Shown here: positions 1 to 64,000 of the stretch, one piece after another
Numbering within the stretch: the stretch's first letter is position 1
Layout of the letters: every line of letters begins with the position of its first letter
From: Candidatus Woesearchaeota archaeon
Lineage (GTDB): Archaea > Nanobdellota > Nanobdellia > SCGC-AAA011-G17 > GW2011-AR18
DNA length: 64,000 nucleotides
Reading direction: 5' to 3'
Assembly (NCBI GenBank): GCA_018302105.1
Contig: JAGWAD010000022.1
Span: 13,434 to 77,433 of the forward strand
Position numbers and translations under genes: made by a program
Notes under the pieces: model-generated
The model's database searches: none
Told to the model about the DNA's origin: nothing
Seen by the model: only the letters and a program-made list of their open reading frames with translations

Positions 1-438
1 TTCAACCAAGCTTTTGATTCTTATTTTGTTTATAATGCCTGCCTGATATAATTCTAATAAGAATCTTAATGTTCCCTTTGTTTTAATTCCAAGAAGCTTT
101 GCAGTATTTCTTCCTAGTGATTCATCAATCAGTATATATTCATTTTTTAACTGCATTGCTAAAACAATTGTTTCTGCTTCTCCCAAGTCAATGTTGTATT
201 TTTTTACAAGCAATTTAGAAAGTTTAGAATATTTTTTATCAAAAAAAACAATTTTAATTTTATTATCTTTATACAATCCATTTAATAATAAGGCATCAGT
301 CTTGTTATTTTTAATCCCATTTTCTATAATTTCTTTAAAAACCTGGGGGGAAATTTCTATCAGACTATAAATTTGTAACAATTCTTTTAATAATCCGATT
401 TTTGCAATTGTTATTAATGGTGAAGCATTTGATATCAA
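1..438 (-). CDS. PIN-like (DUF3368-type) nuclease domain protein, putative toxin. Partial: the 3' end runs off the window edge.
   Basis: Hand translation of the minus strand gives (TTG)ISNASPLITIAKIGLLKELLQIYSLIEISPQVFKEI..., the typical N-terminus of the DUF3368 PIN-like family. The TTG start overlaps the upstream antitoxin stop by 4 nt. No stop occurs before position 1. Confidence 0.5.
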   Translation of the reverse strand, partial: MISNASPLITIAKIGLLKELLQIYSLIEISPQVFKEIIENGIKNNKTDALLLNGLYKDNKIKIVFFDKKYSKLSKLLVKKYNIDLGEAETIVLAMQLKNEYILIDESLGRNTAKLLGIKTKGTLRFLLELYQAGIINKIRIKSLVE

Positions 439-734
439 ATTAAACCCTCGAAATCATCTTCCAGATCTTTAACTGTGTAATGAAAACTTATCTTTCTTTG
501 AGATAATAAATCCATAAATGTGGATAATGGAAGATCAGCAATTTCTGCTGCTTTTGTTATTGTTGCTTCATTTTTTGAAAATTTATCTATTGCAAGTTCT
601 AATTTTTTCTGTTTTATTCCACTTTCAAGCACTTCTCTTAATATACTTGATTTGCTTCTTTTTTCTAACTTTGATAAATTCTCTATCTCTAAAGCTTCCT
701 GGTCCCCAATCCTAACAGATATTGTGTCTGCCAT
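435..734 (-). CDS. UPF0175-type HTH antitoxin-like protein
   Basis: 99 aa. C-terminal helix-turn-helix ...ITKAAEIADLPLSTFMDLL.... Overlaps the start of the downstream PIN-like gene, the usual toxin-antitoxin arrangement. Confidence 0.5.
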   Translation of the reverse strand: MADTISVRIGDQEALEIENLSKLEKRSKSSILREVLESGIKQKKLELAIDKFSKNEATITKAAEIADLPLSTFMDLLSQRKISFHYTVKDLEDDFEGLI

Positions 735-788
735 ATGTATACAAATGTAGTAACTTGTATATAAATCTTCTCCATAAAAATATAGCCT

Positions 789-1505
789 CTAAAATTTGAA
801 TAATTTCCTTATAGAAAAACCTGTTCTTCCATTTTCGTGGTTTTTATTTAAATCTAAATTTCTAATACTATAATAAACTTTCAAATCTTTAACTAGTAAA
901 TTTTGAGGATATTGTTGAGGACAATTATTAATTAAAAGTTTGACTGCCTTATTAGAGATAGAATCAGCTGACTCAGGGAATAGATTAACAGGATTATTTA
1001 AATAACTCATTAATACAAAAACCATTTCATCAGTTTTATTCATGTCTAGATCTTTAGTTGATGTTGTTCTGTCTTCCGAAATAATAAGGTTAGTTAAATA
1101 GTCATTATCAAATTTTAAAATAGCAATAGGATAAATTGAATTTTCGTCATTATCTTTAATCTTTCTTAACAATTGTAATGAGTTTTCTCCATTTTCAATT
1201 TCAGCAACATATAAAGTTCTTAATCTTCTTACAGCTCTAAATAAATTTAAATCTTTAACTAGTGTATCTGCAATATCTTCAAGTTTATTTTGGTCTTTTT
1301 CATTTCCTAAAACTTCAACTTTATCATTAACTAAAATATTAATTCCGTCTAATAGATAAACATATGTTACATTGGGATATAAATTTCTATCTTCATAAAC
1401 TTTTGTCCCATTTTTATTTAAATAATTAATAATATTGCATTTTTGTTCATAAGGTATCCCCAATCTGGGCTGATTTCCATTTAATTTTACAATATAATTA
1501 TTCAT
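789..1505 (-). CDS. hypothetical protein (238 aa), second gene of an uncharacterised cassette
   Basis: Complete ORF on the same strand, 33 nt downstream of the 514-aa ORF and 54 nt upstream of the antitoxin. No recognisable motifs. Confidence 0.45.
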   Translation of the reverse strand: MNNYIVKLNGNQPRLGIPYEQKCNIINYLNKNGTKVYEDRNLYPNVTYVYLLDGINILVNDKVEVLGNEKDQNKLEDIADTLVKDLNLFRAVRRLRTLYVAEIENGENSLQLLRKIKDNDENSIYPIAILKFDNDYLTNLIISEDRTTSTKDLDMNKTDEMVFVLMSYLNNPVNLFPESADSISNKAVKLLINNCPQQYPQNLLVKDLKVYYSIRNLDLNKNHENGRTGFSIRKLFKF

Positions 1506-1538
1506 AAATTAGTAATAAGATAAAATTCTTAAGTCTTG

Positions 1539-3083
1539 TTATTTAATATTCAAGAATTCAATAAGTTCCTGCTTATCTATTCTATATTTTTTTGATAAAA
1601 CACCTAAAGACATTTCAATTCCAGTTTCATCTTTCTCAGATTTAAAAAATTTATACGAATTTTCAGGATTATTTCTTTTTAAAATTTCCTGTCTTGCAGA
1701 ACTTAATCTATCATTGTCGCTTCTTCCCTTTGCTAAATTATAAGCTGAAGCAGGTTTATTCTTTAAAAGTCTATTAAAAGCAAATTCATATCCGACATTG
1801 TCAGCATCAATTAGCCAAAAACAATAAACACGTTCATCTTTATCTTTAATTTCTTCATCTATTAATTCTGATCTTAGATTCATTAATGTTCTATCATTTT
1901 TAACATCAAACTTTCCACTTTTATATCTCAATTCATAAGCTTTGGAAAAATCTCCCTTTCTTCTATATAATGTACTTATCTTTGCTAATTCTTCTTTATC
2001 CTCTGCAATACTTGCAACTTCTTCACGCACTTCTAATGGGGTTTTTTTAGGGAGTCTTGGATAAAATGCTTTTACATGTTCAACTTTAATCTCTAATTTT
2101 TCATGGCCATCCCCCCTACTTTGGCGTTTTATAAATGCAAGCATTGCTGCCTCAATTATTTCATCTCCAGAATAATTATTTGCTGATAAAATCTTATAAG
2201 CTTCAATAGGTTCATGTTTAAAATTAGCCTTAGCCCATTTTACTCCAAGCCTTTTATATTTTATGTTATCTAATGTAACATCATAATTTCTCAAATTTCT
2301 TACAGCAAGATCATCTACTTTTGCCTGAAGATCATCATTTAATTTAACACCGCTTTCATATACAAGATCAAATAAGAACTTTCCAAGACCTTCAAATTGC
2401 TTCCCAGTTGCAGGATTTGCTTCATTTAATGACAATACTTTATTTACTAAACTTTCAACTTTTTCTTGAGAATGTCTGACAGTCCATCTAAGGATATGTA
2501 AATTATCAAATGAAAAATTTTCCATTAAATAATTATGAAGATTATCTATGGCACTATTGTTTCCTGTTTTCAAAAATAAATTATATGCTGCTCTTGGATT
2601 ATTATTTTGAATTCTTAAAGCAGTATTATTTGTTGTTTCTATAAATTTTTCTTCACCAATATTTTTTCTTACAGTCCCTAAAGCTTTCATTGAGACAACA
2701 TAAGGCAAATCTTCTCTTAATGCCAATGAATATAACAAATCATTTTTTTCAGCCTTATTTAACAATTCAATAAATTCAAATGCATCACTATAATGGTCTT
2801 CATCTTCTCCTTTATCACTAACAGAAAAATTCTCTGCTGCTTTTCTATATATTTCATCTTGATTTCCAGTAAATAGAACCCTTGCAGTCGGGTTATCATG
2901 GATCAATTTAATTGCTTCATTTAATCTTCCTTTTTCAGCAAGGGTATTAACCATTCCATTTATAATATCTGCTCTTTCAGTAAGTTGTTTCTTTGGCAAA
3001 ACTCCATTAGCTAAAACCCTATCTTCCAAGCCAAGGTTTACATAAAGACTTCCAAGATTTTGTTCTTTTGTTTGCATTATCAA
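1539..3083 (-). CDS. hypothetical protein (514 aa, soluble, helical). Weak HEPN-like Rx4H motif (LRWTVRHSQEK).
   Basis: Long uninterrupted ORF. No TM segments and no known catalytic motifs apart from the R-x4-H string. Confidence 0.45.
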   Translation of the reverse strand: MIMQTKEQNLGSLYVNLGLEDRVLANGVLPKKQLTERADIINGMVNTLAEKGRLNEAIKLIHDNPTARVLFTGNQDEIYRKAAENFSVSDKGEDEDHYSDAFEFIELLNKAEKNDLLYSLALREDLPYVVSMKALGTVRKNIGEEKFIETTNNTALRIQNNNPRAAYNLFLKTGNNSAIDNLHNYLMENFSFDNLHILRWTVRHSQEKVESLVNKVLSLNEANPATGKQFEGLGKFLFDLVYESGVKLNDDLQAKVDDLAVRNLRNYDVTLDNIKYKRLGVKWAKANFKHEPIEAYKILSANNYSGDEIIEAAMLAFIKRQSRGDGHEKLEIKVEHVKAFYPRLPKKTPLEVREEVASIAEDKEELAKISTLYRRKGDFSKAYELRYKSGKFDVKNDRTLMNLRSELIDEEIKDKDERVYCFWLIDADNVGYEFAFNRLLKNKPASAYNLAKGRSDNDRLSSARQEILKRNNPENSYKFFKSEKDETGIEMSLGVLSKKYRIDKQELIEFLNIK

Positions 3084-3204
3084 AGTGCAATAAATATTTA
3101 GTTAATAAATCTTTTTATGATTGAATACATAATATTTAGTCATTGCTTTTAAATATTTATGTTAAATCATAATCCTTTTAAACTTGAATAAAGATAATTA
3201 AACC

Positions 3205-4080
3205 ATGCAAAAAAGAGTGCTAATCTGCGGGGCAGGTTCTATAGGTATATATTTAGGTTTGATGTTGCATACACATAACAATTATGTTGAATTATTTGGA
3301 AAAAGAAAATTAAAAGAAATTAAAGATCATATTAAAATCAATAATAAACAATTTAAAATTCCTAAAAAGATTTTTAATCTTACAAAAAATAATTATTATG
3401 ATTTTATTTTCATAACTGCAAAATTATATAATCTTGAAGACATTTTAAAAATTATTAATAAGCACAATATAAAATATAAGCATTTAATAAGCATTCAAAA
3501 TGGTCTTGTGGATAATTCAAAATATCATTCAATTATAGGAAATAAAAAACTTTTGATAATATCTGTATTTGAAGGTTTTAGATTAAATAAAAATGAATTA
3601 ACAATGACATCTACAAAATTAGGCTGGAAAACTGAATATTCAAAAGAAGGATTAGAAATAGCAAAATTATTATCAGATTCTGGAATAACCTGCCATGCAG
3701 ACAAGAATTTCGATATATTGAGGGCTGAAAAAACAATAAACAACTGCTGTTTAAATGCATTGTCTGCAATAAATAAAACAACATTTGATAAACTATTCTC
3801 AAATCCTAAAACAAGAGAAATAATTGATTTATTATTTGATGAATGTTATAATATATTGAAAAGAGATTTTGATTTAGAAGATTATAAGATTTTAAAAAAA
3901 AGAATGTATAAAACGTGGTCTAAGATGAAGCATTATTCATCTACTTGTCAGGATGTTTTATCTGGAAGGAAAACAGAAATTGAATTTTTAAATGGTTATA
4001 TAATAAAATTAGGAAAAAAATATAATTTGCCTGTAAAAGAAAATGAAAAGATTATTAAAGAATTTAAGAAAATTAAATAA
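3205..4080 (+). CDS. 2-dehydropantoate 2-reductase family protein (ApbA/PanE-like)
   Basis: N-terminal Rossmann motif VLICGAGSIGIYLG. Length and layout match the ketopantoate reductase family. Confidence 0.6.
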   Translation: MQKRVLICGAGSIGIYLGLMLHTHNNYVELFGKRKLKEIKDHIKINNKQFKIPKKIFNLTKNNYYDFIFITAKLYNLEDILKIINKHNIKYKHLISIQNGLVDNSKYHSIIGNKKLLIISVFEGFRLNKNELTMTSTKLGWKTEYSKEGLEIAKLLSDSGITCHADKNFDILRAEKTINNCCLNALSAINKTTFDKLFSNPKTREIIDLLFDECYNILKRDFDLEDYKILKKRMYKTWSKMKHYSSTCQDVLSGRKTEIEFLNGYIIKLGKKYNLPVKENEKIIKEFKKIK

Positions 4081-4113
4081 TTATTAAAAATAGTATTCTT
4101 GGGATATGGTTTA

Positions 4114-4542
4114 TTAAAATATTTCCAATTTTATATCTACCAGAAGCTTTTTTGTTCTATAAAATAAATTTATTATTATGCCTGAAATTGAAAAAGCCAT
4201 TATGAATTCTATTAAAAGATAAATTTTTGCAAATATAAAAAGTCCAGTTTTAGATAATGCATATTCAAGACCAATAGATAAGAAGATTAACAAGCCTATA
4301 ATAATTAATATATAACAATAAAAACTCATTAGTTTATCTTCTTTCTTTTCACTATCCTTTATTAGAAAACCAGGTAGAATAAATGCAATTGAGATTAAAA
4401 ATAGGAAGTATTCTATATTTTTTTCGGAATATGCTTTGTATAAACCATTTATAGCCATAAAAAATAAAGCCATTAATATCGCTTGTATTAAAAAAACAAA
4501 CCAGTTATTTTTTATGTATACAATGTCTTTTGTTATTTTCAT
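4114..4542 (-). CDS. hypothetical membrane protein
   Basis: 142 aa with four hydrophobic segments. Confidence 0.35.
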   Translation of the reverse strand: MKITKDIVYIKNNWFVFLIQAILMALFFMAINGLYKAYSEKNIEYFLFLISIAFILPGFLIKDSEKKEDKLMSFYCYILIIIGLLIFLSIGLEYALSKTGLFIFAKIYLLIEFIMAFSISGIIINLFYRTKKLLVDIKLEIF

Positions 4543-4554
4543 TTGGAATATAAA

Positions 4555-4711
4555 GCCACCGGAGGGACTTGAACCCCCAGCCTGCTGATCACTTTGAGAT
4601 CATTTGCTATTACAGCATCAGATGATCAGCTTACAAGTTTCAGCTATTAAATAACAGCTGCTCTGCCATTGCTCCTATTTGAAAGAATCAAATAATTTGA
4701 GCTACGGTGGC
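4555..4711 (-). tRNA. intron-containing tRNA (about 157 nt), anticodon not resolved
   Basis: Perfect 7-bp acceptor stem GCCACCG/CGGTGGC. T-arm GGGGG-TTCAAGT-CCCTC. D-stem GCTC/GAGC, with an insertion in the D-loop and a long insertion in the anticodon region. Confidence 0.6.
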
Positions 4712-4784
4712 TTATAATAAAAAGAAGTAAATAAAGACTTTAAAAACATTTCTAGTTTCTGTCAAATATCTAAATCTAAAGAAA

Positions 4785-5357
4785 TCAATTCAATTTAACA
4801 AAACCCTTTATTATGCAACTTCCAACAGGAACAGCTTTATTTACTCTGTTTCTGATTTCTTTTTGTAGATTTCCAGAAATTAAATCTCTTACTAAGTCAG
4901 TATAATTCATTTTTTTAATAATATCAGCCAATAACTGTCTTGTAGTTATTCTTATAGAAGTTAATTTGGAATTTACAGCTTTTGATCTTGTTATTAATAT
5001 AGGTTTTATCCTCACATTTTTATTATCTTTAGTAACATAACTAAAAGAATCTTCAACTTTTTCCTTTCCAGGTCTTGACAATCTTTTAAATTGTGCTTTC
5101 TGTAATTCATAAGATATAAATTCAGTAAATAAGTTATTTTCCTTATATTCTACAATTTTAAATTTAACATTATTGCTTTGTTTTTTAGAATCATTAGTTA
5201 AAAACATTAAATTTACTTCAACAGTAGTTCCTACAGATTTTGTTGGATCTTCAACATAAGTTTCTCCAATTTGGTAATTAGAAAACTCTTTAGATGCTAA
5301 AATAGGAACCCATTTCTTGTTTTTCTTTACTTGCGCTGTTGTTTCTTTCTTTGCCAT
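4785..5357 (-). CDS. rps3ae: 30S ribosomal protein S3Ae (eS1)
   Basis: KKWVPILASKEF...IGETYVEDP...VGTTVEVNL matches the archaeal S3Ae N-terminus. About 190 aa. Confidence 0.8.
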   Translation of the reverse strand: MAKKETTAQVKKNKKWVPILASKEFSNYQIGETYVEDPTKSVGTTVEVNLMFLTNDSKKQSNNVKFKIVEYKENNLFTEFISYELQKAQFKRLSRPGKEKVEDSFSYVTKDNKNVRIKPILITRSKAVNSKLTSIRITTRQLLADIIKKMNYTDLVRDLISGNLQKEIRNRVNKAVPVGSCIIKGFVKLN

Positions 5358-5364
5358 TTAAAAT

Positions 5365-5727
5365 TTGGCAAGGAATTATGTTTATAAAGCTTTTTGTATA
5401 TTCAAACTTATGGAAAAAGAACCAGTTTTTGTAGATATTGGCGGAATAGATATAGATTTGGATGTATTTTATATTTTTAGATATTTACATGATTTTAAAA
5501 AACAGGGATTTAATGAAGTTACAGCAGGTACTGGAGATTATTATACAGACGCAGGAAATGATTTTAGATTTACTTCAATTCTTGCATTTTATAATCAGAA
5601 AAATCAAGAAGTTTTGGTTTATGGAAGGCGTGAAAAAAAGAATACTAGGGAAAAACAAGAGCTTGAAATTTTTTGCAGTGAAAGACAATTTAAAGGGATA
5701 TTAGAAAGTTACAATATTAGATTGTGA
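5365..5727 (+). CDS. hypothetical protein
   Basis: 120-aa ORF divergent from rps3ae. No motifs. Confidence 0.3.
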   Translation: MARNYVYKAFCIFKLMEKEPVFVDIGGIDIDLDVFYIFRYLHDFKKQGFNEVTAGTGDYYTDAGNDFRFTSILAFYNQKNQEVLVYGRREKKNTREKQELEIFCSERQFKGILESYNIRL

Positions 5728-5889
5728 AATAAAATAACAATTGACAGTTTATTATCAAATAAAAGAAATCAAGATCTGCAAATTGAATTAAGAGATACAA
5801 TTAATTAATAAGTTTTCATAAGTTATATTAAATAACTTATATTTTTCTTTTGCTAAAACTTTATATTTACTTCAATTCTTGTATTTATT

Positions 5890-6381
5890 GTGGAAATCTT
5901 AAAAGGATTAGCAGAACAAGTGGCAATTCAATATATGAAGAAAACTGCAGAAACTGCAGGAAATGCAACTTGCTTAAGGGATAAATGCGGTTCAATAATT
6001 GTTAAAGAAAATAAAATTATAGGAATAGGTTTCAATTCTCCGCCATATAATTTAGAATCACAAAGAAGATGCAATAACAATAAATCAGAATATGATGAGA
6101 AAGTCAAAGACAAAACATGTTGTATTCATGCAGAACAAAGAGCAGTTATGGATGCACTAATTTATAATAAAGATCTATTAGTAAATTCAGCATTATATTT
6201 TACAAGAATTGATGCTACTGGCAATATCATAATATCTGGGGAACCTTATTGCACTATCTGCAGTAAAATAACTTTAGATTCAGGTATAAAAGAATTTGTT
6301 TTGTGGCAGGATAAAAGAATTGTTGTTTATAATACAGAAGAATATAATGATCTAAGTTTCAAATATAAAAAACATGATTAA
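5890..6381 (+). CDS. CMP/dCMP (cytidine/deoxycytidylate) deaminase family zinc-binding protein
   Basis: HAEQRAV (H-A-E zinc/catalytic motif) and PYCTICS (PCxxC) at the canonical spacing. Confidence 0.7.
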   Translation: MEILKGLAEQVAIQYMKKTAETAGNATCLRDKCGSIIVKENKIIGIGFNSPPYNLESQRRCNNNKSEYDEKVKDKTCCIHAEQRAVMDALIYNKDLLVNSALYFTRIDATGNIIISGEPYCTICSKITLDSGIKEFVLWQDKRIVVYNTEEYNDLSFKYKKHD

Positions 6382-7544
6382 GCAATCTGTTCAACTTTTG
6401 CAGCTTCTAAATTATTTAATATGATTACATTTATCCTTTCCTTCTCAGTTTTATTTATTTTTAATTCAATAAAATTTTTATCAATATTAAATTCAAATTC
6501 TTTCAATTCTTCAGTTAATTTTTTAATATTGTATTCAGAATTATAATTTTTATAGTAAATCAAAATTTCAGTCTTATCATTTAAATCAAAAATTCCAATT
6601 ATTGCTTTATCTTGTTTATTAAAAAAATTCTTGTAAACCAATTCCAGTGCTTTTTTATTATTTGCTAATTTATTTGAATAAATAATTATTGAACTATCTT
6701 TTTCAATTATTTCATTTGATTTTCTATTTAAATAAAACCAGTCAAGGAAATCTAGAAAAATATCCCTGTATTGTTTTACTATACTTATGGCTCTATTTTT
6801 ATATGCTTTAGGCATAAAAGTTTTTGCAATTATTAATGAAGGTTTATTCAAAAATACACAAGCTTCCAAAAATAAGTTAAATTCATTTAAATCTGTTAAT
6901 GGGGAATCCTCATTTGTTATTAGATAATTTTTTTCTTTCTTTAATTCAATTAGTGCAGGATTTCTTAATAATGCGGCTTTATTTAAAATTTCAGATTCAT
7001 TATCATTAAGTTCAAAACAATGTTTATGATTTATGGAATTGGAATTAAGGAATTCATTTACAATAGGTTCATTGTTTGAAAAACCAGGAATAAAAGGATC
7101 AATAGACATTACAAGAGAATTATTTATTGGTCTGCTTATCCCGCCAAATCCAAAGCTATTTTTCTCAGTTATTAAGTTCTTTTCAAATGCTTCTTTAATT
7201 AAATCTTGCACATCTTCTTTGTTATTTACTGCTAAGATCAAATTAAGAAATTTATTTTCCAAATTCGCTTCTTTAATCAAAGAATAAGCAAATATGCTTG
7301 ATAATCCCTCAACTTTAAAATCATTAAAACTTATATATTTTTCATCAATTACTAAAGTATTTTCTTCCATAATATTATCTGTAAAATTTAATGTAAAATT
7401 CTTTTCTTTTAAAAATAAAATTATAATTGAAGAAGCAGCTATTGCATTTGTATTTTTAATAACACTAATCTTATTTATTTTATTTGAACTTAATATCTCT
7501 AAGAACTTTCTAACTCTATCCGAGTATTTTTCCAAATCACCCAT
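6378..7544 (-). CDS. hypothetical protein, possibly a degenerate DHH/RecJ-like fold
   Basis: 388 aa. Only loose resemblance to DHH motif I (ISVIKNTNAIAASSI); the DHH triad is not seen. Confidence 0.35.
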   Translation of the reverse strand: MGDLEKYSDRVRKFLEILSSNKINKISVIKNTNAIAASSIIILFLKEKNFTLNFTDNIMEENTLVIDEKYISFNDFKVEGLSSIFAYSLIKEANLENKFLNLILAVNNKEDVQDLIKEAFEKNLITEKNSFGFGGISRPINNSLVMSIDPFIPGFSNNEPIVNEFLNSNSINHKHCFELNDNESEILNKAALLRNPALIELKKEKNYLITNEDSPLTDLNEFNLFLEACVFLNKPSLIIAKTFMPKAYKNRAISIVKQYRDIFLDFLDWFYLNRKSNEIIEKDSSIIIYSNKLANNKKALELVYKNFFNKQDKAIIGIFDLNDKTEILIYYKNYNSEYNIKKLTEELKEFEFNIDKNFIELKINKTEKERINVIILNNLEAAKVEQIA

Positions 7545-7557
7545 TTTAAATAAAAAA

Positions 7558-8010
7558 TTAAACTGTAAGCTTTATATCCTGCTTATTGTATGCCCATTCT
7601 TTTGGCAAAATGCCTTCTTTTTTATAGTATTTTTCAAGTCTTCTTATTTTTGAACGTGTTATTAATATTCCCCTTTTTGCACCCATGTCTTTATGGTTTT
7701 TTTCTAAATGTTTTTGCAAATTTAATTCCCTTTTTAATAAGCTTGTTAAATCCTCTGGTATTTTTGGCTGCAATTTATGTTCTCCTAAAATCTTTAAAAT
7801 ACTTTTATTTGTTACTTTCTTAACATCAGGAATTCCATAACTATCTCTTAATACTAAACCTATTTGACTTGTTGGTTTCCCAGTTTTAGCTATTTTTACA
7901 ACTAGCTGTTCCATTTCATCACTACTATAAGTTAACCATGTTTTAGGCTTATCTTCTAATGGTTTCTTAGAACCTGCCATTCCTTTCTTTCCTGAATATC
8001 TCTTTGCCAT
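7558..8010 (-). CDS. rps15: 30S ribosomal protein S15 (uS15/S13e type)
   Basis: MAKRYSGKKGMAGSKKP...IGLVLRDSYGIPDV...KHLEKNHKDMGAKRGILITRSKIRRLEKYY is the archaeal S15 signature. The start was moved to the internal ATG at 8010; the longer ORF to 8127 adds a non-conserved extension. Confidence 0.8.
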   Translation of the reverse strand: MAKRYSGKKGMAGSKKPLEDKPKTWLTYSSDEMEQLVVKIAKTGKPTSQIGLVLRDSYGIPDVKKVTNKSILKILGEHKLQPKIPEDLTSLLKRELNLQKHLEKNHKDMGAKRGILITRSKIRRLEKYYKKEGILPKEWAYNKQDIKLTV

Positions 8011-8062
8011 TTTATTTTGGTTAATGCTACTATTTATAAAACTTATTGGTTTTGGATTCTCT

Positions 8063-8536
8063 TCAAACAACGGCTGATGATGTAGAAAATATTTTTTTAA
8101 CAAAAATATATCGAAGAGCCAGACCATGAAAATAACATCGTAAAAATCTATCTACTATTGTATTTTCACTTAATTCAACTTTTAAGTTACTAATACTTAA
8201 AATATCAAAGATTTTTCTATGGGCAGTTACTAAATCTCTTTTATAATGTCTTATCCAAAGCTTTTCTTCTAAGCCGCATACACCAGTTATAACTCCTATA
8301 ACTTTGATTTCTCCATCATATAAAATATCAACATGTGAAGGTATTAATTTTTCATAATTTCTTTTATTTTGATCATCTAAAATTTTGGCAAAATCAATAT
8401 GTTCAATCTCTTTGGGTACAAAATATATCTCATCTGCTTCTAAATCACACAATAAACTTATCCTGCCTGGCTTTTTTCTATCACCATATTGCAAATAAGA
8501 ATCTAAACTGATTTGTTCACACAATTTCGGTTTCAT
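8063..8536 (-). CDS. hypothetical protein, paralogue A of a tandem pair
   Basis: 157 aa. Shares the (F/Y)xVPx(D/E)IEHIDF ... VITGV motif with the adjacent ORF. Confidence 0.45.
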   Translation of the reverse strand: MKPKLCEQISLDSYLQYGDRKKPGRISLLCDLEADEIYFVPKEIEHIDFAKILDDQNKRNYEKLIPSHVDILYDGEIKVIGVITGVCGLEEKLWIRHYKRDLVTAHRKIFDILSISNLKVELSENTIVDRFLRCYFHGLALRYIFVKKIFSTSSAVV

Positions 8537-8577
8537 ATATAACTTAAAAAAGGAAAAATATAAAAAGATATACTAAA

Positions 8578-8997
8578 TTAAGCTGCATATTGCATTATTG
8601 GTTTATCTTCTTTTAATGTACCAATCGGAAGTTCACCATTAGAAATAAAGTCATGAATCAATTTATGTGCTTTTTTTATATTTTCTTTACTGTGCCTAAC
8701 TCCTGCACCCATTTCTAAACTGCTAACACCTGTAATTACCGAGTCAATGTATCCATCATCATTGATATGTATAGTAGAAGGAACTAAATGCATTGCAGCA
8801 AATGGATTTTGTCTAAGTTCGTTTCTATTATCAAAATTTATTAATTTACATATGAAATCAATATGTTCTATATCCACAGGTACAGGAAAAATTTCTTCAG
8901 TAGTGACATTCACAAAAAAAGTAAGTAATCCCTGATATTTTCTATTTCCATATTTTTCTATAACTTTCCAAGTTAATCTATTAATAGGTTTAGTCAT
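8578..8997 (-). CDS. hypothetical protein, paralogue B of a tandem pair
   Basis: 139 aa. IFPVPVDIEHIDF...SVITGVSSLE aligns with the neighbouring gene. Confidence 0.45.
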   Translation of the reverse strand: MTKPINRLTWKVIEKYGNRKYQGLLTFFVNVTTEEIFPVPVDIEHIDFICKLINFDNRNELRQNPFAAMHLVPSTIHINDDGYIDSVITGVSSLEMGAGVRHSKENIKKAHKLIHDFISNGELPIGTLKEDKPIMQYAA

Positions 8998-9028
8998 AAA
9001 TTTTCATTTGTAAACTTATATATAAATT

Positions 9029-9100
9029 TAGCCCATGGAGGATTCGAACCTCCGTCAGAGGATCCAGAGTCCCCTATCCTTGCCGCTAGACGAACGGGCT
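9029..9100 (-). tRNA. tRNA-Gln (anticodon CTG)
   Basis: Acceptor AGCCCGT/ATGGGCT, discriminator A. Anticodon stem GGGGA/TCCTC with loop CTCTGGA. T-arm GGAGG-TTCGAAT-CCTCC. CCA is not encoded. Confidence 0.8.
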
Positions 9101-9120
9101 GTGGAATTAGAATCAAAACT

Positions 9121-9132
9121 CAATTTATTTAA
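9121..9132 (-). promoter_or_regulatory. TATA-like element about 25-30 nt upstream of tRNA-Gln(CTG)
   Basis: TTATTAAATAAA on the minus strand, at archaeal promoter spacing from the tRNA 5' end. Confidence 0.25.
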
Positions 9133-9622
9133 TAATTTCGGTTATATACATTGTTAAGTAAGGGGGATTAAAATCATAAATCCTTTAGAATTTTTAGGGT
9201 TAATGATATTAATTCTATTCATTATTTTACTATTTTTAAGTCTAAAGAAAGAAATAAAAAGGAGTATAATAAGATTATTTAAATGATAAAATGGCTTTAT
9301 TGAGCAAAAAAACAAAACAGACAATACTAAACATACTTGCAGTTTTAGGCATTCTATTGGGTTTAATAGGTATAGGCTTGTTAGTTTATAAAATAATCAT
9401 AGGATTATAACAATATTAAAACTCAAAGATGTCTTGAATATTATTAGTTTCGTATTTACTTTATTTTTGATAGTTTATGGCTTTTCAAAAGGTTATGACT
9501 TAGTGGAATTAAGCATTTATAACCTATATTTTATTACAGAAATAGTTTCACAATTAATCAATTTATCAGAAAGAGAGTAAAACTTCCTTTAAATTAATAA
9601 TTTCGGTTGTAATGATTATAAA

Positions 9623-10198
9623 TTACATTGATAATTTTTCAACCTTTCTCTGTTTTTTAACTAAATCAAGGATTAATCTTTGTAAATCCTCAGGATTATT
9701 AATAGCAAATATTGTACCTTTACTCACAGCATTGTAATTTCCAATTCCACCACCAACACTCCCAGAACCAAAAGTATCCAAATGTAAACTTGGAGTGCCA
9801 AATATTTGTTGAAATAGAGATCTTGAGATTACAACATCAACTATTCTTTCTAATGGAAGAGAAGTTACTGAATATCCAAAAAATCCTCTTCTGAAAATAA
9901 CTCTTTGATTTGTAATCCAGTATTTTTCTTTAGTATATCTTATTAAAGAACTAATTAAACTTATTAAAATTAAAAAGAAAATTATATCTATTACTATAAA
10001 CCAATTAAATGAATCAAATATATTTTTTCTGCTTGTAAATAACCCAATTAAAAAAGCAATAATAAAATAAAAGAAAGCTCCAGTTATTGCATTCTGAAAT
10101 ATAAACATTTTATTAGGTTTAATTGTTTGAATAATATTTTCCCTTTCCTGTAAATGAAATGGTAATTTTTCCATAGAATAAAAGAAACAATAAGACAT
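9623..10198 (-). CDS. membrane protein with bacterial-type PH domain (bPH_2/YdbT-like)
   Basis: Two TM helices followed by YWITNQRVIFRRGFFG, the hallmark of PF03703. Confidence 0.65.
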   Translation of the reverse strand: MSYCFFYSMEKLPFHLQERENIIQTIKPNKMFIFQNAITGAFFYFIIAFLIGLFTSRKNIFDSFNWFIVIDIIFFLILISLISSLIRYTKEKYWITNQRVIFRRGFFGYSVTSLPLERIVDVVISRSLFQQIFGTPSLHLDTFGSGSVGGGIGNYNAVSKGTIFAINNPEDLQRLILDLVKKQRKVEKLSM

Positions 10199-10208
10199 AT
10201 AAAACTTA

Positions 10209-10796
10209 CTAAGAATAAAATAAATCCATTATTTCAGCTTCTTTTAATAAATTTTTATGCATTTCTTTTAATTTTGTATCAACTTGGATATATTCAACAC
10301 CATAATTACTTACAGTTTCTTTTGTTGTTTTATTTTCCTTCCATGTTAATCCATTTGTACATACATTACTTAAAATAGGCTGTATCTTATCTATTGCTTT
10401 TACAAACTTAGCTTCTGGAGATTTGCATTCCTCATATTCCCTAAATAATTTATACAATTCTTCGCCTAAATCTTCTGGTAAGATACCAAACAATTCTTTA
10501 GCAGCTTTTTCTTCTCTTTCAGCTTTTGTTTTTTTACCTTCATCATCAAATGCATAAGTATCTCCAGCATATAATTCTGGCAGGTCATGCAATAATGCAA
10601 GTTTAAAGACTTTGCTTAAATCTAAATTTAAATCTAATTCTTTATTTAGCAATAAACCAAACATGCACAAATGCCATGTATGTTCTGCATCACTTTCATT
10701 TCTTCGTTTATCTAAAAGTATTCTTCTATATATAGTCTTAAATCCTTCAATTTCCTTAAGGAAACTCACAATTTTTGTCAATCTGTTGTCTTTCAT
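10209..10796 (-). CDS. HD-domain phosphohydrolase (YfbR-like 5'-deoxynucleotidase family)
   Basis: ESDAEHTWHL ... LLHDLPE ... GD metal-binding motifs. Confidence 0.7.
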   Translation of the reverse strand: MKDNRLTKIVSFLKEIEGFKTIYRRILLDKRRNESDAEHTWHLCMFGLLLNKELDLNLDLSKVFKLALLHDLPELYAGDTYAFDDEGKKTKAEREEKAAKELFGILPEDLGEELYKLFREYEECKSPEAKFVKAIDKIQPILSNVCTNGLTWKENKTTKETVSNYGVEYIQVDTKLKEMHKNLLKEAEIMDLFYS

Positions 10797-10884
10797 AACA
10801 TTAAATTAGAAATTGAAATATATAATCTATTGTGGTGAATATTAACACCTTAAGGCTTTTAGATTTTTAGTTTATATAAAAAAC

Positions 10885-11577
10885 ATGGAATTGGATAATT
10901 ATATAATTAAGAAAGGAAAAATTCAAGAAGTTCATGAATTAATTAAAGATTTTCATAATAACTTATTTTCTAATGAACATATGCAGGAGGTTCTTTTTAG
11001 AAATACTAGTCTTTCTTACAATAAACCAAATTCATACCATTCGATAAAATCTGCTGTAATTTTGAGAGAGCAAACAAAAATTCACTTGCAGTATTTAGAA
11101 TATTCAATCGATTTAGCAATCAAACCAGGAATTATAGAAGTAAATTTTGATATTGGAAAATTAACAGGAGAACATTTAATTGATGGTTATCCAAGGGAAA
11201 TTATAGAATCGCTTCAAAAAGGTTGGTTTGAAAATTTAAATACGGTTGAAATAATAAGGAAATACCAAAAAAATCTCAACGATGCGTTTAATTCTTTTAA
11301 CATGCAGTTTATTCTTTCTATTTTAAACAGAGCCCCATATGGTTTATTTTTCGATTGTGAAAATTGCAAGGAATTGGGAGACAAAGTTAATTTACTTTTA
11401 GACAGAGCCGAATTTAGGAATGAAGAAGTTAACCCTTTAGAGTCAGTATATTATAATAATGCAGTAAGAAATTTTAGAATTGCAGGTACATACTGGCAAC
11501 AGCTTGATAAAGATTCATATGGAAGAAATTTTAGATTAACAATAGAAGAAGTAATGGGAGGATTAAAAAATAAATAG
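10885..11577 (+). CDS. hypothetical protein
   Basis: 230-aa ORF with no motifs. Confidence 0.4.
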   Translation: MELDNYIIKKGKIQEVHELIKDFHNNLFSNEHMQEVLFRNTSLSYNKPNSYHSIKSAVILREQTKIHLQYLEYSIDLAIKPGIIEVNFDIGKLTGEHLIDGYPREIIESLQKGWFENLNTVEIIRKYQKNLNDAFNSFNMQFILSILNRAPYGLFFDCENCKELGDKVNLLLDRAEFRNEEVNPLESVYYNNAVRNFRIAGTYWQQLDKDSYGRNFRLTIEEVMGGLKNK

Positions 11578-11667
11578 CCCCGGGCAGATTCGAACTGCCG
11601 TCAATGGCTTTCTTTAAGCATTATGCCTACCAAAGGCCACTATCCTTGGCCGCTAGACGACGGGGCT
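11575..11667 (-). tRNA. tRNA-Gln (anticodon TTG) with an intron of about 20 nt in the anticodon loop
   Basis: Acceptor AGCCCCG/CGGGGCT, discriminator A. D-arm is nearly identical to the tRNA-Gln(CTG). Anticodon stem GTGGC/GCCAT with loop CTTTGG interrupted by AGGCATAATGCTTAAAGAAA. T-arm GGCAG-TTCGAAT-CTGCC. Confidence 0.7.
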
Positions 11668-11693
11668 GTGAACTATTGATAAGAGAATGATTC

Positions 11694-11704
11694 TATTTTT
11701 AAAA
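11694..11704 (-). promoter_or_regulatory. TATA-like element upstream of tRNA-Gln(TTG)
   Basis: TTTTAAAAATA about 30 nt upstream of the tRNA 5' end on the minus strand. Confidence 0.25.
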
Positions 11705-11712
11705 GTTTAGTT

Positions 11713-12118
11713 TTAAGCAGCGTCTCTTCTTCTTGCTTCATATTCTGCTGTTAAGCCAGAAGCGACCTTGGAATCCTGATCAAATTCAATTCTGGCAGTA
11801 TTTAGAAATCCTAAAACGTTACTAGGCATATTTTTTTTGGATTTAGAATTTGTTATCTTTGCAATTAATCTTTTTAAATTTGGATTAAAAGTTTGAATTT
11901 TTTGAAATACTTTAGCAATTTTCATATATTGATTGAAATTTACTTCCATTATACAAGGATTTTCCCATGTTGAAATTTGCTTTTTTCATTCTTATATCAA
12001 TTATTTTATCATATGCATTAATCACTTCAGCTTTCAATCCCATAGGTCTAACTTGATCAATATAATCTTCAATACCTAATTCCTTTTTTTCAAATCCAAA
12101 AAAAGCTGATAATCCCAT
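11713..12118 (-). CDS. small hypothetical protein split over two overlapping frames (11912-12118 and 11713-11949), possibly frameshifted
   Basis: The two ORFs overlap by 38 nt. Removing one A from the A6 run (ATGAAAAAAGC) joins them into a single protein of about 136 aa. Lies immediately downstream of bud32. Confidence 0.3.
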
Positions 12119-12124
12119 TATTCA

Positions 12125-12751
12125 TTAAGATTTTTTCTTATTTTTATATCTTCCTCTTCCTTCGACAATATCTAGCCTCTTAAATATTGCTTCAGAATTA
12201 TTGCTATTTTCTTTATAACTATCAATCACAGCTTCAAAGCTTGATTTATAATGCTTAAAATGTTTGCTTTCAAGTGCCTGCCTTAACAGATGTAAATCAA
12301 CAGCCTTATGTTCTATTTTATGATCTATAAAACCCAGTCCAAAATCAATAAAATATACTTTATTATCTTTTAATATCATATTTGAAGTTGTTAAATCTCC
12401 ATGTATTATATTGTTATTATGCAACAAAGCAACTTCTTTTCCAATTAATTTGCATATTTTTATTCTATCTTTGTCATTACATTCATCTAAACAATCAGCT
12501 ATTTTATCTCCATTAATATACTCCATAGAAATTGAAAATTCACTCTTAGCTAATATTTTCGGAACATTGATTATTTTTACAGATTTTTCTAAAATATTTA
12601 TTTCCCTTTTAGTTCTGGATTTTCTTATTTTTTCATCAAGTTCTTTTATTCTGTAATTTTTAGAAACTCTTTCTTTGATTATAATCGCTTTATTACTCTG
12701 CGAATGTCGATATATCTTGGCTTCTGCTCCTTGTGCAATTAATTCTTTCAT
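12125..12751 (-). CDS. bud32: Kae1-associated kinase Bud32 (KEOPS subunit, RIO-like)
   Basis: LIAQGAEAKIY glycine-rich loop, IIHGDLTTSNMIL catalytic loop, FIDFGLG. About 208 aa. Confidence 0.8.
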   Translation of the reverse strand: MKELIAQGAEAKIYRHSQSNKAIIIKERVSKNYRIKELDEKIRKSRTKREINILEKSVKIINVPKILAKSEFSISMEYINGDKIADCLDECNDKDRIKICKLIGKEVALLHNNNIIHGDLTTSNMILKDNKVYFIDFGLGFIDHKIEHKAVDLHLLRQALESKHFKHYKSSFEAVIDSYKENSNNSEAIFKRLDIVEGRGRYKNKKKS

Positions 12752-12850
12752 ATTAGATGTATCAAACTTAAGGTTTATAAAATTTGATATTCGATATTAA
12801 GAACAATTATTGGGTGATAACTTTAAATAATTTTCTAAAATATTAAAACT

Positions 12851-13681
12851 ATGAAAAATAAAATATTATTGCTGGCAGGTGCAACTTTAATAGGCCTGGC
12901 CTTTTTTGCAGGCACAAAGTTTACTGAAAATAATATTAAGAAACTCTCAAGAACTGAAGATTCAAGCAGTTTAGAAGAAACAGTATCAAAAATAAAATCT
13001 GATTCTTTTAGTGAAGGTTGTATTGCAAGAGAAATAGAAATTGGAAATTCTATAATTTTATATGAAAAAAATGGTTTTATGGATTTCAGTAAAACTTTAT
13101 CAAAAGAAGGAGGATTAACATTAATTTCTCCAGAAGGAATATCAAATTTCATTAAATATTCAGACCCTGTATGTAATTTAGATCCACAAGAATTATTAAA
13201 ATCTGTCAAAGAAATTGGAGAATTCGGAGTATCTAGAGGCATTAGGATCCATAATGGTGTTGATCTTCCTGCAAAAATTGGTGAACCAGTATGTCCAATA
13301 GATAGAGGATTAGTAATCTATTCAGACAATCTAAGATTAAATGGAGGCAATAGAAATATAGATTATGGAAATACAATTATTATTGTTCATCCACAAAAAG
13401 GAATTACAAGCTTATATGCACATTTGAATGAATTAACTGTAAAGGAAAGTGATTATGTTTTTGCAAATCAGCAAATAGGCGCTGTTGGAATGACTGGAAA
13501 TTTAAGTTTTGCAAAGGGACAATTTAAGTACTCACATTTACATTTTGAATTATTCAAAGGAAATCCTTCAGTAGATGATATAAAAACAAAGTTTTTAGAA
13601 AGATTAAATCCAAGAATGATCTTTGGTTTCATGCAAAATGGGGAAAATATTGAATTATTTAAAAAATTATATGAAAAATAA
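12851..13681 (+). CDS. secreted M23 family (LytM-type) metallopeptidase
   Basis: N-terminal signal/anchor MKNKILLLAGATLIGLAFFAG. M23 motifs HNGVD, YAHL and GxxGxTGN...HLHFE. Confidence 0.8.
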   Translation: MKNKILLLAGATLIGLAFFAGTKFTENNIKKLSRTEDSSSLEETVSKIKSDSFSEGCIAREIEIGNSIILYEKNGFMDFSKTLSKEGGLTLISPEGISNFIKYSDPVCNLDPQELLKSVKEIGEFGVSRGIRIHNGVDLPAKIGEPVCPIDRGLVIYSDNLRLNGGNRNIDYGNTIIIVHPQKGITSLYAHLNELTVKESDYVFANQQIGAVGMTGNLSFAKGQFKYSHLHFELFKGNPSVDDIKTKFLERLNPRMIFGFMQNGENIELFKKLYEK

Positions 13682-13683
13682 CT

Positions 13684-15048
13684 TTACATTCCAAAACCAG
13701 CAGGCATTTTTCCTTTGAATTTTTTCATCAATTTATTAATATCCTGTTCATTGCCACCCAATCCTTTCATAGATTTCATCATTTTCTTAGTCTGCCTGTA
13801 TTGTTTTAACAATTCTCTAATTAATTGTTCAGAAACACCTGAACCTTTGGAAATTCTTTCAATTCTGCTGGCATCCAATATTTCTGGATCTTCTAATTCT
13901 TCTTTTGTCATACTATTCAAAGCATATTTCCAATATTTCATTTTAGCTTCTTGTCCTTCAAGCATTTCTTTTGGAATATTTGCTTTTGAAAATCCAGGTA
14001 TTAATTCTACTAATTTACTTAATGAACCCATTTTATTCATTGCTTCCATTTGTTCATACAAATCTAAGAAATTAAATTCACCTTTCAATAATTTTTTACT
14101 CATATCTTTTGCAGTTTCTTCAGTTATAGACTCTTTGGCTTTCTCTAGTAAAGATTCCAAATCCCCCATACCTAAAATTCTAGAAACAAAACCAGGAGGA
14201 TTGAAAGTTTCTAAATCATCCACTTTTTCTCCAAGCCCAATAAATTTAATTGGAGCTCCAGAAACCGAACAAGCTGATATTGCTCCTCCACCTTTAGCAG
14301 TTCCATCTAATTTAGTTACTATAATCCCGGTAATTCCACATGCATCATGAAAAGCTTTGGCTTGTGTTTGTGCAGCCTGTCCTATATCAGCAGATAATAC
14401 AAGCAAATTTTCATTTGTCTTTATTGTTTTATTCAAATCTTCAATTTCTTTAATTAATTCTTTATCTAAAGCATGTCTTCCAGAAGTATCTATGATTATT
14501 ATATCATAATTATTTAATTCTTTTTCATAATTTTTATAAATTTTTAATGGGTTCTTTTCTTTCTTGTCTATAAAAACAGGAATATTTATTGATTTACAAA
14601 CTTGTTCTAGTTGATCCATTGCAGCAGGCCTGTAAACATCTAATCCAACAGCAGCTATTTTATATCCTCTTTTAGAATAATATTTTGCTAATTTTCCAAT
14701 GGTTGTAGTTTTTCCTGAGCCCAGTAATCCAACCATCATAATTTTAAATGGCTTCTGACTAATCTCAATCTTGGCTCCTTCTCCACCCATAAATTTTACT
14801 AGTTCATCATAAACAATTTTTATTAAATATTCTTTCTGGCTCATTCCAGCAGGAGGTTTTTCTTTTAATGCTCTTTCTTTTATTGTCTTAGAAAGATCCA
14901 GAACAAGTTTAACATTGACATCAGATGATAGCAAAGCTCTTTGAATATCTTTTACTAATTCATCTATTAATTTTTCATCAACAAACATAGCTTTGGCTAT
15001 TTTAGATAAAGTGTTCTTTAAAGAGTCACTTAACTTGTCTAATACCAT
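13684..15048 (-). CDS. srp54: signal recognition particle protein SRP54
   Basis: GLLGSGKTTT P-loop, DTSGRH and TKLDG motifs of the NG domain, and a Met-rich C-terminal M domain. Confidence 0.95.
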   Translation of the reverse strand: MVLDKLSDSLKNTLSKIAKAMFVDEKLIDELVKDIQRALLSSDVNVKLVLDLSKTIKERALKEKPPAGMSQKEYLIKIVYDELVKFMGGEGAKIEISQKPFKIMMVGLLGSGKTTTIGKLAKYYSKRGYKIAAVGLDVYRPAAMDQLEQVCKSINIPVFIDKKEKNPLKIYKNYEKELNNYDIIIIDTSGRHALDKELIKEIEDLNKTIKTNENLLVLSADIGQAAQTQAKAFHDACGITGIIVTKLDGTAKGGGAISACSVSGAPIKFIGLGEKVDDLETFNPPGFVSRILGMGDLESLLEKAKESITEETAKDMSKKLLKGEFNFLDLYEQMEAMNKMGSLSKLVELIPGFSKANIPKEMLEGQEAKMKYWKYALNSMTKEELEDPEILDASRIERISKGSGVSEQLIRELLKQYRQTKKMMKSMKGLGGNEQDINKLMKKFKGKMPAGFGM

Positions 15049-15236
15049 GAAATATTAAATATAAAATACTTTAAAAAGCTTTATATCACAAAATATATTG
15101 AACTTTGAAATGGTAAAAAAGAGACTTCTATCTATTTTGATTGCTACAGCCCTTGCATCAGCAGTTACTGCTCATTTGTCTTTAGAATATTATAGATCTG
15201 AATTAAACAGAAGAATTATTCCTGCAGAAACTATAA

Positions 15237-15914
15237 ATGAAAAAAAATTTTGGATTCTCAGAGTCTAAATATAAAAAGCCTGAAGTTACAGAACAATCAC
15301 AAGATATAGCCAAATTGTTAACAAAATTAATTGAAATTAGTAAAAAATTAGACACTCTTAAATATAAAATAAAAGATACTGAAGATTTTTTAGTCGATGA
15401 GGGCGGAGAAATTATGAGCTATTACAAATTCAAAAGATTTGTAAAAGAAATGATAGAATCTCAAGAAAATAAATTATCAGAACTTACAGTAAATTTCAAT
15501 AAATTCTTTTCAGAAAATAAAGAATTAATAAAAGGATATTTAAGTTATAAAATGAAAATAAAGATTTCAGAAGCAGAAGAAGCAGTTGAGATGGTTAAAC
15601 ATTTTAAAGGGGGATTAAATAAATTTCTTGCAACTAAAAAAGAACTTGAAAATTTACAATCAGAAATAAATAAAGAATTATTAATCGCATCAAATCTTGA
15701 ATCCTCAAAATCTTTAGAAGAATTCGGAAATCAAATGAATGTATTAAATGAAAGAATATCTCAAATTATAGAAATTTACGAATTGGCAATAGAAAAAACT
15801 AAAATTTTAGTATCAATGTGGGAAAAAGCTCTTCAAGAATTTGACATTGATGGGAGTTATAGGCAGGGCTTTTTAGAAGAAAGATGGGAAATACCAAAAA
15901 TTATAAAATATTAA
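15237..15914 (+). CDS. coiled-coil hypothetical protein, possibly N-terminally extended from 15110
   Basis: 225 aa, K/E-rich and helical. The upstream 52-aa ORF (15110-15268) encodes a signal-anchor-like peptide and would fuse in frame if the A8 run at 15240-15247 were A7. Confidence 0.45.
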   Translation: MKKNFGFSESKYKKPEVTEQSQDIAKLLTKLIEISKKLDTLKYKIKDTEDFLVDEGGEIMSYYKFKRFVKEMIESQENKLSELTVNFNKFFSENKELIKGYLSYKMKIKISEAEEAVEMVKHFKGGLNKFLATKKELENLQSEINKELLIASNLESSKSLEEFGNQMNVLNERISQIIEIYELAIEKTKILVSMWEKALQEFDIDGSYRQGFLEERWEIPKIIKY

Positions 15915-15959
15915 ATAATTTTCATATTATTTTAAATACTTATAAACTACAATAAAGAT

Positions 15960-17185
15960 ATGGCCATTTTTCAAGGATTAAATAAAAAGCAAATTTTTTC
16001 ATGGGCTTTATTCGATTTTGCAAATTCTTCTTATTCATTATTAATAATAAGTTTTGTATTTCCAATTTTCTTTAAAGAAGTGATAGCAGGATCAAATGGA
16101 GATTTCTGGTGGGGATTAAATATAAGCATATCGATTCTAATTGGTGGGTTATTATCACCAATAATTGGAGCAATAGTAGATCATGATTCAAGAAAGAAAA
16201 TTAAATTCATAATATTCACATCATTATCAATTATAGGAACAGCTTTATTATTTTTTACAGGTTCAAATCTTTTATTAATCTCTTCATTATTATTTATATT
16301 AACAAATGTTTGTTTTGAAATAGCCCAAACTATTTATGACTCATTTCTTTTGCATGTTTCAACTAAAGAAAAAATAGGCTTAGTTTCTGGCTTAGGCTGG
16401 GGTTTAGGTTATATTGGAGGAATTGCAGCATTATTACTATTCAAACCTTTATATGGTCTAGGCTATGAAAATAATTTATTTTTATATAAACTAACTTTTC
16501 CATTAACTGCTTTATTTTTCTTAACATTTTCCTTGCCAATATTTATTTTTTTAAAAGAACAAAAATCACAAAACAAATACAAATTATTTGAATTGATAAA
16601 GATCGGTTATTCTAGAATAAAAGATACATTAAAAAATATAAAGACACATAAAAACATTGGAATTTTTCTTTTAGCTTTTTATTTTATGAGTGATGCTTTA
16701 GTAACTTTATTTTCTTTCATGGCAATATATGCAAGAGACACAATTAAATTATCAGTATCAGAAATTACAATAGCTCTATTTTTAGTCCAGATTATAGGAT
16801 TTCCAAGTGCAGTTTTATTTGGTTATTTAAGCGATAAAAAAGGTGCAAAAAAATATTATTAACAACATTGATAATTTGGATGCTGATTATAATAATATTA
16901 TTCTTTACTAAAACCAAATTCTTATTTTATGTAGTTGCAATATTAGCAGGTTTAGTTATAGGTTCTAGTCAGAGTGTTGCAAGATCTTGGCTTGCGAGAA
17001 TAATTCCAGAAAATAAGAAAGCTGAATTTTTCGGTTTTAATGGTTTTTCAAGTAAAATTGCAGCAACAACTGGACCATTAATTTTTGGCACAGTATCAGT
17101 ATTATTTAATCAAAGATTAGCTTTAATTCCATTAATACTGTTTTTCTTGATATCATTTATTTTATTTTACAAAGTAAAAGAATGA
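15960..17185 (+). pseudogene. MFS transporter (UMF1/Atg22-like family) broken by a frameshift
   Basis: WALFDFANSSY is the family N-terminal motif. ORF 15960-16862 ends KKGAKKYY*, and ORF 16868-17185 continues the TM topology in another frame. Inserting one A in the A7 run near 16850 restores ...GAKKILLTTLIIWML.... Confidence 0.6.
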
Positions 17186-17222
17186 TTTAGAAATATTTAT
17201 ATTAACTATTAAAACAGTAATA

Positions 17223-17939
17223 TTGATGAAAAAAGAGATAAATCATAAATCAAATAAAATTAATTTTAAAAATTTCATTTTAGGTGGCCAGGATGGCATA
17301 GTAAACGTTTTAGGTCTAGTCTTAGGTGTAGCTTCAGCAACTTCAGATGTAAAATTAGTTATAATCGCAGGTTTAGTATCTCTAGTAGCAGAATCCATCT
17401 CAATGGGTGCTGTTGCATATACTTCTAGTAAAGCAGCCAAGGATTATTATTTAAGTAGATTAAAAGAAGAAGCAAAAGAAATAAAATCAGAACCAAGTTT
17501 AGAAAAAAAACAAATAGAAAAAATATATTACAATAAAGGTTTTAGAGGAAATTTATTAAATAATATTGTAAATAAAATAACATCAAATAAAAAAGAATGG
17601 TTAAATACAATAATGCAGGATGAACACAATCTTTCACCAGAAGAATATGAAAAACCAATGAAAATAGCAGGTATTGTTGGATTAGCTACTGTTATAGGTT
17701 CTATAATTCCAATATTGCCTTTCCTTTTATTAAATATTAAAAATGGAATTATTGTTTCATTAATCTTTTCTGCTTTAATATTATTCCTTGTAGGTGCATT
17801 AAAAGCAAAATTAAGTATAGGAAATTGGAAAAGTTCAGGTCTACAATTAATGTTAATCGGAATATTATCTGCAATATTAGGTTATCTTGTTGGATTTGGA
17901 TTAAAAGTTTTATTTAATTTAGATGGAATTATCGTTTGA
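17223..17939 (+). CDS. VIT1/CCC1 family iron/manganese transporter
   Basis: GGQDGIVNVLGLVLGVA N-terminal signature and a C-terminal TM block. Confidence 0.75.
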   Translation: MMKKEINHKSNKINFKNFILGGQDGIVNVLGLVLGVASATSDVKLVIIAGLVSLVAESISMGAVAYTSSKAAKDYYLSRLKEEAKEIKSEPSLEKKQIEKIYYNKGFRGNLLNNIVNKITSNKKEWLNTIMQDEHNLSPEEYEKPMKIAGIVGLATVIGSIIPILPFLLLNIKNGIIVSLIFSALILFLVGALKAKLSIGNWKSSGLQLMLIGILSAILGYLVGFGLKVLFNLDGIIV

Positions 17940-17953
17940 TAATAAATAAAATA

Positions 17954-19393
17954 TCAGAAACCAAGATTACTCATAACTTCTTTTTCATTAAATTCTTTTA
18001 AATCTTCAACATTTTGCCCAGTTCCTAAGTATACTATCGGTCTATGTGTGACATAAGAGGTCGATATTATAGCTCCGCCTTTTTCATCAACATCTGCCTT
18101 AGCAAGAATAATTCCATCAATTCCAACTGTTTCATTAAATTCCTTTGCTTGTTCTGTGCAATCATTTCCAGTAATTGCTTCACCTACAAATATTTTCAAA
18201 TCTGGTTTTGCAATTCTGACAATTTTTTCCATTTCTCTCATTAAATCTTTATTTGAATGTTGTCTTCCCGCAGTATCTATTAATACAACATCAGAATTAT
18301 GAGCTTTAGCATAAGAAATTGCATCAAATGCAACAGCTGCAGGATCACTTCCATAATCATGAGCAACAACTTTTACATTTAGTCTATTCCCCCATTCTTT
18401 TAATTGCTGGATTGCTGCTGCACGGAAAGTATCTGAAGCAGACAAAACAACAGACAATCCTTCTTGCCTTAACAAGTGTGTCAGTTTAGCTATGCTTGTT
18501 GTTTTTCCAGATCCATTCTGTCCTACAAAACAAATGACAAAAGGCTTTTCATTTTTCTCATTAATTTTTCTCATTAAATTTATTTTAGGAACTAAGAATA
18601 AATCTTCTATGCTTTCTTTTAGTCCATTTTTAATCTCTTCTTCAACTTCTCCTCTTTTTATTGGTTTATCTACTAAGTCTTTTTTCAAATCTGTTTTAAT
18701 CTTATCAACTACTTCAAATGCAACATTATTTTCCAATAAAGCAAGTTCTAATTCATAAAATAGTTCTTCAAATTTATCTTCAGAAATTTTAGTTGTGGTT
18801 ATCTTTTCTTTTATGGTTCCAAAAAATCCTTTTTTCTCTTCAGGTTTTTCTTCAGATTTTGTTTCCTCTTTTATAATCTCTTTTTTTTCATCTGCAGTTT
18901 CTATTTTTTCTTCTTTTTTAATAAATTTATCTTTTAATTTAGAAAAAAATCCTTTCTTCTCTTCCTTTACTTCTATTTCTTCTTCAGGTTTAATTAATTC
19001 AGCTTCTTTGAATTCAGACTCTTTAATTTCTGATAATTCTTTTTTATCTTTGGTTAGTTCTTTTTTCTCAATTGGCTCTTTACTTATATTTCCTTCTTCT
19101 TCAGATTCATCTTGTTTTTCTATTGCTTCTGAAATTGAAATTTTTTTACTATTTTTTTCTGGATGTTCTTTTTTTGCCTCTGGCTTTTTCTTTTCATGTT
19201 TGGAATCTTTTTTCTTCTCAATTTTAACTTTTTCTTCTGGCTTTTTTTTAATCTCTGCAGTTTCTATTTTTTCTTCTTCAAATTGTTTCTTTAACTCTTC
19301 TTTCGGACTTTCATCTTCTATACTCTTAGAAAACTTGGAAATTGCTCCTTTTATTTTATCTTTTAAAAATTTAAACATACGAATATAAACCAA
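17954..19393 (-). CDS. ftsY: signal recognition particle receptor FtsY
   Basis: C-terminal NG domain with FVGQNGSGKTTS, DTAGRQ and AKADVDEKGG. About 300 aa of K/E-rich repetitive A-domain at the N-terminus. Confidence 0.9.
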   Translation of the reverse strand: MVYIRMFKFLKDKIKGAISKFSKSIEDESPKEELKKQFEEEKIETAEIKKKPEEKVKIEKKKDSKHEKKKPEAKKEHPEKNSKKISISEAIEKQDESEEEGNISKEPIEKKELTKDKKELSEIKESEFKEAELIKPEEEIEVKEEKKGFFSKLKDKFIKKEEKIETADEKKEIIKEETKSEEKPEEKKGFFGTIKEKITTTKISEDKFEELFYELELALLENNVAFEVVDKIKTDLKKDLVDKPIKRGEVEEEIKNGLKESIEDLFLVPKINLMRKINEKNEKPFVICFVGQNGSGKTTSIAKLTHLLRQEGLSVVLSASDTFRAAAIQQLKEWGNRLNVKVVAHDYGSDPAAVAFDAISYAKAHNSDVVLIDTAGRQHSNKDLMREMEKIVRIAKPDLKIFVGEAITGNDCTEQAKEFNETVGIDGIILAKADVDEKGGAIISTSYVTHRPIVYLGTGQNVEDLKEFNEKEVMSNLGF

Positions 19394-19416
19394 TCTATAT
19401 TTAAAAGTCTTTTGAA

Positions 19417-19608
19417 TTAATTATAATACTTGTCTCTTTGTTCTTGATTTGGTCTGTATACTATAAGCCCAATAAAATTACAAAGAGGTTGATTAATAAA
19501 ACGATAATTTAGCTCATCAAACAAGGGTTCGATCTCATGCAATGCTGCATTCCTGTCTCCAATGTCTACAAGATCCAAAATTTTTTCAATATCCATAAGT
19601 TCCAACAA
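19417..19608 (-). CDS. small hypothetical protein
   Basis: 63-aa ORF in a short intergenic gap. No support beyond the ORF itself. Confidence 0.2.
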   Translation of the reverse strand: MLELMDIEKILDLVDIGDRNAALHEIEPLFDELNYRFINQPLCNFIGLIVYRPNQEQRDKYYN

Positions 19609-19634
19609 TTTAGGAAGTTATAAAAGACTTTTCA

Positions 19635-20369
19635 TTACAGATTTTCATAGAATTCTATTGCTTTAGAATAATCTTGGTTTTTAATATTTTCATGTAATTC
19701 ATCAAATGGATTTTTTGGATTTTTATTAATTACTTCAGTTTTATCTTCTTTATGTCCAACCATAAACCTCCGCTGTTCCAATTTTTTCCCATATAAATTT
19801 TTTGGAAAACTTCTTGACATTGCAAATAATTTTTTTATAGATATATTTCTATATGATATCTTTAATTTACTATACATCTCAAATTTTTTCTCTCTATCTA
19901 AATTCTTATACAATTTATGATAAAGAATTGTTAAATTTGCAAATTCATAGATTGCTTTATCAATATTAGAATCAATTAATTCTGTTATAGTATTATGTTT
20001 TTTATTGAAATCTTTTATATTTATTTTATTAGCATAAACAGATAATAAAAAATTTTTATTTTCCCCATATTCAATTAAAGGCATTTTATATTTATCATTT
20101 TTTAATTCATAAGTTAAATCATGAATTAATTGCAATTCACTATTCATAAATTCTAAATTTCCTTCATTAGACATTATATAAGCTTCATTTATTCTAAGAT
20201 AAATTTCTATCTCCTTGTGCAATAACATTAAATCATTCTTTAATTTTTCAGGTTTATTATTTAATTTACTGAAGTTATTATTTATTTTATTATATTGTAA
20301 AATTGTTTTATCCAATTCCTTATTTTTTAAATATAAATAAGCTTGTTTTAATTCTGATTCAAAAACCAT
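19635..20369 (-). CDS. hypothetical protein
   Basis: 244-aa helical ORF with no motifs. Confidence 0.4.
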   Translation of the reverse strand: MVFESELKQAYLYLKNKELDKTILQYNKINNNFSKLNNKPEKLKNDLMLLHKEIEIYLRINEAYIMSNEGNLEFMNSELQLIHDLTYELKNDKYKMPLIEYGENKNFLLSVYANKINIKDFNKKHNTITELIDSNIDKAIYEFANLTILYHKLYKNLDREKKFEMYSKLKISYRNISIKKLFAMSRSFPKNLYGKKLEQRRFMVGHKEDKTEVINKNPKNPFDELHENIKNQDYSKAIEFYENL

Positions 20370-20502
20370 ATTATTCTATCAATAACTGGCTTTATAAAAT
20401 TTTCTTACACTTTTAAACCATGGAAAGATACAAAGATAAGGGCTTTGAAACTTGTGAAATTAAACCATAATTTAAGAACAAATTACATATTAAAGATTTA
20501 TA

Positions 20503-21486
20503 TTATTTTAAATATAATTCCAGTTTCTTCATCAATAAAGTAGCATAGCTTCCCTTTGGAAGGAAAAATTCAACTATTGCTTTGTAATTATTAATGTCTT
20601 TTTCAGACTTACATTTAATATTATTTATTTCAACAAAAGCTTTCCTGTAAGCAGTTTCAGATATTAACTCTGGCATTTCTTTTATAATAAAATCAGTTAA
20701 TTTAATATTTTCATTATCCAATATTTTTTCAGCTATTTCTTTTATTTTCTTATCAAATAAAGCATCAAAACTTATTAAAGGAATATCAAAATTTTCTCGA
20801 TTTTCATTGGAAACAGCAAGTTTTCCTAAACTATAATCAACAAATATTTTATTTTCTGATTTATCTTCAATATACTTGGATAAAATCAAGTTAAATAAAT
20901 AAGACTGGTAGCTTGAAATATAAAATCTCAATAATCTTCTATGCTGTTTTCTCAACTCACCAATATAATCATTATTAATTATAGTTATCCCAATTATTTC
21001 GCAAGCCTTTTTGAAATCTTTTTTTATTATTGCCTTTCCAACTAAATGTGTATTAAACTTATTCCCAAATCTTTGGTCATCAAAATAGTTTTCTAAAAAT
21101 ATATTATTAGGTATTTCATTTTTTTCCTTTAAATCTCTTGCAGTAATAATAAAATTATTTCCTTTTAAATCTCCTAAATTTATTCTTTCATGACTATAAC
21201 CAACAAATTCAAAATCAATATCTTTTATTTTTAAATTATCAATCCTGTTTTTAGAAATTTTATAAAATGAAACATATTGTGTTGTTATTGCTTTTTTGTC
21301 TTTATTTCCAGCATATCCTATAAACTTTACTTTAGTTCCAAGTCTGTCAGCTATAGTCTCAAGTGCTTTAAATGAGTCCCAGTCTTTCTTAATTAGTTTG
21401 TAAATTAAATAGTTCCCAGATTTTACAGGTTTTAGGTCAATTTGTTCATTTACTCTAAAATCTTCAGGTGTTTGTTTTATTATCAT
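20503..21486 (-). CDS. truD: tRNA pseudouridine(13) synthase TruD
   Basis: GYAGNKDKKAITTQ contains the TruD catalytic GxKD motif. FDDQRFG region matches. About 327 aa. Confidence 0.7.
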   Translation of the reverse strand: MIIKQTPEDFRVNEQIDLKPVKSGNYLIYKLIKKDWDSFKALETIADRLGTKVKFIGYAGNKDKKAITTQYVSFYKISKNRIDNLKIKDIDFEFVGYSHERINLGDLKGNNFIITARDLKEKNEIPNNIFLENYFDDQRFGNKFNTHLVGKAIIKKDFKKACEIIGITIINNDYIGELRKQHRRLLRFYISSYQSYLFNLILSKYIEDKSENKIFVDYSLGKLAVSNENRENFDIPLISFDALFDKKIKEIAEKILDNENIKLTDFIIKEMPELISETAYRKAFVEINNIKCKSEKDINNYKAIVEFFLPKGSYATLLMKKLELYLK

Positions 21487-21537
21487 AAAATTTAAATAAT
21501 GAAAATGAATATAAAGTTAATTAAATAATAATCTAAA

Positions 21538-22068
21538 ATGATAAATATAAAAAAATACTCTTTTAGAAAATATTCTAAGGTTTTTCCCAAGATATTTACT
21601 TTAGAAAAACAAAAATTAAGAAAAATATTTCCCAAAGAGAATATAGAACATATAGGTAGTTCTTCAGTAAAGGGTCTTGGCGGAAAAGGTATTGTAGATA
21701 TAGCAATTGCAGTTCCAAAATACCAAATTAAAAAATCTATAAATAAACTTCAGGAAATCGGTTACAATTATAGGACTTCTGGGGGAAATAAAGAAAGAAA
21801 ATTTTTACAAAAAATTATAAAATATAATGGGATTGAAAGGCGAATACATGTACAGTTAATATCTAAAAATAGCAATGCTTGGAATTCTGTAATTGCTGTA
21901 AGAAATTATTTAAGAAAAAATAAGAAGATAACACAAGAATATGCAAAATTAAAAAAAGAAGCAGTTAAATATGCAAAAGGCGAAAGTACAAAATATAGGG
22001 AATTTAAAGAATCTTTTTTAGAAAAATTAGAAAAAGTTGCTTTGAAAAAATATAGAAAAATTAATTGA
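21538..22068 (+). CDS. GrpB/UPF0157 nucleotidyltransferase-fold protein
   Basis: HIGSSSVKGLGGKGIVDIAI is the GrpB family signature. Confidence 0.6.
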   Translation: MINIKKYSFRKYSKVFPKIFTLEKQKLRKIFPKENIEHIGSSSVKGLGGKGIVDIAIAVPKYQIKKSINKLQEIGYNYRTSGGNKERKFLQKIIKYNGIERRIHVQLISKNSNAWNSVIAVRNYLRKNKKITQEYAKLKKEAVKYAKGESTKYREFKESFLEKLEKVALKKYRKIN

Positions 22069-22117
22069 TATATTTGAAATTAAAAAGTTTTATATAATAA
22101 TCAGATTAAGATTCTTT

Positions 22118-23371
22118 ATGGTAAAAATATTTGTAATTCTTGATGGTATTGGCGATAAGCCATGTAAAGCATTAAATGAGCTTACACCATTACAATTTGC
22201 AAAAACTCCAAATTTAGATTATTTTGCTTCAGAAGCAAGGCATGGCTATGTTTATACTTTAAATGAAAAATTAGCTCCGGAAAGTGACGAGGCAATAATG
22301 GCTTTACTAGGCTATGATCCTAAACAATTTTATTTTGGAAGAGGCCCATTAGAAGCTTATGGTGCAGATATGCAATTTAAAAAAGGTTATCTTGCATTAA
22401 GAACAAATTTTTCAACAGTTGAAAAAGATGGAATTAAATTAATAGATAGAAGGGTTGGGAGAACACTAACTACAAAAGAAAGTAAAGAATTTGAACAAAC
22501 ATTAAATAAGCAATTAGATTTGGGTTTTCCATTTGAATTTAAAGCAACAGTTGGTCATAGAGGAATTATAATTATAAAAGGAGAATTTTCCAGCAATATT
22601 TCAAATGCAGATCCTGCTTATAAAAAAGTCGGAAGATTTGGTGTCGCATTAACAAATAATTCTTCCCAGTTTATACAAACTTCAAAGCCATTAGATCCTG
22701 ATGCAAAAACAAGATTATCCTCAAACATGGTAAATGAAATAACAAAACAAAGCTATGAAATATTAAAATCCCATAAATTAAACCAGGAAAGAAAAAAGAA
22801 ATATTTATTAGAAGCAAATATTTTATTGACAAGGGATGCAGGAACAGAACTTCCAGAATTGGAAAAAAAGAAAGGCTGGGCTGCAATTGTATCAATGCCA
22901 TTGGAAATAGGTTTATGCAGATTAGCAGGAATGGAAATTTTAAAATTTGATTATCCTGAAAGCAAAAGCAAGGATGTCTATGAAAATTTATTTGATGGAT
23001 TAAATAAGACCATAGAAACAAGCATTAAAAACATTAAAGAAAATAAATTTAATTATTATTTTGTTCATTTTAAAGAAACAGATATTCCAGGCCATGATAA
23101 TAAGCCAAAAGAAAAAGTAAAAATGATTGAATTACTTGATAAAAAGTTCTTCAGATTTTTAAAAGATCTTAAAAATGTAGAATTAGTAGTTACAGGAGAT
23201 CATTCTACACCATGTGAATTAAAAGGTCATTCTGCAGATCCGGTACCATTAATGCATTTCGATAACAAATCTGGTGATGTAATAGACCAGTTTGACGAAG
23301 AATCATGTAAAGAAGGTTCTTATGGAAAGTTATATGGAAAAGATGTATTAAAAAAAGTTGGTTTTGAATAA
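22118..23371 (+). CDS. apgM: 2,3-bisphosphoglycerate-independent phosphoglycerate mutase, archaeal type
   Basis: KIFVILDGIGD...KTPNLD... and C-terminal VTGDHSTPC...HSADPVP motifs of archaeal iPGM. Confidence 0.8.
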   Translation: MVKIFVILDGIGDKPCKALNELTPLQFAKTPNLDYFASEARHGYVYTLNEKLAPESDEAIMALLGYDPKQFYFGRGPLEAYGADMQFKKGYLALRTNFSTVEKDGIKLIDRRVGRTLTTKESKEFEQTLNKQLDLGFPFEFKATVGHRGIIIIKGEFSSNISNADPAYKKVGRFGVALTNNSSQFIQTSKPLDPDAKTRLSSNMVNEITKQSYEILKSHKLNQERKKKYLLEANILLTRDAGTELPELEKKKGWAAIVSMPLEIGLCRLAGMEILKFDYPESKSKDVYENLFDGLNKTIETSIKNIKENKFNYYFVHFKETDIPGHDNKPKEKVKMIELLDKKFFRFLKDLKNVELVVTGDHSTPCELKGHSADPVPLMHFDNKSGDVIDQFDEESCKEGSYGKLYGKDVLKKVGFE

Positions 23372-24076
23372 TCAGTATCTTCCGCCCAAATAAATATTCT
23401 TAATTTTCTTATGTTTTAATATATCTTTGCCGCCAGTTAAAGCAATTTTTCCATCTTCTAGTAAATATGTTCTGTCTGCAATTTGTATTGCTTTTTTTGC
23501 ATTTTGTTCAACAATTAAAATAGTTAATCCCAAATCTCTTAATTTCTCAATTGTTTTAAATAATTCTTTTTGCAATAAAGGACTTAATCCTAAAGACGGT
23601 TCATCTAATAACAATAACTTTGGTTTTTGTATTAATGCCCTTCCAATAGCAAGCATTTGTTGTTGCCCGCCACTTAAAGTAAAAGCTAATTTATTCTTCT
23701 TTTCTTTTAAAACAGGAAACAAATCATAAACATAGTTTATTCGCTGGTCTTTTGTCGCTTTGTCTATATTATCATTCCCAATTTCCAGATTTTCTTTTAC
23801 ACTTAAATTATTAAAATTTATTCTTCCCTGGCTTACATAACTAATTCCTAATTTCATAAGTTCGTAAGTCTTTAATTTTGTTATATTTTTTTCATTAAAT
23901 AAAATTTCTCCACTAGTCACATTAGCAATATTAAATATTGATTTGATTACAGTGCTTTTTCCAGCACCATTCGGGCCAATTAAGGCAATTATTTCTTTTT
24001 CATTAATATTTATATCAATACCTTCCAGTATTTCAAGTCCATTATATCCCGAATGTAAATTTTTTATTTCTAACAT
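23372..24076 (-). CDS. livF: branched-chain amino acid ABC transporter ATP-binding protein LivF
   Basis: Walker A GPNGAGKST, signature LSGGQQQ, Walker B LLLLDEP. Last gene of a five-gene liv operon. Confidence 0.85.
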   Translation of the reverse strand: MLEIKNLHSGYNGLEILEGIDININEKEIIALIGPNGAGKSTVIKSIFNIANVTSGEILFNEKNITKLKTYELMKLGISYVSQGRINFNNLSVKENLEIGNDNIDKATKDQRINYVYDLFPVLKEKKNKLAFTLSGGQQQMLAIGRALIQKPKLLLLDEPSLGLSPLLQKELFKTIEKLRDLGLTILIVEQNAKKAIQIADRTYLLEDGKIALTGGKDILKHKKIKNIYLGGRY

Positions 24077-24077
24077 A

Positions 24078-24809
24078 TTAGTCTCCCAAATAAGCCTCTA
24101 ATACTTTTTTATTGCTCTGTATTTCTGCTGGTTCGCCATGTGCAATTATTTTTCCAGCATCCATTACAAAAATATAATCTGCTAAATCCATTACAAAGTT
24201 CATATCATGTTCTATAAGTAATATTGTCCCTTTATTTTTATTCAGATTTTTAATTATTTCTTTTATTTCTTCTCTTAAAACAGGATTCACTCCAGCAACA
24301 GGTTCATCTAATAATAAAAGTGAATGAGGTTTAGCTATTGCCATTGCCAGATCTAATAATTTTCTTTGCCCATAACTTAAATCAGTAACTAATGTGTTTA
24401 ATGGTTTTTTTAAGTGCACTAATTTTAATATTCTATCAATTCTTTCTGCATTGTTAGGTTTATCCTTAAATAATGACTTGAAAATACTTTCATCAGAATT
24501 AGATAATGAAATTTCTAAATGATCTTTTATTGTTAAATTTCTAAATAATCTTACATCTTGGAAAGTTCTTGAAATTCCAGATTTAGATATTTCATAATCT
24601 TTCAATTTAGTTATATTCTTTCCATTAAAATGAATATGTCCATCATTAGATTTTAATAATTTTGATATTAAATTAAATAAAGTTGTTTTCCCAGATCCAT
24701 TTGGTCCTATAATTGCAGTTATTTTTTCCCTTTCTATTTCTAAACTACAGTCTTTTACAGCATGTATCCCTCCAAATCTTTTTGTTAAGCATTCAATTTT
24801 AAGAATCAT
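24078..24809 (-). CDS. livG: branched-chain amino acid ABC transporter ATP-binding protein LivG
   Basis: GPNGSGKTT, LSYGQRK, LLLLDEP. Confidence 0.85.
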   Translation of the reverse strand: MILKIECLTKRFGGIHAVKDCSLEIEREKITAIIGPNGSGKTTLFNLISKLLKSNDGHIHFNGKNITKLKDYEISKSGISRTFQDVRLFRNLTIKDHLEISLSNSDESIFKSLFKDKPNNAERIDRILKLVHLKKPLNTLVTDLSYGQRKLLDLAMAIAKPHSLLLLDEPVAGVNPVLREEIKEIIKNLNKNKGTILLIEHDMNFVMDLADYIFVMDAGKIIAHGEPAEIQSNKKVLEAYLGD

Positions 24810-25678
24810 TCCAAGTCAATCCTCCCAAACAGTCCTTTTGGTTTAAACAATAAAATTCCAATTAATATTAATGCATATATTATCTGCCTTGTTGGCCCAA
24901 GAACATGGCTCGGAATAGCAAAAAATCTTAATAACTCAGGAATTATAAATAAAATAAAAGTTGCGATTATGCTTCCTTTAAAAGATGCAATTCCTCCAAC
25001 TATAACAATTGTAAATATAAAAATAATACTATTTAACATAAAAGATGTAGGATCAATATAACCATTATAATGAGCAAATAAACTTCCAGCTAGACCAGCA
25101 AATAAAGAAGAGATTATCATTGCTTTATATTTTATTTTAATTGTATTTTTTCCTAAAACTCTTAATCCCAATTCATCATCTCTCGTTGCATGCAATAGCC
25201 TTCCAAAAGGAGACTTAATTATGGCATACATTATCATGCATGAAATTATAGCTATGAAAATAACAAATAGTAAGAATTCAAAATTAGATTTTAAAAAATA
25301 TCCAAAAATATTTGGTCTGCTTATCCCAGAAATTCCTAAGGGTCCATTGGTTATTGAACTTAAATTAAGCATTAAAGAATAGATTAAAAAACTAAATCCT
25401 AAAGTTGCTAAAGCTAAATAATCTCCTTTCAACCTTTTAGTTATCCATACTAATAAAAATCCAAAACACCCGGCAATTATACATGATATAATTAAAGCCA
25501 ATATAAAAGGAATTCCTTCTCTTGTTAAAATTGCAGAAGTATAAGCACCAATACCAAAAAATGCAATATGTCCCAAATTTAATAATCCTGTATATCCTAA
25601 GGCAATGTTTAAACTTACAGCTAATATAATATAAATTCCAATTAATATTAGTATATGGATTAAATAATTTTCTATCAT
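24806..25678 (-). CDS. livM: branched-chain amino acid ABC transporter permease LivM
   Basis: Polytopic permease with stop/start overlap to both neighbouring genes. Confidence 0.75.
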   Translation of the reverse strand: MIENYLIHILILIGIYIILAVSLNIALGYTGLLNLGHIAFFGIGAYTSAILTREGIPFILALIISCIIAGCFGFLLVWITKRLKGDYLALATLGFSFLIYSLMLNLSSITNGPLGISGISRPNIFGYFLKSNFEFLLFVIFIAIISCMIMYAIIKSPFGRLLHATRDDELGLRVLGKNTIKIKYKAMIISSLFAGLAGSLFAHYNGYIDPTSFMLNSIIFIFTIVIVGGIASFKGSIIATFILFIIPELLRFFAIPSHVLGPTRQIIYALILIGILLFKPKGLFGRIDLE

Positions 25679-26550
25679 TTTTTAATCCCCTTGTTAATTC
25701 CTAAAATTCCATGTGGTTTGAATAATAAAAATAAGAATAATAATGTAAATGCTATTGCATCTTTATATCCTGATGACAAATACCAAATTCCAAAATTTTC
25801 AGCAATTCCTAAGATATAACTGCCAAGTATAGAACCAGGAACTGAAGTTATTCCTCCAATAATTGATCCTGTAAATCCTTTAACTATTAAATTCGTTCCT
25901 ATGGTTGGCTCTAATGTTTGTTCTAAAGCAATGAATATTCCAGCTATACCCGCTAATAAAGAGCCAATAAAAAATGAATAATATGAAACTTTTTTATAGT
26001 CTATACCAATAATGCTTGCCAATTCCTTATTATCAGAAACAGCACGCATATTTCTTCCGATTTTTGTTTTCTTCATTAAAAGATATAACAATAACAATAA
26101 TATTAGGGATGTAACAATTATTATAATCTGCAATGGAGTAATAATAAAACTTGAAAATTCTATGCTTTTTGTTAAATCACTATTTATTGTTTTTACAGTA
26201 GTTCCAAAAACCAGCATAATCATATTTTCAAATAATATTAGTATTCCAACAGAAGCTATAAGTAAAACTATATTTGAAGATTTTCTTTTTTGCAATGGTC
26301 CATAAAATACTTTATACATAAAAATCCCAAATAATCCAGTTAATATTAAAACCAATAATATTGAAATAATAAAATTTATTTTTAATGTGTTTAAACTTAA
26401 ATAAAATAAATAAGAAGCAATAACAACACTTATTCCATGTGCAAAATGCATAAATTTATTTGTAGAATAAATTAAAGAAAATCCGCATGCAACTAAAGCA
26501 TACAAACTTCCTATAATCAAGGAATTTACAATTATTTGTATTAATGCCAT
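25675..26550 (-). CDS. livH: branched-chain amino acid ABC transporter permease LivH
   Basis: Polytopic permease, first permease gene of the liv operon. Confidence 0.75.
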   Translation of the reverse strand: MALIQIIVNSLIIGSLYALVACGFSLIYSTNKFMHFAHGISVVIASYLFYLSLNTLKINFIISILLVLILTGLFGIFMYKVFYGPLQKRKSSNIVLLIASVGILILFENMIMLVFGTTVKTINSDLTKSIEFSSFIITPLQIIIIVTSLILLLLLYLLMKKTKIGRNMRAVSDNKELASIIGIDYKKVSYYSFFIGSLLAGIAGIFIALEQTLEPTIGTNLIVKGFTGSIIGGITSVPGSILGSYILGIAENFGIWYLSSGYKDAIAFTLLFLFLLFKPHGILGINKGIKK

Positions 26551-26701
26551 TATTGCAAATCTCCTGCTGTATCAACAAAAAATTTTTGCCTTTTTATTCT
26601 GATTTCTAAACTTTCTGTTCTCATATTTCTGATAATATCTTTTCTAATGTATCTGGAAAAACCCCATTTTAACCCTACAAAAAAATAAAAAAATTAAATT
26701 T

Positions 26702-27823
26702 TTATCTATATACTGATTTTTTACTTCTTACAACTTTTACATCATAAGCAACTTGTTTTAAGTCTCCAACACTGTCAAATTCTATTTTACTAGTTGATAC
26801 ACCATTTATTGAAGTTTGTTTTAAAGCTTCTTTTATTCCAGCTTTATTTGTACTTCCAGTGTTCTTAATTGCTTCAGTCATTACTCTTAATGCATCATAT
26901 GCTAATGGTGCAGCAATTGCAACTTCCAAATTTTCAAAGCCTTTCACGTTCTTTATTTTAGCCTTAAAATCTTCAGGTGAATTTACGCGAGCAACTAAAT
27001 ATATTGTATCTTCTGCATAATCACTTTTAAAAAATTCTTCACCATCAAAAGCATCTCCACCTATAACTGGAATATTTAAGTTCATTTCTTTTATCTGTTT
27101 TAAAGCAGATACCCCGCCAGCAGGATAAACTGGTAAATATAAAGCTTCTGCTCCGCTTTCTTTAACTTTAGTTATCAAAGTTTTGAAATCCTTATCAGTT
27201 TGTAAAACTCCATCTTCATATATTACTTCTCCACCCAATTGCCTGAATGTTGGAGCAAATACATTTTTTATTCCTTCTCCCCAATCATTCTTTACATAAA
27301 CTATAGCTATTTTTTTCTTGCCTAAAGTGTTATATATAAAATTAGCAGCTTCTTTTCCTTGGAAGCTATCTGAAGGATAAACTCTAAAAATATATTCTCC
27401 TTCTGTTAATTTAGGTGCTGAAGCAGCAACTATTACTACTGGTACTCCGTTGCTTTCTGCTATTGGCAATGCTGGACCGCCAGAAGCAGAACAAATTGGA
27501 CCAATTACTCCAGTAACTTGATCAACATTAATTAATTTTTGAATAGCACTCACACTATCAGCTGAACATTTGTCATCTTCAGCAACTAACTCTATTTTTC
27601 TTCCGCCAATTCCACCTTGTGAATTAATTTCATTAGCAGCAAGTGTTGCACCAGCTAGCGAGTTTTGACCCCAGGAAGCAGCTTCTCCAGTTAAAGGCAA
27701 TAATAATCCTAATTTAATAGGTTCACTGCTCTGTGAATTTGAGTTCCCATTATTCTGTGAGCTGCAAGCCCCAATAAGAACAATTAATATAAATAATGCT
27801 AAAAATATTTTAACTTTTTGCAT
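26702..27823 (-). CDS. livK: branched-chain amino acid ABC transporter substrate-binding lipoprotein (LivK/LivJ type)
   Basis: Signal peptide with lipobox LIGAC. Periplasmic binding protein fold (PLTGEAASWGQ...). Confidence 0.8.
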   Translation of the reverse strand: MQKVKIFLALFILIVLIGACSSQNNGNSNSQSSEPIKLGLLLPLTGEAASWGQNSLAGATLAANEINSQGGIGGRKIELVAEDDKCSADSVSAIQKLINVDQVTGVIGPICSASGGPALPIAESNGVPVVIVAASAPKLTEGEYIFRVYPSDSFQGKEAANFIYNTLGKKKIAIVYVKNDWGEGIKNVFAPTFRQLGGEVIYEDGVLQTDKDFKTLITKVKESGAEALYLPVYPAGGVSALKQIKEMNLNIPVIGGDAFDGEEFFKSDYAEDTIYLVARVNSPEDFKAKIKNVKGFENLEVAIAAPLAYDALRVMTEAIKNTGSTNKAGIKEALKQTSINGVSTSKIEFDSVGDLKQVAYDVKVVRSKKSVYR

Positions 27824-27962
27824 AGTCTAATCCCCCATGTTTAATTTCTATAATCTTCTTATGGAATCTGATCAATTAGAATAAATATATATTTTATTAT
27901 TAAATACTATATATGTATATTAATATATAGATAAAGTAGAAATATTTATATATTTGTAAGTT

Positions 27963-28877
27963 TTGCTAATTTTAATGAAAAGAAAAATTGTAAAATTAGG
28001 TCCGGCAACATTAGTTATAAGTCTCCCGAATAAATGGGTTAGAAAATTCAATATAGTAGCAGGAAATGAACTTGAAGTAGTAGAAGAAGAAAAAGGATTA
28101 ATAATCAAAACAGAAAGCAATTTTAAAACAGAAAAAGAATTCTTGGATTTTACAAAAATAAATAAATTGCTGAAAAGAATATTAGCTTCTAAGTACACAA
28201 AAGGAACAGACGAGATAGAGATAAAAATAGATTCTCTGGAAAAATCAAGAATAATACAAAAAAGAGTTGATGAAATGATTGGAATGGAAGTTATTGAGCA
28301 AAGCAAAGATAGATTATTAATAAAAGATATTCAGGGAACAAATATAGAAAATTTTGATAATATATTAAGAAGGGTTTTATATTTAATAAACTCACTATCA
28401 GAAGAAAGTTTAAAATCAATATCTAAAAAAGAAACAGACTTAGAATATTTGCAGGATATAGAAAAAAATATTAATAAATTCACAGATTATTGCTTTAGGA
28501 TTCTAAACAAAAAAGGATATGCAAATTATAAAAATACATCAGCAATGTATTGTATAATCTATTTACTTGAAGATTTGGCAGATGAATATAAAAATTTAAT
28601 ATCTTATATTAATGAAAATAAAATAAAGTTAAATAACGAATTAATTTTAATTTACTCAAAGATTGATGATTATTATAAAAATTTACAAAAATTATTCTTA
28701 AAATTTGATTTAGAAGATGCTGTAAACTTAGCCGATTATAGAGACAAAATAATAATTTTTACTTCTAAACAACTAAAAAATACAAAATCAGCAAATGAAG
28801 CAATAATAATAAAGAATTTTGAAAGAATAATAAAAATAATTATTGATATAATGGACCAATTATTAAAAACGAATTAG
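27963..28877 (+). CDS. AbrB/SpoVT-type DNA-binding domain fused to a PhoU-like helical domain, putative regulator
   Basis: N-terminus KIVKLGPATLVISLPNKWVRKFNI..GNELEV is a swapped-hairpin AbrB-like barrel. The remainder is helical and PhoU-like. Confidence 0.5.
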   Translation: MLILMKRKIVKLGPATLVISLPNKWVRKFNIVAGNELEVVEEEKGLIIKTESNFKTEKEFLDFTKINKLLKRILASKYTKGTDEIEIKIDSLEKSRIIQKRVDEMIGMEVIEQSKDRLLIKDIQGTNIENFDNILRRVLYLINSLSEESLKSISKKETDLEYLQDIEKNINKFTDYCFRILNKKGYANYKNTSAMYCIIYLLEDLADEYKNLISYINENKIKLNNELILIYSKIDDYYKNLQKLFLKFDLEDAVNLADYRDKIIIFTSKQLKNTKSANEAIIIKNFERIIKIIIDIMDQLLKTN

Positions 28878-28879
28878 TA

Positions 28880-30874
28880 TTATGGTTTTGTTAAAAAAAT
28901 TGAACAAAACCCACCATCAAAACCGAAACCTGTACCGTTGATAACATTATGCACTAAAATTTTTACATCATCCCTAATTTTATCATATGGATTTTTATAT
29001 ATATCACCATAAAAAGATGTAGATTCAGTAATTGAAATATAAAAATCTGTTAAAGCCTTTGATCTATCACCATTATATTCTTTTAGTTTATCTGATAATA
29101 TTCTAGCGCCAAATTTTAAATTTTCCAAAGGATCCATAGTTCTGCCACCTTTGTTATTATAATTTGGATTAGGCAATAAGAAATTAATATCAGATATTGA
29201 AATAAATTCTTCCTTTGCACTAAAATCTATTCCAGCGTAAATCCTGTTTACTCTTATAATCTGTCTTAATAATTGGGCTTCTAATCCATATTCTGCTGCA
29301 ACATCATCAATTACTTTATTATCTATTTTAAATCTAGAATTTAATGTTCCTTCTGCAGCTTGTCTTGTGGCTAATTCATAGATTCTTCTAAAATTATGAT
29401 TATAACTATCTAAACTTAAATCAGCTAACTTTTCCATGTTTATAGCTTCTTTTCTTTCTCTCTCTTTTAAATATTCATTATACTTCAATCCGCCAACTGT
29501 TACACAAGCTAAAAACGCAATTGCAGCAGGAACAGAAATTTTTTTTAATGTTCTTTTTCTTTTGCTATTCTTTATCTTTTTTTCTAAATTTGTTATTATT
29601 TCATAAGAATTGGAACTTTCTGAGTTTATTACAGGTTCAATAATGTTAGTTTGTGATGCTTGTATTTTTGGATTATATTCAGTTTTTAGTTCTTCATAAG
29701 TTAAGCTTTCTTTTGTATAAGTATCTGGCAAAGACAATTTTTTCTTAAATTCCTCTTTTATAATTCCAGATTGAATTGCATAGTCTAATCTTATCATTGC
29801 CTCTTCAAAAAATAGTGAAGACATTTTATTAAGTTTTTTCCAGTTGTCTGAATCATGCGATCTTTTTAAGTATCTTTTAGCAGCCAATAAATTTTCAAGT
29901 ACCTGATTTTTAATATGCAATCTAGATGATAATTCTCTTTCTTCAATATTGTCATAAAATTTTCTTGCAGCCATTCTTGCAATTTCATTTTCTTCTTCTA
30001 ATTTTAAGTCAGATTTCATCAATAATTTGTCAATATCATATTCAAATAAACCATTAGAAGAACTATTCGCCCAATCAATATATACTTTACCATAAGATGT
30101 AAGCAGAATATTTCCAGGATGTAAATCTCCATGTATGTTATATTTAGCCCCAGAATCTAAGTCTCTTCCAATTTCTTCTTCAAATAATCTTAATAATTCT
30201 TCATTGCCTTTAATTTGACCATTCAAATAATATTTTAAAAATGCTAAATGGGATTTACCCATTCTTTTAGGAATTTTTAGGTTATTGTCATTTCTATTTA
30301 AGTGAGAGAACAATCTAACATAATCACTTACAACATCTGAAACTATATCAAACTTATCTTCAGTTTTCTCCAGTCTTTCAAAAAGTGTTGCACCATCAAT
30401 AAAAGGAGAAATAATTATTCTTCTTCTTGAATTAATAAATTTAATTTCTGGAACTGATGAGCCAAAATCTGAACCAAGTTCTTTATATATCTGTGATTGG
30501 ACATTGACAGCATGCTTTAAATCTTCTTTTTTGGAAAATTTTTTTATAAAATTTCTTATTTCTACACTATTTGTTAGTTTCAAGACTGCTTCTGCTACAT
30601 ATCCATCACTTTCTATTGTATTTTTGGTTATGCTGTTTATTATATTGACTGTAGGAGATAATACTTCAGTACCCCTTTGATTAACAATATCTTCTAGTTT
30701 TCTAAGTTCTTGTAAGCTGATTTCTCCTCTTTTAGTTAATCTCTCAATATTTGACAGTATTACGTCAATTAAATAAGATTCATAACTATTTCCTAATAAT
30801 TCTCTCAATGATAAATTTACTCCTTGACCCATATAATATTTACAAGAACAACCTTTATAAATCTTTCTAATCAT
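28880..30874 (-). CDS. kinase-like domain / single TM / SLT-like (lytic transglycosylase) domain fusion protein
   Basis: IHGDLHPGNILL plus YIDWA (APH/choline-kinase-type catalytic loop and metal-binding residues). Hydrophobic ISVPAAIAFLACVTVGGL segment. C-terminal region VAAEYGLEAQLLRQII...DPLENLKFGARILSDKLKEYNGDRSKALTDFY resembles an SLT domain. Confidence 0.55.
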   Translation of the reverse strand: MIRKIYKGCSCKYYMGQGVNLSLRELLGNSYESYLIDVILSNIERLTKRGEISLQELRKLEDIVNQRGTEVLSPTVNIINSITKNTIESDGYVAEAVLKLTNSVEIRNFIKKFSKKEDLKHAVNVQSQIYKELGSDFGSSVPEIKFINSRRRIIISPFIDGATLFERLEKTEDKFDIVSDVVSDYVRLFSHLNRNDNNLKIPKRMGKSHLAFLKYYLNGQIKGNEELLRLFEEEIGRDLDSGAKYNIHGDLHPGNILLTSYGKVYIDWANSSSNGLFEYDIDKLLMKSDLKLEEENEIARMAARKFYDNIEERELSSRLHIKNQVLENLLAAKRYLKRSHDSDNWKKLNKMSSLFFEEAMIRLDYAIQSGIIKEEFKKKLSLPDTYTKESLTYEELKTEYNPKIQASQTNIIEPVINSESSNSYEIITNLEKKIKNSKRKRTLKKISVPAAIAFLACVTVGGLKYNEYLKERERKEAINMEKLADLSLDSYNHNFRRIYELATRQAAEGTLNSRFKIDNKVIDDVAAEYGLEAQLLRQIIRVNRIYAGIDFSAKEEFISISDINFLLPNPNYNNKGGRTMDPLENLKFGARILSDKLKEYNGDRSKALTDFYISITESTSFYGDIYKNPYDKIRDDVKILVHNVINGTGFGFDGGFCSIFLTKP

Positions 30875-30971
30875 TGTCCTTAAATAGTGGTAATATAATT
30901 AAATTTTAAAATTACCAAATAGTAACAACAAATCATAAACTTTATAAGCTTTTAATTTTTTACAAATCCTA

Positions 30972-31688
30972 ATGGAAATAATAAGTTCACAATTCAGTGC
31001 AGGATATAGATTTGCAGAAAAAGAAATAAGAGAAGTATTATCTCCAGAATATATTGAATTTCTAAAAGAAGCAGGTTATGTAGATTTAAAAGAAACTCCA
31101 AACTTATATGTTTCAGGAAAATTATTGATTATGGATAATGATGTAAGAACTGTATGCCAGTCTCATCCAGAAATAGGAATTGATCATACAAGTTATGCTC
31201 CAAATGAAATCATAACAAAAATAAATCAAGATAAGTCAAGAAAACTTGTTGAAAATTTAAGAGGACTAAATGGAAATTATGGAAAAGTATTAACAACAGC
31301 AATCATATATCGATTATTTATTCCTAAAATTAAAAAAGCTGCAAATTCTGGAGACTCATGTGCAAAAGCAACTTTGAATGAAATGGTTAGAGGATATTCA
31401 GAATTAATGGAAGATGAAGTTTTAAATAGAAGAAAATTGAAAATAGAAAAGGCTTATAGAAATTTAGAACAACTTCCGCAAAGCGATTATTTTGATAATC
31501 TTAATCTTAATGAATTTGGATATCCGAAAGTTACTAAAGAAGAAGGAGAATTTTATCTACATAATAATCTAAATTTAGAAAGGATAGTTGCTTTACGTAG
31601 CTGGGGCTATGGGCTGGACTTGTATCTTAACTGGGAGCCTTCTATTGGGGGCGACAAACTGGGGGTACGTTTCGTAAATTTTTTTTAA
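30972..31688 (+). CDS. hypothetical protein
   Basis: 238-aa ORF divergent from the kinase-SLT gene. Confidence 0.4.
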   Translation: MEIISSQFSAGYRFAEKEIREVLSPEYIEFLKEAGYVDLKETPNLYVSGKLLIMDNDVRTVCQSHPEIGIDHTSYAPNEIITKINQDKSRKLVENLRGLNGNYGKVLTTAIIYRLFIPKIKKAANSGDSCAKATLNEMVRGYSELMEDEVLNRRKLKIEKAYRNLEQLPQSDYFDNLNLNEFGYPKVTKEEGEFYLHNNLNLERIVALRSWGYGLDLYLNWEPSIGGDKLGVRFVNFF

Positions 31689-31767
31689 TTTGATTTTAAA
31701 ATAATTATAACACTCTTAATTCTAAATAAAAAGATAACAATTTAAATTTTTCTATAATTTAAACACT

Positions 31768-32259
31768 ATGGGAATAGAAGAGATAATAAATAGGAAAAAC
31801 TTAATCGTGAAGGAGTTTATAAGAACATTTGGTTCTTATCCAAGGCTTCAAGTTTGAAGATCAATTGAAAAATAGAGTTATTCAAAGTTCTCTAGAGAAC
31901 CTAAAAAAGCCCTGGAGATGTTTTTAAAAAATAAGGAAAATCCAAATGCTGTAAATAGGGCAATAAGTATCTATTTTAGCATGAAGCAAGATGACAAAGC
32001 TAAAAAATTATACTTGCAAAGTGCAGCAGAAAATATTTTTTTATTCTCAAAGCTTTTAAAAAAAGAAATTAATTTTCTACCAAAGGAATTAAAAATAATA
32101 GGTCAAAGATATTTACAAAATTATGGCTTTAAGTCTTTATTAGAAGAAATTAATAAGCATATTGGAGATAATGAAATTGCATTAAGGATTGGAAGAATGA
32201 ACCTGCCATTAATACCCATTGATACTGCACAGAAATTTATGGAAAAGAAAATGCCTTAA
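31768..32259 (+). pseudogene. hypothetical gene broken by two frame shifts
   Basis: ORF 31768-31857 (MGIEEIINRK...), a middle-frame segment, and ORF 31918-32259 join into one protein of about 160 aa if one G is removed near 31843 and one A is added to the A6 run near 31905. Confidence 0.3.
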
Positions 32260-32557
32260 GATTATATGACTCTTGCATATCAGAATTAATTGATCATCAG
32301 CCAGATGTTATTCAAGACAATTATAAAGATACAAATGCAATTATAAAAGTTGTTAATAATTTTCAGCCAGAAAGTTTTAGCAATGATTTTTCTTTTTGCA
32401 ATAAACAAACTTAATTTTAAAAGGTCAATATCAGCAGTTATGGCAAAGCAGGTCACATATAACACATTAAGAAAACAATTAGGAATGCCAGTATAGTTTT
32501 TAATAGTTAATTTCTTCTACATAAATCTTTAAATTAATAATTATGTAAGCTATTCTT

Positions 32558-33169
32558 ATGTCAGAAGATAATTTAATCACATACGAGAATATTTACGAAA
32601 TATTAAGGATGGAGAAATATAAAAAAGACCTCTATAAATTAGACAAAGATTTTTTTGATAAAGTTACAAGATATTTGAATGAAAAGAAAACAATATTACA
32701 GGGTTATGAATCAAAAGAAAGTGTTTTTGCTTCGCAGAGCATTATAAAACTAAAAAAACAGTTGGATAATATCTATTTAATACTTAATGAGTTATATGAA
32801 AAAAGAGAAGCAAAAATAATGCAGATGGCCTTGTTTAATTCAAGAACAAATTCTCAATTACAGGATGAAGATATTTTGTTGGATGAGGAAAAGAAAGTAT
32901 ATTATTCAATTATAAACTTATTAAATATATCAAGAGATTCAATATTAAAAAATATACTGGAAGGAAAAAAACCAGAAGTAAAAATCGAAGAAAAAATAGA
33001 TGCCAAACCTAAAACAAACTTAAAATTAGTCAGATTTTTAGAGCCAGTTCCTAAGTTTATGGGTGAAGATATGACTGTATTTGGACCATTTAATACTGAA
33101 GATATTGGCAATTTGCCTGAAAAGATAGCAACAATTCTAATAAAAGGGAATAAAGCTGAAGAAATTTAA
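32558..33169 (+). CDS. hypothetical protein
   Basis: 203 aa, helical N-terminal half. Confidence 0.4.
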   Translation: MSEDNLITYENIYEILRMEKYKKDLYKLDKDFFDKVTRYLNEKKTILQGYESKESVFASQSIIKLKKQLDNIYLILNELYEKREAKIMQMALFNSRTNSQLQDEDILLDEEKKVYYSIINLLNISRDSILKNILEGKKPEVKIEEKIDAKPKTNLKLVRFLEPVPKFMGEDMTVFGPFNTEDIGNLPEKIATILIKGNKAEEI

Positions 33170-33336
33170 AAGAGAACTTTGCAAAACAACATTTCTAATA
33201 ATTCTTTAGGCTTAAAACATCAAAATTATTGAGTTCCACAGGAAAAAATCACCAAAAAACTTAATTATTCAAACTTCTCTAAAAAAATAATTTTAACTAA
33301 TAATTTTGAAACAAAATATTTAAAAAGATATGAATA

Positions 33337-33660
33337 TTGCAGATTTATATGCAGGAAATAACAGATTCTACATTTGAAAAAGAAGTTCTTAATTCAGATA
33401 AACCTGTAGTTTTAGATGCATGGGCTCCTTGGTGCGCCCCTTGTTTGGGTATGGCTCCAATATTCGAAGAATTAAGCAAAGAAATGAAAAATGTAAAATT
33501 TGTTAAGATGAATGTTGATGAAAATCAGGAAACACCAAGTAAATATTTTGTCCAGAGCATTCCAACATTTTTAATTTTCAAAAATGGAAAATTAATTGCT
33601 AATATAGTTGGAGGAAGACCAAAATCTGTTTTTAAATCTGAGATTGAGAAAGCATTATAA
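33337..33660 (+). CDS. trxA: thioredoxin
   Basis: WAPWCAPC active site (CAPC variant of CGPC) and cis-Pro IPTFLIF. 107 aa. Confidence 0.85.
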   Translation: MQIYMQEITDSTFEKEVLNSDKPVVLDAWAPWCAPCLGMAPIFEELSKEMKNVKFVKMNVDENQETPSKYFVQSIPTFLIFKNGKLIANIVGGRPKSVFKSEIEKAL

Positions 33661-33719
33661 TTATTCTTAAGTAGTGAAAATAGTTAATTTTATAAATCTA
33701 ATTGAAATAATTTAAATTC

Positions 33720-35282
33720 ATGGATTTAAGAAATATTACTAAGGCTTTTGTAGGTTATGGATTATTGACAGCATTTGGAACTTATTTTATATTAGATAAA
33801 TTCGATAATCCAAAAAAAAGCGTTAATAAAGTTGAAATAGCAGAGGAAGTAGAAAGGAAAAAAGAAGCAGCAAAAGAAGATTATTTTGAATTTCTAAGAA
33901 CTAGACAAGATGGTGCAGATGTTTTCAAATATAAAATTGAAGGAGAAAAAAATTTAGACGAAATTGCAATTAAGTTTAATCAGGTAGATTCTTTAGCATT
34001 TGGAGACAAATATGCTGAAGTAAGTTCAACTAATCTGGTGCATTCTGATGGAAAAAGTTACATTGAAGACTTAGATGATAAAAATTCTATCTATTTACTA
34101 GCAAGAAAAAGTGAGTCTGTAATTGTTACTAAAAAATTAAATAGTGAAAACGGGCAATTTTTTGCAATTTTGACAAATAATGATGATTTAGAAGAAAGAC
34201 ATATAAAAAATATTAAAATAGCTTATAAATTATTAAGATCAAAAAAGATAGATCCATGTAATCTTTATGTTGTATCTGGTCCAAATCAAAATACAGAATG
34301 TAAATTAGATTTTCCAGTTAATCAAGCTCCAGCAAAACAAGGAATTTTAAATGCTATTCAGTCTATAAAAGAGAGAGCAACATCTAAAGATTCTTTGCTT
34401 GTCTATATAACTGGTCATGGTTCTAAAGGAGAAATTAAATTTGAAAATGAAAATGGTTTGTCTTATGCGAAATTTAGGAGATTAATTGAAGAGCTAAATT
34501 TAAATCTAGTTATTGCTTTTTCAGATCAATGTTATGGTGGAGGAATTGTAAAAGAATTTAAAAAAAGTGAACATCGAACAATTTCTTTCTCCCCAACATA
34601 TACAGAAGACCTTACACAATGTCACTTATTTACTCCAAATTTGTGGGAGATTCTTGGCCATAACCTATTTGATATTAACAAAGATAGTAAAACATCTGTA
34701 AAAGAAGCATTTATTTTAGCATATGGAATATATAAGACAGCTATACGTAATCCAAATATTATAAGTAAACCGCCTTCTAGAGAAAGGCTTTCTGAATTAT
34801 CTAAAAATTTAATTAGTAGAGAAACTACAGTTAATTTATTGGAAGATTCAGAGATTGAATATGATGGGTTAATTGCAACAACTGGAAATATTGAAGATAC
34901 TACAATTGATGGAAAAATTTTAGGTAATAAAAATAAAAATTCATTAGTATTGGAATTAGATTATAACAACTATGAAACTAATGTTTTAAATTCAAAATTA
35001 CCAGTTATTGTGGATATTTATACAAAATGGTGCACTTTCTGTAAAGTATTAGGAAAGGATCTGCCTAAAATTGCTTCTAAATATGATAGCAAAGTAAAAT
35101 TTACAAAAATTGATTATGAATCTGAACGTGCAGCAGAAATAATAAAGAGTCATACCAAGGAAGTTGTAAATGGTTTTCCTAGGATATTATTTGTAAAAGA
35201 TAAGCAAATAATTTATGCCCAAGATGGATATAGTGAAAGTGCTGATCTGGAAGCAAAAATAAAAGAGGAGTTTGGATTATAA
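33720..35282 (+). CDS. membrane-anchored caspase-like (clan CD, C14/C13-type) peptidase domain fused to a C-terminal thioredoxin-fold domain
   Basis: N-terminal TM helix. YITGHGSKGE (His) and FSDQCYGGG (Cys) about 40 residues apart, as in caspase/metacaspase dyads. C-terminal YTKWCTFCKVLG (CxxC) with cis-Pro GFPRILF. Confidence 0.55.
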   Translation: MDLRNITKAFVGYGLLTAFGTYFILDKFDNPKKSVNKVEIAEEVERKKEAAKEDYFEFLRTRQDGADVFKYKIEGEKNLDEIAIKFNQVDSLAFGDKYAEVSSTNLVHSDGKSYIEDLDDKNSIYLLARKSESVIVTKKLNSENGQFFAILTNNDDLEERHIKNIKIAYKLLRSKKIDPCNLYVVSGPNQNTECKLDFPVNQAPAKQGILNAIQSIKERATSKDSLLVYITGHGSKGEIKFENENGLSYAKFRRLIEELNLNLVIAFSDQCYGGGIVKEFKKSEHRTISFSPTYTEDLTQCHLFTPNLWEILGHNLFDINKDSKTSVKEAFILAYGIYKTAIRNPNIISKPPSRERLSELSKNLISRETTVNLLEDSEIEYDGLIATTGNIEDTTIDGKILGNKNKNSLVLELDYNNYETNVLNSKLPVIVDIYTKWCTFCKVLGKDLPKIASKYDSKVKFTKIDYESERAAEIIKSHTKEVVNGFPRILFVKDKQIIYAQDGYSESADLEAKIKEEFGL

Positions 35283-35283
35283 T

Positions 35284-35922
35284 ATGAAAATAAGAAATAT
35301 TTTAGGGGGTGTTGTAATTGGGGGTTTATCAATAGCAATTGGAACTTACTCAATATTTGATGTATTTGACAATCCAAAACCCAAGAATTTACCAAATCAA
35401 ACTGAAATAACTAAACAGGTTCCTGATAAAACTGAAGAAACAAAATTCAAATCTTTTAAAAAGCAAGATAAAACTGAAGATCAGTATTTGTTTGGCGTAC
35501 TAATCAATACTAATGATTTAGATTTAAAAAATAAAGATAATGTAAGAACAGTTTATAGATTTTTAAGATCAAGAAATATTAATCCATGTTATTTATATGT
35601 AGCATCAGGACCAAATCAAAATATAGAATGTGCTATTTATTATGTAAATCAGGATTCAAGTTTAGAAGGAATATCAAAAGCATTAGACCAAATTAAATTA
35701 AGAATATATCCTTCAGATACAATTTTAGTTTATTTAACAAGCAATAGTAAAGAAGATATAAAATTATCAGACTCAAGTGTTGTTAGTTACAATAAGCTCA
35801 ATGAAATGGTTATTGGAACAGGAATAAAGAATATAGAAATTCTTGCAGGTGATGTAAATCAGCAGACCTTAGAAAGGATAGTGGAAAAACCATATAAAAA
35901 CAAGATGCAAAACAGTAAATAA
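35284..35922 (+). CDS. catalytically degenerate paralogue of the caspase-like protein, with TM anchor and no thioredoxin domain
   Basis: Aligns with the upstream gene (VYRFLRSRNINPCYLYVASGPNQNIEC versus AYKLLRSKKIDPCNLYVVSGPNQNTEC). The His position reads LTSNSKED and the Cys position reads LAGDVNQQ. Start taken at the ATG just after the upstream stop. Confidence 0.5.
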   Translation: MKIRNILGGVVIGGLSIAIGTYSIFDVFDNPKPKNLPNQTEITKQVPDKTEETKFKSFKKQDKTEDQYLFGVLINTNDLDLKNKDNVRTVYRFLRSRNINPCYLYVASGPNQNIECAIYYVNQDSSLEGISKALDQIKLRIYPSDTILVYLTSNSKEDIKLSDSSVVSYNKLNEMVIGTGIKNIEILAGDVNQQTLERIVEKPYKNKMQNSK

Positions 35923-35952
35923 ATTTATTAATTCTTCTAAAACATTTAATTC

Positions 35953-36729
35953 ATGTACTTAGTCACAATTGGAGAAATCTTCCTTAAAGGAGAAAACAGG
36001 ATTACTTTTGAAAGAAAGTTAATGAGAAATATGAGATTTGCTTTAGATCTAAAACCAGATGAAATACAAAGACATAGAAACAGGTATTTAATTTTGAATG
36101 ATGAAAATATAAACCAATTACAAACAGTTTTTGGAGTCAATAGTTATTCTAAAACTATAAAATGCAATCCAGATGAAATAAAAGAAACAGCATTGTCTTT
36201 AATAAAAAATGAAAAAACCTTTCGGGTATCTTCAAAAACAATACAGTTAATAAATAAAAATTCAATAGAATTAAATAATGAAATTGGGGAATATATTATT
36301 AAAAATAAGGATATAAAAGTTAATTTAGAAAATCCAGAAATAAATATAAGAATTGAAGAAATTTCAGGAAAAATTTATCTCTATACTGAAATAATAAAAG
36401 GTCCTGGTGGCCTGCCAGTTGGTTGTTCAGGTTATGTTTACATTCGCGTTAAAGATGAATTAAAAGCTTCTGTTGCTGCATATCTGATGATGAAACGTGG
36501 ATGTAAAATTTACTTATCTAGTGACCTTCCATTAATGCATAAGTTTGCAAAATCATTTAAACTTAAAGTAAGGGAAGAGTATGATAATGATTTTATTGTT
36601 ACAGATGAAACTTTTGAAAATATAGATTTAAAAGAAAACCAAAAATTTATTTTAAAACCTTTAATTGGTTACTCTGAAGAAGAAATAAATAAAATTTATA
36701 ATAAAATAGTAAACATTAATTCTGAATAA
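35953..36729 (+). CDS. THUMP-domain protein (ThiI N-terminal-like, lacks the PP-loop)
   Basis: MYLVTIGEIFLKGENRITFERKLMRN matches the ThiI/THUMP ferredoxin-like N-terminus. No SGGxDS motif and only 258 aa. Confidence 0.5.
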   Translation: MYLVTIGEIFLKGENRITFERKLMRNMRFALDLKPDEIQRHRNRYLILNDENINQLQTVFGVNSYSKTIKCNPDEIKETALSLIKNEKTFRVSSKTIQLINKNSIELNNEIGEYIIKNKDIKVNLENPEINIRIEEISGKIYLYTEIIKGPGGLPVGCSGYVYIRVKDELKASVAAYLMMKRGCKIYLSSDLPLMHKFAKSFKLKVREEYDNDFIVTDETFENIDLKENQKFILKPLIGYSEEEINKIYNKIVNINSE

Positions 36730-36787
36730 TATCAATTAAGAAACTTTATATAGGATTGTTAATTTATAAAAAACGGAGGGTGATATT

Positions 36788-37264
36788 ATGAAAAAAATAA
36801 TATTTACAGTTTTAGTTTTTGGCATTTTATTTTTAGCTGCCTGCGGCCAGACACAGAATACAGGAAGCACTTCAGGTTCTGGATTTTCAGGAAATTTGGC
36901 ACAGGCTATAAGTTCTGGAAAAAGTATGAAATGTACTATGGATACACAGGGTGTAAAATTAGATACTTATATTAAAGGTAAAAAAGCCAGGTCTGAATCT
37001 TTAATCCAAGGAATGAAATCAATAACAATTTTGGATGAAAATAATTGTGCTTGGGTATGGAGTGAAAGTTCAACACAGGGTACAAAAATATGCACAGATG
37101 CAAAAACAACAGGAAATAACCAACAGGTTTCAGGTTCTAATATTGATCCAAATATCAAAGTAAGTTGTAATGAAATGATGTTGGAAGATAGTTTATTTAT
37201 GCCGCCTATTAATATGAAGTTCACTGATTTAAACCAGATGATGAAAAATGTGCCAGGAGCATAG
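36788..37264 (+). CDS. secreted lipoprotein, hypothetical
   Basis: Signal peptide with lipobox LAAC. A GGAGGG Shine-Dalgarno sequence lies 6 nt upstream. Confidence 0.5.
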   Translation: MKKIIFTVLVFGILFLAACGQTQNTGSTSGSGFSGNLAQAISSGKSMKCTMDTQGVKLDTYIKGKKARSESLIQGMKSITILDENNCAWVWSESSTQGTKICTDAKTTGNNQQVSGSNIDPNIKVSCNEMMLEDSLFMPPINMKFTDLNQMMKNVPGA

Positions 37265-37280
37265 ATTTATTTTTTCTTTT

Positions 37281-37880
37281 TTATTTTATATATTCTACAT
37301 CAGGTAGAAATTCAAATTGTTTATCTCCAGTTAAAAAGCTATATCCTTCAATTTGTGATATTGTATAACCTAAAACATCAATATAAGAAAATTCTCTTTT
37401 ATTATTTTTCAGTTTGAATTGTGCAGCTAAAAAAATATGTTCATCTTTGATTGTTAATGCAAATGGTGCAAATTTATCAAATTTCTCTCCAAACTTTTTT
37501 AACAAGCAATAATAAACTTCGAGCAGATTTCATTTGATAGAAAAGAAAGGAAATTTAGTAAAACCTGCATAATTTTCATTGCCGTATGCCATTCCTATAA
37601 TAACATAACTATCTAAAAAATAAATTGTTTCTGCGTTTTTCACGTTCTGCCTCCTCTTTTCTTATTTCATCTTTAAATTTTTGCATATCTATCTTAGGCA
37701 TTCACTTTAGTGTTCCAAATATTTCTTTTAACGGGTTGTTGACATGCTTAACGAATGTTACATCAATTTTATCTCCAGGTTTAATATTCTCTTTATTTGC
37801 AATATTTTTAGGTAAAACAATTCCAAATGAATTACCACATAATTATACATGTCTAATTAATATAAACATTTTTTGTATAA
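37281..37880 (-). pseudogene. decayed toxin-antitoxin-like pair: AbrB/MazE-type antitoxin remnant and a downstream ORF, each with an in-frame stop
   Basis: Minus-strand translation of 37690-37870 gives MFILIRHV*LCGNSFGIVLPKNIANKENIKPGDKIDVTF... (AbrB swapped-hairpin consensus interrupted by TAA). The 37281-37505 ORF continues upstream through an in-frame TGA (...FFSIK*NLLEVYYCLLKKFGEKF...). Confidence 0.3.
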
Positions 37881-37884
37881 AAAA

Positions 37885-38088
37885 TTAAAAATTAACTACA
37901 ATTACTGGCTGCAGACATATTCTTTCATACTTGTCCCATTCCATACATTCAGATCTGTAATTAAACTTATTTTTTACATAATCTACTACAGGAGAACTTA
38001 CTTTAGTAGACGCACATGAATACATGCTTAGTGCAAATAAAGCAGTAGTTATTCCTATTTTTGTTTTATTTAATATATTTTCAAGCAT
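37885..38088 (-). CDS. small putative lipoprotein
   Basis: 67 aa. Hydrophobic N-terminus with LSMYSCAS lipobox-like cysteine. Confidence 0.3.
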   Translation of the reverse strand: MLENILNKTKIGITTALFALSMYSCASTKVSSPVVDYVKNKFNYRSECMEWDKYERICLQPVIVVNF

Positions 38089-38312
38089 TTTTTAATCACC
38101 TCAAGAAATATAAATAATCTAAAGTTAAAAAGCATTTACCAAAAAATTTAGAAATATTTTCAAAATCTATAAAAATTAACATTTAAAATATAAAATTATT
38201 TGATTAATAATAGAAAAATCAGAATATGTCTGTGAAAAATTGCATTAATAAATAAAAATTAAATAAAAATACTTATAAAGAATTGAAATAATCTATTTTA
38301 GGGTGTAAGTAT

Positions 38313-38882
38313 TTGGAAGAACAGCAAAGAAATAATATCATTAGGATTCTTACAGAAACTCTGAAAGCTTTAGAAGAAGGTAATATTAAGGAATTAAAAG
38401 ACTTAAGTAACCAGACAATACACGATGCAACTACAGTCCAGGATCAATATTCGATAACTATAGCCGTTCTTATCTATTCATTAAGCAAGATTTATGAAAG
38501 AGAATTTAATTATAACAAATTTAAAGGGTTTAAAGTTTACTGTTATGATTGTGTCAGAGGTTTGGAAGTTGCAAAAGAAAAATTAGAAAATAATGATATA
38601 CAAGGATTTGAAGATACATTGTCAAAATATATCAAAAATTTAAACAAAGTACATATAAAATTACAGCAGTCTATTCAGGATGTATTTGAACAGGCAAAAA
38701 TTTCAAAAGCTTCAAGAATACATGAGCACGGGATATCTTTGGGAAGAACAGCAGAACTTTTAGGAATAACAAGATTTGATTTAATGAATTATATAGGAAA
38801 AACTTACATTGCAGATGCAAAAGAAGCATTTACTATAGATCCTGAGAAAAGATTAAAATTTGCAAGGAGTTTGTTCAAATGA
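38313..38882 (+). CDS. UPF0175-like HTH protein (antitoxin-like, with N-terminal extension)
   Basis: C-terminal ASRIHEHGISLGRTAELLGITRFDLMNYIG helix-turn-helix. 4-nt overlap with the downstream PIN-like gene. Confidence 0.45.
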   Translation: MEEQQRNNIIRILTETLKALEEGNIKELKDLSNQTIHDATTVQDQYSITIAVLIYSLSKIYEREFNYNKFKGFKVYCYDCVRGLEVAKEKLENNDIQGFEDTLSKYIKNLNKVHIKLQQSIQDVFEQAKISKASRIHEHGISLGRTAELLGITRFDLMNYIGKTYIADAKEAFTIDPEKRLKFARSLFK

Positions 38883-39553
38883 AAAATTTAGTTTTTGATA
38901 CAAGCAGTGTAATTACTTTAGTAACAAATAATTTGTTGGATTTATTAATGCCATTAAAATCTAAATTTAAAGGTGATTTTTTTATTCCAAAATCTGTTGA
39001 ATATGAATTAGTTGATAAGCCTTTACAGGGAAAGATGTTTAAATTAGAAGCATTAATAGTAAGGAATGTAATAAAAAATAATCTCTTAAAAACATATTCT
39101 GACAATATTGATGTTGATTCTTTATTAAACCAGATAAATTCCATGTTTATTATGAATGACAGACCAATAATTTTAGTAAGCAAAGCTGAAGTAGAAGCTC
39201 TGGCTTTGGCAATAAATTTACAATCTTCTGCATATGTTGTAGATGAAAGAACAATGAGATTATTGATAGAAGATCCTATAAAACTTAAAAAATTACAAGA
39301 AAGAAAATTACATAATAAGATTAGAATAAATAAAGATGTGTTAAATGAATTTTCTAAATATGTTAAAAATGTAAAAGTTATAAGAAGCACAGAATTAATG
39401 TTAATAGCTTATGAATTTGGATTAATGGATAAATATTTAGTAAGTAATACAACAAATGAAGATTTGCTTGATGCTTTACTATGGGGTTTAAAATTAAGGG
39501 GTTGTGCAATCTCTCAGGAAGAAGTAGATTCATTTATTGAATTGGAAAAATAA
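38879..39553 (+). CDS. PIN-like nuclease domain protein (DUF3368-type), putative toxin
   Basis: N-terminus MKNLVFDTSSVITLVTNNLLDLL is typical of PIN-like folds and the gene is paired with the HTH gene. 224 aa. Confidence 0.45.
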   Translation: MKNLVFDTSSVITLVTNNLLDLLMPLKSKFKGDFFIPKSVEYELVDKPLQGKMFKLEALIVRNVIKNNLLKTYSDNIDVDSLLNQINSMFIMNDRPIILVSKAEVEALALAINLQSSAYVVDERTMRLLIEDPIKLKKLQERKLHNKIRINKDVLNEFSKYVKNVKVIRSTELMLIAYEFGLMDKYLVSNTTNEDLLDALLWGLKLRGCAISQEEVDSFIELEK

Positions 39554-39554
39554 A

Positions 39555-40241
39555 ATGGATCAAAGGACTTTTAATACATTATTTATGTTGGTTTCTGTAG
39601 ACGGAAAAATATCAACAGGGACTATAGAAAAAAGAGATTTTGATAAAGATTTACCAAAAATATATGGTGCGAAAAAAGGTTTAAATCAATATTACCAATT
39701 AGAACAGAAAACAGATTTACATTCTTTTAATACTGGGAAAGTAATGACTAAAATCGGAATGAATAAAAAAATACAGAATATAAATAAATTGCCTGTAAGT
39801 TTTATTATTTTGGACAATAAACCTCATCTTACTAAATTAGGAATAAACAATTTAATAAGAAAGACTAAAAAGCTTTATTTGATAACCAATAATAAAAATC
39901 ATCCAGCTTTCAAAATAAAAGAAGAAAATATGAAAATAATTTATTTTAAAAAAATAGACTTTAGAAAATTATTTATAAAATTAAAAAAAGAATATAAAAT
40001 AAACAAAATTACAATCCAATCAGGTGGAACAGTTAATTCAGATTTAATAAGAGAAGGATTAATAGACATGGTTTCATTAGTGATATCTCCAGTATTAATC
40101 GGCGGAAAAGATACTCCTACAATTATGGATGGTTATTCTATAGAATCAGAAAAAGAACTAAAATTTATCAAAACACTAAAACTAAAAAAATGCGAAAAAT
40201 TGAATAATTCCTATTTGCATTTATTATATGAAGTAAATTAG
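39555..40241 (+). CDS. RibD C-terminal domain / dihydrofolate-reductase-like reductase (archaeal riboflavin pathway pyrimidine reductase family)
   Basis: LFMLVSVDGKIS N-terminal motif and ITIQSGGTVNSDLIREGLIDMVSLVISPVLIGG C-terminal motif. Start moved to the ATG after the upstream stop. Confidence 0.6.
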   Translation: MDQRTFNTLFMLVSVDGKISTGTIEKRDFDKDLPKIYGAKKGLNQYYQLEQKTDLHSFNTGKVMTKIGMNKKIQNINKLPVSFIILDNKPHLTKLGINNLIRKTKKLYLITNNKNHPAFKIKEENMKIIYFKKIDFRKLFIKLKKEYKINKITIQSGGTVNSDLIREGLIDMVSLVISPVLIGGKDTPTIMDGYSIESEKELKFIKTLKLKKCEKLNNSYLHLLYEVN

Positions 40242-40249
40242 AAAAAATT

Positions 40250-41143
40250 TTACATCGCTTCTAATTTCTTTATACGGTCGTTTATATCGGGATGCGTAGA
40301 AAGCCATGACTTAGCATTTTTAAATGGATTACTAATATACAGATGTTCAACAGCTTTATTATTTAATTTAGTTTTCGGATTAACTTTATGATCTTTTAAT
40401 TTCTTTAAAGCTCCAGCTAATCCAGGCGGGTATCTTGTGATCATTGCTCCAGAAGCATCTGCTAAATATTCTCTTTTTCTTGAAACTGCAAAAACAATTA
40501 ATTGTGCAAATATTGGGCTTAATATTGCAAATACTAAAGCAACACCAATTAAAACTAAGTTTAGACTTCCTTCCCTGTCTCTATTGCCTCCAGAAAAGAA
40601 CATTGCCCTTACCATAAAATCAGCTAATAAAACAACCAAACCAATTAAAACAGTAGTTAACATCATATATCTAATATCATAATTTCTAATATGGCTTAAT
40701 TCATGTGCAATTACACCTTCTAATTCCTGTCTGTTCATAATTTCCATTAAACTTGTTGTTACAGTAACTGCTGCATGTTTTGGATCTCTTCCAGTTGCAA
40801 AAGCATTTGGATTTGGATCATCAACAACATAAATTTTAGGCATAGGAATTCCAGCAGCAATGCTTAATCCTTCTACTGTATGCCATAAATGCGGAAATTC
40901 TTGTTTAGTAGCTTCTCTTGCTCCAACACTTGTCAAAACTAAATTATCCCCTGTATAATATGCAAACAAAGTAAATAAAATTCCAACAATAACTGCTAAT
41001 ATAACTCCAATTACAGGTGTTAAGAATAATAAACCTATGACATATCCTAAGAAAATTATAAATCCTATGACTATTGCTATTAAGAAATATGTTTTTCTTT
41101 TATTACTTGCTATATGTTCATAGAAACTTATTCTTTCTGCCAT
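40250..41143 (-). CDS. htpX: protease HtpX (M48 family)
   Basis: Two N-terminal TM helices and HELSHIRNYD zinc-binding motif. About 297 aa. Confidence 0.9.
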   Translation of the reverse strand: MAERISFYEHIASNKRKTYFLIAIVIGFIIFLGYVIGLLFLTPVIGVILAVIVGILFTLFAYYTGDNLVLTSVGAREATKQEFPHLWHTVEGLSIAAGIPMPKIYVVDDPNPNAFATGRDPKHAAVTVTTSLMEIMNRQELEGVIAHELSHIRNYDIRYMMLTTVLIGLVVLLADFMVRAMFFSGGNRDREGSLNLVLIGVALVFAILSPIFAQLIVFAVSRKREYLADASGAMITRYPPGLAGALKKLKDHKVNPKTKLNNKAVEHLYISNPFKNAKSWLSTHPDINDRIKKLEAM

Positions 41144-41211
41144 ATATTATAATTAAAGGACAAACTTATAAACTTTTTTACTTTTGAAGAAATATGCCAA
41201 TAGTTAAATTT

Positions 41212-41439
41212 CTAATGCTTGTTTTTTCTTTTAATAACAAAATAATATATTATTGCTCCAATTAACTGTGCAAGCGCAATAACTAATATCCATACTATTT
41301 TATCTTCGCTTTTCTTAAAATCTCTTTGAGCAGCATCAATTAACATCATTATCCAGAAAATAAATCCAAGAACAACTATAGCAAATAAGATTACCCAAAA
41401 GAACATCATAAATATGAAAAATGCAGCAAACTCTTCCAT
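41212..41439 (-). CDS. small membrane protein with PLD-nuclease N-terminal (PLDc_N) domain
   Basis: FWIMMLIDAAQRDFKKSEDKIVWILVIALAQLIGAIIYYF matches the PLDc_N/YxlE-like family. Confidence 0.5.
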   Translation of the reverse strand: MEEFAAFFIFMMFFWVILFAIVVLGFIFWIMMLIDAAQRDFKKSEDKIVWILVIALAQLIGAIIYYFVIKRKNKH

Positions 41440-41441
41440 TT

Positions 41442-41996
41442 TTAAAATTTAACTTTTACAACTTCTCTTTCTACGCCTTCAGTCTTGAAAAATTCCTTAT
41501 TTCCAAACCCAAACATTTTAGCTAAAAAATTGCTTGGAAAACTCTGTAATTTAGTGTTCCAATCCTGCACACTATCATTGTAAAATTGTCTTGAATAAGC
41601 TATTTTATTTTCAGTTCCAGTTAATTCTTCTTGTAATTGCATGAAATTTTCATTTGCCATTAGTTTTGGATAACTTTCAGCAACAGCAAATATTGTTTTT
41701 AATGCCCCTTCTAACATGCCTTCAGCTTTGGCTTTTGAAGCAGGTCCTGTTGCTTTCATAAACTCTGTTCTTGCAGCTGTAACTTCCTTTAAAGTTTCTC
41801 TCTCATGTTTCATATAACCTTTTACAGTTTCCATTAAATTTGGAATTAAATCAAATCTTCTTTTTAACTGAACATCAATCTGGCTCCATGCATTTTCGAC
41901 TCTATTTTTAAGCCCGATAAAAGAATTGTAAGTTAATATAAACCATAAAATTAATACTATAACAATTGCTAATAAAACCCAAATCCATGCTGCCAT
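41442..41996 (-). CDS. lemA: LemA family protein
   Basis: N-terminal TM helix then NRVENAWSQIDVQLKRRFDLIPNL, the canonical LemA block. Confidence 0.85.
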   Translation of the reverse strand: MAAWIWVLLAIVIVLILWFILTYNSFIGLKNRVENAWSQIDVQLKRRFDLIPNLMETVKGYMKHERETLKEVTAARTEFMKATGPASKAKAEGMLEGALKTIFAVAESYPKLMANENFMQLQEELTGTENKIAYSRQFYNDSVQDWNTKLQSFPSNFLAKMFGFGNKEFFKTEGVEREVVKVKF

Positions 41997-42041
41997 AAGA
42001 ATTTAGTATTATCTTAACTTTATAAATTTATTGTATGCTCC

Positions 42042-43040
42042 TTATGATTGGTTTTTAATTTTACTGATAAAAATTGCAGGTTCAGCAGGAGTTTCAGGAG
42101 ATAAATTTTCACTTTCTAAAAATGTATGAATATAAGGCATTAAAATTAATTCTATTTTCATTTCACCGCCATATTGTTTTATTTCTTCATCTAATTCTTC
42201 TACTGATTTGGCATTTTTATTTCTATTAACAATTAATTCAATTTCCCCTATACTTTGTTTATTGCTATTACCAATTGATTTTCTTACAATTCCGATAGGC
42301 AAAGGTCTGCCAAGTAAATCCGCCAAAATTTCTCCTGAGCTTTTAGTAAGATATACTGTCCCACCAGAACTTCCTTCAAAAATAAGATTAGAAATATTTA
42401 TTGTTAGAGATGGATCACTTTTATTTATGTCCCAACTATAAGGTATATTATCTTCTAATCCAATCACTTTAGTATTATATAATATTACATTTTGGTGTGA
42501 TTTTCTTTTAGGAGAGTGAACTATTATTAAATGTATTCTATCTTTTGGATTTTCTAGAATATCTCTTACATACTTATCAAAATAAGTGCCATTCATTATA
42601 GGCAACCTCATTGCAAGATCCTGTTTCTTTCCTCTAAATAAAGTTATGCCTAAAGCAGTCTTTTCTTTTATTTTTTCCAGCATTTCTTCATTTAATTTAT
42701 AACCATTTAGAAAATATGCTCTATTCTTTTCAATTTTAAAATGGTCAGTGCTTAAATAATAATTATAATTATTTTTTGTGCCAGCATAAAACCCGCTTGC
42801 AGAACTGCCATGAAAATCTTCTATTCCAAAAGAGGTATGGTCTTCTATTAAATCTCTGTAAGAAAAAGACATCGCAGGCCTTGAAAGCGCTTGTTTAATT
42901 GAATCACCTAAAAAATCACATCCTTCTACATGATCCTGCTCAATTATTTCCTTGATTGTGGCACATCCTGCAATTGTAGGTAATACTGAACTCCCAATAA
43001 TAAGGCTGCCAGCCATTATTAAATTTTTTAAATTTATCAT
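42042..43040 (-). CDS. lipoprotein with possible trypsin-like serine peptidase fold
   Basis: Lipobox IAGC. GSSGGTVY resembles the S1 GDSGG serine motif. His/Asp assignment is uncertain. Confidence 0.4.
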   Translation of the reverse strand: MINLKNLIMAGSLIIGSSVLPTIAGCATIKEIIEQDHVEGCDFLGDSIKQALSRPAMSFSYRDLIEDHTSFGIEDFHGSSASGFYAGTKNNYNYYLSTDHFKIEKNRAYFLNGYKLNEEMLEKIKEKTALGITLFRGKKQDLAMRLPIMNGTYFDKYVRDILENPKDRIHLIIVHSPKRKSHQNVILYNTKVIGLEDNIPYSWDINKSDPSLTINISNLIFEGSSGGTVYLTKSSGEILADLLGRPLPIGIVRKSIGNSNKQSIGEIELIVNRNKNAKSVEELDEEIKQYGGEMKIELILMPYIHTFLESENLSPETPAEPAIFISKIKNQS

Positions 43041-43357
43041 ATAAAAATTATAAAAATAGGAATCTATTTAAATATTACTATTATATAGTGATAATATATT
43101 CTATATGCATTATTTACTAATTGTTTATTAAAATTAAAAACTAATAAACTATAATGGAAAACAAAAAATTGATAATTTGGGCAGGCATAATAATAGTCAT
43201 AATAATTTTAGCAATAATTATTGGATTTTCTATGAATAATTGATAACCAATTGAAAATGTAGGAAAGGAAATAGATGAAACCAGAGACGAAGAAGAAGAT
43301 ATTTTTGAAAGCAGGGAAAAAACTAAATATTTGTGCCATATCTGGGATTAATCCTAG

Positions 43358-44179
43358 TTGAATTTAGATATTTTTTGCTTTATTAAAAAGGAAAATTATT
43401 TTAAGAATAAACTAGTATTCATTCTAATGGAAATATATTTCTTTGAAGAATTCCCAAATGGAAAATCATTATCTAAATTAGAATTAATAAAATTTAATAC
43501 TAAAATTTTTCTTGCAGATTATTCAATTGAAGGATTTAAGTTATATGAAAAACAGATTAAATCAAAATATAAAAATGTAAAAGAATTAATTTACTGGCCT
43601 GTATTAAACATAAATGAAGGATATTGGTTTTCTCCATTCGCTAAACGCAAAGCATTGCTGAGAAATTTTCATAATTTATTAAAAGAAAAAATTTCAATAT
43701 TGTGGGATGCCGAACTTCCTAGAAAAAGAAAATTGTTAATAACTCAATTGCCATTCTTTCTTAAAAATAAAAGATTGATAAAATCATTTTTTAAAAATTA
43801 TAAAGGGCAGATATATACAGCAGAATATTTTATAGAAACTAGATTTACAAAATTTTTATTCAGCTTATTTGGTTTGCAGTTTGATCCTAATATTTATGAT
43901 AATTATGTTATAAAAATGGTTTACACTTCAGTAAGAAACTATCCTGAATTTTTCTTAAAAGAAGAAATATCAAGCTTAAAATCAAAGTACAATGATAGGT
44001 TAATTGTAGGGTTAGGATGTTTAGATACAGGTATCAATGGAAATGAATCCTTATTATCAGTAGAACAATTAGAAAGAGATTTATTATTATGTAAGGAATT
44101 GGGGATTAAAAAAGTAGTTTTATTTAGACTATCTGGATTAAATAAAGAATATTTAAAAATTATAAATAAATTTGTTTAA
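43358..44179 (+). CDS. hypothetical protein
   Basis: 273-aa ORF. The true start may be the internal MEIYFFEEF. Confidence 0.35.
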   Translation: MNLDIFCFIKKENYFKNKLVFILMEIYFFEEFPNGKSLSKLELIKFNTKIFLADYSIEGFKLYEKQIKSKYKNVKELIYWPVLNINEGYWFSPFAKRKALLRNFHNLLKEKISILWDAELPRKRKLLITQLPFFLKNKRLIKSFFKNYKGQIYTAEYFIETRFTKFLFSLFGLQFDPNIYDNYVIKMVYTSVRNYPEFFLKEEISSLKSKYNDRLIVGLGCLDTGINGNESLLSVEQLERDLLLCKELGIKKVVLFRLSGLNKEYLKIINKFV

Positions 44180-44271
44180 TTTCTAAAGTTATGCAAACTT
44201 TTCAAGAAAGGCTTATAAACTCTAGAATATAAATAATAGTAAAAATATTTAAATATGTATGTGTATACTAT

Positions 44272-44499
44272 GTGCATATGGTGAAAGTAATAAGTTTATC
44301 TGAAGAGGCGTACAAAATGCTAAAAAAAATAAAGAAGGAAGGAATGAGTTTTAGCGATGTAATAATTGAAAATATAGGAAATTCTAAATTTAAAACAGAA
44401 AATATGAAAGACCTAATTGAATGGGTTGAAAAATTGCCTAAAAAAAGAAGAAAAGTAAAAATTAACATTGATGAAATAATATACGGGGTAAGTAAATGA
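44272..44499 (+). CDS. VapB-like antitoxin
   Basis: 75-aa protein upstream of and overlapping (4 nt) a PIN gene. Confidence 0.5.
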   Translation: MHMVKVISLSEEAYKMLKKIKKEGMSFSDVIIENIGNSKFKTENMKDLIEWVEKLPKKRRKVKINIDEIIYGVSK

Positions 44500-44885
44500 T
44501 AGCCGATACATCTTTCTTAGTTCCATTTTTTAGTCAGGATCATGAAATGCATAAAAAATCATTAGAAAAAATGCAAATTAATGCAGAAAAAATAATAATT
44601 ATAGATAGAGTATTAGAAGAAATGTTTACTGTTTTATGTTATAGAAAAGGTGTTGATTTTGCTTTGAACATAATTGAAAAAATAAAAAATAATAAGGATA
44701 TAGAAATTTATTATTTTAATGAATCAGAATTGCAATTAATCATAAATTTAGCAAACAAAATTAAAAAGAAAATAAGTTTTGTAGATTATTGTATTTTGTA
44801 TATGTGCTTAAAAAATGGAGAAAAATTCCTATGTTTCGATAAAGAACTAATGGGTTTATTAAAAAGAAATTATGATTTCAACTAA
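44496..44885 (+). CDS. vapC: PIN-domain toxin VapC
   Basis: MIADTSFLVPFF... (first acidic residue) with later conserved acidic residues. 129 aa. Classic vapBC spacing. Confidence 0.7.
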   Translation: MIADTSFLVPFFSQDHEMHKKSLEKMQINAEKIIIIDRVLEEMFTVLCYRKGVDFALNIIEKIKNNKDIEIYYFNESELQLIINLANKIKKKISFVDYCILYMCLKNGEKFLCFDKELMGLLKRNYDFN

Positions 44886-44999
44886 AATAATGAAAAAATA
44901 AAAATTAACTGGAATATAGTATTCTGGGTTAGTTTGGTAATCTTATTTTTATGGTTAATTGCTAAATATTTAGGTTTAATAAACGCACTTGTTGATTGA

Positions 45000-45632
45000 C
45001 TATATTTCTTTTTCTAGCTGTATTATAAACTGCCTTAAAAATTCTGTTCTTTTTTCTGCTAATTCTATTGCTGTTTTTGTATTCATCAAGTCTTTTACTT
45101 TTAATAATCTTTTATAGAATAAGTCTATGGCATAATTCAATGGGTCTGGTTCATGATTCCTGCAGAATGGATCTTCAGGATTGTAGAATTTTCTTTTCAT
45201 TTGACCTGTTGAACAGAAGGTTCTCATTATAGCTATTGCGCCTGTTGCTTCTAATCTATCTGCATCTTGCACTATTTTTGATTCTTTTATATATGGTTTT
45301 ATTCCATTGCTGTATGAATGTTCTATTATTGCTTTTTTCACACTATCAATTTTATTCTTATTATAATAATTAATATTTCTTAGTATTTTTTCAGCTATTT
45401 GTGCGCTTTCTATTGCAGAATTTTTTGATCTTAGATCATTTTTAGGATAATTTACTGCGTCATGGAATATCGCTGCTGGTATTATTATTTCTAAGTCTCC
45501 GCCTTCATGTTTTTGTATGTACTCAGCATTTTTTAATACTCTTAATGAATGATGCATATCATGGGACGGATCATAATCTTTAATTATTCTCTTGGCATTT
45601 ATTATTAAATCTTTTCTTAATCTCTCTATCAT
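45000..45632 (-). CDS. HD-domain hydrolase
   Basis: HSLRV...AAIFHDAVN...DADRLEA, the H...HD...D metal ligand pattern. Confidence 0.65.
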   Translation of the reverse strand: MIERLRKDLIINAKRIIKDYDPSHDMHHSLRVLKNAEYIQKHEGGDLEIIIPAAIFHDAVNYPKNDLRSKNSAIESAQIAEKILRNINYYNKNKIDSVKKAIIEHSYSNGIKPYIKESKIVQDADRLEATGAIAIMRTFCSTGQMKRKFYNPEDPFCRNHEPDPLNYAIDLFYKRLLKVKDLMNTKTAIELAEKRTEFLRQFIIQLEKEI

Positions 45633-45884
45633 TTTATTCTCCTATTTTCCTTAATATTATTAATGCACGTTGTGAAAAATTAATATATATTCTTCCTGAA
45701 GCTTTGAATAAGGTGTAAATTGTTTCAACATGTCTCTAATTGTGTCTTCTATTATTGTCATGGAAAAAGATTGTTGTTATGTTATTTTAACTTATTTTAG
45801 AATAAAGTTGATAAATATACCTAAAATAATATAAAATATGAAGAAATCAGTAAATTTATATATTTTAACAGAATATCAAAATTA

Positions 45885-46820
45885 ATGAAAGAATTAAATT
45901 TATCAGAAAGGAAAGTATTGACATTATTAGAACAGAATTGTAGGTTATCAGCAAATCAAATAGCTAAAAAAACAAGGCTTTCCCCAGAAGGTGTTTTAAA
46001 GATTATTAATAGATTAAAAGAATTAAAGATAATAAATAAATTTAATACAAAAATAAACTATTCAATAATAGATTACAAATTATATCCTGTACATCTAAAA
46101 TTATTAAGGTTGAATGATGAAATTATAAATAAAATAAAAAATATTATAAAAAACCATAAGACTTGCGCATGGCATACATTCTGCGAAGGAGAATATGATT
46201 TACTATTAAGTTTTAAAATACAAACAGAAAAAGATAAAACAAATATGAGCGAATTATTAAAAGAAATATCAGATTATACATTAGAGAAAGAAGTTTCAAT
46301 AGTATTGTACGCTTTTGAAATAAGCAAGTCATTCATTGAAGAAAAAAATAATAGAATATTCCAGACTTTTAACTACAATATAGAAAGTATAGACTTAACA
46401 AAAGAAGAAAAAGGAATCATAGAATTATTAAAAGATAATTCACGAGAAACAATCCTTAATATGTCTAAAATAATAAAAATAAATCCAAGATTAATATCTT
46501 CTAAAATAAAAAAATTAATAAAATTAAATGTAATATCTGGATTTAAAACAAAAATTAATACAGCGTCACTTAATTATCAGCCATGTATAGCATTAATAAG
46601 TTTAGGAAATCATAAAGAAACAGAAATTAAAAAATTCATGACTTATTGTCAATATAAAGAAGGAATAGATTATTTAGTAAGGCAGATAGGAAAATATGAT
46701 ATAGAATTGACAATTAATGCCAAAAATATTAACGACTTTTATCAGATAATAAATGATATAAGAAAACAATTTAGATTTGTTAAAAAAATAACAACATTAA
46801 TATTAAATGATCCAGTATAA
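45885..46820 (+). CDS. tandem Lrp/AsnC-type HTH regulator (two fused repeats)
   Basis: Two copies of the Lrp-like HTH (LSERKVLTLLEQNCRLSANQIAKKTRLSPEGV; TKEEKGIIELLKDNSRETILNMSKIIKINPRLI), each followed by a RAM-like segment. Confidence 0.55.
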   Translation: MKELNLSERKVLTLLEQNCRLSANQIAKKTRLSPEGVLKIINRLKELKIINKFNTKINYSIIDYKLYPVHLKLLRLNDEIINKIKNIIKNHKTCAWHTFCEGEYDLLLSFKIQTEKDKTNMSELLKEISDYTLEKEVSIVLYAFEISKSFIEEKNNRIFQTFNYNIESIDLTKEEKGIIELLKDNSRETILNMSKIIKINPRLISSKIKKLIKLNVISGFKTKINTASLNYQPCIALISLGNHKETEIKKFMTYCQYKEGIDYLVRQIGKYDIELTINAKNINDFYQIINDIRKQFRFVKKITTLILNDPV

Positions 46821-46828
46821 AAATAATT

Positions 46829-47941
46829 TTATAATTTTCCTTTTGCAAATTCTTTTATTTTATCAAGCAGACTTTTTTTATCTTCATTTTTCTTTAATTC
46901 TTCAAACAATTTTTTTTGTTCTTTATTCAAACTCTTAGGTGTAATTACTCTAACAATTACTATTTGGTCTCCTCTGCCATAACCATCAACATATGGTGCG
47001 CCCTTTCCACTTAATTTAAATTTATCACCAGGTTGTGTTCCTGAAGGAATTTTTAAAGTGACTTCCTTTTCTAAAGTGGGTATTTTTACTTCATCACCTA
47101 AAGCAGCTTGGCTGAAACTTATTGGAACTTCTAGATAAATATTATTTTCTTCTCTTTCAAATATTTCACTCTCTTTAACGTAAATGACAATATACAAATC
47201 TCCTGAAATACTTCCCCTTACTCCAGATTCTCCTTCTTTACTAACTCTTAATTGAGATTCATTATCAACACCAGCAGGAATATTTATTTTTAATTTTTTT
47301 ATTTTATGTGCTCTTCCAGAACCATTACATTCTTTGCATGGGTGCGTAATTGTTTTTCCTTCACCATTACAAGCACTGCATCCAGTTACTTGTACAAAAC
47401 TTCCAAAAGGAGTTCTTCTGCTTACTCTTACTTGCCCAGTCCCATTACATTCTTTGCAAGCTTCTAATTTACCATCTTTGCTTCCAGTTCCATCACAAGT
47501 ATCACAAATATCTAATTTCTTAATTTCAATTTCTTTTGTGCATCCAAATATTGCTTCTTCAAATTCTATTTCTATATCATATCTTAAGTCTCTTCCTCTT
47601 TTCTGTCTTTTTCTTCCACCACCAAAAAACATTTCAAAAGGGCTTCCATCGCCTGAAAAAATATCCCCAAAAATATCATTAAAATCAAAATTCCTGAAAA
47701 TGTCTTCTTGTGAATATTTATTCTGAAAACCTTCTTTTCCAAATTGATCATATTGTGGCCTTTTAGTATCATCAGATAATACAGCATAAGCTTCAGAAAT
47801 TTTCTTAAATTTCTCAGCAGAATCAGATTCTTTATTTACATCAGGATGATATTTTTTTGCTAAAGTTTTATATGCTTTTTTAATTTCCTCTTTAGAAGCA
47901 TCTTTCTTTAATCCCAAAACTTCATAATAATCTTCTGCCAT
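46829..47941 (-). CDS. dnaJ: chaperone DnaJ
   Basis: J-domain with HPD (KKYHPDVN), G/F region, four CxxCxGxG zinc-finger repeats. Confidence 0.95.
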
Positions 47942-48122
47942 TTTTATTCTGTAATTATTTCAAATTTAGCTTTATTTTCTTTTATAGTAATTATTCCAGC
48001 CATTCCATTATAAACTTTACCATCTAAATTTTTTCAATCTTCTAAAACTCCTAACAATAGTCCCCTAATTAAATTTCTATAGTAGTTTTCCATTTTATAA
48101 AAAATAAAAAATTTAGGAAGTT

Positions 48123-49970
48123 TTATTTATCTTCCTTTTCATCTACAATTTCTGCATCAACAGCCTTCTCATCTTTCCGTTTTCCACTTTTATCATTTTT
48201 CACTTCATGGTCTTTTGCTTCTGTTTCCTGTTTCATAGCTTCTTGATACATTTTTGTAGACATTTCATGTATTTTCTTATTTATATCATCCAGTTTCTTT
48301 TTAAGATTGGAAGTATCATCAGATTTTATCAAATCCTTAAGCTCATTCTTATCTTTTTCAAGATCAGCAATTTGAGTTTTATCAAGTTTCTCTCCCACAT
48401 CCTTTATAGTTTTGTCTATTGTATAAACTAAAGCTTCTGCTTCGTTTTTAAGTTCAGCAGATTCTTTTTTCTTCTTATCATCTTCAGCAAACTGTTCAGC
48501 TTCTTTCTGCATTTTTTCAATATCGCCTTTATCTAGTTTAGTAGATGCAGTTATTTTGATATTTTGTTCTTTTTTCGTAGCCAAATCTTTAGCAGCAACA
48601 TGTAATATTCCATTAGCATCAATATCAAAGCTAACTTCAATTTGGGGTATTCCTCTTGGAGAAGGCGGAATTCCAACTAAGTCAAATCTTCCTAAGCTTC
48701 TGTTATCAGCAGCCATTTCCCTTTCTCCTTGTAAAACATGTATTGTAACAGCTGTCTGATTATCTTCTGCTGTACTAAATGTTTGGGACTTTTTAGTTGG
48801 TATTGTTGTATTTCTGGGAATTATTGGAGTCCTCACTCCACCTAATGTTTCAATACCTAAAGTCAAAGGAGTAACATCTAATAATAAAATGTCTTTGACT
48901 TCTCCTGCTAAAACTCCTCCCTGAACTGCAGCGCCCATTGCTACACATTCCATTGGATCTATTCCTCTTTCAGCAGGTCTTCCTAATATTTCATCTACAA
49001 ACTTTTTGACAATTGGCATTCTTGTAGGTCCGCCAACTAAAATTATATTTGCAACTTCTTCAGGTTTTAATTTTGCATCTTTTAAAGCTTGCAATACTGG
49101 TTTTTTACATCTCTGCACAATAGAGTCAACAAGTTCTTCTAATTTAGCCCTTGTTAATTTTAATTGCAGATTTTTACTTTTGTAAATAAAAGGTAAATTA
49201 ATGTCAGTTTCAAGCATTGTGCTTAATTCTATTTTTGCTCTTTCTGCAGCTTCTCTTACACGCTGTATTGCAGTCCTGTCATCATTTAAGTCTACACCTT
49301 CTTTCTTCTTGAAATCATCAATTATAAAATTCATAACAACAAGATCCATATCAGTTCCACCTAACTCAGTATCCCCGCTTGTCGACTTGACTTCAAAGAT
49401 CCCATCTCCAAAATCCATTATAGTTACATCTAATGTTCCACCACCAAAATCAAATACTAAAATTTTTGCTTCTTTTCCATGCTTGTCAATTCCATAAGCT
49501 AAAGCAGCAGCAGTAGGTTCATTCACAATTCGTACAACTTCAAGCCCGGCTATTGTGCCAGCATCTTTAGTAGCCTGTCTCTGATTGTCATCAAAATATG
49601 CAGGTACAGTTATTACAACTTTTTCAACTTTTTCACCTAAAAATTCTTCAGCATCTTTCTTTATCTTTTGTAAAATAAATGCAGATATTTGTTGTGGTGT
49701 ATATTCTTTATTATAAATTTTATATTTAAAATTAGTGCCCATTTTTCTTTTAGCACCCATTACAGTTCCTTCAGGATTAGATACTGCCTGCCTTCTTGCT
49801 GGTTCTCCAACCAATAATTGACCATCTTTTGTAAATGCAACCACACTTGGAAATGCTTTACCATATAAACTCGTTCCTTCTGCACTTGGTACTATAACTG
49901 GTCTTCCTGCCTGCAAAATACTCGCTGCTGAATTAGATGTTCCTAAATCAATACCTATTATTTTTCCCAT
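48123..49970 (-). CDS. dnaK: chaperone DnaK (Hsp70)
   Basis: [18 protein letters not shown] and the full Hsp70 architecture. GGAGG Shine-Dalgarno 7 nt upstream of [10 protein letters not shown], so that start is preferred over the longer ORF (49985). Confidence 0.95.
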
Positions 49971-50030
49971 TTTATTTTCCTCCAAACATATTAATTATTT
50001 TTCTTATAGCCCTTTTTTGTTAATTTTGAA

Positions 50031-50150
50031 TTATTTCTTTTTCCTACACTTATGTTTGACATAATCATTATCAAAGTAAAATATACCCATACAAATTGGA
50101 CACTCAAAAGGTGTTGTTAAACTTCCGCTTTCAACTATTGTTATTCCCAT
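50031..50150 (-). CDS. small (39 aa) C2HC/C2H2-like zinc-finger protein between grpE and dnaK
   Basis: MGITIVESGSLTTPFECPICMGIFYFDNDYVKHKCRKKK with a GGAGGA Shine-Dalgarno 5 nt upstream. Below the ORF-track size cutoff. Confidence 0.35.
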   Translation of the reverse strand: MGITIVESGSLTTPFECPICMGIFYFDNDYVKHKCRKKK

Positions 50151-50159
50151 TTTTTCCTC

Positions 50160-50357
50160 CTAAACATAATTTTTTCCAACATAACTTGCTGATCTGTATG
50201 TAACTCCTGATGTAGATGGTGTTATTAAAATTGGAATATAATTTCTTGTATAATTATGGTCATGCCTCAATGCTGGCGCATATTCAACTTTTCCTGTTAT
50301 AGCTTCAAGACTGCACATTTTATTGTTCCTCCGCGTTAATTTCACTTTTGTTTTCAT
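50160..50357 (-). CDS. hypothetical small ORF in the grpE-dnaK spacer
   Basis: 65-aa ORF overlapping the grpE 3' end. No motifs. Confidence 0.2.
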   Translation of the reverse strand: MKTKVKLTRRNNKMCSLEAITGKVEYAPALRHDHNYTRNYIPILITPSTSGVTYRSASYVGKNYV

Positions 50358-50874
50358 TATTATTCTTAGACATTTCTTTGCTTTGTGATTTAGTAATCCT
50401 GACTTTTGAAGTTCTCAAAACTTTATCATGTAATAAATATCCTTTTTGCAATTCATCTACAATTTTATTGTCTTCTTTTCCTTCAACTATATCCAAAACT
50501 TCATGCATATAAGGATCAAATTTTTTTTCTGCTGCTTCTATAGGTTTAACTCCTTCTTCTGTAAGTATTTTTTGAAGCTGTTTGTAAACCATTTCTATAC
50601 CTTCCTTTATCGCTTTATCATTTACCACATCGACTATATTAAGCGTTCTTTCAAAATCATCTAATGTATTCAGTAATTTGGAAATTAACCTATGGCTTGC
50701 ATATTTAGTAAATTCTTGCTTGTCTTTTTCAGCTCTTTTTATATAATTTTCAAAATCTGCCTGTAATCTCTTTAAATTATTCGTATATTGATCTAATTGG
50801 ACTTTTAATTGCTCTATTTCAGTATTAGGAACATTTTCTTCCTTTTTTTGGTGATTTTCAGCATTATTTTTCAT
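50320..50874 (-). CDS. grpE: nucleotide exchange factor GrpE
   Basis: Coiled-coil N-terminus, C-terminal ...GYLLHDKVLRTSKVRI... beta-domain. Located immediately upstream of dnaK. Confidence 0.85.
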   Translation of the reverse strand: MKNNAENHQKKEENVPNTEIEQLKVQLDQYTNNLKRLQADFENYIKRAEKDKQEFTKYASHRLISKLLNTLDDFERTLNIVDVVNDKAIKEGIEMVYKQLQKILTEEGVKPIEAAEKKFDPYMHEVLDIVEGKEDNKIVDELQKGYLLHDKVLRTSKVRITKSQSKEMSKNNNENKSEINAEEQ

Positions 50875-51260
50875 TATCTTGTTTCCTGTTGACTTAAGTT
50901 AAACTAAATATATGTATAATGAACTTATTTATAAAGTTTTTTATTTTTCTTAATACCACTATAAAGTAATAACTATTTAAGCTTTTTGGTATAAATTTAA
51001 TAAAATCAACTGGCATAAGTTTTTAATAAAGAACTAAAGAGACCATGATTGATGAATCTATAAACAAATTTAAATGTTTTAATGAATTGATTTAGAAACA
51101 GACAATTTTAATCTTTTAGAAGAAGATAATTTTGAAATACCATAAGTTAAACCTGTATTTATCTAATAGAAACCAATATCTTGATAATTAAAATATTTTC
51201 AGGTTTTAGTTATACTTGGCATTTTCACTAAAAATCGTTAAATTATATATTAAATTAAAT

Positions 51261-51722
51261 CTATCTGCTATTAACCAAAAATTCTAAATCTTTTCCATTT
51301 AATTGTCTATAAATGTTATTAATATGTACTAATGGTTCAGATTCAGCGCAATTAAGTCTTGCAGCTTCTTTTTTTAATTCAGAATTTTCTAAATGATTAA
51401 ATCCATCATTAGCTTCAAATTCCCTTCTTAAAATATCTCCATAAGCAGAAAAAGGTTTTTTCCCTCCTTCATCAATAATTGAAAAATAAATATCAAGTGT
51501 TTTTCTGTCAATATCTATTTTCTGGCTGTATTCATCTAAATCTTGTGTATTTATACCTGTTTTAATAATGTCAACATAAGCTCTCAAAGGCATAAGCAAG
51601 TTATTAACAATATGCTGAAAATGACTATTTCCATGTAAACTATATAAAACTCTAATATTCTCAACTCTAACTTTTTGTTGCTCAATATACTGTTCTTGTT
51701 CTTGAATAAATAAATTTATCAT
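51261..51722 (-). CDS. hypothetical protein
   Basis: 153-aa ORF. Confidence 0.35.
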   Translation of the reverse strand: MINLFIQEQEQYIEQQKVRVENIRVLYSLHGNSHFQHIVNNLLMPLRAYVDIIKTGINTQDLDEYSQKIDIDRKTLDIYFSIIDEGGKKPFSAYGDILRREFEANDGFNHLENSELKKEAARLNCAESEPLVHINNIYRQLNGKDLEFLVNSR

Positions 51723-51762
51723 TTTTAATAAAATTTGATAAAAAAATTCATAAAGCTTGCTA

Positions 51763-51906
51763 TTAAATTTCTGCTGACTTTTCTCCTAAATGTTTATCAT
51801 GCAAATGTGCTTCTAAAGATTTAACATACTTATTGCATAAAGGGCATATTGCCTTTATTTTTGGTTTAATATACCTTGCTTGTCTTAATCTTATTTTTTT
51901 TGCCAT
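51763..51906 (-). CDS. small (47 aa) C2H2-type zinc-finger protein
   Basis: MAKKIRLRQARYIKPKIKAICPLCNKYVKSLEAHLHDKHLGEKSAEI, with a CxxC...HxxxH pattern. Confidence 0.35.
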   Translation of the reverse strand: MAKKIRLRQARYIKPKIKAICPLCNKYVKSLEAHLHDKHLGEKSAEI

Positions 51907-52008
51907 TAAACTATTTTAATAAATTCATTTAAGAAATTTCCATATTTATAATATAATTTTACTAAAAAATAAACAAAAGCTTATAAGTTTAGTATACTTT
52001 AATCCTTT

Positions 52009-52446
52009 ATGGTATCTAGGATTACAATTATAAAGATTAAGAAACCATCTCAAAAAGAAGTAAACAGGGATTTGCAGTGGTTCTCTGAAAGTTTTGGTTT
52101 ATTTGGAGAAAGAGACAAAGAAAAATCATGCTTCAGGGTATTTATAGAATTATTAAAAGCCGCAAGATTTGGGAGGCCATTAACAAGTGATCAAATAGCC
52201 TTTAAATCACATTTGACAAGAGCTACAGTAATTCATCATTTAAATAAACTAAATCAGTCAGGATTAGTATTAAAACAAAAAAATTTATACATTTTAAGAG
52301 CAGAGAATTTAGAAAACGTGACTTTAGAAATTAAAAAAGATTTATTGGGAATGTTTCAGGATTTAGAAGATATGGCAAGAGAATTAGATGAAGAACTTGG
52401 CTTAATTAAAAGAACAAAATCAGATTCCAGGACATTATCAGATTAA
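52009..52446 (+). CDS. winged-helix transcriptional regulator
   Basis: LTSDQIAFKSHLTRATVIHHLNKLNQSGLV is a helix-turn-helix plus wing. Confidence 0.5.
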   Translation: MVSRITIIKIKKPSQKEVNRDLQWFSESFGLFGERDKEKSCFRVFIELLKAARFGRPLTSDQIAFKSHLTRATVIHHLNKLNQSGLVLKQKNLYILRAENLENVTLEIKKDLLGMFQDLEDMARELDEELGLIKRTKSDSRTLSD

Positions 52447-52514
52447 ATTTTTGGCCAATAGCTTTAATAATATTTCTAAATTTATCTTATAAAAGGGGTT
52501 CTGGGAGATTATTA

Positions 52515-53111
52515 ATGGATAGATTAGTAAGTTTTGAAATAGATACAAATATAATTGTGGACAGAAATGATGTAAATGTATTTTATAGAAAATATTCTCC
52601 CAAAGAACTAAAAGAATACATAGGAAGAAAAAGAGAATTTTGTTGCAGGATATTTGAAATTCCAACATTTAATAGAGAAGAAAGACTTGCAGAAATTCTA
52701 AGTTTAGGGACAGACAGAACAGAATATAACTTAGAAAAAGAGATAAAAAGAGAAAGGTTTAATTGGGATTCTGAATTCTTAAAGGCTGCAAAATCGCAAG
52801 ATTGCATAAAGGATTATTATAGAAATCCATTGAAATTTATTAAAATATACCCTATTAAGGATTTTTGGAAAGCCATTTTTGATTTTACTAAAATTTCAGA
52901 AAAGACTCCATTTATTTCTATTTACAACTATAATAATCTAAAGCCAATCAAATCCAAAAGGTATTATATCCCATATTATTATGAATTAAATGAAAATAAA
53001 AGCAGTTTAATAGAAGAGATAATAAGATTAGATAACTTTAATGGTAATCAATATATTAAGGATTTTATAGGTTCTCAGGTAAATAAAATAGTTTTATTAA
53101 GGTCATGTTAA
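52515..53111 (+). CDS. hypothetical protein
   Basis: 198-aa ORF overlapping the start of the rhodanese gene by 7 nt. Confidence 0.4.
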   Translation: MDRLVSFEIDTNIIVDRNDVNVFYRKYSPKELKEYIGRKREFCCRIFEIPTFNREERLAEILSLGTDRTEYNLEKEIKRERFNWDSEFLKAAKSQDCIKDYYRNPLKFIKIYPIKDFWKAIFDFTKISEKTPFISIYNYNNLKPIKSKRYYIPYYYELNENKSSLIEEIIRLDNFNGNQYIKDFIGSQVNKIVLLRSC

Positions 53112-53416
53112 TTATTGAAGAAATGCAAGAATTAAAAATAGATGTAAAAGAAGTTAAAAAATTAAAAAATATTTTCTTTTTAGATGTAAGAACTAAAGAA
53201 GAATATGAAGAAATGAAGATTGAAAATTCTAAATTAATTCCTTTAAATGAATTAGAATCAAGAATAAATGAAATTCCAAAAGATAAGCAAATAATTGTTT
53301 ATTGTCATAAAGGAATAAGAAGTTTTCAGGCTGCATTATTTTTAAAACAAAAAGGATTTAATGTAAAAAGTATTGATGGCGGTATAGATGCATGGCTAAA
53401 AAATTCAGTAAAATGA
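53105..53416 (+). CDS. single-domain rhodanese sulfurtransferase
   Basis: VYCHKGIRS active-site Cys loop. 103 aa. Confidence 0.75.
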   Translation: MLIIEEMQELKIDVKEVKKLKNIFFLDVRTKEEYEEMKIENSKLIPLNELESRINEIPKDKQIIVYCHKGIRSFQAALFLKQKGFNVKSIDGGIDAWLKNSVK

Positions 53417-53573
53417 AAATATTTCAAAATAATAGAAAAATTTTAAGATAAGGCTTATTAATAATAAAAATAAAATAGATATATTATTTGCTTTAAATAA
53501 AAAAGGGCGAATTATTGATCCGAGAATACTGATATTATTAATCCTTATTATATTACTATATCTGTACTTAAGA

Positions 53574-53933
53574 TCAATCAGAGTAATTTAATTTATCTCC
53601 AATCTTAATATTCTTGCAGTCTTTTACTTCTAAAATATACTTAGACTTAATTCCTTTAATATAGAATCTAAAGGGTTTAACATTTTTTAATAATTTTACT
53701 GCTATTTTCTCAGAATTAAAATAAACAATGTCTATTTTTCTCAGAACAAAGAAAGTATGTAATGCAGTTTTAGTCTCATTACGAAATACCATTAATATCC
53801 CTTCTTCTTTAAAAAAATTAAACATTAAGCCAATTCCTTTAGTAATTAAAGATTTACATATTTTAACATTAAAATTATTTTTTTCTACTTTCAAAATTTT
53901 TAATGATTTCATCATAAGATATACTAAGGACAA
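53574..53933 (-). CDS. hypothetical protein
   Basis: 119-aa ORF. Confidence 0.3.
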   Translation of the reverse strand: MSLVYLMMKSLKILKVEKNNFNVKICKSLITKGIGLMFNFFKEEGILMVFRNETKTALHTFFVLRKIDIVYFNSEKIAVKLLKNVKPFRFYIKGIKSKYILEVKDCKNIKIGDKLNYSD

Positions 53934-54639
53934 TATCCTTAAATCTTTCTAAATCTCTGCACTCAACCATATCTGTAATTTCTCTTTCAGATATAAATAA
54001 TTCACCATTTTGATTTGGCAGATAATTATCTTTACTATGTTCGCGCATATCAATTCCATGAAATTTTATTTCAAATCCAGCATCTTTATATTCTATAAAT
54101 CTATTTCTAAACTCTCTCATAATTTTATTATATCTTTCACGATCTATACACGATTCATCAAGATAAACAACTCTTTTTATTCCCAATTCTCTAAGTTTAT
54201 CTGGGTTTGGTAAAACTTTATCATCAAGAAAATAAAAGGGATACTCTTTCAATATGGAGGCTCTATGACAGTCTATTAAAGTGGCATAACCTAAAATTTC
54301 TCTTAAATTATCTTTTGCTATTTTTTGTTTATCAGCATAAAACGAGATTGTTTTTTGAATTCTGGGATGTGATTGTTTTGGAAGAAAATAACTAACATCT
54401 ATTCCTTGATTCATTAAACTAACTCCAATTCCTGGAAGATGTGCATGCCCAATATCAATTACAAAATAAGTATCTTTAAATGGTATGTTTTCTCTAAAGG
54501 TTACATTATCTAATCCTCTTATAAATAACAAATCATCTGGATATATCTGTGGTTTAGCATCTGTAATAAAACTTTCAGGAGTTAATGCTTCTTCCAATCT
54601 TCCTGTTTTGCTTCTGTAAATTTCAGTATAGTCTGTCAT
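53875..54639 (-). CDS. hypothetical protein
   Basis: 254-aa ORF with no assignable motifs. Confidence 0.4.
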   Translation of the reverse strand: MTDYTEIYRSKTGRLEEALTPESFITDAKPQIYPDDLLFIRGLDNVTFRENIPFKDTYFVIDIGHAHLPGIGVSLMNQGIDVSYFLPKQSHPRIQKTISFYADKQKIAKDNLREILGYATLIDCHRASILKEYPFYFLDDKVLPNPDKLRELGIKRVVYLDESCIDRERYNKIMREFRNRFIEYKDAGFEIKFHGIDMREHSKDNYLPNQNGELFISEREITDMVECRDLERFKDIVLSISYDEIIKNFESRKK

Positions 54640-54733
54640 AAAAATTTAAATAATCTCTTAGTTTATAAAGTTTTCGTAATTATATTACTAATAAGTAACA
54701 ACAAATAAATATTATAAAAATTATCTACCAAAA

Positions 54734-54745
54734 CTCTTTTAAAGG
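54734..54745 (+). promoter_or_regulatory. TATA-like element upstream of the 5S rRNA
   Basis: CTTTTAAAGG is centred about 26 nt upstream of the 5S 5' end. Confidence 0.25.
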
Positions 54746-54766
54746 ATTCATTATTCCTAAACTATA

Positions 54767-54880
54767 GGGCGGTCATAGTGGCATGGTCACATCCGATCTC
54801 ATTTCGAACTCGGAAATTAAGAATGCCCACGTTCCATATAGTACTGTACTCCGTACGGGAAGTATGGTTAGCTGCCCGCC
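54767..54880 (+). rRNA. rrf: 5S ribosomal RNA
   Basis: GGGCGGUCAUAG...CUCAUUUCGAACUCGGAAAUUAAG...GUACUG...GCUGCCCGCC matches archaeal 5S conserved blocks. Terminal helix GGGCGG/CCGCCC, followed by a T-rich tract. Confidence 0.85.
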
Positions 54881-54908
54881 TTATTTTCATTAAAATTTGG
54901 TGTTACAA

Positions 54909-55333
54909 ATGGTATTGAGAAGAGATAGTTTTACAGAAAAATTTGAAACAGTTTCTAAATTATTTATAAATGAATTAAAATTAGAAAAAATAACAAAAAA
55001 AGAATTAATGGATATAATCAAAAATATGAAGAATTTGGTCTGGAATTAAGATATAGTGCAGAAGACACAGCAGATTTAATTTATGTTTATTTAGTATTAG
55101 ACTATAAAAAAAATGAAAGAGGAAATCCTTATCCTAAAGACCTTATAGTGGCAGCCCATTTGTTAAATGAAAGAATTGATGATGTCATAAAAAGTTATCA
55201 AGATAGTTCTGTAAATGAATTTTTGTTAATTAAAAGAGTAGAACAAGCAGGCAAGAAAATGAGATACGATAAGGCTTCTAAATTGCAAAAAGATTCAACA
55301 GATATTTTAGATGAAATATATTTGTATGCTTAA
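54909..55333 (+). CDS. hypothetical protein split over two frames (54909-55052 and 55148-55333)
   Basis: Adding one A to the A7 run near 54997 fuses MVLRRDSFTEKFETVSKLFINELKLEKITKK to ...GYNQKYEEFGLELRYSAEDTADL...DEIYLYA, giving a protein of about 143 aa. Confidence 0.3.
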
Positions 55334-55869
55334 AATTCTTTTATTTTCTTAGTAATAATTAGATAAAATATCCATGCAGCACCTAATCCAATATCAAATA
55401 TTGCCCATTTAACAGCACTTGCAAGCATTTCAATGCTCCTTTCCTGTATTGGTATTGATCTAAAAGGTTCTGCTAAAATTATAAAAAAATAAAACCACTT
55501 ATCCCAAGGCCAAAGTAGAGGAACTCCAGGCCATCCCATTACCATATCAGCAATAATATGGCTTAATATGCCTATAGAAAAGAATAAAGAAATTATTTTA
55601 GCATTTAAGTTTGATTTAAAGTATTTATTATAAAGATAAATTAAGAAATAACATAAAACAAAACCTAAAACAATCATAACTAAACTATGTGTAATTAAGC
55701 GATGAACTGATATTCCGGTAGTCCATTGTATTAAATAATCTATATCAGGAAATATTGCACCAAAAATTAAGAAAAACCATTCAGGAATGATAATTTTAAT
55801 ATTTTTAAAATAAGCAATAGTTTTTCCAATTAACCATGCAAATATCATATGTGTAAATCCGTAGGGCAT
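55330..55869 (-). CDS. membrane-bound metal-dependent hydrolase (YdjM/DUF457-like)
   Basis: MPYGFTHMIFAW...FPDIDYL...ITHSL are the histidine/aspartate motifs of the family. Polytopic. Confidence 0.55.
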   Translation of the reverse strand: MPYGFTHMIFAWLIGKTIAYFKNIKIIIPEWFFLIFGAIFPDIDYLIQWTTGISVHRLITHSLVMIVLGFVLCYFLIYLYNKYFKSNLNAKIISLFFSIGILSHIIADMVMGWPGVPLLWPWDKWFYFFIILAEPFRSIPIQERSIEMLASAVKWAIFDIGLGAAWIFYLIITKKIKEF

Positions 55870-55923
55870 AAGAAAATTTAATTTTCATCAATATATATAA
55901 ACTTAATGAATCATTAAATTATA

Positions 55924-56193
55924 ATGCAAAAGAAAGAAGTTTTGGAAACAATAAAAAAATTGTTTAATGAAGCAAAGTTAAATACAGATAAAGCAGACAG
56001 GTATGTTGAATTAGCAAGAAAAATAGGAATGAAATTTAATGTGCCAATACCAAGAGAATTAAAAAGAAAATTTTGCAGGCATTGTAACTCTTATTTTCAA
56101 AAATCAAATTATAGAATAAGAACAAGAAATAAGATGATTGTTTACACTTGTTTTAAATGCAGGAAATATACAAAATTCAAAATCAAAGACTAA
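55924..56193 (+). CDS. rnp4: RNase P protein component 4 (Rpp21/Rpr2)
   Basis: FCRHCNSYF...RIRTRNKMIVYTCFKCRKY is the CxxC...CxxC zinc ribbon with the basic helix typical of Rpp21. Confidence 0.75.
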   Translation: MQKKEVLETIKKLFNEAKLNTDKADRYVELARKIGMKFNVPIPRELKRKFCRHCNSYFQKSNYRIRTRNKMIVYTCFKCRKYTKFKIKD

Positions 56194-56279
56194 TTACCTG
56201 TTTTTTGGCTATTTAAGACACAAAATAAGCCCATTAAAAATGAATATAAACAAGTTAACTTTGCAATATTAGTGATTAA

Positions 56280-56642
56280 ATGGTATATGAATTAAATTTT
56301 GAAGGTGCAGATTCTCAGGGTTGGTTACAGATAAGTTTTTCAGAGAGAGAAACCGAAAATACACACAATTCTTTATCTGGCAAAGTTGAAGGATATTCTA
56401 TAGTAATTAAATGTGAAGAAAGAGAACACAGGATAAAGACAGTCATAGAAGCAAGAGTTATTGATCAATGCGGATTCAACTTAGACTCAGTTATTGCTTC
56501 AAATGGGCAGATTATCTCACTTTATGAGACAATAGAAATTAAATTAGAAAAACCAAGTAGTCAGGAATTATGGAGAAAGAGTGCAGAATATGTAAATGCC
56601 ATAAAAAATGTTATAACTGAATATCTTGTTAAAAAAAAATAA
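56280..56642 (+). CDS. hypothetical protein
   Basis: 120-aa ORF. Confidence 0.35.
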   Translation: MVYELNFEGADSQGWLQISFSERETENTHNSLSGKVEGYSIVIKCEEREHRIKTVIEARVIDQCGFNLDSVIASNGQIISLYETIEIKLEKPSSQELWRKSAEYVNAIKNVITEYLVKKK

Positions 56643-56663
56643 ATCAATAAGGATGCTTGCAGT

Positions 56664-57104
56664 TTAAAACCACCTGAATATTCTTATTTTTTGTTTTCTT
56701 GGTTTAAATTCTTCCTTTACAATATTTCTCCATTCATTTCTTATCCATTTTTTTTCTAAAGCAAGCATATTTCCAAAACCCCTTTTCTTTAATTCTTTAT
56801 TTACAATTCCCCCCTTATGCGGATGTTTATACATTCTTGGATGTGGACTATTAAATCCATGCATATAATGAACTAATTCATGTGCTAAAGTAGTATCTAT
56901 AATATATTCAGGAATTTTTTCATTTTTAAAATAATTATTTACAACAATTTCTGAGTCACCATTTTTTAATCTTTTAATATGCCCAAATTTATTTCTCCAT
57001 TTTCCTTTGAATCTTACAACAACCCTATTTTTCTTTTCAATATCAGAGAATAATAATTCCCATATAGAATCTAACCTCTTTTTTAAAAATTCTTCATCTC
57101 TCAT
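56664..57104 (-). CDS. SprT/YgjP (DUF45)-like zinc metallopeptidase
   Basis: TLAHELVHYMHGFNSPH is an HExxHxxxxxxH motif. Confidence 0.55.
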   Translation of the reverse strand: MRDEEFLKKRLDSIWELLFSDIEKKNRVVVRFKGKWRNKFGHIKRLKNGDSEIVVNNYFKNEKIPEYIIDTTLAHELVHYMHGFNSPHPRMYKHPHKGGIVNKELKKRGFGNMLALEKKWIRNEWRNIVKEEFKPRKQKIRIFRWF

Positions 57105-57158
57105 ATAAAATATTAGAAATTAATTATTTATAAAAACTTTTCTCAAATTAGAATAAAT

Positions 57159-57356
57159 CTATGCTTTCTTAAATCTAGCAATTGTATCTAATAAATCTAC
57201 ATGACCCAGAAATAATGCTCTGCAGCAATATCTCTCTAAACCTAATTCATCCATTGCTTTTTTAGGATCTTCTCCATTTGCAGTTCTAGTTTTATAATCT
57301 TCCCACAAATGCGCTACAGGTTTGCCACAACTCAAACATCGAATCGGAATTATCAT
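57159..57356 (-). CDS. rpoN: DNA-directed RNA polymerase subunit N (Rpo10/RpoN)
   Basis: MIIPIRCLSCGK...LGLERYCCRALFLGHVDL is a near-consensus RpoN. Confidence 0.85.
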   Translation of the reverse strand: MIIPIRCLSCGKPVAHLWEDYKTRTANGEDPKKAMDELGLERYCCRALFLGHVDLLDTIARFKKA

Positions 57357-57424
57357 CTTAAATATTTGTCTAATAAAACATTATTTAAAGCTTTCGCCAT
57401 ATAAGATTAAAAACAAATAGTGTT

Positions 57425-57655
57425 TTATGCTTTGCTTTTTAAAAATTTATTTAGTTCTCTTTCTAAGCGAGAACCCTCTAAAACTAAAAATTCATTAGTT
57501 TCACGAGATATCAGATTAATGCCATTAATTTGAAGATTAACGCGATCTAGAATAAAAATTTCGTCTGAATGGTAAATAAATCCTAATCTAGAAAAATGTT
57601 CTTCAAAATCATAAAATGCTTCTTGTGATAAAGTATAAGCTAAATATTTCTTCAT
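57425..57655 (-). CDS. hypothetical protein
   Basis: 76-aa ORF. Confidence 0.3.
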   Translation of the reverse strand: MKKYLAYTLSQEAFYDFEEHFSRLGFIYHSDEIFILDRVNLQINGINLISRETNEFLVLEGSRLERELNKFLKSKA

Positions 57656-57961
57656 ATAAGAATTATCTAACTCTATTTATTAACCTTTTCGTGGTCTTAA
57701 TTTTAATCAGAATATTGTCCTTTAACCTTATATTTATCAGAATTCAGTAAATCATTATATTCATTTTCAATTTCTTCAATTACAGGATCTTTTCTTGTGA
57801 ATAATTTATAAGCTATAAAAGCTGCAATTAATCCAAGCCCAAGCCATATCCATTTGTTTTGTATTGCTTCTAACATTTTCCACCTATAATTATTAAAATT
57901 TTATTCTTTATAAACTTATCTTGCAAAAATTTCTGAAGTCTGGAATATCAAATGTTAAAAA

Positions 57962-58522
57962 TTAAGCTAATCTTTTGCTAATACTTAATCCATCCTTAAT
58001 GTTAATAATCTCAGTCTTAAGTCTGTTGTCATTCAATATAGCATTCCGATAATCCTGGCAACCTTCAAAAGTAATATTATCTGCGATTATATAACCTCCA
58101 ATTTTAACTAATTTTAAACAATCTTCTAAAACTTTAAAATATCCTTTCTTGTAAAAATCTATAAAAATCAAATCAAATGCTTCCTTTTCATTTGATGTAA
58201 TTCCATTGACAATCTCTACACCATCTTCAATTATAATATTAGCATTTATTCCAAATTGTTTAAAATTTTCTTTTGCTTCATCTGCTCTTTGATTATCTTT
58301 TTCTATTGTAACTAATTCAGCACCTTCGCTCCCAAGTATAATGCCGCTATAACCAGTTGCAGTTCCCAATTCTAAAATTTTTTTAGGTTTTAATTCTAAA
58401 ATTTTCTCATGTATCCATTTACCCTTTTCACTTCCAACTATATGTATATCCCTAGAAATACTCTCAATTTCCAATTTTTTTAATTCTTCAATAATATTAC
58501 CCATATAAGACAATCCTATCAT
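57962..58522 (-). CDS. class I SAM-dependent O-methyltransferase (family 3)
   Basis: ILELGTATGYSGI (motif I) and LIFIDFYKKGY, a caffeoyl-CoA O-methyltransferase-like fold. Confidence 0.7.
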   Translation of the reverse strand: MIGLSYMGNIIEELKKLEIESISRDIHIVGSEKGKWIHEKILELKPKKILELGTATGYSGIILGSEGAELVTIEKDNQRADEAKENFKQFGINANIIIEDGVEIVNGITSNEKEAFDLIFIDFYKKGYFKVLEDCLKLVKIGGYIIADNITFEGCQDYRNAILNDNRLKTEIINIKDGLSISKRLA

Positions 58523-59618
58523 TTTTTCTTACATCTTGTGATACAGGAAAAGTAATAATTTCTCCAGGATTTGCAGATTCAATATTTTCACCATGAAAGT
58601 TTCTTAATTCTATAATCTCTTGTTCAGTTTCATTATTATTTTTATCTATAAATTTAATTTTTTCATTTAATTTTATTCCCTTGTTTAGTCTGGTTTCTAC
58701 AATCTTTGTTTTTCTATAATAATTTTTAACAATTCCTAATGCATCATACCACTTTCCAGTTTCAGGTCTGTGCCTTTTCACCTTTTCACATTTTTCAGAG
58801 CAATGTTTATTTAATTTTTCTTGGCAATCTTTATATGATATGAATAATTTATTACAGTCAATATTATGACAATTAATGTATTCATCAGATTCTTTATTGC
58901 ATAATTCACATTTGCTAATAATCATATTTCCGTTTCTCGATATTAACCTATCATCAAAAACAAAACAGCTTCCCTCAAAATAGTCGTTTGGAAATTTATT
59001 AATATAATTTATAATTCCTTCTTCTAATTGATAAACATTTTCAAAACCTTGATTTACTAAATATGCAGAAGCTTTTTCACACCTAATTCCTCCAGTGCAG
59101 TATGTAACAATTTTTTTGTCTTTTAAATCTTCAAATTTTTTTATAGCCAAAGGAAATTCCCTGAAAGTTTCTATTGGTAAAGTTATTGCATCTTTAAATT
59201 TTCCAACTGCAGTTTCATAATTATTTCTTGCATCAATTAATATAATGTTTTCATTTTTATCAAGCAAATTCTTTAATTCTTCTGGTTTAATATGTTTGCC
59301 TTTTTTATTCATGTCAACTTTATGTCCAAAATGAACAATTTCTTTTCTGACTCTAACAACTAATTTATGGTGTTTAAAATTGTCAATTTCTTCTTCTCTG
59401 AATGTTAAATTCTTAAATTTATCATTAATCATAATCACTTTCTTAAAATCATCAATATTTTTTATTTTTCCAGATACACATGCATTAATCCCCTCATTTC
59501 CAATTAATATTCTTCCAAGTATATTTAGTTCATTACATCTTTTCCTCATTTCATCTCTTAAAATTTCTGGATTTTCTATTTCTATATATTTATAAAATGA
59601 AATTACCTTGTAAACCAT
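58497..59618 (-). CDS. trhO: rhodanese-domain protein TrhO/YceA (UPF0176) with C-terminal extension
   Basis: ISFYKYIEIENPEILRDE N-terminal UPF0176 block. CTGGIRCEKASAYL rhodanese active site. Start moved to the internal ATG at 59618. Confidence 0.7.
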   Translation of the reverse strand: MVYKVISFYKYIEIENPEILRDEMRKRCNELNILGRILIGNEGINACVSGKIKNIDDFKKVIMINDKFKNLTFREEEIDNFKHHKLVVRVRKEIVHFGHKVDMNKKGKHIKPEELKNLLDKNENIILIDARNNYETAVGKFKDAITLPIETFREFPLAIKKFEDLKDKKIVTYCTGGIRCEKASAYLVNQGFENVYQLEEGIINYINKFPNDYFEGSCFVFDDRLISRNGNMIISKCELCNKESDEYINCHNIDCNKLFISYKDCQEKLNKHCSEKCEKVKRHRPETGKWYDALGIVKNYYRKTKIVETRLNKGIKLNEKIKFIDKNNNETEQEIIELRNFHGENIESANPGEIITFPVSQDVRKNDRIVLYG

Positions 59619-59725
59619 CAAATCTATATTGAAGAAAGACTTATAAAATTTTTCAATATTACAGTTTGTAACCAAAATTATTATAAATGACTGATTTATT
59701 AAAAATATAAAGGAGAAAAAGTAAA

Positions 59726-60289
59726 ATGGTAAAAATAGGACAACAAATTTCAGATTTTGAATTAGAAGCATTTCATAATAATGAGATTAAGAAAGTGAAA
59801 TTATCAAATTTTAAAGGAAAATGGCTTGTATTAGCTTTTTATCCTGCAGATTTTACATTTATTTGCCCAACAGAATTAGTGGAATTAGCAGATTTATATG
59901 ATGAATTTAAAAAAGCAGGTGCAGAAGTATTAAGTGTAAGTACAGACACAGTTTTTGTCCATAAAGCCTGGCATGATAATTCACCATCAATTAAAAAGAT
60001 TAAATATCCAATGTTGGCAGATCCTGCTGGTAAATTATGCAAAGAATTTGGAACATATATTGAAGAAGAAGGCTTGTCTTTAAGAGGTTCGTTCATTATA
60101 GATCCTGATGGAATATTAAAAGCATATGAAATTCATGACAATAGCATTGGAAGAAGTGCAGAAGAAATTTTAAGAAAGTTACATGCAGCTATATATGTAA
60201 GAGAACATAAAGGAGAAGTATGTCCTGCTAGCTGGAAACCTGGAAAACAGACATTAAAACCAGGATTAGATTTAGTTGGAAAAATATGA
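59726..60289 (+). CDS. 2-Cys peroxiredoxin (AhpC/TSA family)
   Basis: FTFICPTE peroxidatic Cys motif and resolving VCPASW. 187 aa. Confidence 0.9.
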   Translation: MVKIGQQISDFELEAFHNNEIKKVKLSNFKGKWLVLAFYPADFTFICPTELVELADLYDEFKKAGAEVLSVSTDTVFVHKAWHDNSPSIKKIKYPMLADPAGKLCKEFGTYIEEEGLSLRGSFIIDPDGILKAYEIHDNSIGRSAEEILRKLHAAIYVREHKGEVCPASWKPGKQTLKPGLDLVGKI

Positions 60290-60711
60290 GCATTGAACAA
60301 AAAGTAACGTTAGAAGAACATACAAATCCAGATCGTATAAGTTTGCCTCGATATTCTGTAAGAAATCAAAATCATGGAATAATAGATCGTGGAGTAATAG
60401 GTCATGAAACTACATTCCAATTTGATTATGTTGTTGAATTTAAATCAAAAATTGCAGGAAGTAATTACATACTTATGGATGGTGAAAGTCAATTTGATGT
60501 CATTGATATAGAAAGAAGAAACTATGCACAAGAAAAGTTATACAATCGTGCTTTATTTTACGCTAAAAGTTTATCTAAATCTGAAGGCACAGAATTAGTA
60601 ATATTAAAATCTAAACCTGTAAAAAACCCAGTTCCGGTATTTGGCAAATTTATAGATAAAACTGTTTTAGAAAATGGAAAATATGTAAAAATTAGGACCC
60701 CATTATTTTGA
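60286..60711 (+). CDS. hypothetical protein, translationally coupled to the peroxiredoxin
   Basis: 141-aa ORF with 4-nt overlap to the peroxiredoxin stop. Confidence 0.45.
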   Translation: MSIEQKVTLEEHTNPDRISLPRYSVRNQNHGIIDRGVIGHETTFQFDYVVEFKSKIAGSNYILMDGESQFDVIDIERRNYAQEKLYNRALFYAKSLSKSEGTELVILKSKPVKNPVPVFGKFIDKTVLENGKYVKIRTPLF

Positions 60712-60796
60712 ATATCTTTTAATGTTAATAGTAGCGGAAAAAATATAATTTTTTATCACATATAAACTTATAAATTATTAAAATAATAATCTTCAT

Positions 60797-61150
60797 ATGA
60801 ACGATAAAACTATTCTGATGTTTGCCGTAATGTGGGATTCTGGAAATTATGATAGTCTGGAAGGCAAATATCAAGATAGAAAATATACATTAGATTTAAT
60901 TATTGATAATTTGGGATTAAATCACTTATGCCTTAATCATTTAGATGGACGAAGAAGTATTTTAAGAATGGGTTATAAAGAATTAAATCCTGAAATATCT
61001 ACAGATGAGCATGCTAAATATTTTAAGAAAAATTATGGTGGAGAAATTTATGCCTGGGATGGATCAAGTAGAAGGACTTTATCTTATGAAAAACAAAACA
61101 GGGAAAGAGCAAGAGAACTAATAACTAAAGAAAAATTTACATTAGATTAA
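60797..61150 (+). CDS. hypothetical protein
   Basis: 117-aa ORF. Confidence 0.35.
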   Translation: MNDKTILMFAVMWDSGNYDSLEGKYQDRKYTLDLIIDNLGLNHLCLNHLDGRRSILRMGYKELNPEISTDEHAKYFKKNYGGEIYAWDGSSRRTLSYEKQNRERARELITKEKFTLD

Positions 61151-61206
61151 TATACAAAAGTTATAAAAACTTAAAAATATCAAATATGTAAAGGAGAAAA
61201 ATAAAA

Positions 61207-61797
61207 ATGGCATACGAAGCAAAGAATTTTGATTATCTATTGGGTTTAACAGGTTTTTCAGACAGGTTATTAAAAAATCATTTTACTCTATACCAGGGTT
61301 ATGTAATAAATACAAATAAATTGATTGAATTGATGATGTCAATGGTAAAAGAGAATAAAGCAAATACTCCTGAATTTGCAGAATTAAAAAGAAGATTTGG
61401 ATGGGAATTTAATGGAATGCGTTTGCATGAACTGTATTTTGGAAATATGAATAAAAAGAAAACAGAATTAAAAAAAGATTCAAAATTATACAAAAAAATG
61501 GTTGAAATTTTCGGTTCTGGAGAAGAATGTGAAAAAGTATTTAAAGCAACAGGCTCAATGCGTGGAATTGGTTGGGTTGTTATGTATTACGATAAAGAAG
61601 CAGATAAACTGTTTAATACATGGATTAATGAACATGATGTTGGCCATTTAGCAGGATTAACACCATTACTAATAATGGATGTTTTTGAACATGCTTACAT
61701 GGTTGATTATGATACTAAAAAAGCAGATTATATTGAAGCATTTATAAAATCTATAGATTGGGATGTTGTAAATAAAAGATTTGAGGATGCTTTATAA
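61207..61797 (+). CDS. sod: Fe/Mn superoxide dismutase
   Basis: HFTLYQGYV ... DVFEHAYMVDY (the DVWEHAYY motif), with the four metal ligands positioned as expected. Confidence 0.9.
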   Translation: MAYEAKNFDYLLGLTGFSDRLLKNHFTLYQGYVINTNKLIELMMSMVKENKANTPEFAELKRRFGWEFNGMRLHELYFGNMNKKKTELKKDSKLYKKMVEIFGSGEECEKVFKATGSMRGIGWVVMYYDKEADKLFNTWINEHDVGHLAGLTPLLIMDVFEHAYMVDYDTKKADYIEAFIKSIDWDVVNKRFEDAL

Positions 61798-61845
61798 TTT
61801 TTACATTTTAAAAAGTCTTAAATATAGTTAGATTACTATTATCTT

Positions 61846-62064
61846 ATGGGTAAAGGATTAAATTTCATTTTTATAGCAGCAGGATTAATATTTGTTTCAT
61901 TAGTTATAATTGGTTTAGACAGTGATTTATTCTTTGAAAACCATAAATCTAAAATTAATAGTGATTTAAATGAAGAACTTACAGGAAGTATAGTGAAATT
62001 GGATAAAGTGACAAATCTCACAATGAATAATTCAAAAAAATTAACTAAATATCCAAAGAAGTAA
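61846..62064 (+). CDS. small membrane protein, hypothetical
   Basis: 72 aa with one TM helix. Confidence 0.3.
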   Translation: MGKGLNFIFIAAGLIFVSLVIIGLDSDLFFENHKSKINSDLNEELTGSIVKLDKVTNLTMNNSKKLTKYPKK

Positions 62065-62072
62065 TAATTAAC

Positions 62073-62600
62073 CTATCTTTTTGGTCCAAACACAAAATTT
62101 TTCTCATCCAAATCATAAAATTCATCAGCAATTTCCTTTAATTTGCCAGAACAGCTTCTTCCAAAAGCTAAAACTTCAACTTTGCATCCTAAAGCTCTTC
62201 TTAAATGCTCAACTAAAGGCAGATAATCTCCATCTCCGCTTACAAGTACAACTACATCTAGTTTAGGTGCAAGTTCAATAGCATCAATTGCTAACCCTAC
62301 ATCCCAGTCTGCTTTTTTATTTCCACCATAAAATATTTGTAGCTCTTTTAATTTAACCTCAAAGCCAATTGCACTTAAGGCATTATGAAAACCTTCTTCT
62401 TCTTTTTCTCCAGCTTTAACAGCATATGCAATAGCTCTTACTAGTTTCCTTCCCTTTACAGCTTCTTTTAAAATTTCCTTAAAATTAACCCTTGAATTAT
62501 ATAATGCTCTTGCAGAATAATACATATTTTGGACATCAACAAAAACACCAACTCTTTGTTCTTTATTTATTACCATATCTAAAAAATAATAACAATTCAT
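62073..62600 (-). CDS. NYN/LabA-like domain protein (predicted RNase)
   Basis: VGVFVDVQN...DVVVLVSGDGDYLPLV are the conserved NYN acidic motifs. Confidence 0.75.
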   Translation of the reverse strand: MNCYYFLDMVINKEQRVGVFVDVQNMYYSARALYNSRVNFKEILKEAVKGRKLVRAIAYAVKAGEKEEEGFHNALSAIGFEVKLKELQIFYGGNKKADWDVGLAIDAIELAPKLDVVVLVSGDGDYLPLVEHLRRALGCKVEVLAFGRSCSGKLKEIADEFYDLDEKNFVFGPKR

Positions 62601-62674
62601 ATTAATATACTTAACTATTGAATAAATATAATATATAGTTAATCAATTTAAATATAAATTTTATTTAATTATTT

Positions 62675-63043
62675 ATGGATGAATTAATAATCAAAAGTGA
62701 AAATTATTTTTATATCAAAAGAATACCGAAGGCAATACAAAGATCTATAATAAATAGTATAATTAAATCTGGAAAATTAGAAGGCATTCTAGAGTTTATA
62801 TCATCAGGCAATTCTGATATTTATTTGCCACTTTCTAAAATAGAAAAAGAGATTCCAAAACTCCCAATAAGTTACAGTGCAAGAATCCAAGAACTGGTAA
62901 CATATGTTAAAGATACAAAAGTGTATGTTTCTGGAGAAGAATTATCAGATTTATTTAAAGATGCAGAAATAAGAAAATATACTCCGGATGTAAAAATTGA
63001 AAAAAGGGAAAAAATACCAAAATTCAGACATATTTCAAGATGA
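62675..63043 (+). CDS. hypothetical protein
   Basis: 122-aa ORF. Confidence 0.35.
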   Translation: MDELIIKSENYFYIKRIPKAIQRSIINSIIKSGKLEGILEFISSGNSDIYLPLSKIEKEIPKLPISYSARIQELVTYVKDTKVYVSGEELSDLFKDAEIRKYTPDVKIEKREKIPKFRHISR

Positions 63044-63069
63044 GATTATTTCAATCATAAAAATCCTAA

Positions 63070-63723
63070 TTACAATAAAAATACAAATGCAATAGAAATT
63101 AAAGTTACTAATCCCCAAACAGTTTTATTCCAGGAAAATATTTTTGCACCATCAAAGATCCAAAAGGGAATCATATTAAATAAAGCTAACCAGCTATTTA
63201 CAGAAAAACCAATTATAGGTATTGCATAAATTAAAGGCATATCAAGAACATTTTTTGAAATTTGGCCATTTAAATTCATAGCACCACTAATGCTTCCAGT
63301 AAGTAAAATTAAAATTATAAAAAACAATGATGCTAATATCAAGTTCATTATAGGTCCTGCAACAGAAATTTTTCCTGCTTTTGTTTTATCATGAAAATTG
63401 CTTTGTATCATTACAGCTCCAGGTGCAGCTATTACAAATCCAAAAAAGCTCATTACTATAGCTAAAAATAACATTTCATCAAAACTTCTGAATTCAGCTT
63501 TAAATCTGTATTTTTGTGCAACAAATTTATGGTTTAATTCATGAAGTAAAAATCCTAAGCCAACAGCAATTGCAGAAATTAAAAACGCAGTAAAAAATTT
63601 TGTTGTCAATCCTCCTAAAACAATTCCAAAAGCTATAGAAATTGCAATCCATGCTTTGAAAATGTCAAATACTTCAATATTAGAATAAGTTAAAAACCCA
63701 ATTTTTCTTTTTATATATTCCAT
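63070..63723 (-). CDS. M50 family (site-2 protease-like) membrane metalloprotease
   Basis: HELNHKF (HExxH within a TM helix) and NMIPFWIFDGAKI (the LDG motif region). Polytopic. Confidence 0.6.
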   Translation of the reverse strand: MEYIKRKIGFLTYSNIEVFDIFKAWIAISIAFGIVLGGLTTKFFTAFLISAIAVGLGFLLHELNHKFVAQKYRFKAEFRSFDEMLFLAIVMSFFGFVIAAPGAVMIQSNFHDKTKAGKISVAGPIMNLILASLFFIILILLTGSISGAMNLNGQISKNVLDMPLIYAIPIIGFSVNSWLALFNMIPFWIFDGAKIFSWNKTVWGLVTLISIAFVFLL

Positions 63724-63769
63724 ATTCTAATTCATTATTAACAATTTAAATAATTTTGCTCTATAATAT

Positions 63770-63997
63770 TTACTGTATTTCGAGACTATTTAACTTTATA
63801 TAAGACAAAAATAATAAAATTAATGATATAATAAGGATAATAATTGTTAATGGCAATAATTTTATCTCATTAATTCTTATAGGCTCTTTTACATATTGTG
63901 GAATATAAATATCTGTGTAATATTTCTTATAAACTCCAATTGATGATGCCATTAAATCTTTGTTATAATATATTAAATCTAAACCCATAACATTCAA
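63770..63997 (-). CDS. small hypothetical protein
   Basis: 75-aa ORF near the window edge. Confidence 0.2.
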   Translation of the reverse strand: MNVMGLDLIYYNKDLMASSIGVYKKYYTDIYIPQYVKEPIRINEIKLLPLTIIILIISLILLFLSYIKLNSLEIQ

Positions 63998-64000
63998 AGA

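What the first reader, a model, noticed from the sequence alone, without database searches (positions are those of the whole stretch)
28880..30874. Single protein combining a cytoplasmic kinase-like domain, a TM helix and an SLT-like lytic transglycosylase domain
The N-terminal roughly 330 aa carry an aminoglycoside/choline-kinase-type catalytic core (IHGDLHPGNILL, YIDWA). A single hydrophobic helix follows (about residue 455). The C-terminal roughly 200 aa resemble SLT/lytic transglycosylase domains (AAEYGLEAQLLRQII ... DPLENLKFGARILSDKLKEYNGDRSKALTDFY). However, the usual catalytic Glu-Ser position reads RVNRIY, so the domain may be a glycan-binding sensor rather than an enzyme. This layout is the inverse analogue of PknB-PASTA receptor kinases. 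It is unexpected in an archaeon, which lacks murein. It might sense or cleave the cell wall of a host or partner. An AbrB/PhoU-like regulator is encoded convergently next to it.
Basis: partly seen in the sequence, partly recalled or inferred. Interest (0 to 1): 0.6.

Follow-up and report, generated by a model that had tools for sequence, protein, structure and literature searches.

The report
Archaeal membrane kinase with wall-sensor domain
A tiny symbiotic-type archaeon (Woesearchaeota) encodes a membrane protein with an intact kinase inside the cell and, outside, a copy of a bacterial-cell-wall-cutting enzyme that has lost its cutting residue; this looks like a previously undescribed receptor for sensing cell-wall sugars.

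Summary
The ORF at 28880-30874(-) encodes three parts:
- a cytoplasmic APH/choline-kinase-fold kinase with intact catalytic residues (K111, D250, N255, D267);
- one N-in/C-out membrane helix (446-463);
- a 181-aa extracellular domain (484-664) that is a remote GH23/SLT homologue.

In that outer domain Asn543 occupies the catalytic Glu position. None of 47 family members has Glu or Asp there.

The protein is not an orphan. It belongs to an unnamed family of about 76 representatives at 50% identity, and every taxonomically labelled full-length member is DPANN (Woesearchaeota, Nanoarchaeia). Some members carry a classical Hanks Ser/Thr kinase in place of the APH-like kinase, with the same outer domain and in the same genomic locus. 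That swap argues for a signalling protein-kinase role.

In 10 of 10 loci examined, a roughly 300-aa SpoVT/AbrB protein is encoded tail-to-tail next to the kinase gene. In 5 loci a LivK-type ABC importer follows.

My best reading is a receptor kinase whose catalytically dead transglycosylase domain binds, rather than cleaves, a murein-like glycan. It would be a functional analogue of PASTA kinases and plant LysM receptor kinases.

The ligand, the kinase substrate and the link to the AbrB protein are all inferred, not shown. SLT domains in Woese- and Pacearchaeota were already known; this fusion does not appear in the papers I searched. I rate it a new variant of a known kind, interest about 0.62.

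The parts
28880..30874 (-). Whole ORF, 664 aa. The probable real start is Met15, at 30830-30832, which gives 650 aa.
   Evidence: One search lists the ORF. Met15 is a near-invariant column in the 55-sequence alignment. The NCBI copy MBS3174944.1 is 650 aa. A TTTATAAA element lies about 25-28 nt upstream of the Met15 ATG, which is only tentative in a 26% GC genome.
29675..30817 (-). Cytoplasmic APH/choline-kinase-fold kinase domain (residues ~20-400).
   Evidence: Pfam APH 25.8 bits, above the gathering score of 23.2. AF2 pLDDT above 90. Foldseek on solved structures gives choline kinases, LicA, MTR kinase and APHs at E=6e-8 to 1e-5.
30542..30544 (-). Lys111, the predicted ATP-binding lysine.
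   Evidence: K in 50 of 55 family sequences.
30110..30133 (-). Catalytic loop HGDLHPGN (His248-Asn255), with catalytic Asp250 and Asn255.
   Evidence: D250 in 53 of 55 and N255 in 51 of 55 sequences. Coordinates.
30071..30076 (-). Asp267-Trp268, the metal-binding Asp (DFG equivalent).
   Evidence: D267 in 55 of 55 sequences.
29645..29677 (-). Conserved juxtamembrane motif YNPxxxx(S/T)QEN (residues 400-410) at the start of a low-confidence linker. Ser407 is a candidate autophosphorylation site; this is inference.
   Evidence: P402 in 49 of 55, Ser or Thr at 407 in 46 of 55, and Q/E/N at 408/409/410 in 35-37 of 55 sequences. pLDDT is below 50 over residues 407-421.
29486..29539 (-). Single membrane-spanning helix (residues 446-463), N-in/C-out.
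   Evidence: Kyte-Doolittle 1.78; flanks carry 9 K/R on the N side against 5 K/R and 4 D/E on the C side. The charge bias holds in 47 of 47 family members.
28883..29425 (-). Extracellular GH23/SLT-like domain without a catalytic acid (residues 484-664).
   Evidence: Family profile against PDB: MltC E=4.5e-6. AF2 pLDDT 89.7, pTM 0.88. Foldseek top hits are GH23 enzymes. hhalign against four E. coli SLT domains: E=2.5e-4, probability 43%.
29246..29248 (-). Asn543, at the position of the SLT catalytic Glu (MltC E217; Slt70 E505 in precursor numbering).
   Evidence: Alignments. Column composition is N39 S3 H2 T1 V1 Y1, with no E or D in 47 sequences. E. coli Glu positions were checked.
27975..28877 (+). 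Convergent partner gene: a roughly 300-aa protein with an N-terminal SpoVT/AbrB DNA-binding domain. It ends 2 nt from the kinase gene's stop codon.
   Evidence: Pfam MazE_antitoxin 30.8 bits, above 24.7. A homologue sits tail-to-tail with the kinase gene in 10 of 10 loci.
23372..27823 (-). LivK-type ABC importer: binding protein 26702-27823, permeases 25675-26550 and 24806-25678, ATPases 24078-24809 and 23372-24076. It follows the AbrB gene in 5 of the loci.
   Evidence: Pfam families listed per gene. The same arrangement occurs in L007, L009, L012 and L019.

Best explanation
This is a single-pass receptor kinase of a Woesearchaeota (DPANN) archaeon.

Shown:
- The N-terminal ~400 residues form an APH/choline-kinase-fold kinase with all catalytic residues conserved.
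- One helix crosses the membrane with the kinase on the cytoplasmic side.
- The outer 181 residues form a lysozyme-like GH23/SLT domain in which the single catalytic Glu is replaced by Asn throughout the family.

Inferred:
- The outer domain has become a binding module for a GlcNAc/MurNAc-type glycan. Candidates are bacterial murein or fragments of it, possibly pseudomurein or chitin-like chains from a host or neighbour.
- Ligand binding changes the activity of the cytoplasmic kinase.
- The kinase acts as a protein kinase, autophosphorylating (candidate site Ser407 in the conserved juxtamembrane motif) and/or phosphorylating a target.
- The best candidate target is the invariably adjacent SpoVT/AbrB-type regulator, which may in turn control the neighbouring LivK-type nutrient importer.
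For: Architecture and topology:
- establish the domains and the N-in/C-out orientation.

The kinase looks active:
- K111 is present in 50 of 55 sequences, D250 in 53, N255 in 51 and D267 in all 55.
- Fold matches to choline kinase and APH structures reach E=6e-8.

The outer domain is SLT-like:
- The family profile hits MltC at E=4.5e-6 and a phage LT domain at E=0.005.
- 10 of 30 members give sub-threshold Pfam SLT hits, and no other Pfam family recurs in more than 2 of the 30.
- Foldseek top hits are almost all GH23, in both PDB (probability 0.94) and BFVD (probability 1.00, E=4e-3).

The outer domain is catalytically dead:
- N543 aligns to MltC E217 and Slt70 E505.
- No E or D occurs in that column in 47 sequences.
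- GLMQ is replaced by VN(I/L)LDP. The window copy also lacks the family's Asp567.

It behaves as a signalling module:
- The same outer domain, membrane helix, convergent AbrB gene and ABC importer occur with a Pfam Pkinase (Hanks) domain in place of the APH-like kinase (P0054 in L012, P0068 in L019).
- Standalone membrane-helix-plus-domain paralogues lie beside kinase genes (L013, L020).

Partner gene:
- The AbrB gene is tail-to-tail with the kinase gene in 10 of 10 loci, while kinase identity falls to 22-33%.

Other context:
- An exported M23 peptidase lies on the same contig.
- Published work proposes that Woesearchaeota interact with bacterial walls through SLT proteins (PMC8204110, PMC9723730).
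Against: - No ligand, substrate or activity has been measured.
- Structural similarity of the outer domain to GH23 is weak in absolute terms. No Foldseek hit reaches E<=1e-3, TM is about 0.4, and hhalign probability is 43%.
- Pfam SLT stays below its curated threshold.
- The closest structures to the kinase domain are small-molecule kinases, not protein kinases.
- The AbrB gene is convergent, so it is not co-transcribed with the kinase gene. Conserved adjacency does not prove a kinase-substrate relation.
- The window copy departs from the family consensus at five well-conserved outer-domain positions (D567L, R592I, L596K, P614S, Y642H). It may therefore bind differently or more weakly than typical members.
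- Woesearchaeota hosts are unknown.
Confidence: 0.55

Rival explanations
1. Membrane-anchored small-molecule kinase. The APH/choline-kinase-fold domain phosphorylates a metabolite or lipid head group, for example a scavenged amino sugar (as the APH-family kinases AmgK and NahK do) or choline/ethanolamine. The outer domain only positions the enzyme or captures the glycan source.
For: The best structural matches are all small-molecule kinases: choline kinases, LicA, MTR kinase, homoserine kinase II and APHs. The Pfam family matched is APH. From general knowledge, AmgK and NahK are APH-family sugar 1-kinases acting on MurNAc/GlcNAc, which would fit a murein-type outer domain. DPANN archaea depend on scavenging.
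Against: In orthologous loci the same outer domain, AbrB neighbour and importer are combined with a Hanks-type Ser/Thr protein kinase instead. That is hard to reconcile with a specific metabolite kinase. A conserved Ser/Thr-containing juxtamembrane motif and the receptor-like single-pass layout also fit signalling better. No sugar kinase appeared among the top 50 Foldseek hits.
Confidence: 0.2
2. Adhesin or anchor. The dead transglycosylase domain simply tethers the archaeal cell to a host cell wall, and the kinase domain has a separate housekeeping role that the outer domain does not regulate.
For: The outer domain lacks catalytic residues but keeps the fold. Standalone membrane-anchored copies without any kinase exist (P0056, P0072, L020 ORFs). 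The literature proposes attachment roles for DPANN SLT proteins (PMC8204110).
Against: Fusion to a kinase has been maintained or re-created with two different kinase families. A long continuous helix links the membrane helix to the outer domain. Both features are typical of signal transmission rather than an accidental fusion.
Confidence: 0.12
3. Active cell-wall-cleaving enzyme with a non-canonical catalytic residue, used to attack a bacterial host, as the first reader suggested as an alternative.
For: Most family members carry a conserved Asp (D567, 39 of 47) in the segment that replaces GLMQ. Woesearchaeota are proposed to degrade murein with SLT proteins (PMC9723730). An M23 peptidase lies on the same contig.
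Against: The canonical Glu is absent in all 47 members. The window protein also has Leu at position 567. From established knowledge, GH23 enzymes rely on that single Glu as the acid/base catalyst.
Confidence: 0.08
4. The SLT resemblance is chance, and the C-terminal part is an unrelated helical domain.
For: Pfam SLT is below threshold. Foldseek E-values are 4e-3 to 0.1 with TM about 0.4. hhalign probability is only 43%.
Against: Three independent approaches converge on GH23 and place the same residue on the catalytic Glu: profile against PDB sequences (E=4.5e-6), structure search in two libraries, and profile-profile comparison. NCBI's pipeline names one family member a 'lytic transglycosylase domain-containing protein'.
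Confidence: 0.05

Closest known systems
PASTA-domain receptor Ser/Thr kinases of Gram-positive bacteria (PknB, PrkC, StkP)
   Same: Single-pass membrane protein with the kinase inside and a peptidoglycan-related domain outside. The presumed logic is the same: wall-derived ligand to cytoplasmic phosphorylation. A conserved juxtamembrane segment is present.
   Different: The kinase here has the APH/choline-kinase fold, not the Hanks type, although sister proteins in the same locus do carry a Hanks kinase. The outer domain is a Glu-less GH23 fold, not PASTA repeats. The host organism is an archaeon without murein of its own, so the ligand would be foreign.
Plant LysM receptor kinases (CERK1/LYK type)
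   Same: A receptor kinase that uses a domain borrowed from cell-wall-degrading enzymes to sense foreign GlcNAc-containing glycans (chitin, peptidoglycan) from other organisms.
   Different: The binding fold differs (LysM versus lysozyme-like GH23), as do the kinase family and the domain of life. No co-receptor is known here.
Family 1 lytic transglycosylases / GH23 (E. coli Slt70, MltC, MltE, MltD; Pfam SLT PF01464)
   Same: Remote sequence and fold similarity. The shared DPxxN(I/L)xxG helix motif and an aromatic residue at the AYN position are retained.
   Different: The catalytic Glu-Ser is replaced by Asn-Arg/Lys, and GLMQ by VN(I/L)LDP. There is an extra N-terminal stalk helix and a C-terminal beta-hairpin (DGG). 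The score is below the Pfam gathering threshold. The domain is fused to a kinase.
Large extracellular SLT-domain proteins of Woese- and Pacearchaeota (fam00969 in PMC8204110; GH23 genes in PMC9723730)
   Same: Same lineage and same superfamily of outer domain. The same proposed theme: interaction with bacterial cell walls.
   Different: Those proteins are up to 3,000 aa, are described as putative enzymes or adhesins, and are not reported with kinase domains. The family described here is 650-850 aa, kinase-linked and lacks the catalytic Glu.
APH/choline kinase family (Pfam PF01636: choline kinase, LicA, MTR kinase, aminoglycoside phosphotransferases; also the APH-fold protein kinase SrkA/YihE)
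   Same: Same fold, HxDxxxxN catalytic loop, metal-binding Asp and ATP-binding Lys. There is a weak NCBIfam hit to the SrkA-type 'serine/threonine protein kinase' model (E=0.0067, far below its cut-off).
   Different: The protein is membrane-tethered with an extracellular domain. It has an N-terminal helical extension. Its substrate is unknown.

Membership tests
APH / choline kinase family (Pfam PF01636) | Profile match above the curated threshold | tested here: met
   25.8 bits against a gathering score of 23.2, E=1.1e-5, residues 183-285. This is marginal.
APH / choline kinase family (Pfam PF01636) | Catalytic loop HxDxxxxN, downstream metal-binding Asp and ATP-binding Lys | tested here: met
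   H248-G-D250-L-H-P-G-N255, D267 and K111 are present. Family conservation is 53/55, 51/55, 55/55 and 50/55 for D250, N255, D267 and K111.
APH / choline kinase family (Pfam PF01636) | Bilobal kinase fold with the helical C-lobe of small-molecule kinases | tested here: met
   AF2 pLDDT above 90 over residues ~20-400. Foldseek: 3c5i choline kinase E=6.4e-8, LicA, MTR kinase and APH(2''), with TM on target 0.5-0.65.
APH / choline kinase family (Pfam PF01636) | Phosphorylates a small-molecule hydroxyl group | not testable with these tools
   This needs enzyme assays. The Hanks-kinase replacement in orthologous loci argues against it.
GH23 / SLT lytic transglycosylases (Pfam PF01464) | Profile match above the curated threshold | tested here: not met
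   14.7-16.9 bits against 21.3. Only profile positions 61-91 of 117 are matched. 10 of 30 family members give sub-threshold hits.
GH23 / SLT lytic transglycosylases (Pfam PF01464) | Homology to solved SLT domains detectable with a family profile | tested here: met
   hmmsearch of profile A1 against PDB: MltC 9vi7_A E=4.5e-6, phage tape-measure LT domain 9b45_a E=0.005, E. coli MltC E=0.046. hhalign against four E. coli SLT domains: E=2.5e-4, probability 43%.
GH23 / SLT lytic transglycosylases (Pfam PF01464) | Lysozyme-like alpha-helical fold | tested here: inconclusive
GH23 / SLT lytic transglycosylases (Pfam PF01464) | Catalytic Glu at the end of the helix (E-S motif) | tested here: not met
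   Asn543-Arg544 occupy those positions. The column holds N39 S3 H2 T1 V1 Y1, with no E or D.
GH23 / SLT lytic transglycosylases (Pfam PF01464) | GLMQ and AYNxG motifs | tested here: not met
   GLMQ corresponds to VN(I/L)LDP in the family and INFLLP in the window copy. AYNxG corresponds to (D/E)FYxP, so only the aromatic residue is kept.
GH23 / SLT lytic transglycosylases (Pfam PF01464) | Cleaves the MurNAc-GlcNAc bond | not testable with these tools
   A zymogram or muropeptide analysis is needed.
PASTA-type receptor Ser/Thr kinases | Hanks-type catalytic domain | tested here: not met
   The window protein gives no Pkinase hit. Sister proteins P0050, P0054 and P0068 do have HRDxKPxN and Pfam Pkinase.
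PASTA-type receptor Ser/Thr kinases | Single membrane helix with the kinase cytoplasmic | tested here: met
   by hydrophobicity and the positive-inside rule. No experimental topology is available.
PASTA-type receptor Ser/Thr kinases | Extracellular PASTA repeats | tested here: not met
   No PASTA hit at E<=1. The outer domain is GH23-like.
SpoVT/AbrB DNA-binding proteins (neighbour gene 27975-28877) | Swapped-hairpin SpoVT/AbrB domain profile match | tested here: met
   Pfam MazE_antitoxin 30.8 bits against 24.7, residues 15-51. The same hit is found in the orthologues.
PhoU (neighbour gene, C-terminal ~250 aa) | PhoU profile match | tested here: not met
   No PhoU family is listed at E<=1 in Pfam or NCBIfam, and there is no PhoU structure among the PDB profile hits.

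The most novel reading that the evidence does not exclude
Woese- and Pacearchaeota-type DPANN archaea possess a lineage-specific pathway for sensing foreign cell walls. A receptor kinase detects murein or pseudomurein of a host or neighbour through a catalytically dead lytic transglycosylase domain. It phosphorylates the always-adjacent AbrB-type regulator and thereby switches on nutrient import (the LivK-type ABC system) or attachment functions. This would be the first described receptor for host recognition in DPANN archaea, and the first case of a GH23 pseudoenzyme used as a kinase sensor domain.
Probability: 0.2. Interest if true: 0.8.

Novelty: new variant of a known kind. Interest (0 to 1): 0.62.

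Why it matters
How ultrasmall DPANN archaea recognise and respond to their hosts is an open question. They mostly lack two-component systems, and almost nothing is known about how they signal.

This family offers a concrete, testable candidate:
- a conserved membrane receptor with an intact kinase;
- an outer domain derived from a bacterial-wall enzyme that has lost catalysis;
- a fixed genomic partner that is a DNA-binding protein.

The locus also shows two unrelated kinase types used interchangeably on the same sensor, a clear natural example of modular receptor evolution. It would add GH23 to the list of enzyme folds recycled as non-catalytic sensors.

The ectodomain and kinase domain are small and should be expressible. 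Binding and phosphorylation assays are therefore feasible even though the organisms are uncultivated.

Tried and rejected
Searches that gave nothing or failed:
- The word-indexed protein search found only the protein itself. It found nothing for the C-terminal domain alone and nothing for the 30-sequence domain alignment. The family became visible only through the exhaustive HMMER search.
- With alignment A2 it returned only 3 full-length loci from reference genomes. From metagenomes it returned 1 full-length locus plus 3 truncated family fragments on short contigs. The other 2 and 4 hits were short kinase-only matches.

Ideas I rejected:
- RIO, Bud32 or Kdo-type kinase, suggested by the HGDLHxxNIL motif. 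Pfam and NCBIfam list none of these families, and no RIO or Bud32 appears in the top 50 fold hits. ABC1/UbiB appears only far below its cut-offs. The APH/choline-kinase structures are the best fold matches.
- PhoU identity for the neighbour's C-terminal part. There is no sequence support.
- A second copy of the domain in the window. An HMM scan of all ORFs found none.
- An orphan or artefact ORF. The identical protein occurs on 24 contigs from several groundwater metagenomes, and the family has 76 representatives.

Literature:
- Searches found no description of a kinase-SLT fusion.
Full report
**1. What is in the sequence**

The window has about 26% G+C and carries archaeal markers including GINS51, SRP54/FtsY and a 5S rRNA.

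The identical protein is found on 24 contigs from several groundwater metagenomes. NCBI holds a 650-aa version, MBS3174944.1, labelled 'hypothetical protein [Candidatus Woesearchaeota archaeon]'.

That version starts at Met15. So do the relatives: Met15 is a near-invariant column in a 55-sequence alignment. A TTTATAAA element lies about 25-28 nt upstream of that ATG. The real gene probably spans 28880-30832. The TATA argument is weak in so AT-rich a genome.

**2. The kinase part**

- Pfam APH is just above its curated threshold (25.8 vs 23.2 bits).
- An AlphaFold2 model built on 55 family sequences is confident over residues ~20-400 (pLDDT mostly above 90).
- Its best matches among solved structures are choline kinases, LicA, 5-methylthioribose kinase, homoserine kinase II and aminoglycoside/macrolide phosphotransferases (E=6e-8 to 1e-5, TM on target 0.5-0.65).
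- The catalytic set is present and conserved across the family: Lys111 in 50/55, Asp250 in 53/55, Asn255 in 51/55 and Asp267 in 55/55.

The domain therefore has the APH/choline-kinase fold and should be catalytically competent. The fold extends to about residue 400 rather than 330.

**3. The membrane helix**

Residues 446-463 are the only strongly hydrophobic stretch (Kyte-Doolittle 1.78). It is flanked by 9 K/R on the kinase side against 5 K/R and 4 D/E on the other.

Across 47 family members the kinase-side flank is the more positive one in every case. Mean K+R is 6.0 against 2.8, and mean D+E is 0.9 against 3.0. With no N-terminal signal sequence and an ATP-dependent domain at the N-terminus, an N-in/C-out topology is the only sensible reading. 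This is a prediction, not a measurement.

**4. The C-terminal domain**

On its own the window sequence gives only a sub-threshold Pfam SLT hit (14.7 bits against 21.3). A profile of 30 family members (alignment A1) gives much more:
- It hits a solved MltC at E=4.5e-6, the lytic transglycosylase domain of a phage tape-measure protein at E=0.005, and E. coli MltC at E=0.046.
- 10 of the 30 members give sub-threshold SLT hits, and no other Pfam family recurs in more than 2 of the 30.
- An AF2 model of residues 484-664 is confident (pLDDT 89.7, pTM 0.88).
- In Foldseek it retrieves almost nothing but GH23 proteins: Slt, LtgA, MltC/D/E, phage T7 ejectosome and core proteins, and goose-type lysozymes in PDB (best E=0.095, probability 0.94, TM 0.41), and phage LT_GEWL/SLT proteins in BFVD (best E=4e-3, probability 1.00).
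- A profile-profile comparison with the SLT domains of E. coli Slt70, MltC, MltD and MltE gives E=2.5e-4 but only 43% probability.

No single score is strong. All approaches converge on the same superfamily and the same register, so I accept remote homology to GH23/SLT. One family member is already labelled 'lytic transglycosylase domain-containing protein' by NCBI.

**5. The missing catalytic residue**

In both HMMER alignments and in hhalign, Asn543 falls on the catalytic Glu and Arg544 on the following Ser. The Glu in question is MltC E217, which is Gln in the 4cfo/4cfp/4chx chain sequence and is the counterpart of the E64Q mutation in the inactive MltE entries listed. It corresponds to Slt70 E505 in precursor numbering and MltE E64.

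In 47 family domains that column reads N39, S3, H2, T1, V1, Y1, and never Glu or Asp. GLMQ is replaced by VN(I/L)LDP. The DPxxN(L/I)xxG helix motif and an aromatic residue at the AYN position are kept.

GH23 enzymes depend on that single Glu as acid/base catalyst (established knowledge). The family as a whole therefore looks like a pseudoenzyme. The conserved Asn suggests the site is still used, most simply for binding.

The window copy additionally lacks five otherwise well-conserved family residues (D567L, R592I, L596K, P614S, Y642H). That removes the only plausible substitute acid and hints at altered or relaxed ligand binding in this particular organism.

**6. It is a family, and the family is informative**

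The word-indexed searches failed. The exhaustive HMMER search found 76 cluster representatives, 39 of them below E=1e-30, and many are colinear over the full length. Local iteration shows that 48 carry the outer domain.

All labelled full-length members are DPANN: Woesearchaeota, Nanoarchaeia, Nanoarchaeota and archaeon GW2011_AR4.

Three representatives (P0050, P0054, P0068) have a classical Hanks-type Ser/Thr kinase (HRDxKPxN; Pfam Pkinase on record for P0054 and P0068) followed by a membrane helix and the same outer domain. Others are just membrane helix plus domain (P0056, P0072) and sit directly beside a kinase gene.

The two Hanks-type loci examined (P0054 in L012, P0068 in L019) share the neighbourhood of the window gene. 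The kinase module has therefore been exchanged while the sensor and its context stayed. This is my main argument that the APH-like domain acts as a signalling (protein) kinase rather than a metabolite kinase. It is an inference.

**7. The constant neighbour**

A roughly 300-aa protein with an N-terminal SpoVT/AbrB domain (Pfam MazE_antitoxin, 30.8 against 24.7 bits) is encoded tail-to-tail with the kinase gene. The 3' ends lie within a few bases of each other or overlap.

This holds in all 10 loci where the downstream region is available: the window, L007, L008, L009, L012, L013, L019, L020, L021 and L022. Kinase identity in these loci falls to 22-33%, while the neighbour stays at 27-58%.

A LivK-type binding protein with two permeases and two ATPases follows in five of the loci.

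The 'PhoU-like' label for the neighbour finds no sequence support. Convergent genes are not co-transcribed, so the functional link (substrate or regulator) is a hypothesis resting on conserved adjacency alone.

**8. Further detail**

Between the kinase and the membrane helix lies a low-confidence linker that begins with a conserved motif, (Y/F)NPxxxx(S/T)QEN. Pro402 is present in 49/55 sequences and Ser or Thr at 407 in 46/55.

A conserved hydroxyl residue in a disordered juxtamembrane segment is what one expects of an autophosphorylation site. A comparable case has been described for PrkC (bioRxiv 10.1101/2025.11.01.686061, seen; abstract only). This is speculation.

**9. Mechanism**

Most likely (about 0.55) this is a receptor kinase whose dead GH23 domain binds a GlcNAc/MurNAc-type glycan outside the cell and controls a cytoplasmic kinase. 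The AbrB protein is a candidate target.

Rivals:
- a membrane-anchored small-molecule kinase (about 0.2; favoured by the fold matches, disfavoured by the Hanks swap);
- a pure adhesin or anchor (about 0.12);
- an active enzyme with a non-canonical acid (about 0.08; disfavoured for this copy by Leu567);
- chance resemblance (about 0.05).

**10. Relation to what is known**

In function, the closest parallels are the PASTA kinases of Gram-positive bacteria and plant LysM receptor kinases. The topology is the same as PknB, not its inverse.

It is not a member of either group, because the kinase family and sensor fold both differ. It passes the tests for the APH/choline-kinase family. It fails the defining catalytic tests for SLT enzymes while being homologous to them.

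SLT-type domains in Woese- and Pacearchaeota are already in the literature as very large extracellular proteins proposed to bind or degrade bacterial walls (PMC8204110, PMC9723730).

I found no paper describing a kinase-linked, Glu-less version. The library searched is not exhaustive.

**11. Verdict**

I classify it as a new variant of a known kind: a cell-wall-type receptor kinase with a new sensor fold, a new kinase type and a new lineage. Interest is 0.62, because it gives a concrete and experimentally approachable handle on signalling and possibly host sensing in DPANN archaea. Ligand, substrate and pathway remain inferred.

Noticed in passing
window 12851-13681 (+): A 276-aa protein with an N-terminal hydrophobic anchor or signal and a Pfam Peptidase_M23 domain (E=2.5e-21). 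The HxxxD and HxH metal-binding motifs are present. This is a second murein-hydrolase-type protein in an archaeon that should have no murein, and it fits the idea of interaction with bacterial walls.
   Followed up: partly
window 33720-35282 (+): A 520-aa protein with an N-terminal hydrophobic segment, a weak legumain-like Peptidase_C13 match (E=1e-4, just below threshold) and a C-terminal thioredoxin domain. It lies next to a separate thioredoxin gene (33337-33660). This is an unusual exported protease-thioredoxin combination.
   Followed up: no
window 30830-30874 (-): The first 14 codons of the ORF (MIRKIYKGCSCKYY) are probably not translated. Relatives and the NCBI copy start at Met15, and a TTTATAAA box lies inside these codons, about 25-28 nt before the Met15 ATG, which would suit a leaderless archaeal mRNA.
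   Followed up: partly
window 28883-29425 (-), residues 567, 592, 596, 614, 642: The window's outer domain departs from its own family consensus at five well-conserved positions: D567L, R592I, L596K, P614S and Y642H. The reason is unexplained. It could reflect changed ligand specificity or relaxed constraint in this population.
   Followed up: partly
L020 908-7952; L013 3884-7790: In some relatives the system is duplicated in tandem. L020 reads kinase+domain (715 aa), standalone anchored domain (321 aa), kinase+domain (732 aa), standalone domain (278 aa), then the convergent AbrB gene. The standalone copies might act as co-receptors or decoys.
   Followed up: partly
window 11575-11667 (-): ARAGORN calls a 93-nt tRNA-Pro(TGG) that the Rfam tRNA model did not report at its gathering score. 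The extra length suggests an intron, as is common in archaeal tRNAs.
   Followed up: no
window 27920-28306 (-): A 128-aa ORF lies entirely antisense to the conserved AbrB-type gene. It is probably a shadow ORF of the AT-rich sequence rather than a gene.
   Followed up: no
family-wide: About 29 of the 77 sequences analysed (76 hits plus the window protein) have the APH-like kinase, and where full length a membrane helix, but no detectable copy of the SLT-like domain. Some of these are fragments. Full-length examples include P0033, P0058 and P0061. They may carry other outer domains. L021 (P0058) still has the convergent AbrB neighbour.
   Followed up: partly

Follow-up and report, generated by a model that had tools for sequence, protein, structure and literature searches.

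A predicted membrane-anchored legumain-like peptidase fused to a thioredoxin domain, and its truncated dead paralogue, in a Woesearchaeota archaeon

Results

Layout of the locus

The window (the whole 64-kb stretch of DNA that was analysed) comes from a tiny groundwater Woesearchaeota archaeon with a genomic GC content of 26%. All three predicted open reading frames were confirmed on the same (+) strand, in the order stand-alone thioredoxin (gene 1), fusion protein (gene 2) and paralogue of the fusion (gene 3). The fusion protein consists of an N-terminal anchor, a small alpha/beta domain, a C13-like peptidase domain with an EF-hand-type loop, a helical linker and a thioredoxin domain. The features of the locus are as follows.

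33319..33326, + strand: candidate TATA-like box TTTAAAAA, ~27 nt 5′ of the thioredoxin ATG (by-eye reading)
33349..33660, + strand: stand-alone thioredoxin (Pfam, NCBIfam, gene callers)
33688..33697, + strand: candidate TATA-like box TTTTATAAAT, ~28 nt 5′ of the fusion ATG (by-eye reading)
33720..35282, + strand: fusion gene, 520 aa (ORF, profile and structure matches)
33744..33794, + strand: signal-anchor, the hydrophobic N-terminus, aa 9-25, AFVGYGLLTAFGTYFIL (translation)
33873..34115, + strand: N-terminal extracytoplasmic alpha/beta domain, aa 52-132 (kept in 4/5 Woesearchaeota fusions)
34146..34754, + strand: clan-CD cysteine peptidase domain, aa 143-345 (nearest family C13, legumain/GPI8)
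34197..34202, + strand: Arg160-His161 (profile alignment to 5h0i and 7w72_K)
34257..34301, + strand: Cys180...Cys194 pair (invariant in alignment A3, the Woesearchaeota subfamily)
34416..34418, + strand: catalytic His233, ITGHGS (invariant in alignments A2 and A4)
34524..34532, + strand: Asp269-Gln-Cys271, with Cys271 catalytic (Cys invariant; profile alignment)
34620..34622, + strand: Cys301 (aligned with the OaAEP1 ‘SSWC’ cysteine)
34671..34706, + strand: EF-hand-type loop DINKDSKTSVKE (family conservation; helix-loop-helix in the model)
34755..34931, + strand: helical/beta linker, aa 346-404 (alignments A1 and A3)
34932..35279, + strand: C-terminal thioredoxin domain, aa 405-520 (Pfam; WCTFC at nt 35028-35042, cis-Pro (FP) at nt 35175-35180)
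35265..35270, + strand: GAGGAG, Shine-Dalgarno-like, 14 nt 5′ of the paralogue ATG and within the end of the fusion gene (sequence reading)
35284..35922, + strand: dead truncated paralogue, 212 aa (BLASTP, hmmalign, gene callers)

The stand-alone thioredoxin

Gene 1 matched the Pfam Thioredoxin model (PF00085, E 7.8e-31) and scored 112.1 bits against the NCBIfam equivalog TIGR01068, above the cutoff of 96.8. Its active-site motif is WCAPC, and the assignment as a thioredoxin with a CAPC active site was thus upheld. Gene callers placed its start at ATG 33349 (103 aa) and not at TTG 33337. No signal peptide or anchor was found in the 103-aa protein, which is therefore presumably cytoplasmic, and presumably the ordinary cytoplasmic thioredoxin of a small genome. 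Archaeal promoter geometry suggests that TTTAAAAA is a candidate leaderless promoter for this gene, and TTTTATAAAT suggests a candidate promoter of the fusion gene's own.

Anchor and topology of the fusion protein

The original prediction had given gene 2 a transmembrane anchor, an HG...C dyad and a WCTFC motif with a cis-Pro, and translation showed the corresponding sequence elements, the first of them as a hydrophobic N-terminal segment. The anchor is moderately hydrophobic (hand-calculated Kyte-Doolittle mean of ~1.6 over 17 residues) and was not flagged by a 19-residue hydrophobicity scan at a threshold of 1.6. N-terminal anchors are present in all the Woesearchaeota orthologues, and orthologues show clearer ones than the window protein. 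One orthologue (P0003) has a lipobox (VSSC), and many bacterial relatives possess lipoprotein or Sec signals. Sequence divergence of the fusion also far outpaces that of its cytoplasmic neighbours: it is 33% identical to its counterpart in the related locus L006, compared with 70% for GINS, 75% for the stand-alone thioredoxin and 66% for ThiI. Given the orthologue anchors, the lipobox, the bacterial signals, the Cys180/Cys194 pair and the fast evolution, the fusion is predicted most likely to face outward. Full-length orthologues retain all elements of the fusion at 31-37% identity. Fused relatives without any signal were also found (for example, by the N-termini of P0092, P0103 and P0121), which implies that the protease-thioredoxin pair also works in the cytoplasm, where no rescue from an oxidising exterior is needed. 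DGR-type hypermutation was considered for a SNP cluster in the fusion gene and rejected, the five changes being scattered and not biased to adenines.

The peptidase domain

The middle domain has a clan-CD (caspase/legumain) fold, with C13 as the nearest family. It shows the caspase-hemoglobinase alpha/beta fold, and His233 (ITGHGS) and Cys271 (FSDQCYGG), 38 residues apart, aligned in profile alignments with the catalytic residues of OaAEP1 (TDHG/EACESG), PIGK (TGHGG/DTCQG) and metacaspase-4. These alignments and the structure matches agree with the predicted caspase-like fold with a superimposable His/Cys dyad, and the profile and structure matches of the locus features were far beyond chance. 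The peptide ligases OaAEP1 and VdiPAL1 are among the nearest solved folds, as is the GPI transamidase. The window protein itself scored 22.4 bits against Pfam Peptidase_C13 (PF01650; cutoff 22.8), with partial model coverage. Above that threshold were the orthologues P0003-5 (23.2-24.7 bits) and the relatives P0008, P0009 and P0011 (35-45 bits). By fold and dyad, gene 2 is predicted to encode a cysteine peptidase, or possibly a transpeptidase.

The S1 pocket of legumain, which accepts Asn or Asp, is formed by an Arg-His pair after strand 1, a Glu after the catalytic Cys and an Asp on the c341 side. In the S1-pocket region, Arg160-His161 falls on the ‘YRH’ of legumain/GPI8 in the alignment; across the 159 family domains, the first position is R in 101 and the second is H in 128. 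The residue after the catalytic Cys is Tyr272 and not Glu, so Asn specificity cannot be assumed. An Asp lies two residues before Cys271 (D269), as in 136/159 family domains, and Asp269-x-Cys271 aligned with SDSC of AtMC4, giving the acidic S1 residue of C14. In C14, an acidic residue at this position corresponds to basic P1 specificity. Pfam C14 (PF00656) gave no match to the window protein at E <= 0.1. Two relatives do exceed its cutoff of 21.4 bits (P0011 with 25.4 and P0014 with 28.9), and the family accordingly lies across the boundary between C13 and C14. There is no LSAM prodomain C-terminal to the peptidase domain; the helical linker and the thioredoxin domain are found there instead.

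Conserved cysteines and the EF-hand-type loop

A second conserved cysteine, Cys301, stands at the beginning of a loop that corresponds to c341 of legumain, the non-prime substrate loop. It was present in 43/43 thioredoxin-fused peptidase domains, compared with 55% of the unfused ones. Shared ancestry may account for part of this association, should the fused members be a single clade. The OaAEP1 ‘SSWC’ cysteine with which Cys301 aligned is presumably the gatekeeper Cys247. The OaAEP1 gatekeeper residue has been named in the literature without sequence context (PMC7489914).

The EF-hand-type loop (D318, N320, D322, S326 and E329) lies between helices 301-313 and 327-343 of the model and is a predicted Ca2+ site. 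Its positions are conserved as D in 126, N/D in 128, D/N in 125 and E in 121 of the 159 domains, and the relative P0011 showed a weak EF-hand_5 match. The Cys180/Cys194 pair, a candidate structural disulfide, is invariant in the Woesearchaeota subfamily, rare elsewhere in the family and retained in the paralogue.

The linker and the C-terminal thioredoxin domain

The C-terminus of the fusion matched Pfam Thioredoxin (1e-15, aa 411-516), and translation placed WCTFC at aa 437-441 and the cis-Pro (FP) at aa 486-487. Together with the structure match, this confirmed the predicted thioredoxin fold. The domain scored 52 bits against TIGR01068 (cutoff 96.8) and is thus a thioredoxin-fold domain and not a TrxA orthologue. 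NCBIfam DsbE models gave 18.5 (cutoff 359) and 14.6 (cutoff 123), and the TlpA, ResA and DsbE cutoffs were not reached. CxxC and the cis-Pro were conserved in all 43 fused thioredoxin domains. The CxxC dipeptide is variable across these members (TF, HN, PA, YP, NP, GP and others), and the redox potential and reaction direction are therefore not fixed by the sequence. The linker carries a conserved motif, TTGxIxDxTIDG, and its HMM matched only Woesearchaeota fusions. This is the position at which legumains have their activation peptide and the LSAM prodomain. The structure model of the fusion had a pTM of 0.66.

The dead paralogue

Gene 3 shares 40% identity with gene 2 across 115 aa (BLASTP E 7e-26), and 44% in the N-terminal anchor. 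In the hmmalign alignment RH was replaced by KN and GHG by SNS, and Cys271 was either absent or replaced by Asn; beyond ~aa 176 the protein is missing or unalignable to the fusion. Gene 3 therefore comprises the anchor and the first half of the peptidase fold, without the EF-hand loop, linker or thioredoxin domain. The description of gene 3 as a shorter, catalytically dead paralogue lacking the thioredoxin domain was accordingly correct. The suggestion that it overlaps gene 2 was not, as it rested on TTG 35272, whereas gene callers start gene 3 at ATG 35284, one base after the gene 2 TAA. The two genes abut and are probably translationally coupled, with GAGGAG as a candidate Shine-Dalgarno-like element for the paralogue.

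The ORF of gene 3 is intact, with 62% nucleotide identity to the fusion. Random substitution kept it free of stops in 0.9% of trials with 60 changes and in 0.05% with 100 changes. Neutrality is very unlikely, because a 212-codon ORF has stayed intact at 38% divergence and 26% GC. The dN/dS of ~0.68, a saturated estimate, shows that constraint is weak.

Distribution and neighbourhood

The family has roughly 278 members. An exhaustive representative search yielded 151 family representatives with 159 peptidase domains. A protease paired with a thioredoxin domain was found in 43/151 representatives (about a quarter), from Woesearchaeota, Micrarchaeota, Peregrinibacteria and other bacteria. The protease-thioredoxin pair is a conserved evolutionary module. 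In P0073 and P0007 the thioredoxin domain is N-terminal to the active peptidase domain. Word-indexed searches recovered the full fusion protein itself and one variant, five matches with a 42-sequence profile, and no homologues with the middle domain alone. Current annotation describes the fusion only as a ‘thioredoxin fold’ or ‘hypothetical’ protein, and a literature search for prokaryotic C13/thioredoxin fusions found no paper describing one. The original prediction that the arrangement is undescribed holds in this respect, although the fusion is not unique, given its frequency among the representatives. The closest literature item is a Nodularia metacaspase gene co-localised with a DsbA-like gene (PMC4933709).

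Related loci were retrieved with an alignment that excluded the paralogue. A thioredoxin gene neighbours the fusion in 4/5 Woesearchaeota lineages, at a spacing of 41-59 nt and within a conserved GINS-Trx-X-ThiI synteny block; the exception is locus L004. The dead paralogue was absent from all five related loci and is peculiar to this lineage. The expected recurrence of the three-gene arrangement was therefore found for the thioredoxin adjacency and not for the paralogue. With the paralogue missing from relatives and a cytoplasmic thioredoxin having its own TATA-like box, the proposed three-gene module did not stand as such and is only partly real.

A functional link between the stand-alone thioredoxin and the fusion is conjectural and unproven, although the adjacency is kept in relatives. 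A membrane electron carrier would be required to connect the two; the thioredoxin is presumably cytoplasmic, whereas an outward-facing position is predicted for the fusion. None of the multi-TM ORFs examined in the window (at least 150 aa) resembled a CcdA/DsbD-type carrier. The candidates scanned with Pfam were M50, VIT1, M48 and YdjM, and by eye the remainder looked like ABC permeases and an MFS-type transporter.

Discussion

A proposed redox- and calcium-gated peptidase and its alternatives

We suggest that gene 2 encodes an outward-facing, membrane-anchored clan-CD peptidase gated by its tethered thioredoxin domain and by Ca2+, with gene 3 as a dead partner or regulator; we regard this reading as having an even chance of being right. 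Outside the cell the catalytic thiol of Cys271 would be prone to oxidation, as would Cys301, which adjoins the substrate groove. The tethered CxxC would reduce the two thiols, or open a disulfide that joins them and inhibits the enzyme, and proteolysis would thereby be switched by redox state and Ca2+. Gene 3 would be a co-transcribed, lineage-specific copy kept open by selection; its most likely role is that of a membrane-bound, non-catalytic partner of the active enzyme or a regulator of it.

The thioredoxin domain may instead act on substrates, reducing their disulfides before cutting, or forming or isomerising disulfides in processed or ligated peptides. The reductase GILT helps lysosomal proteases, legumain included, and AEP and PDI act in plant cyclotide maturation. 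The CxxC and cis-Pro kept in all fused members would suit this role, as would a dipeptide spread like that of PDI/Dsb-type oxidoreductases and the ligases and GPI transamidase among the nearest folds. However, it leaves the strict co-conservation of Cys301 with the fusion unexplained, and genetic linkage points to no substrate: a small Cys-rich ORF that adjoins the fusion in L006 and L016 was considered for this role and rejected, as it lacks a signal peptide and the window holds no homologue of it. We find this account fairly unlikely. That the linker and thioredoxin domain chiefly inhibit the peptidase as a cap, or act as its intramolecular chaperone, and are displaced or released when the enzyme is activated, is quite improbable. 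They do follow the peptidase domain on its C-terminal side, just where legumains have their prodomain, with a conserved linker motif and a pTM that suggests some defined domain packing. A purely structural cap, however, needs no strictly conserved CxxC and cis-Pro, the thioredoxin domain precedes the active peptidase in P0073 and P0007, and there is no similarity to LSAM.

The fusion could also function alone, with the thioredoxin a neighbour by synteny only and gene 3 a decaying, functionless remnant of duplication. This agrees with the absence of the paralogue from all related loci, its loss of half the fold together with every catalytic residue, its dN/dS of ~0.68, the TATA-like box of the thioredoxin gene and the L004 fusion without a thioredoxin neighbour. 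We nevertheless judge it unlikely. The ORF of gene 3 is intact despite its nucleotide divergence and the low GC, and it retains the anchor, Cys180/Cys194 and a coupled start; P0007, unrelated, independently joins a dead (His->Asn) and an active domain in a single chain; and the thioredoxin adjacency has lasted in four of five lineages while the fusion itself fell to ~33% identity. Caspase-like domains of prokaryotes often serve in defence or cell death, and the locus had been proposed as such a module with the protease as effector. A weak match to the NCBIfam ‘caspase, EACC1-associated type’ model (20 bits, cutoff 140) and relatives with HEAT or ankyrin arrays matching PADLOC repeat models point that way. 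This proposal was not sustained, and we consider it very improbable: the three window proteins had no match in PADLOC-DB at E <= 0.01, the neighbours are housekeeping genes in conserved synteny (GINS, ThiI-like and thioredoxin), sensor or NTPase partners are lacking, and the predicted outward orientation is unlike that of an intracellular suicide effector.

Comparison with known systems

Clan CD takes in caspases, legumains, GPI transamidase and the peptide ligases of biotechnology. The window protein shares 13-17% identity with the C13 enzymes legumain and AEP (human 4aw9; OaAEP1 5h0i). Unlike them it is archaeal and membrane-anchored, has Tyr and not Glu after the catalytic Cys, and carries an EF-hand-type loop, linker and thioredoxin domain instead of the LSAM prodomain. 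PIGK/GPI8 (C13; 7w72_K, 7wld_K) is anchored C-terminally and has no thioredoxin domain, whereas the window protein is anchored N-terminally and lacks partner subunits or any sign of GPI-type substrates. From the type II metacaspases (C14; AtMC4 6w8r/6w8s, AtMC9 8a53) it differs in lacking a Pfam C14 match and the p10 region/linker architecture, and the Ca2+ site predicted for it, an EF-hand-type loop, lies elsewhere. The fused thioredoxin domain is classical thioredoxin-like and not TlpA-like, with NCBIfam DsbE/ResA/TlpA scores far below cutoffs. The membrane-anchored extracytoplasmic thiol-disulfide oxidoreductases ResA, CcmG and TlpA, and calredoxin (EF-hand and thioredoxin, 5e37), are, unlike the window protein, not fused to a protease.

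Bacterial pseudo-orthocaspases with replaced His/Cys have been described (PMC6426788). Like these and cFLIP, the partner of caspase-8, gene 3 is a dead paralogue with an active clan-CD enzyme encoded alongside; it differs in being cut to about half the fold, in its restriction to one lineage and in its putative partner role.

Implications

Eukaryotic clan-CD proteases have been studied in depth, whereas their prokaryotic relatives are mostly uncharacterised. The conserved covalent pairing of protease and thioredoxin suggests a built-in redox switch for an extracellular cysteine protease, and the co-conserved Cys301 and the calcium loop add to this picture. More speculatively, and with fairly low likelihood taken as a whole, the fusions may represent an undescribed family of redox- and Ca2+-gated legumain-like surface proteases or transpeptidases common to ultra-small DPANN archaea and CPR bacteria. 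In these the thioredoxin domain would open a Cys271-Cys301 disulfide, the enzyme would remodel cell- or host-surface proteins in episymbiosis, and the fast evolution and dead partner would reflect that role. The family could yield new legumain-type ligases or proteases whose activity can be controlled. In DPANN and CPR biology, the finding flags what is most likely a fast-evolving surface enzyme behind the annotations ‘thioredoxin fold’ and ‘hypothetical’.

The locus and its genes

The three ORFs were all real and lay on the + strand of the window, whose GC content was ~26%. As originally predicted, gene 1 was a canonical stand-alone thioredoxin with a WCAPC motif (Pfam E 7.8e-31; TIGR01068 112 bits, cutoff 96.8). 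Gene callers started it at ATG 33349 (103 aa) and not at TTG 33337. Gene 2 encoded the 520-aa fusion, identical to the NCBI entry 'thioredoxin fold domain-containing protein [Candidatus Woesearchaeota archaeon]', and its translation contained the predicted hydrophobic segment and motifs:

Features of gene 2 (from translation)
aa 9-25, +, hydrophobic N-terminal segment
His233, +, in ITGHGS
Cys271, +, in FSDQCYGG
aa 437-441, +, WCTFC
aa 486-487, +, FP

Residues 411-516 matched Pfam Thioredoxin (1e-15), and the match to Pfam Peptidase_C13 (22.4 bits) was slightly below the threshold of 22.8. The callers placed the start of gene 3 at ATG 35284, one base past the stop codon (TAA) that ends gene 2, with GAGGAG ahead of it. 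The overlap claimed for these genes was thus not upheld, since it arises only if gene 3 starts at TTG 35272. Many metagenome contigs, of which at least one was labelled groundwater, carried a near-clonal copy of the locus. It was flanked by housekeeping genes: on the upstream side one for a GINS subunit, on the downstream side a short ThiI/THUMP-like one.

Fold and active site of the fusion

The caspase-like fold proposed for the middle domain was supported by fold comparison and by Foldseek.

Fold comparison of the fusion (structure, score)
human legumain 4aw9 (191 residues aligned), 20.3
OaAEP1, 19.7
metacaspase-4, 19.1
metacaspase-9, 18.7
GPI transamidase PIGK, 18.6
caspases and paracaspase, about 14-16
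thioredoxins, about 17

Foldseek agreed (PIGK 1e-7, legumain 2.4e-7; thioredoxins at TM-scores of 0.81-0.89), the last figures and the Pfam match also bearing out the C-terminal thioredoxin fold. A profile built from family members without thioredoxin matched PDB entries for metacaspase-4 (2.7e-14), OaAEP1 (5.2e-11), PIGK and legumains. In the profile alignment the catalytic His and Cys of these enzymes both aligned with His233 and Cys271, as expected if the predicted dyad is of the clan-CD kind. In addition, the 'YRH' of legumain and PIGK aligned with Arg160-His161, and the 'SSWC' cysteine of OaAEP1 with Cys301. On this evidence the middle domain belongs to clan CD, with C13 as its nearest family but with metacaspase-like traits, notably Asp269, two residues ahead of the catalytic Cys. 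The 'SSWC' cysteine is presumably Cys247, the 'gatekeeper' with which the c341 substrate loop begins. The 'gatekeeper' Cys247 of OaAEP1 is named, without sequence context, in PMC7489914.

Family and conserved features

An exhaustive HMMER search (E <= 1e-3) detected 278 cluster representatives matching the middle domain. Taxa named in the family include Woesearchaeota, Micrarchaeota and Peregrinibacteria, and the source annotations were 'hypothetical', 'thioredoxin fold domain-containing' or 'HEAT repeat domain-containing'. A literature search for the protease-thioredoxin fusion found no paper that describes such proteins. Four full-length Woesearchaeota-type fusions (P0003-P0006, 31-37% identity) kept the anchor or lipobox, peptidase domain, linker and thioredoxin domain. 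Using HMMs made from these four, we counted 159 peptidase domains in 151 proteins. Homologues retaining the fusion were indeed present: a thioredoxin domain adjoined the peptidase domain in 43/151 proteins, following it in 42 and preceding it in one. Every thioredoxin domain kept its CxxC, and the cis-Pro was visible in most. HEAT or ankyrin repeats continued beyond the core in several fused proteins.

Across the 159 domains His233 and Cys271 were essentially invariant, and the loop D318-x-N320-x-D322-x3-S326-x2-E329 was strongly conserved. This loop sits between two helices in the model and, so flanked, is an EF-hand-type motif. Cys301 was present in 43/43 fused domains versus 55% of unfused ones.

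Four long proteins (L007 6521-9388 from Peregrinibacteria, P0017, P0022 and P0092) carried C-terminal ankyrin/HEAT arrays on a C13-like-thioredoxin core, some with a lipoprotein signal and others with none. Their repeat parts matched PADLOC repeat models (PDC-M72A, HEAT-ARM).

Orientation and sequence variation

All Woesearchaeota orthologues began with a hydrophobic anchor, P0003 had a lipobox (VSSC), and lipoprotein or Sec signals marked many bacterial relatives, among them the Peregrinibacteria protein. An extra Cys180/Cys194 pair was invariant within the Woesearchaeota-type subfamily. Identity to the related Woesearchaeota locus L006 was 70% for GINS, 75% for thioredoxin and 66% for ThiI, and just 33% for the fusion, which evolves much faster than its cytoplasmic neighbours. 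Among 11 near-clonal metagenome contigs there were ~9 SNP sites in 8.6 kb. Five fell in the fusion gene, all non-synonymous and in differing combinations across contigs (K8N, T17A, I167T, K328R and Q501K; window positions 33743, 33768, 34219, 34702 and 35220, versus L008-L014), and none in GINS, thioredoxin or ThiI. Though the numbers are small, this distribution suggests diversifying or relaxed selection on a surface protein. From the anchors, secretion signals, cysteine pair, fast evolution and non-synonymous SNPs we infer that the fusion faces outward. The signal was absent in a few fused relatives, and therefore the module also occurs inside the cell, not outside alone.

Relative to the window, L011 lacked 25 bp (38093-38117), and L010 and L015 each carried one extra base (37429); both of these further strain variants lay in or near small ORFs downstream of the locus. 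Several predicted secreted proteins of the window (36788-37264, 26702-27823, 42042-43040) had bacterial-style lipobox signals (LAAC, IGAC, IAGC), which suggests that lipoprotein-type anchoring is common in this organism. With just 38% identity to its L006 counterpart, the 158-aa lipoprotein was also fast-evolving.

Neighbourhood and the stand-alone thioredoxin

In the window, as in the related loci L005, L006 and L016/L017, 41-59 nt separated the fusion from the thioredoxin gene upstream of it; this pair was part of a conserved Trx-fusion-...-ThiI block, with GINS also upstream in the window and L006. The thioredoxin gene was not so placed in L004, and the paralogue was absent at every related locus. 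The predicted three-gene module therefore held for the thioredoxin neighbour in most related loci and for the paralogue in none of them. The stand-alone thioredoxin had no signal peptide. None of the multi-TM ORFs examined in the window looked like a CcdA/DsbD-type carrier. By eye, the thioredoxin ATG and the fusion ATG each had a TATA-like box about 27-28 nt upstream, which suggests separate leaderless transcripts. Ordinary partners of this housekeeping thioredoxin in oxidative-stress defence are likely a peroxiredoxin (AhpC/TSA, 1.7e-40; 59726-60289) and an Fe/Mn superoxide dismutase (61207-61797), encoded close together.

The ThiI-like gene (35953-36729, 258 aa) had ferredoxin-like and THUMP domains and only the first ~30 PP-loop residues, matching positions 2-200 of 373 in TIGR00342. 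Since L005, L006 and L016 kept the same short form (255-264 aa), it is a conserved truncated THUMP protein, not an artefact. A conserved Cys-rich small ORF (114-121 aa, no signal peptide), convergent with the fusion, filled the paralogue's slot in L006 (8703-9047, -) and L016 (6946-7311, -); it had no homologue in the 64-kb window.

The non-catalytic paralogue

Gene 3 was, as proposed, a shorter paralogue of gene 2 lacking the catalytic residues (40% identity over 115 aa, E 7e-26; 44% over the N-terminal anchor). In the profile alignment RH was replaced by KN and GHG by SNS, and the chain stopped soon after the point where the strand bearing the Cys would lie. A possible remnant of VIAFSDQCY, judged by eye, is IEILAGDVN, in which Cys would have changed to Asn. 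The motif 'GTYxIxDxFDNPK' past the anchor was common to the two window proteins only, which points to duplication within this lineage. The ORF was intact at 62% nucleotide identity to its parent gene; under random substitution it stayed stop-free in 0.9% of trials with 60 changes and 0.05% with 100. A retained non-catalytic membrane protein is thus favoured over a decaying pseudogene. The dN/dS was about 0.68, a saturated value. One unrelated member of the family, the metagenome protein P0007 (595 aa), offered a single independent parallel to such pairing: its one chain comprised a dead C13-like domain (His to Asn, Cys to His), a thioredoxin domain and an active copy of the C13-like domain.

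Possible function

The original reading proved accurate on sequence, and the predicted structure was confirmed. The clan-CD active site is intact and the thioredoxin domain redox-competent. We propose that, in an outward-facing enzyme, the tethered CxxC would hold Cys271, or a Cys271-Cys301 disulfide, in the reduced state, and that redox state and Ca2+ would thereby gate protease activity. Alternatively, substrates might be the target of the thioredoxin domain, through GILT-like reduction or, for processed or ligated peptides, through PDI-like folding, or the domain might be a prodomain-like cap. The suggested defence or programmed cell death effector role was unsupported, as PADLOC gave no hits for the locus. 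The thioredoxin neighbour and gene 3 might also be functionally irrelevant. The proposed module must be narrowed: what is conserved as a unit is the fusion of protease and thioredoxin, the thioredoxin neighbour is possibly linked to it, and the dead paralogue was added in this lineage. Taken together, the protein is a clan-CD peptidase that carries a fused thioredoxin and a predicted Ca2+ loop. The fusion yields a concrete, testable redox-switch hypothesis.
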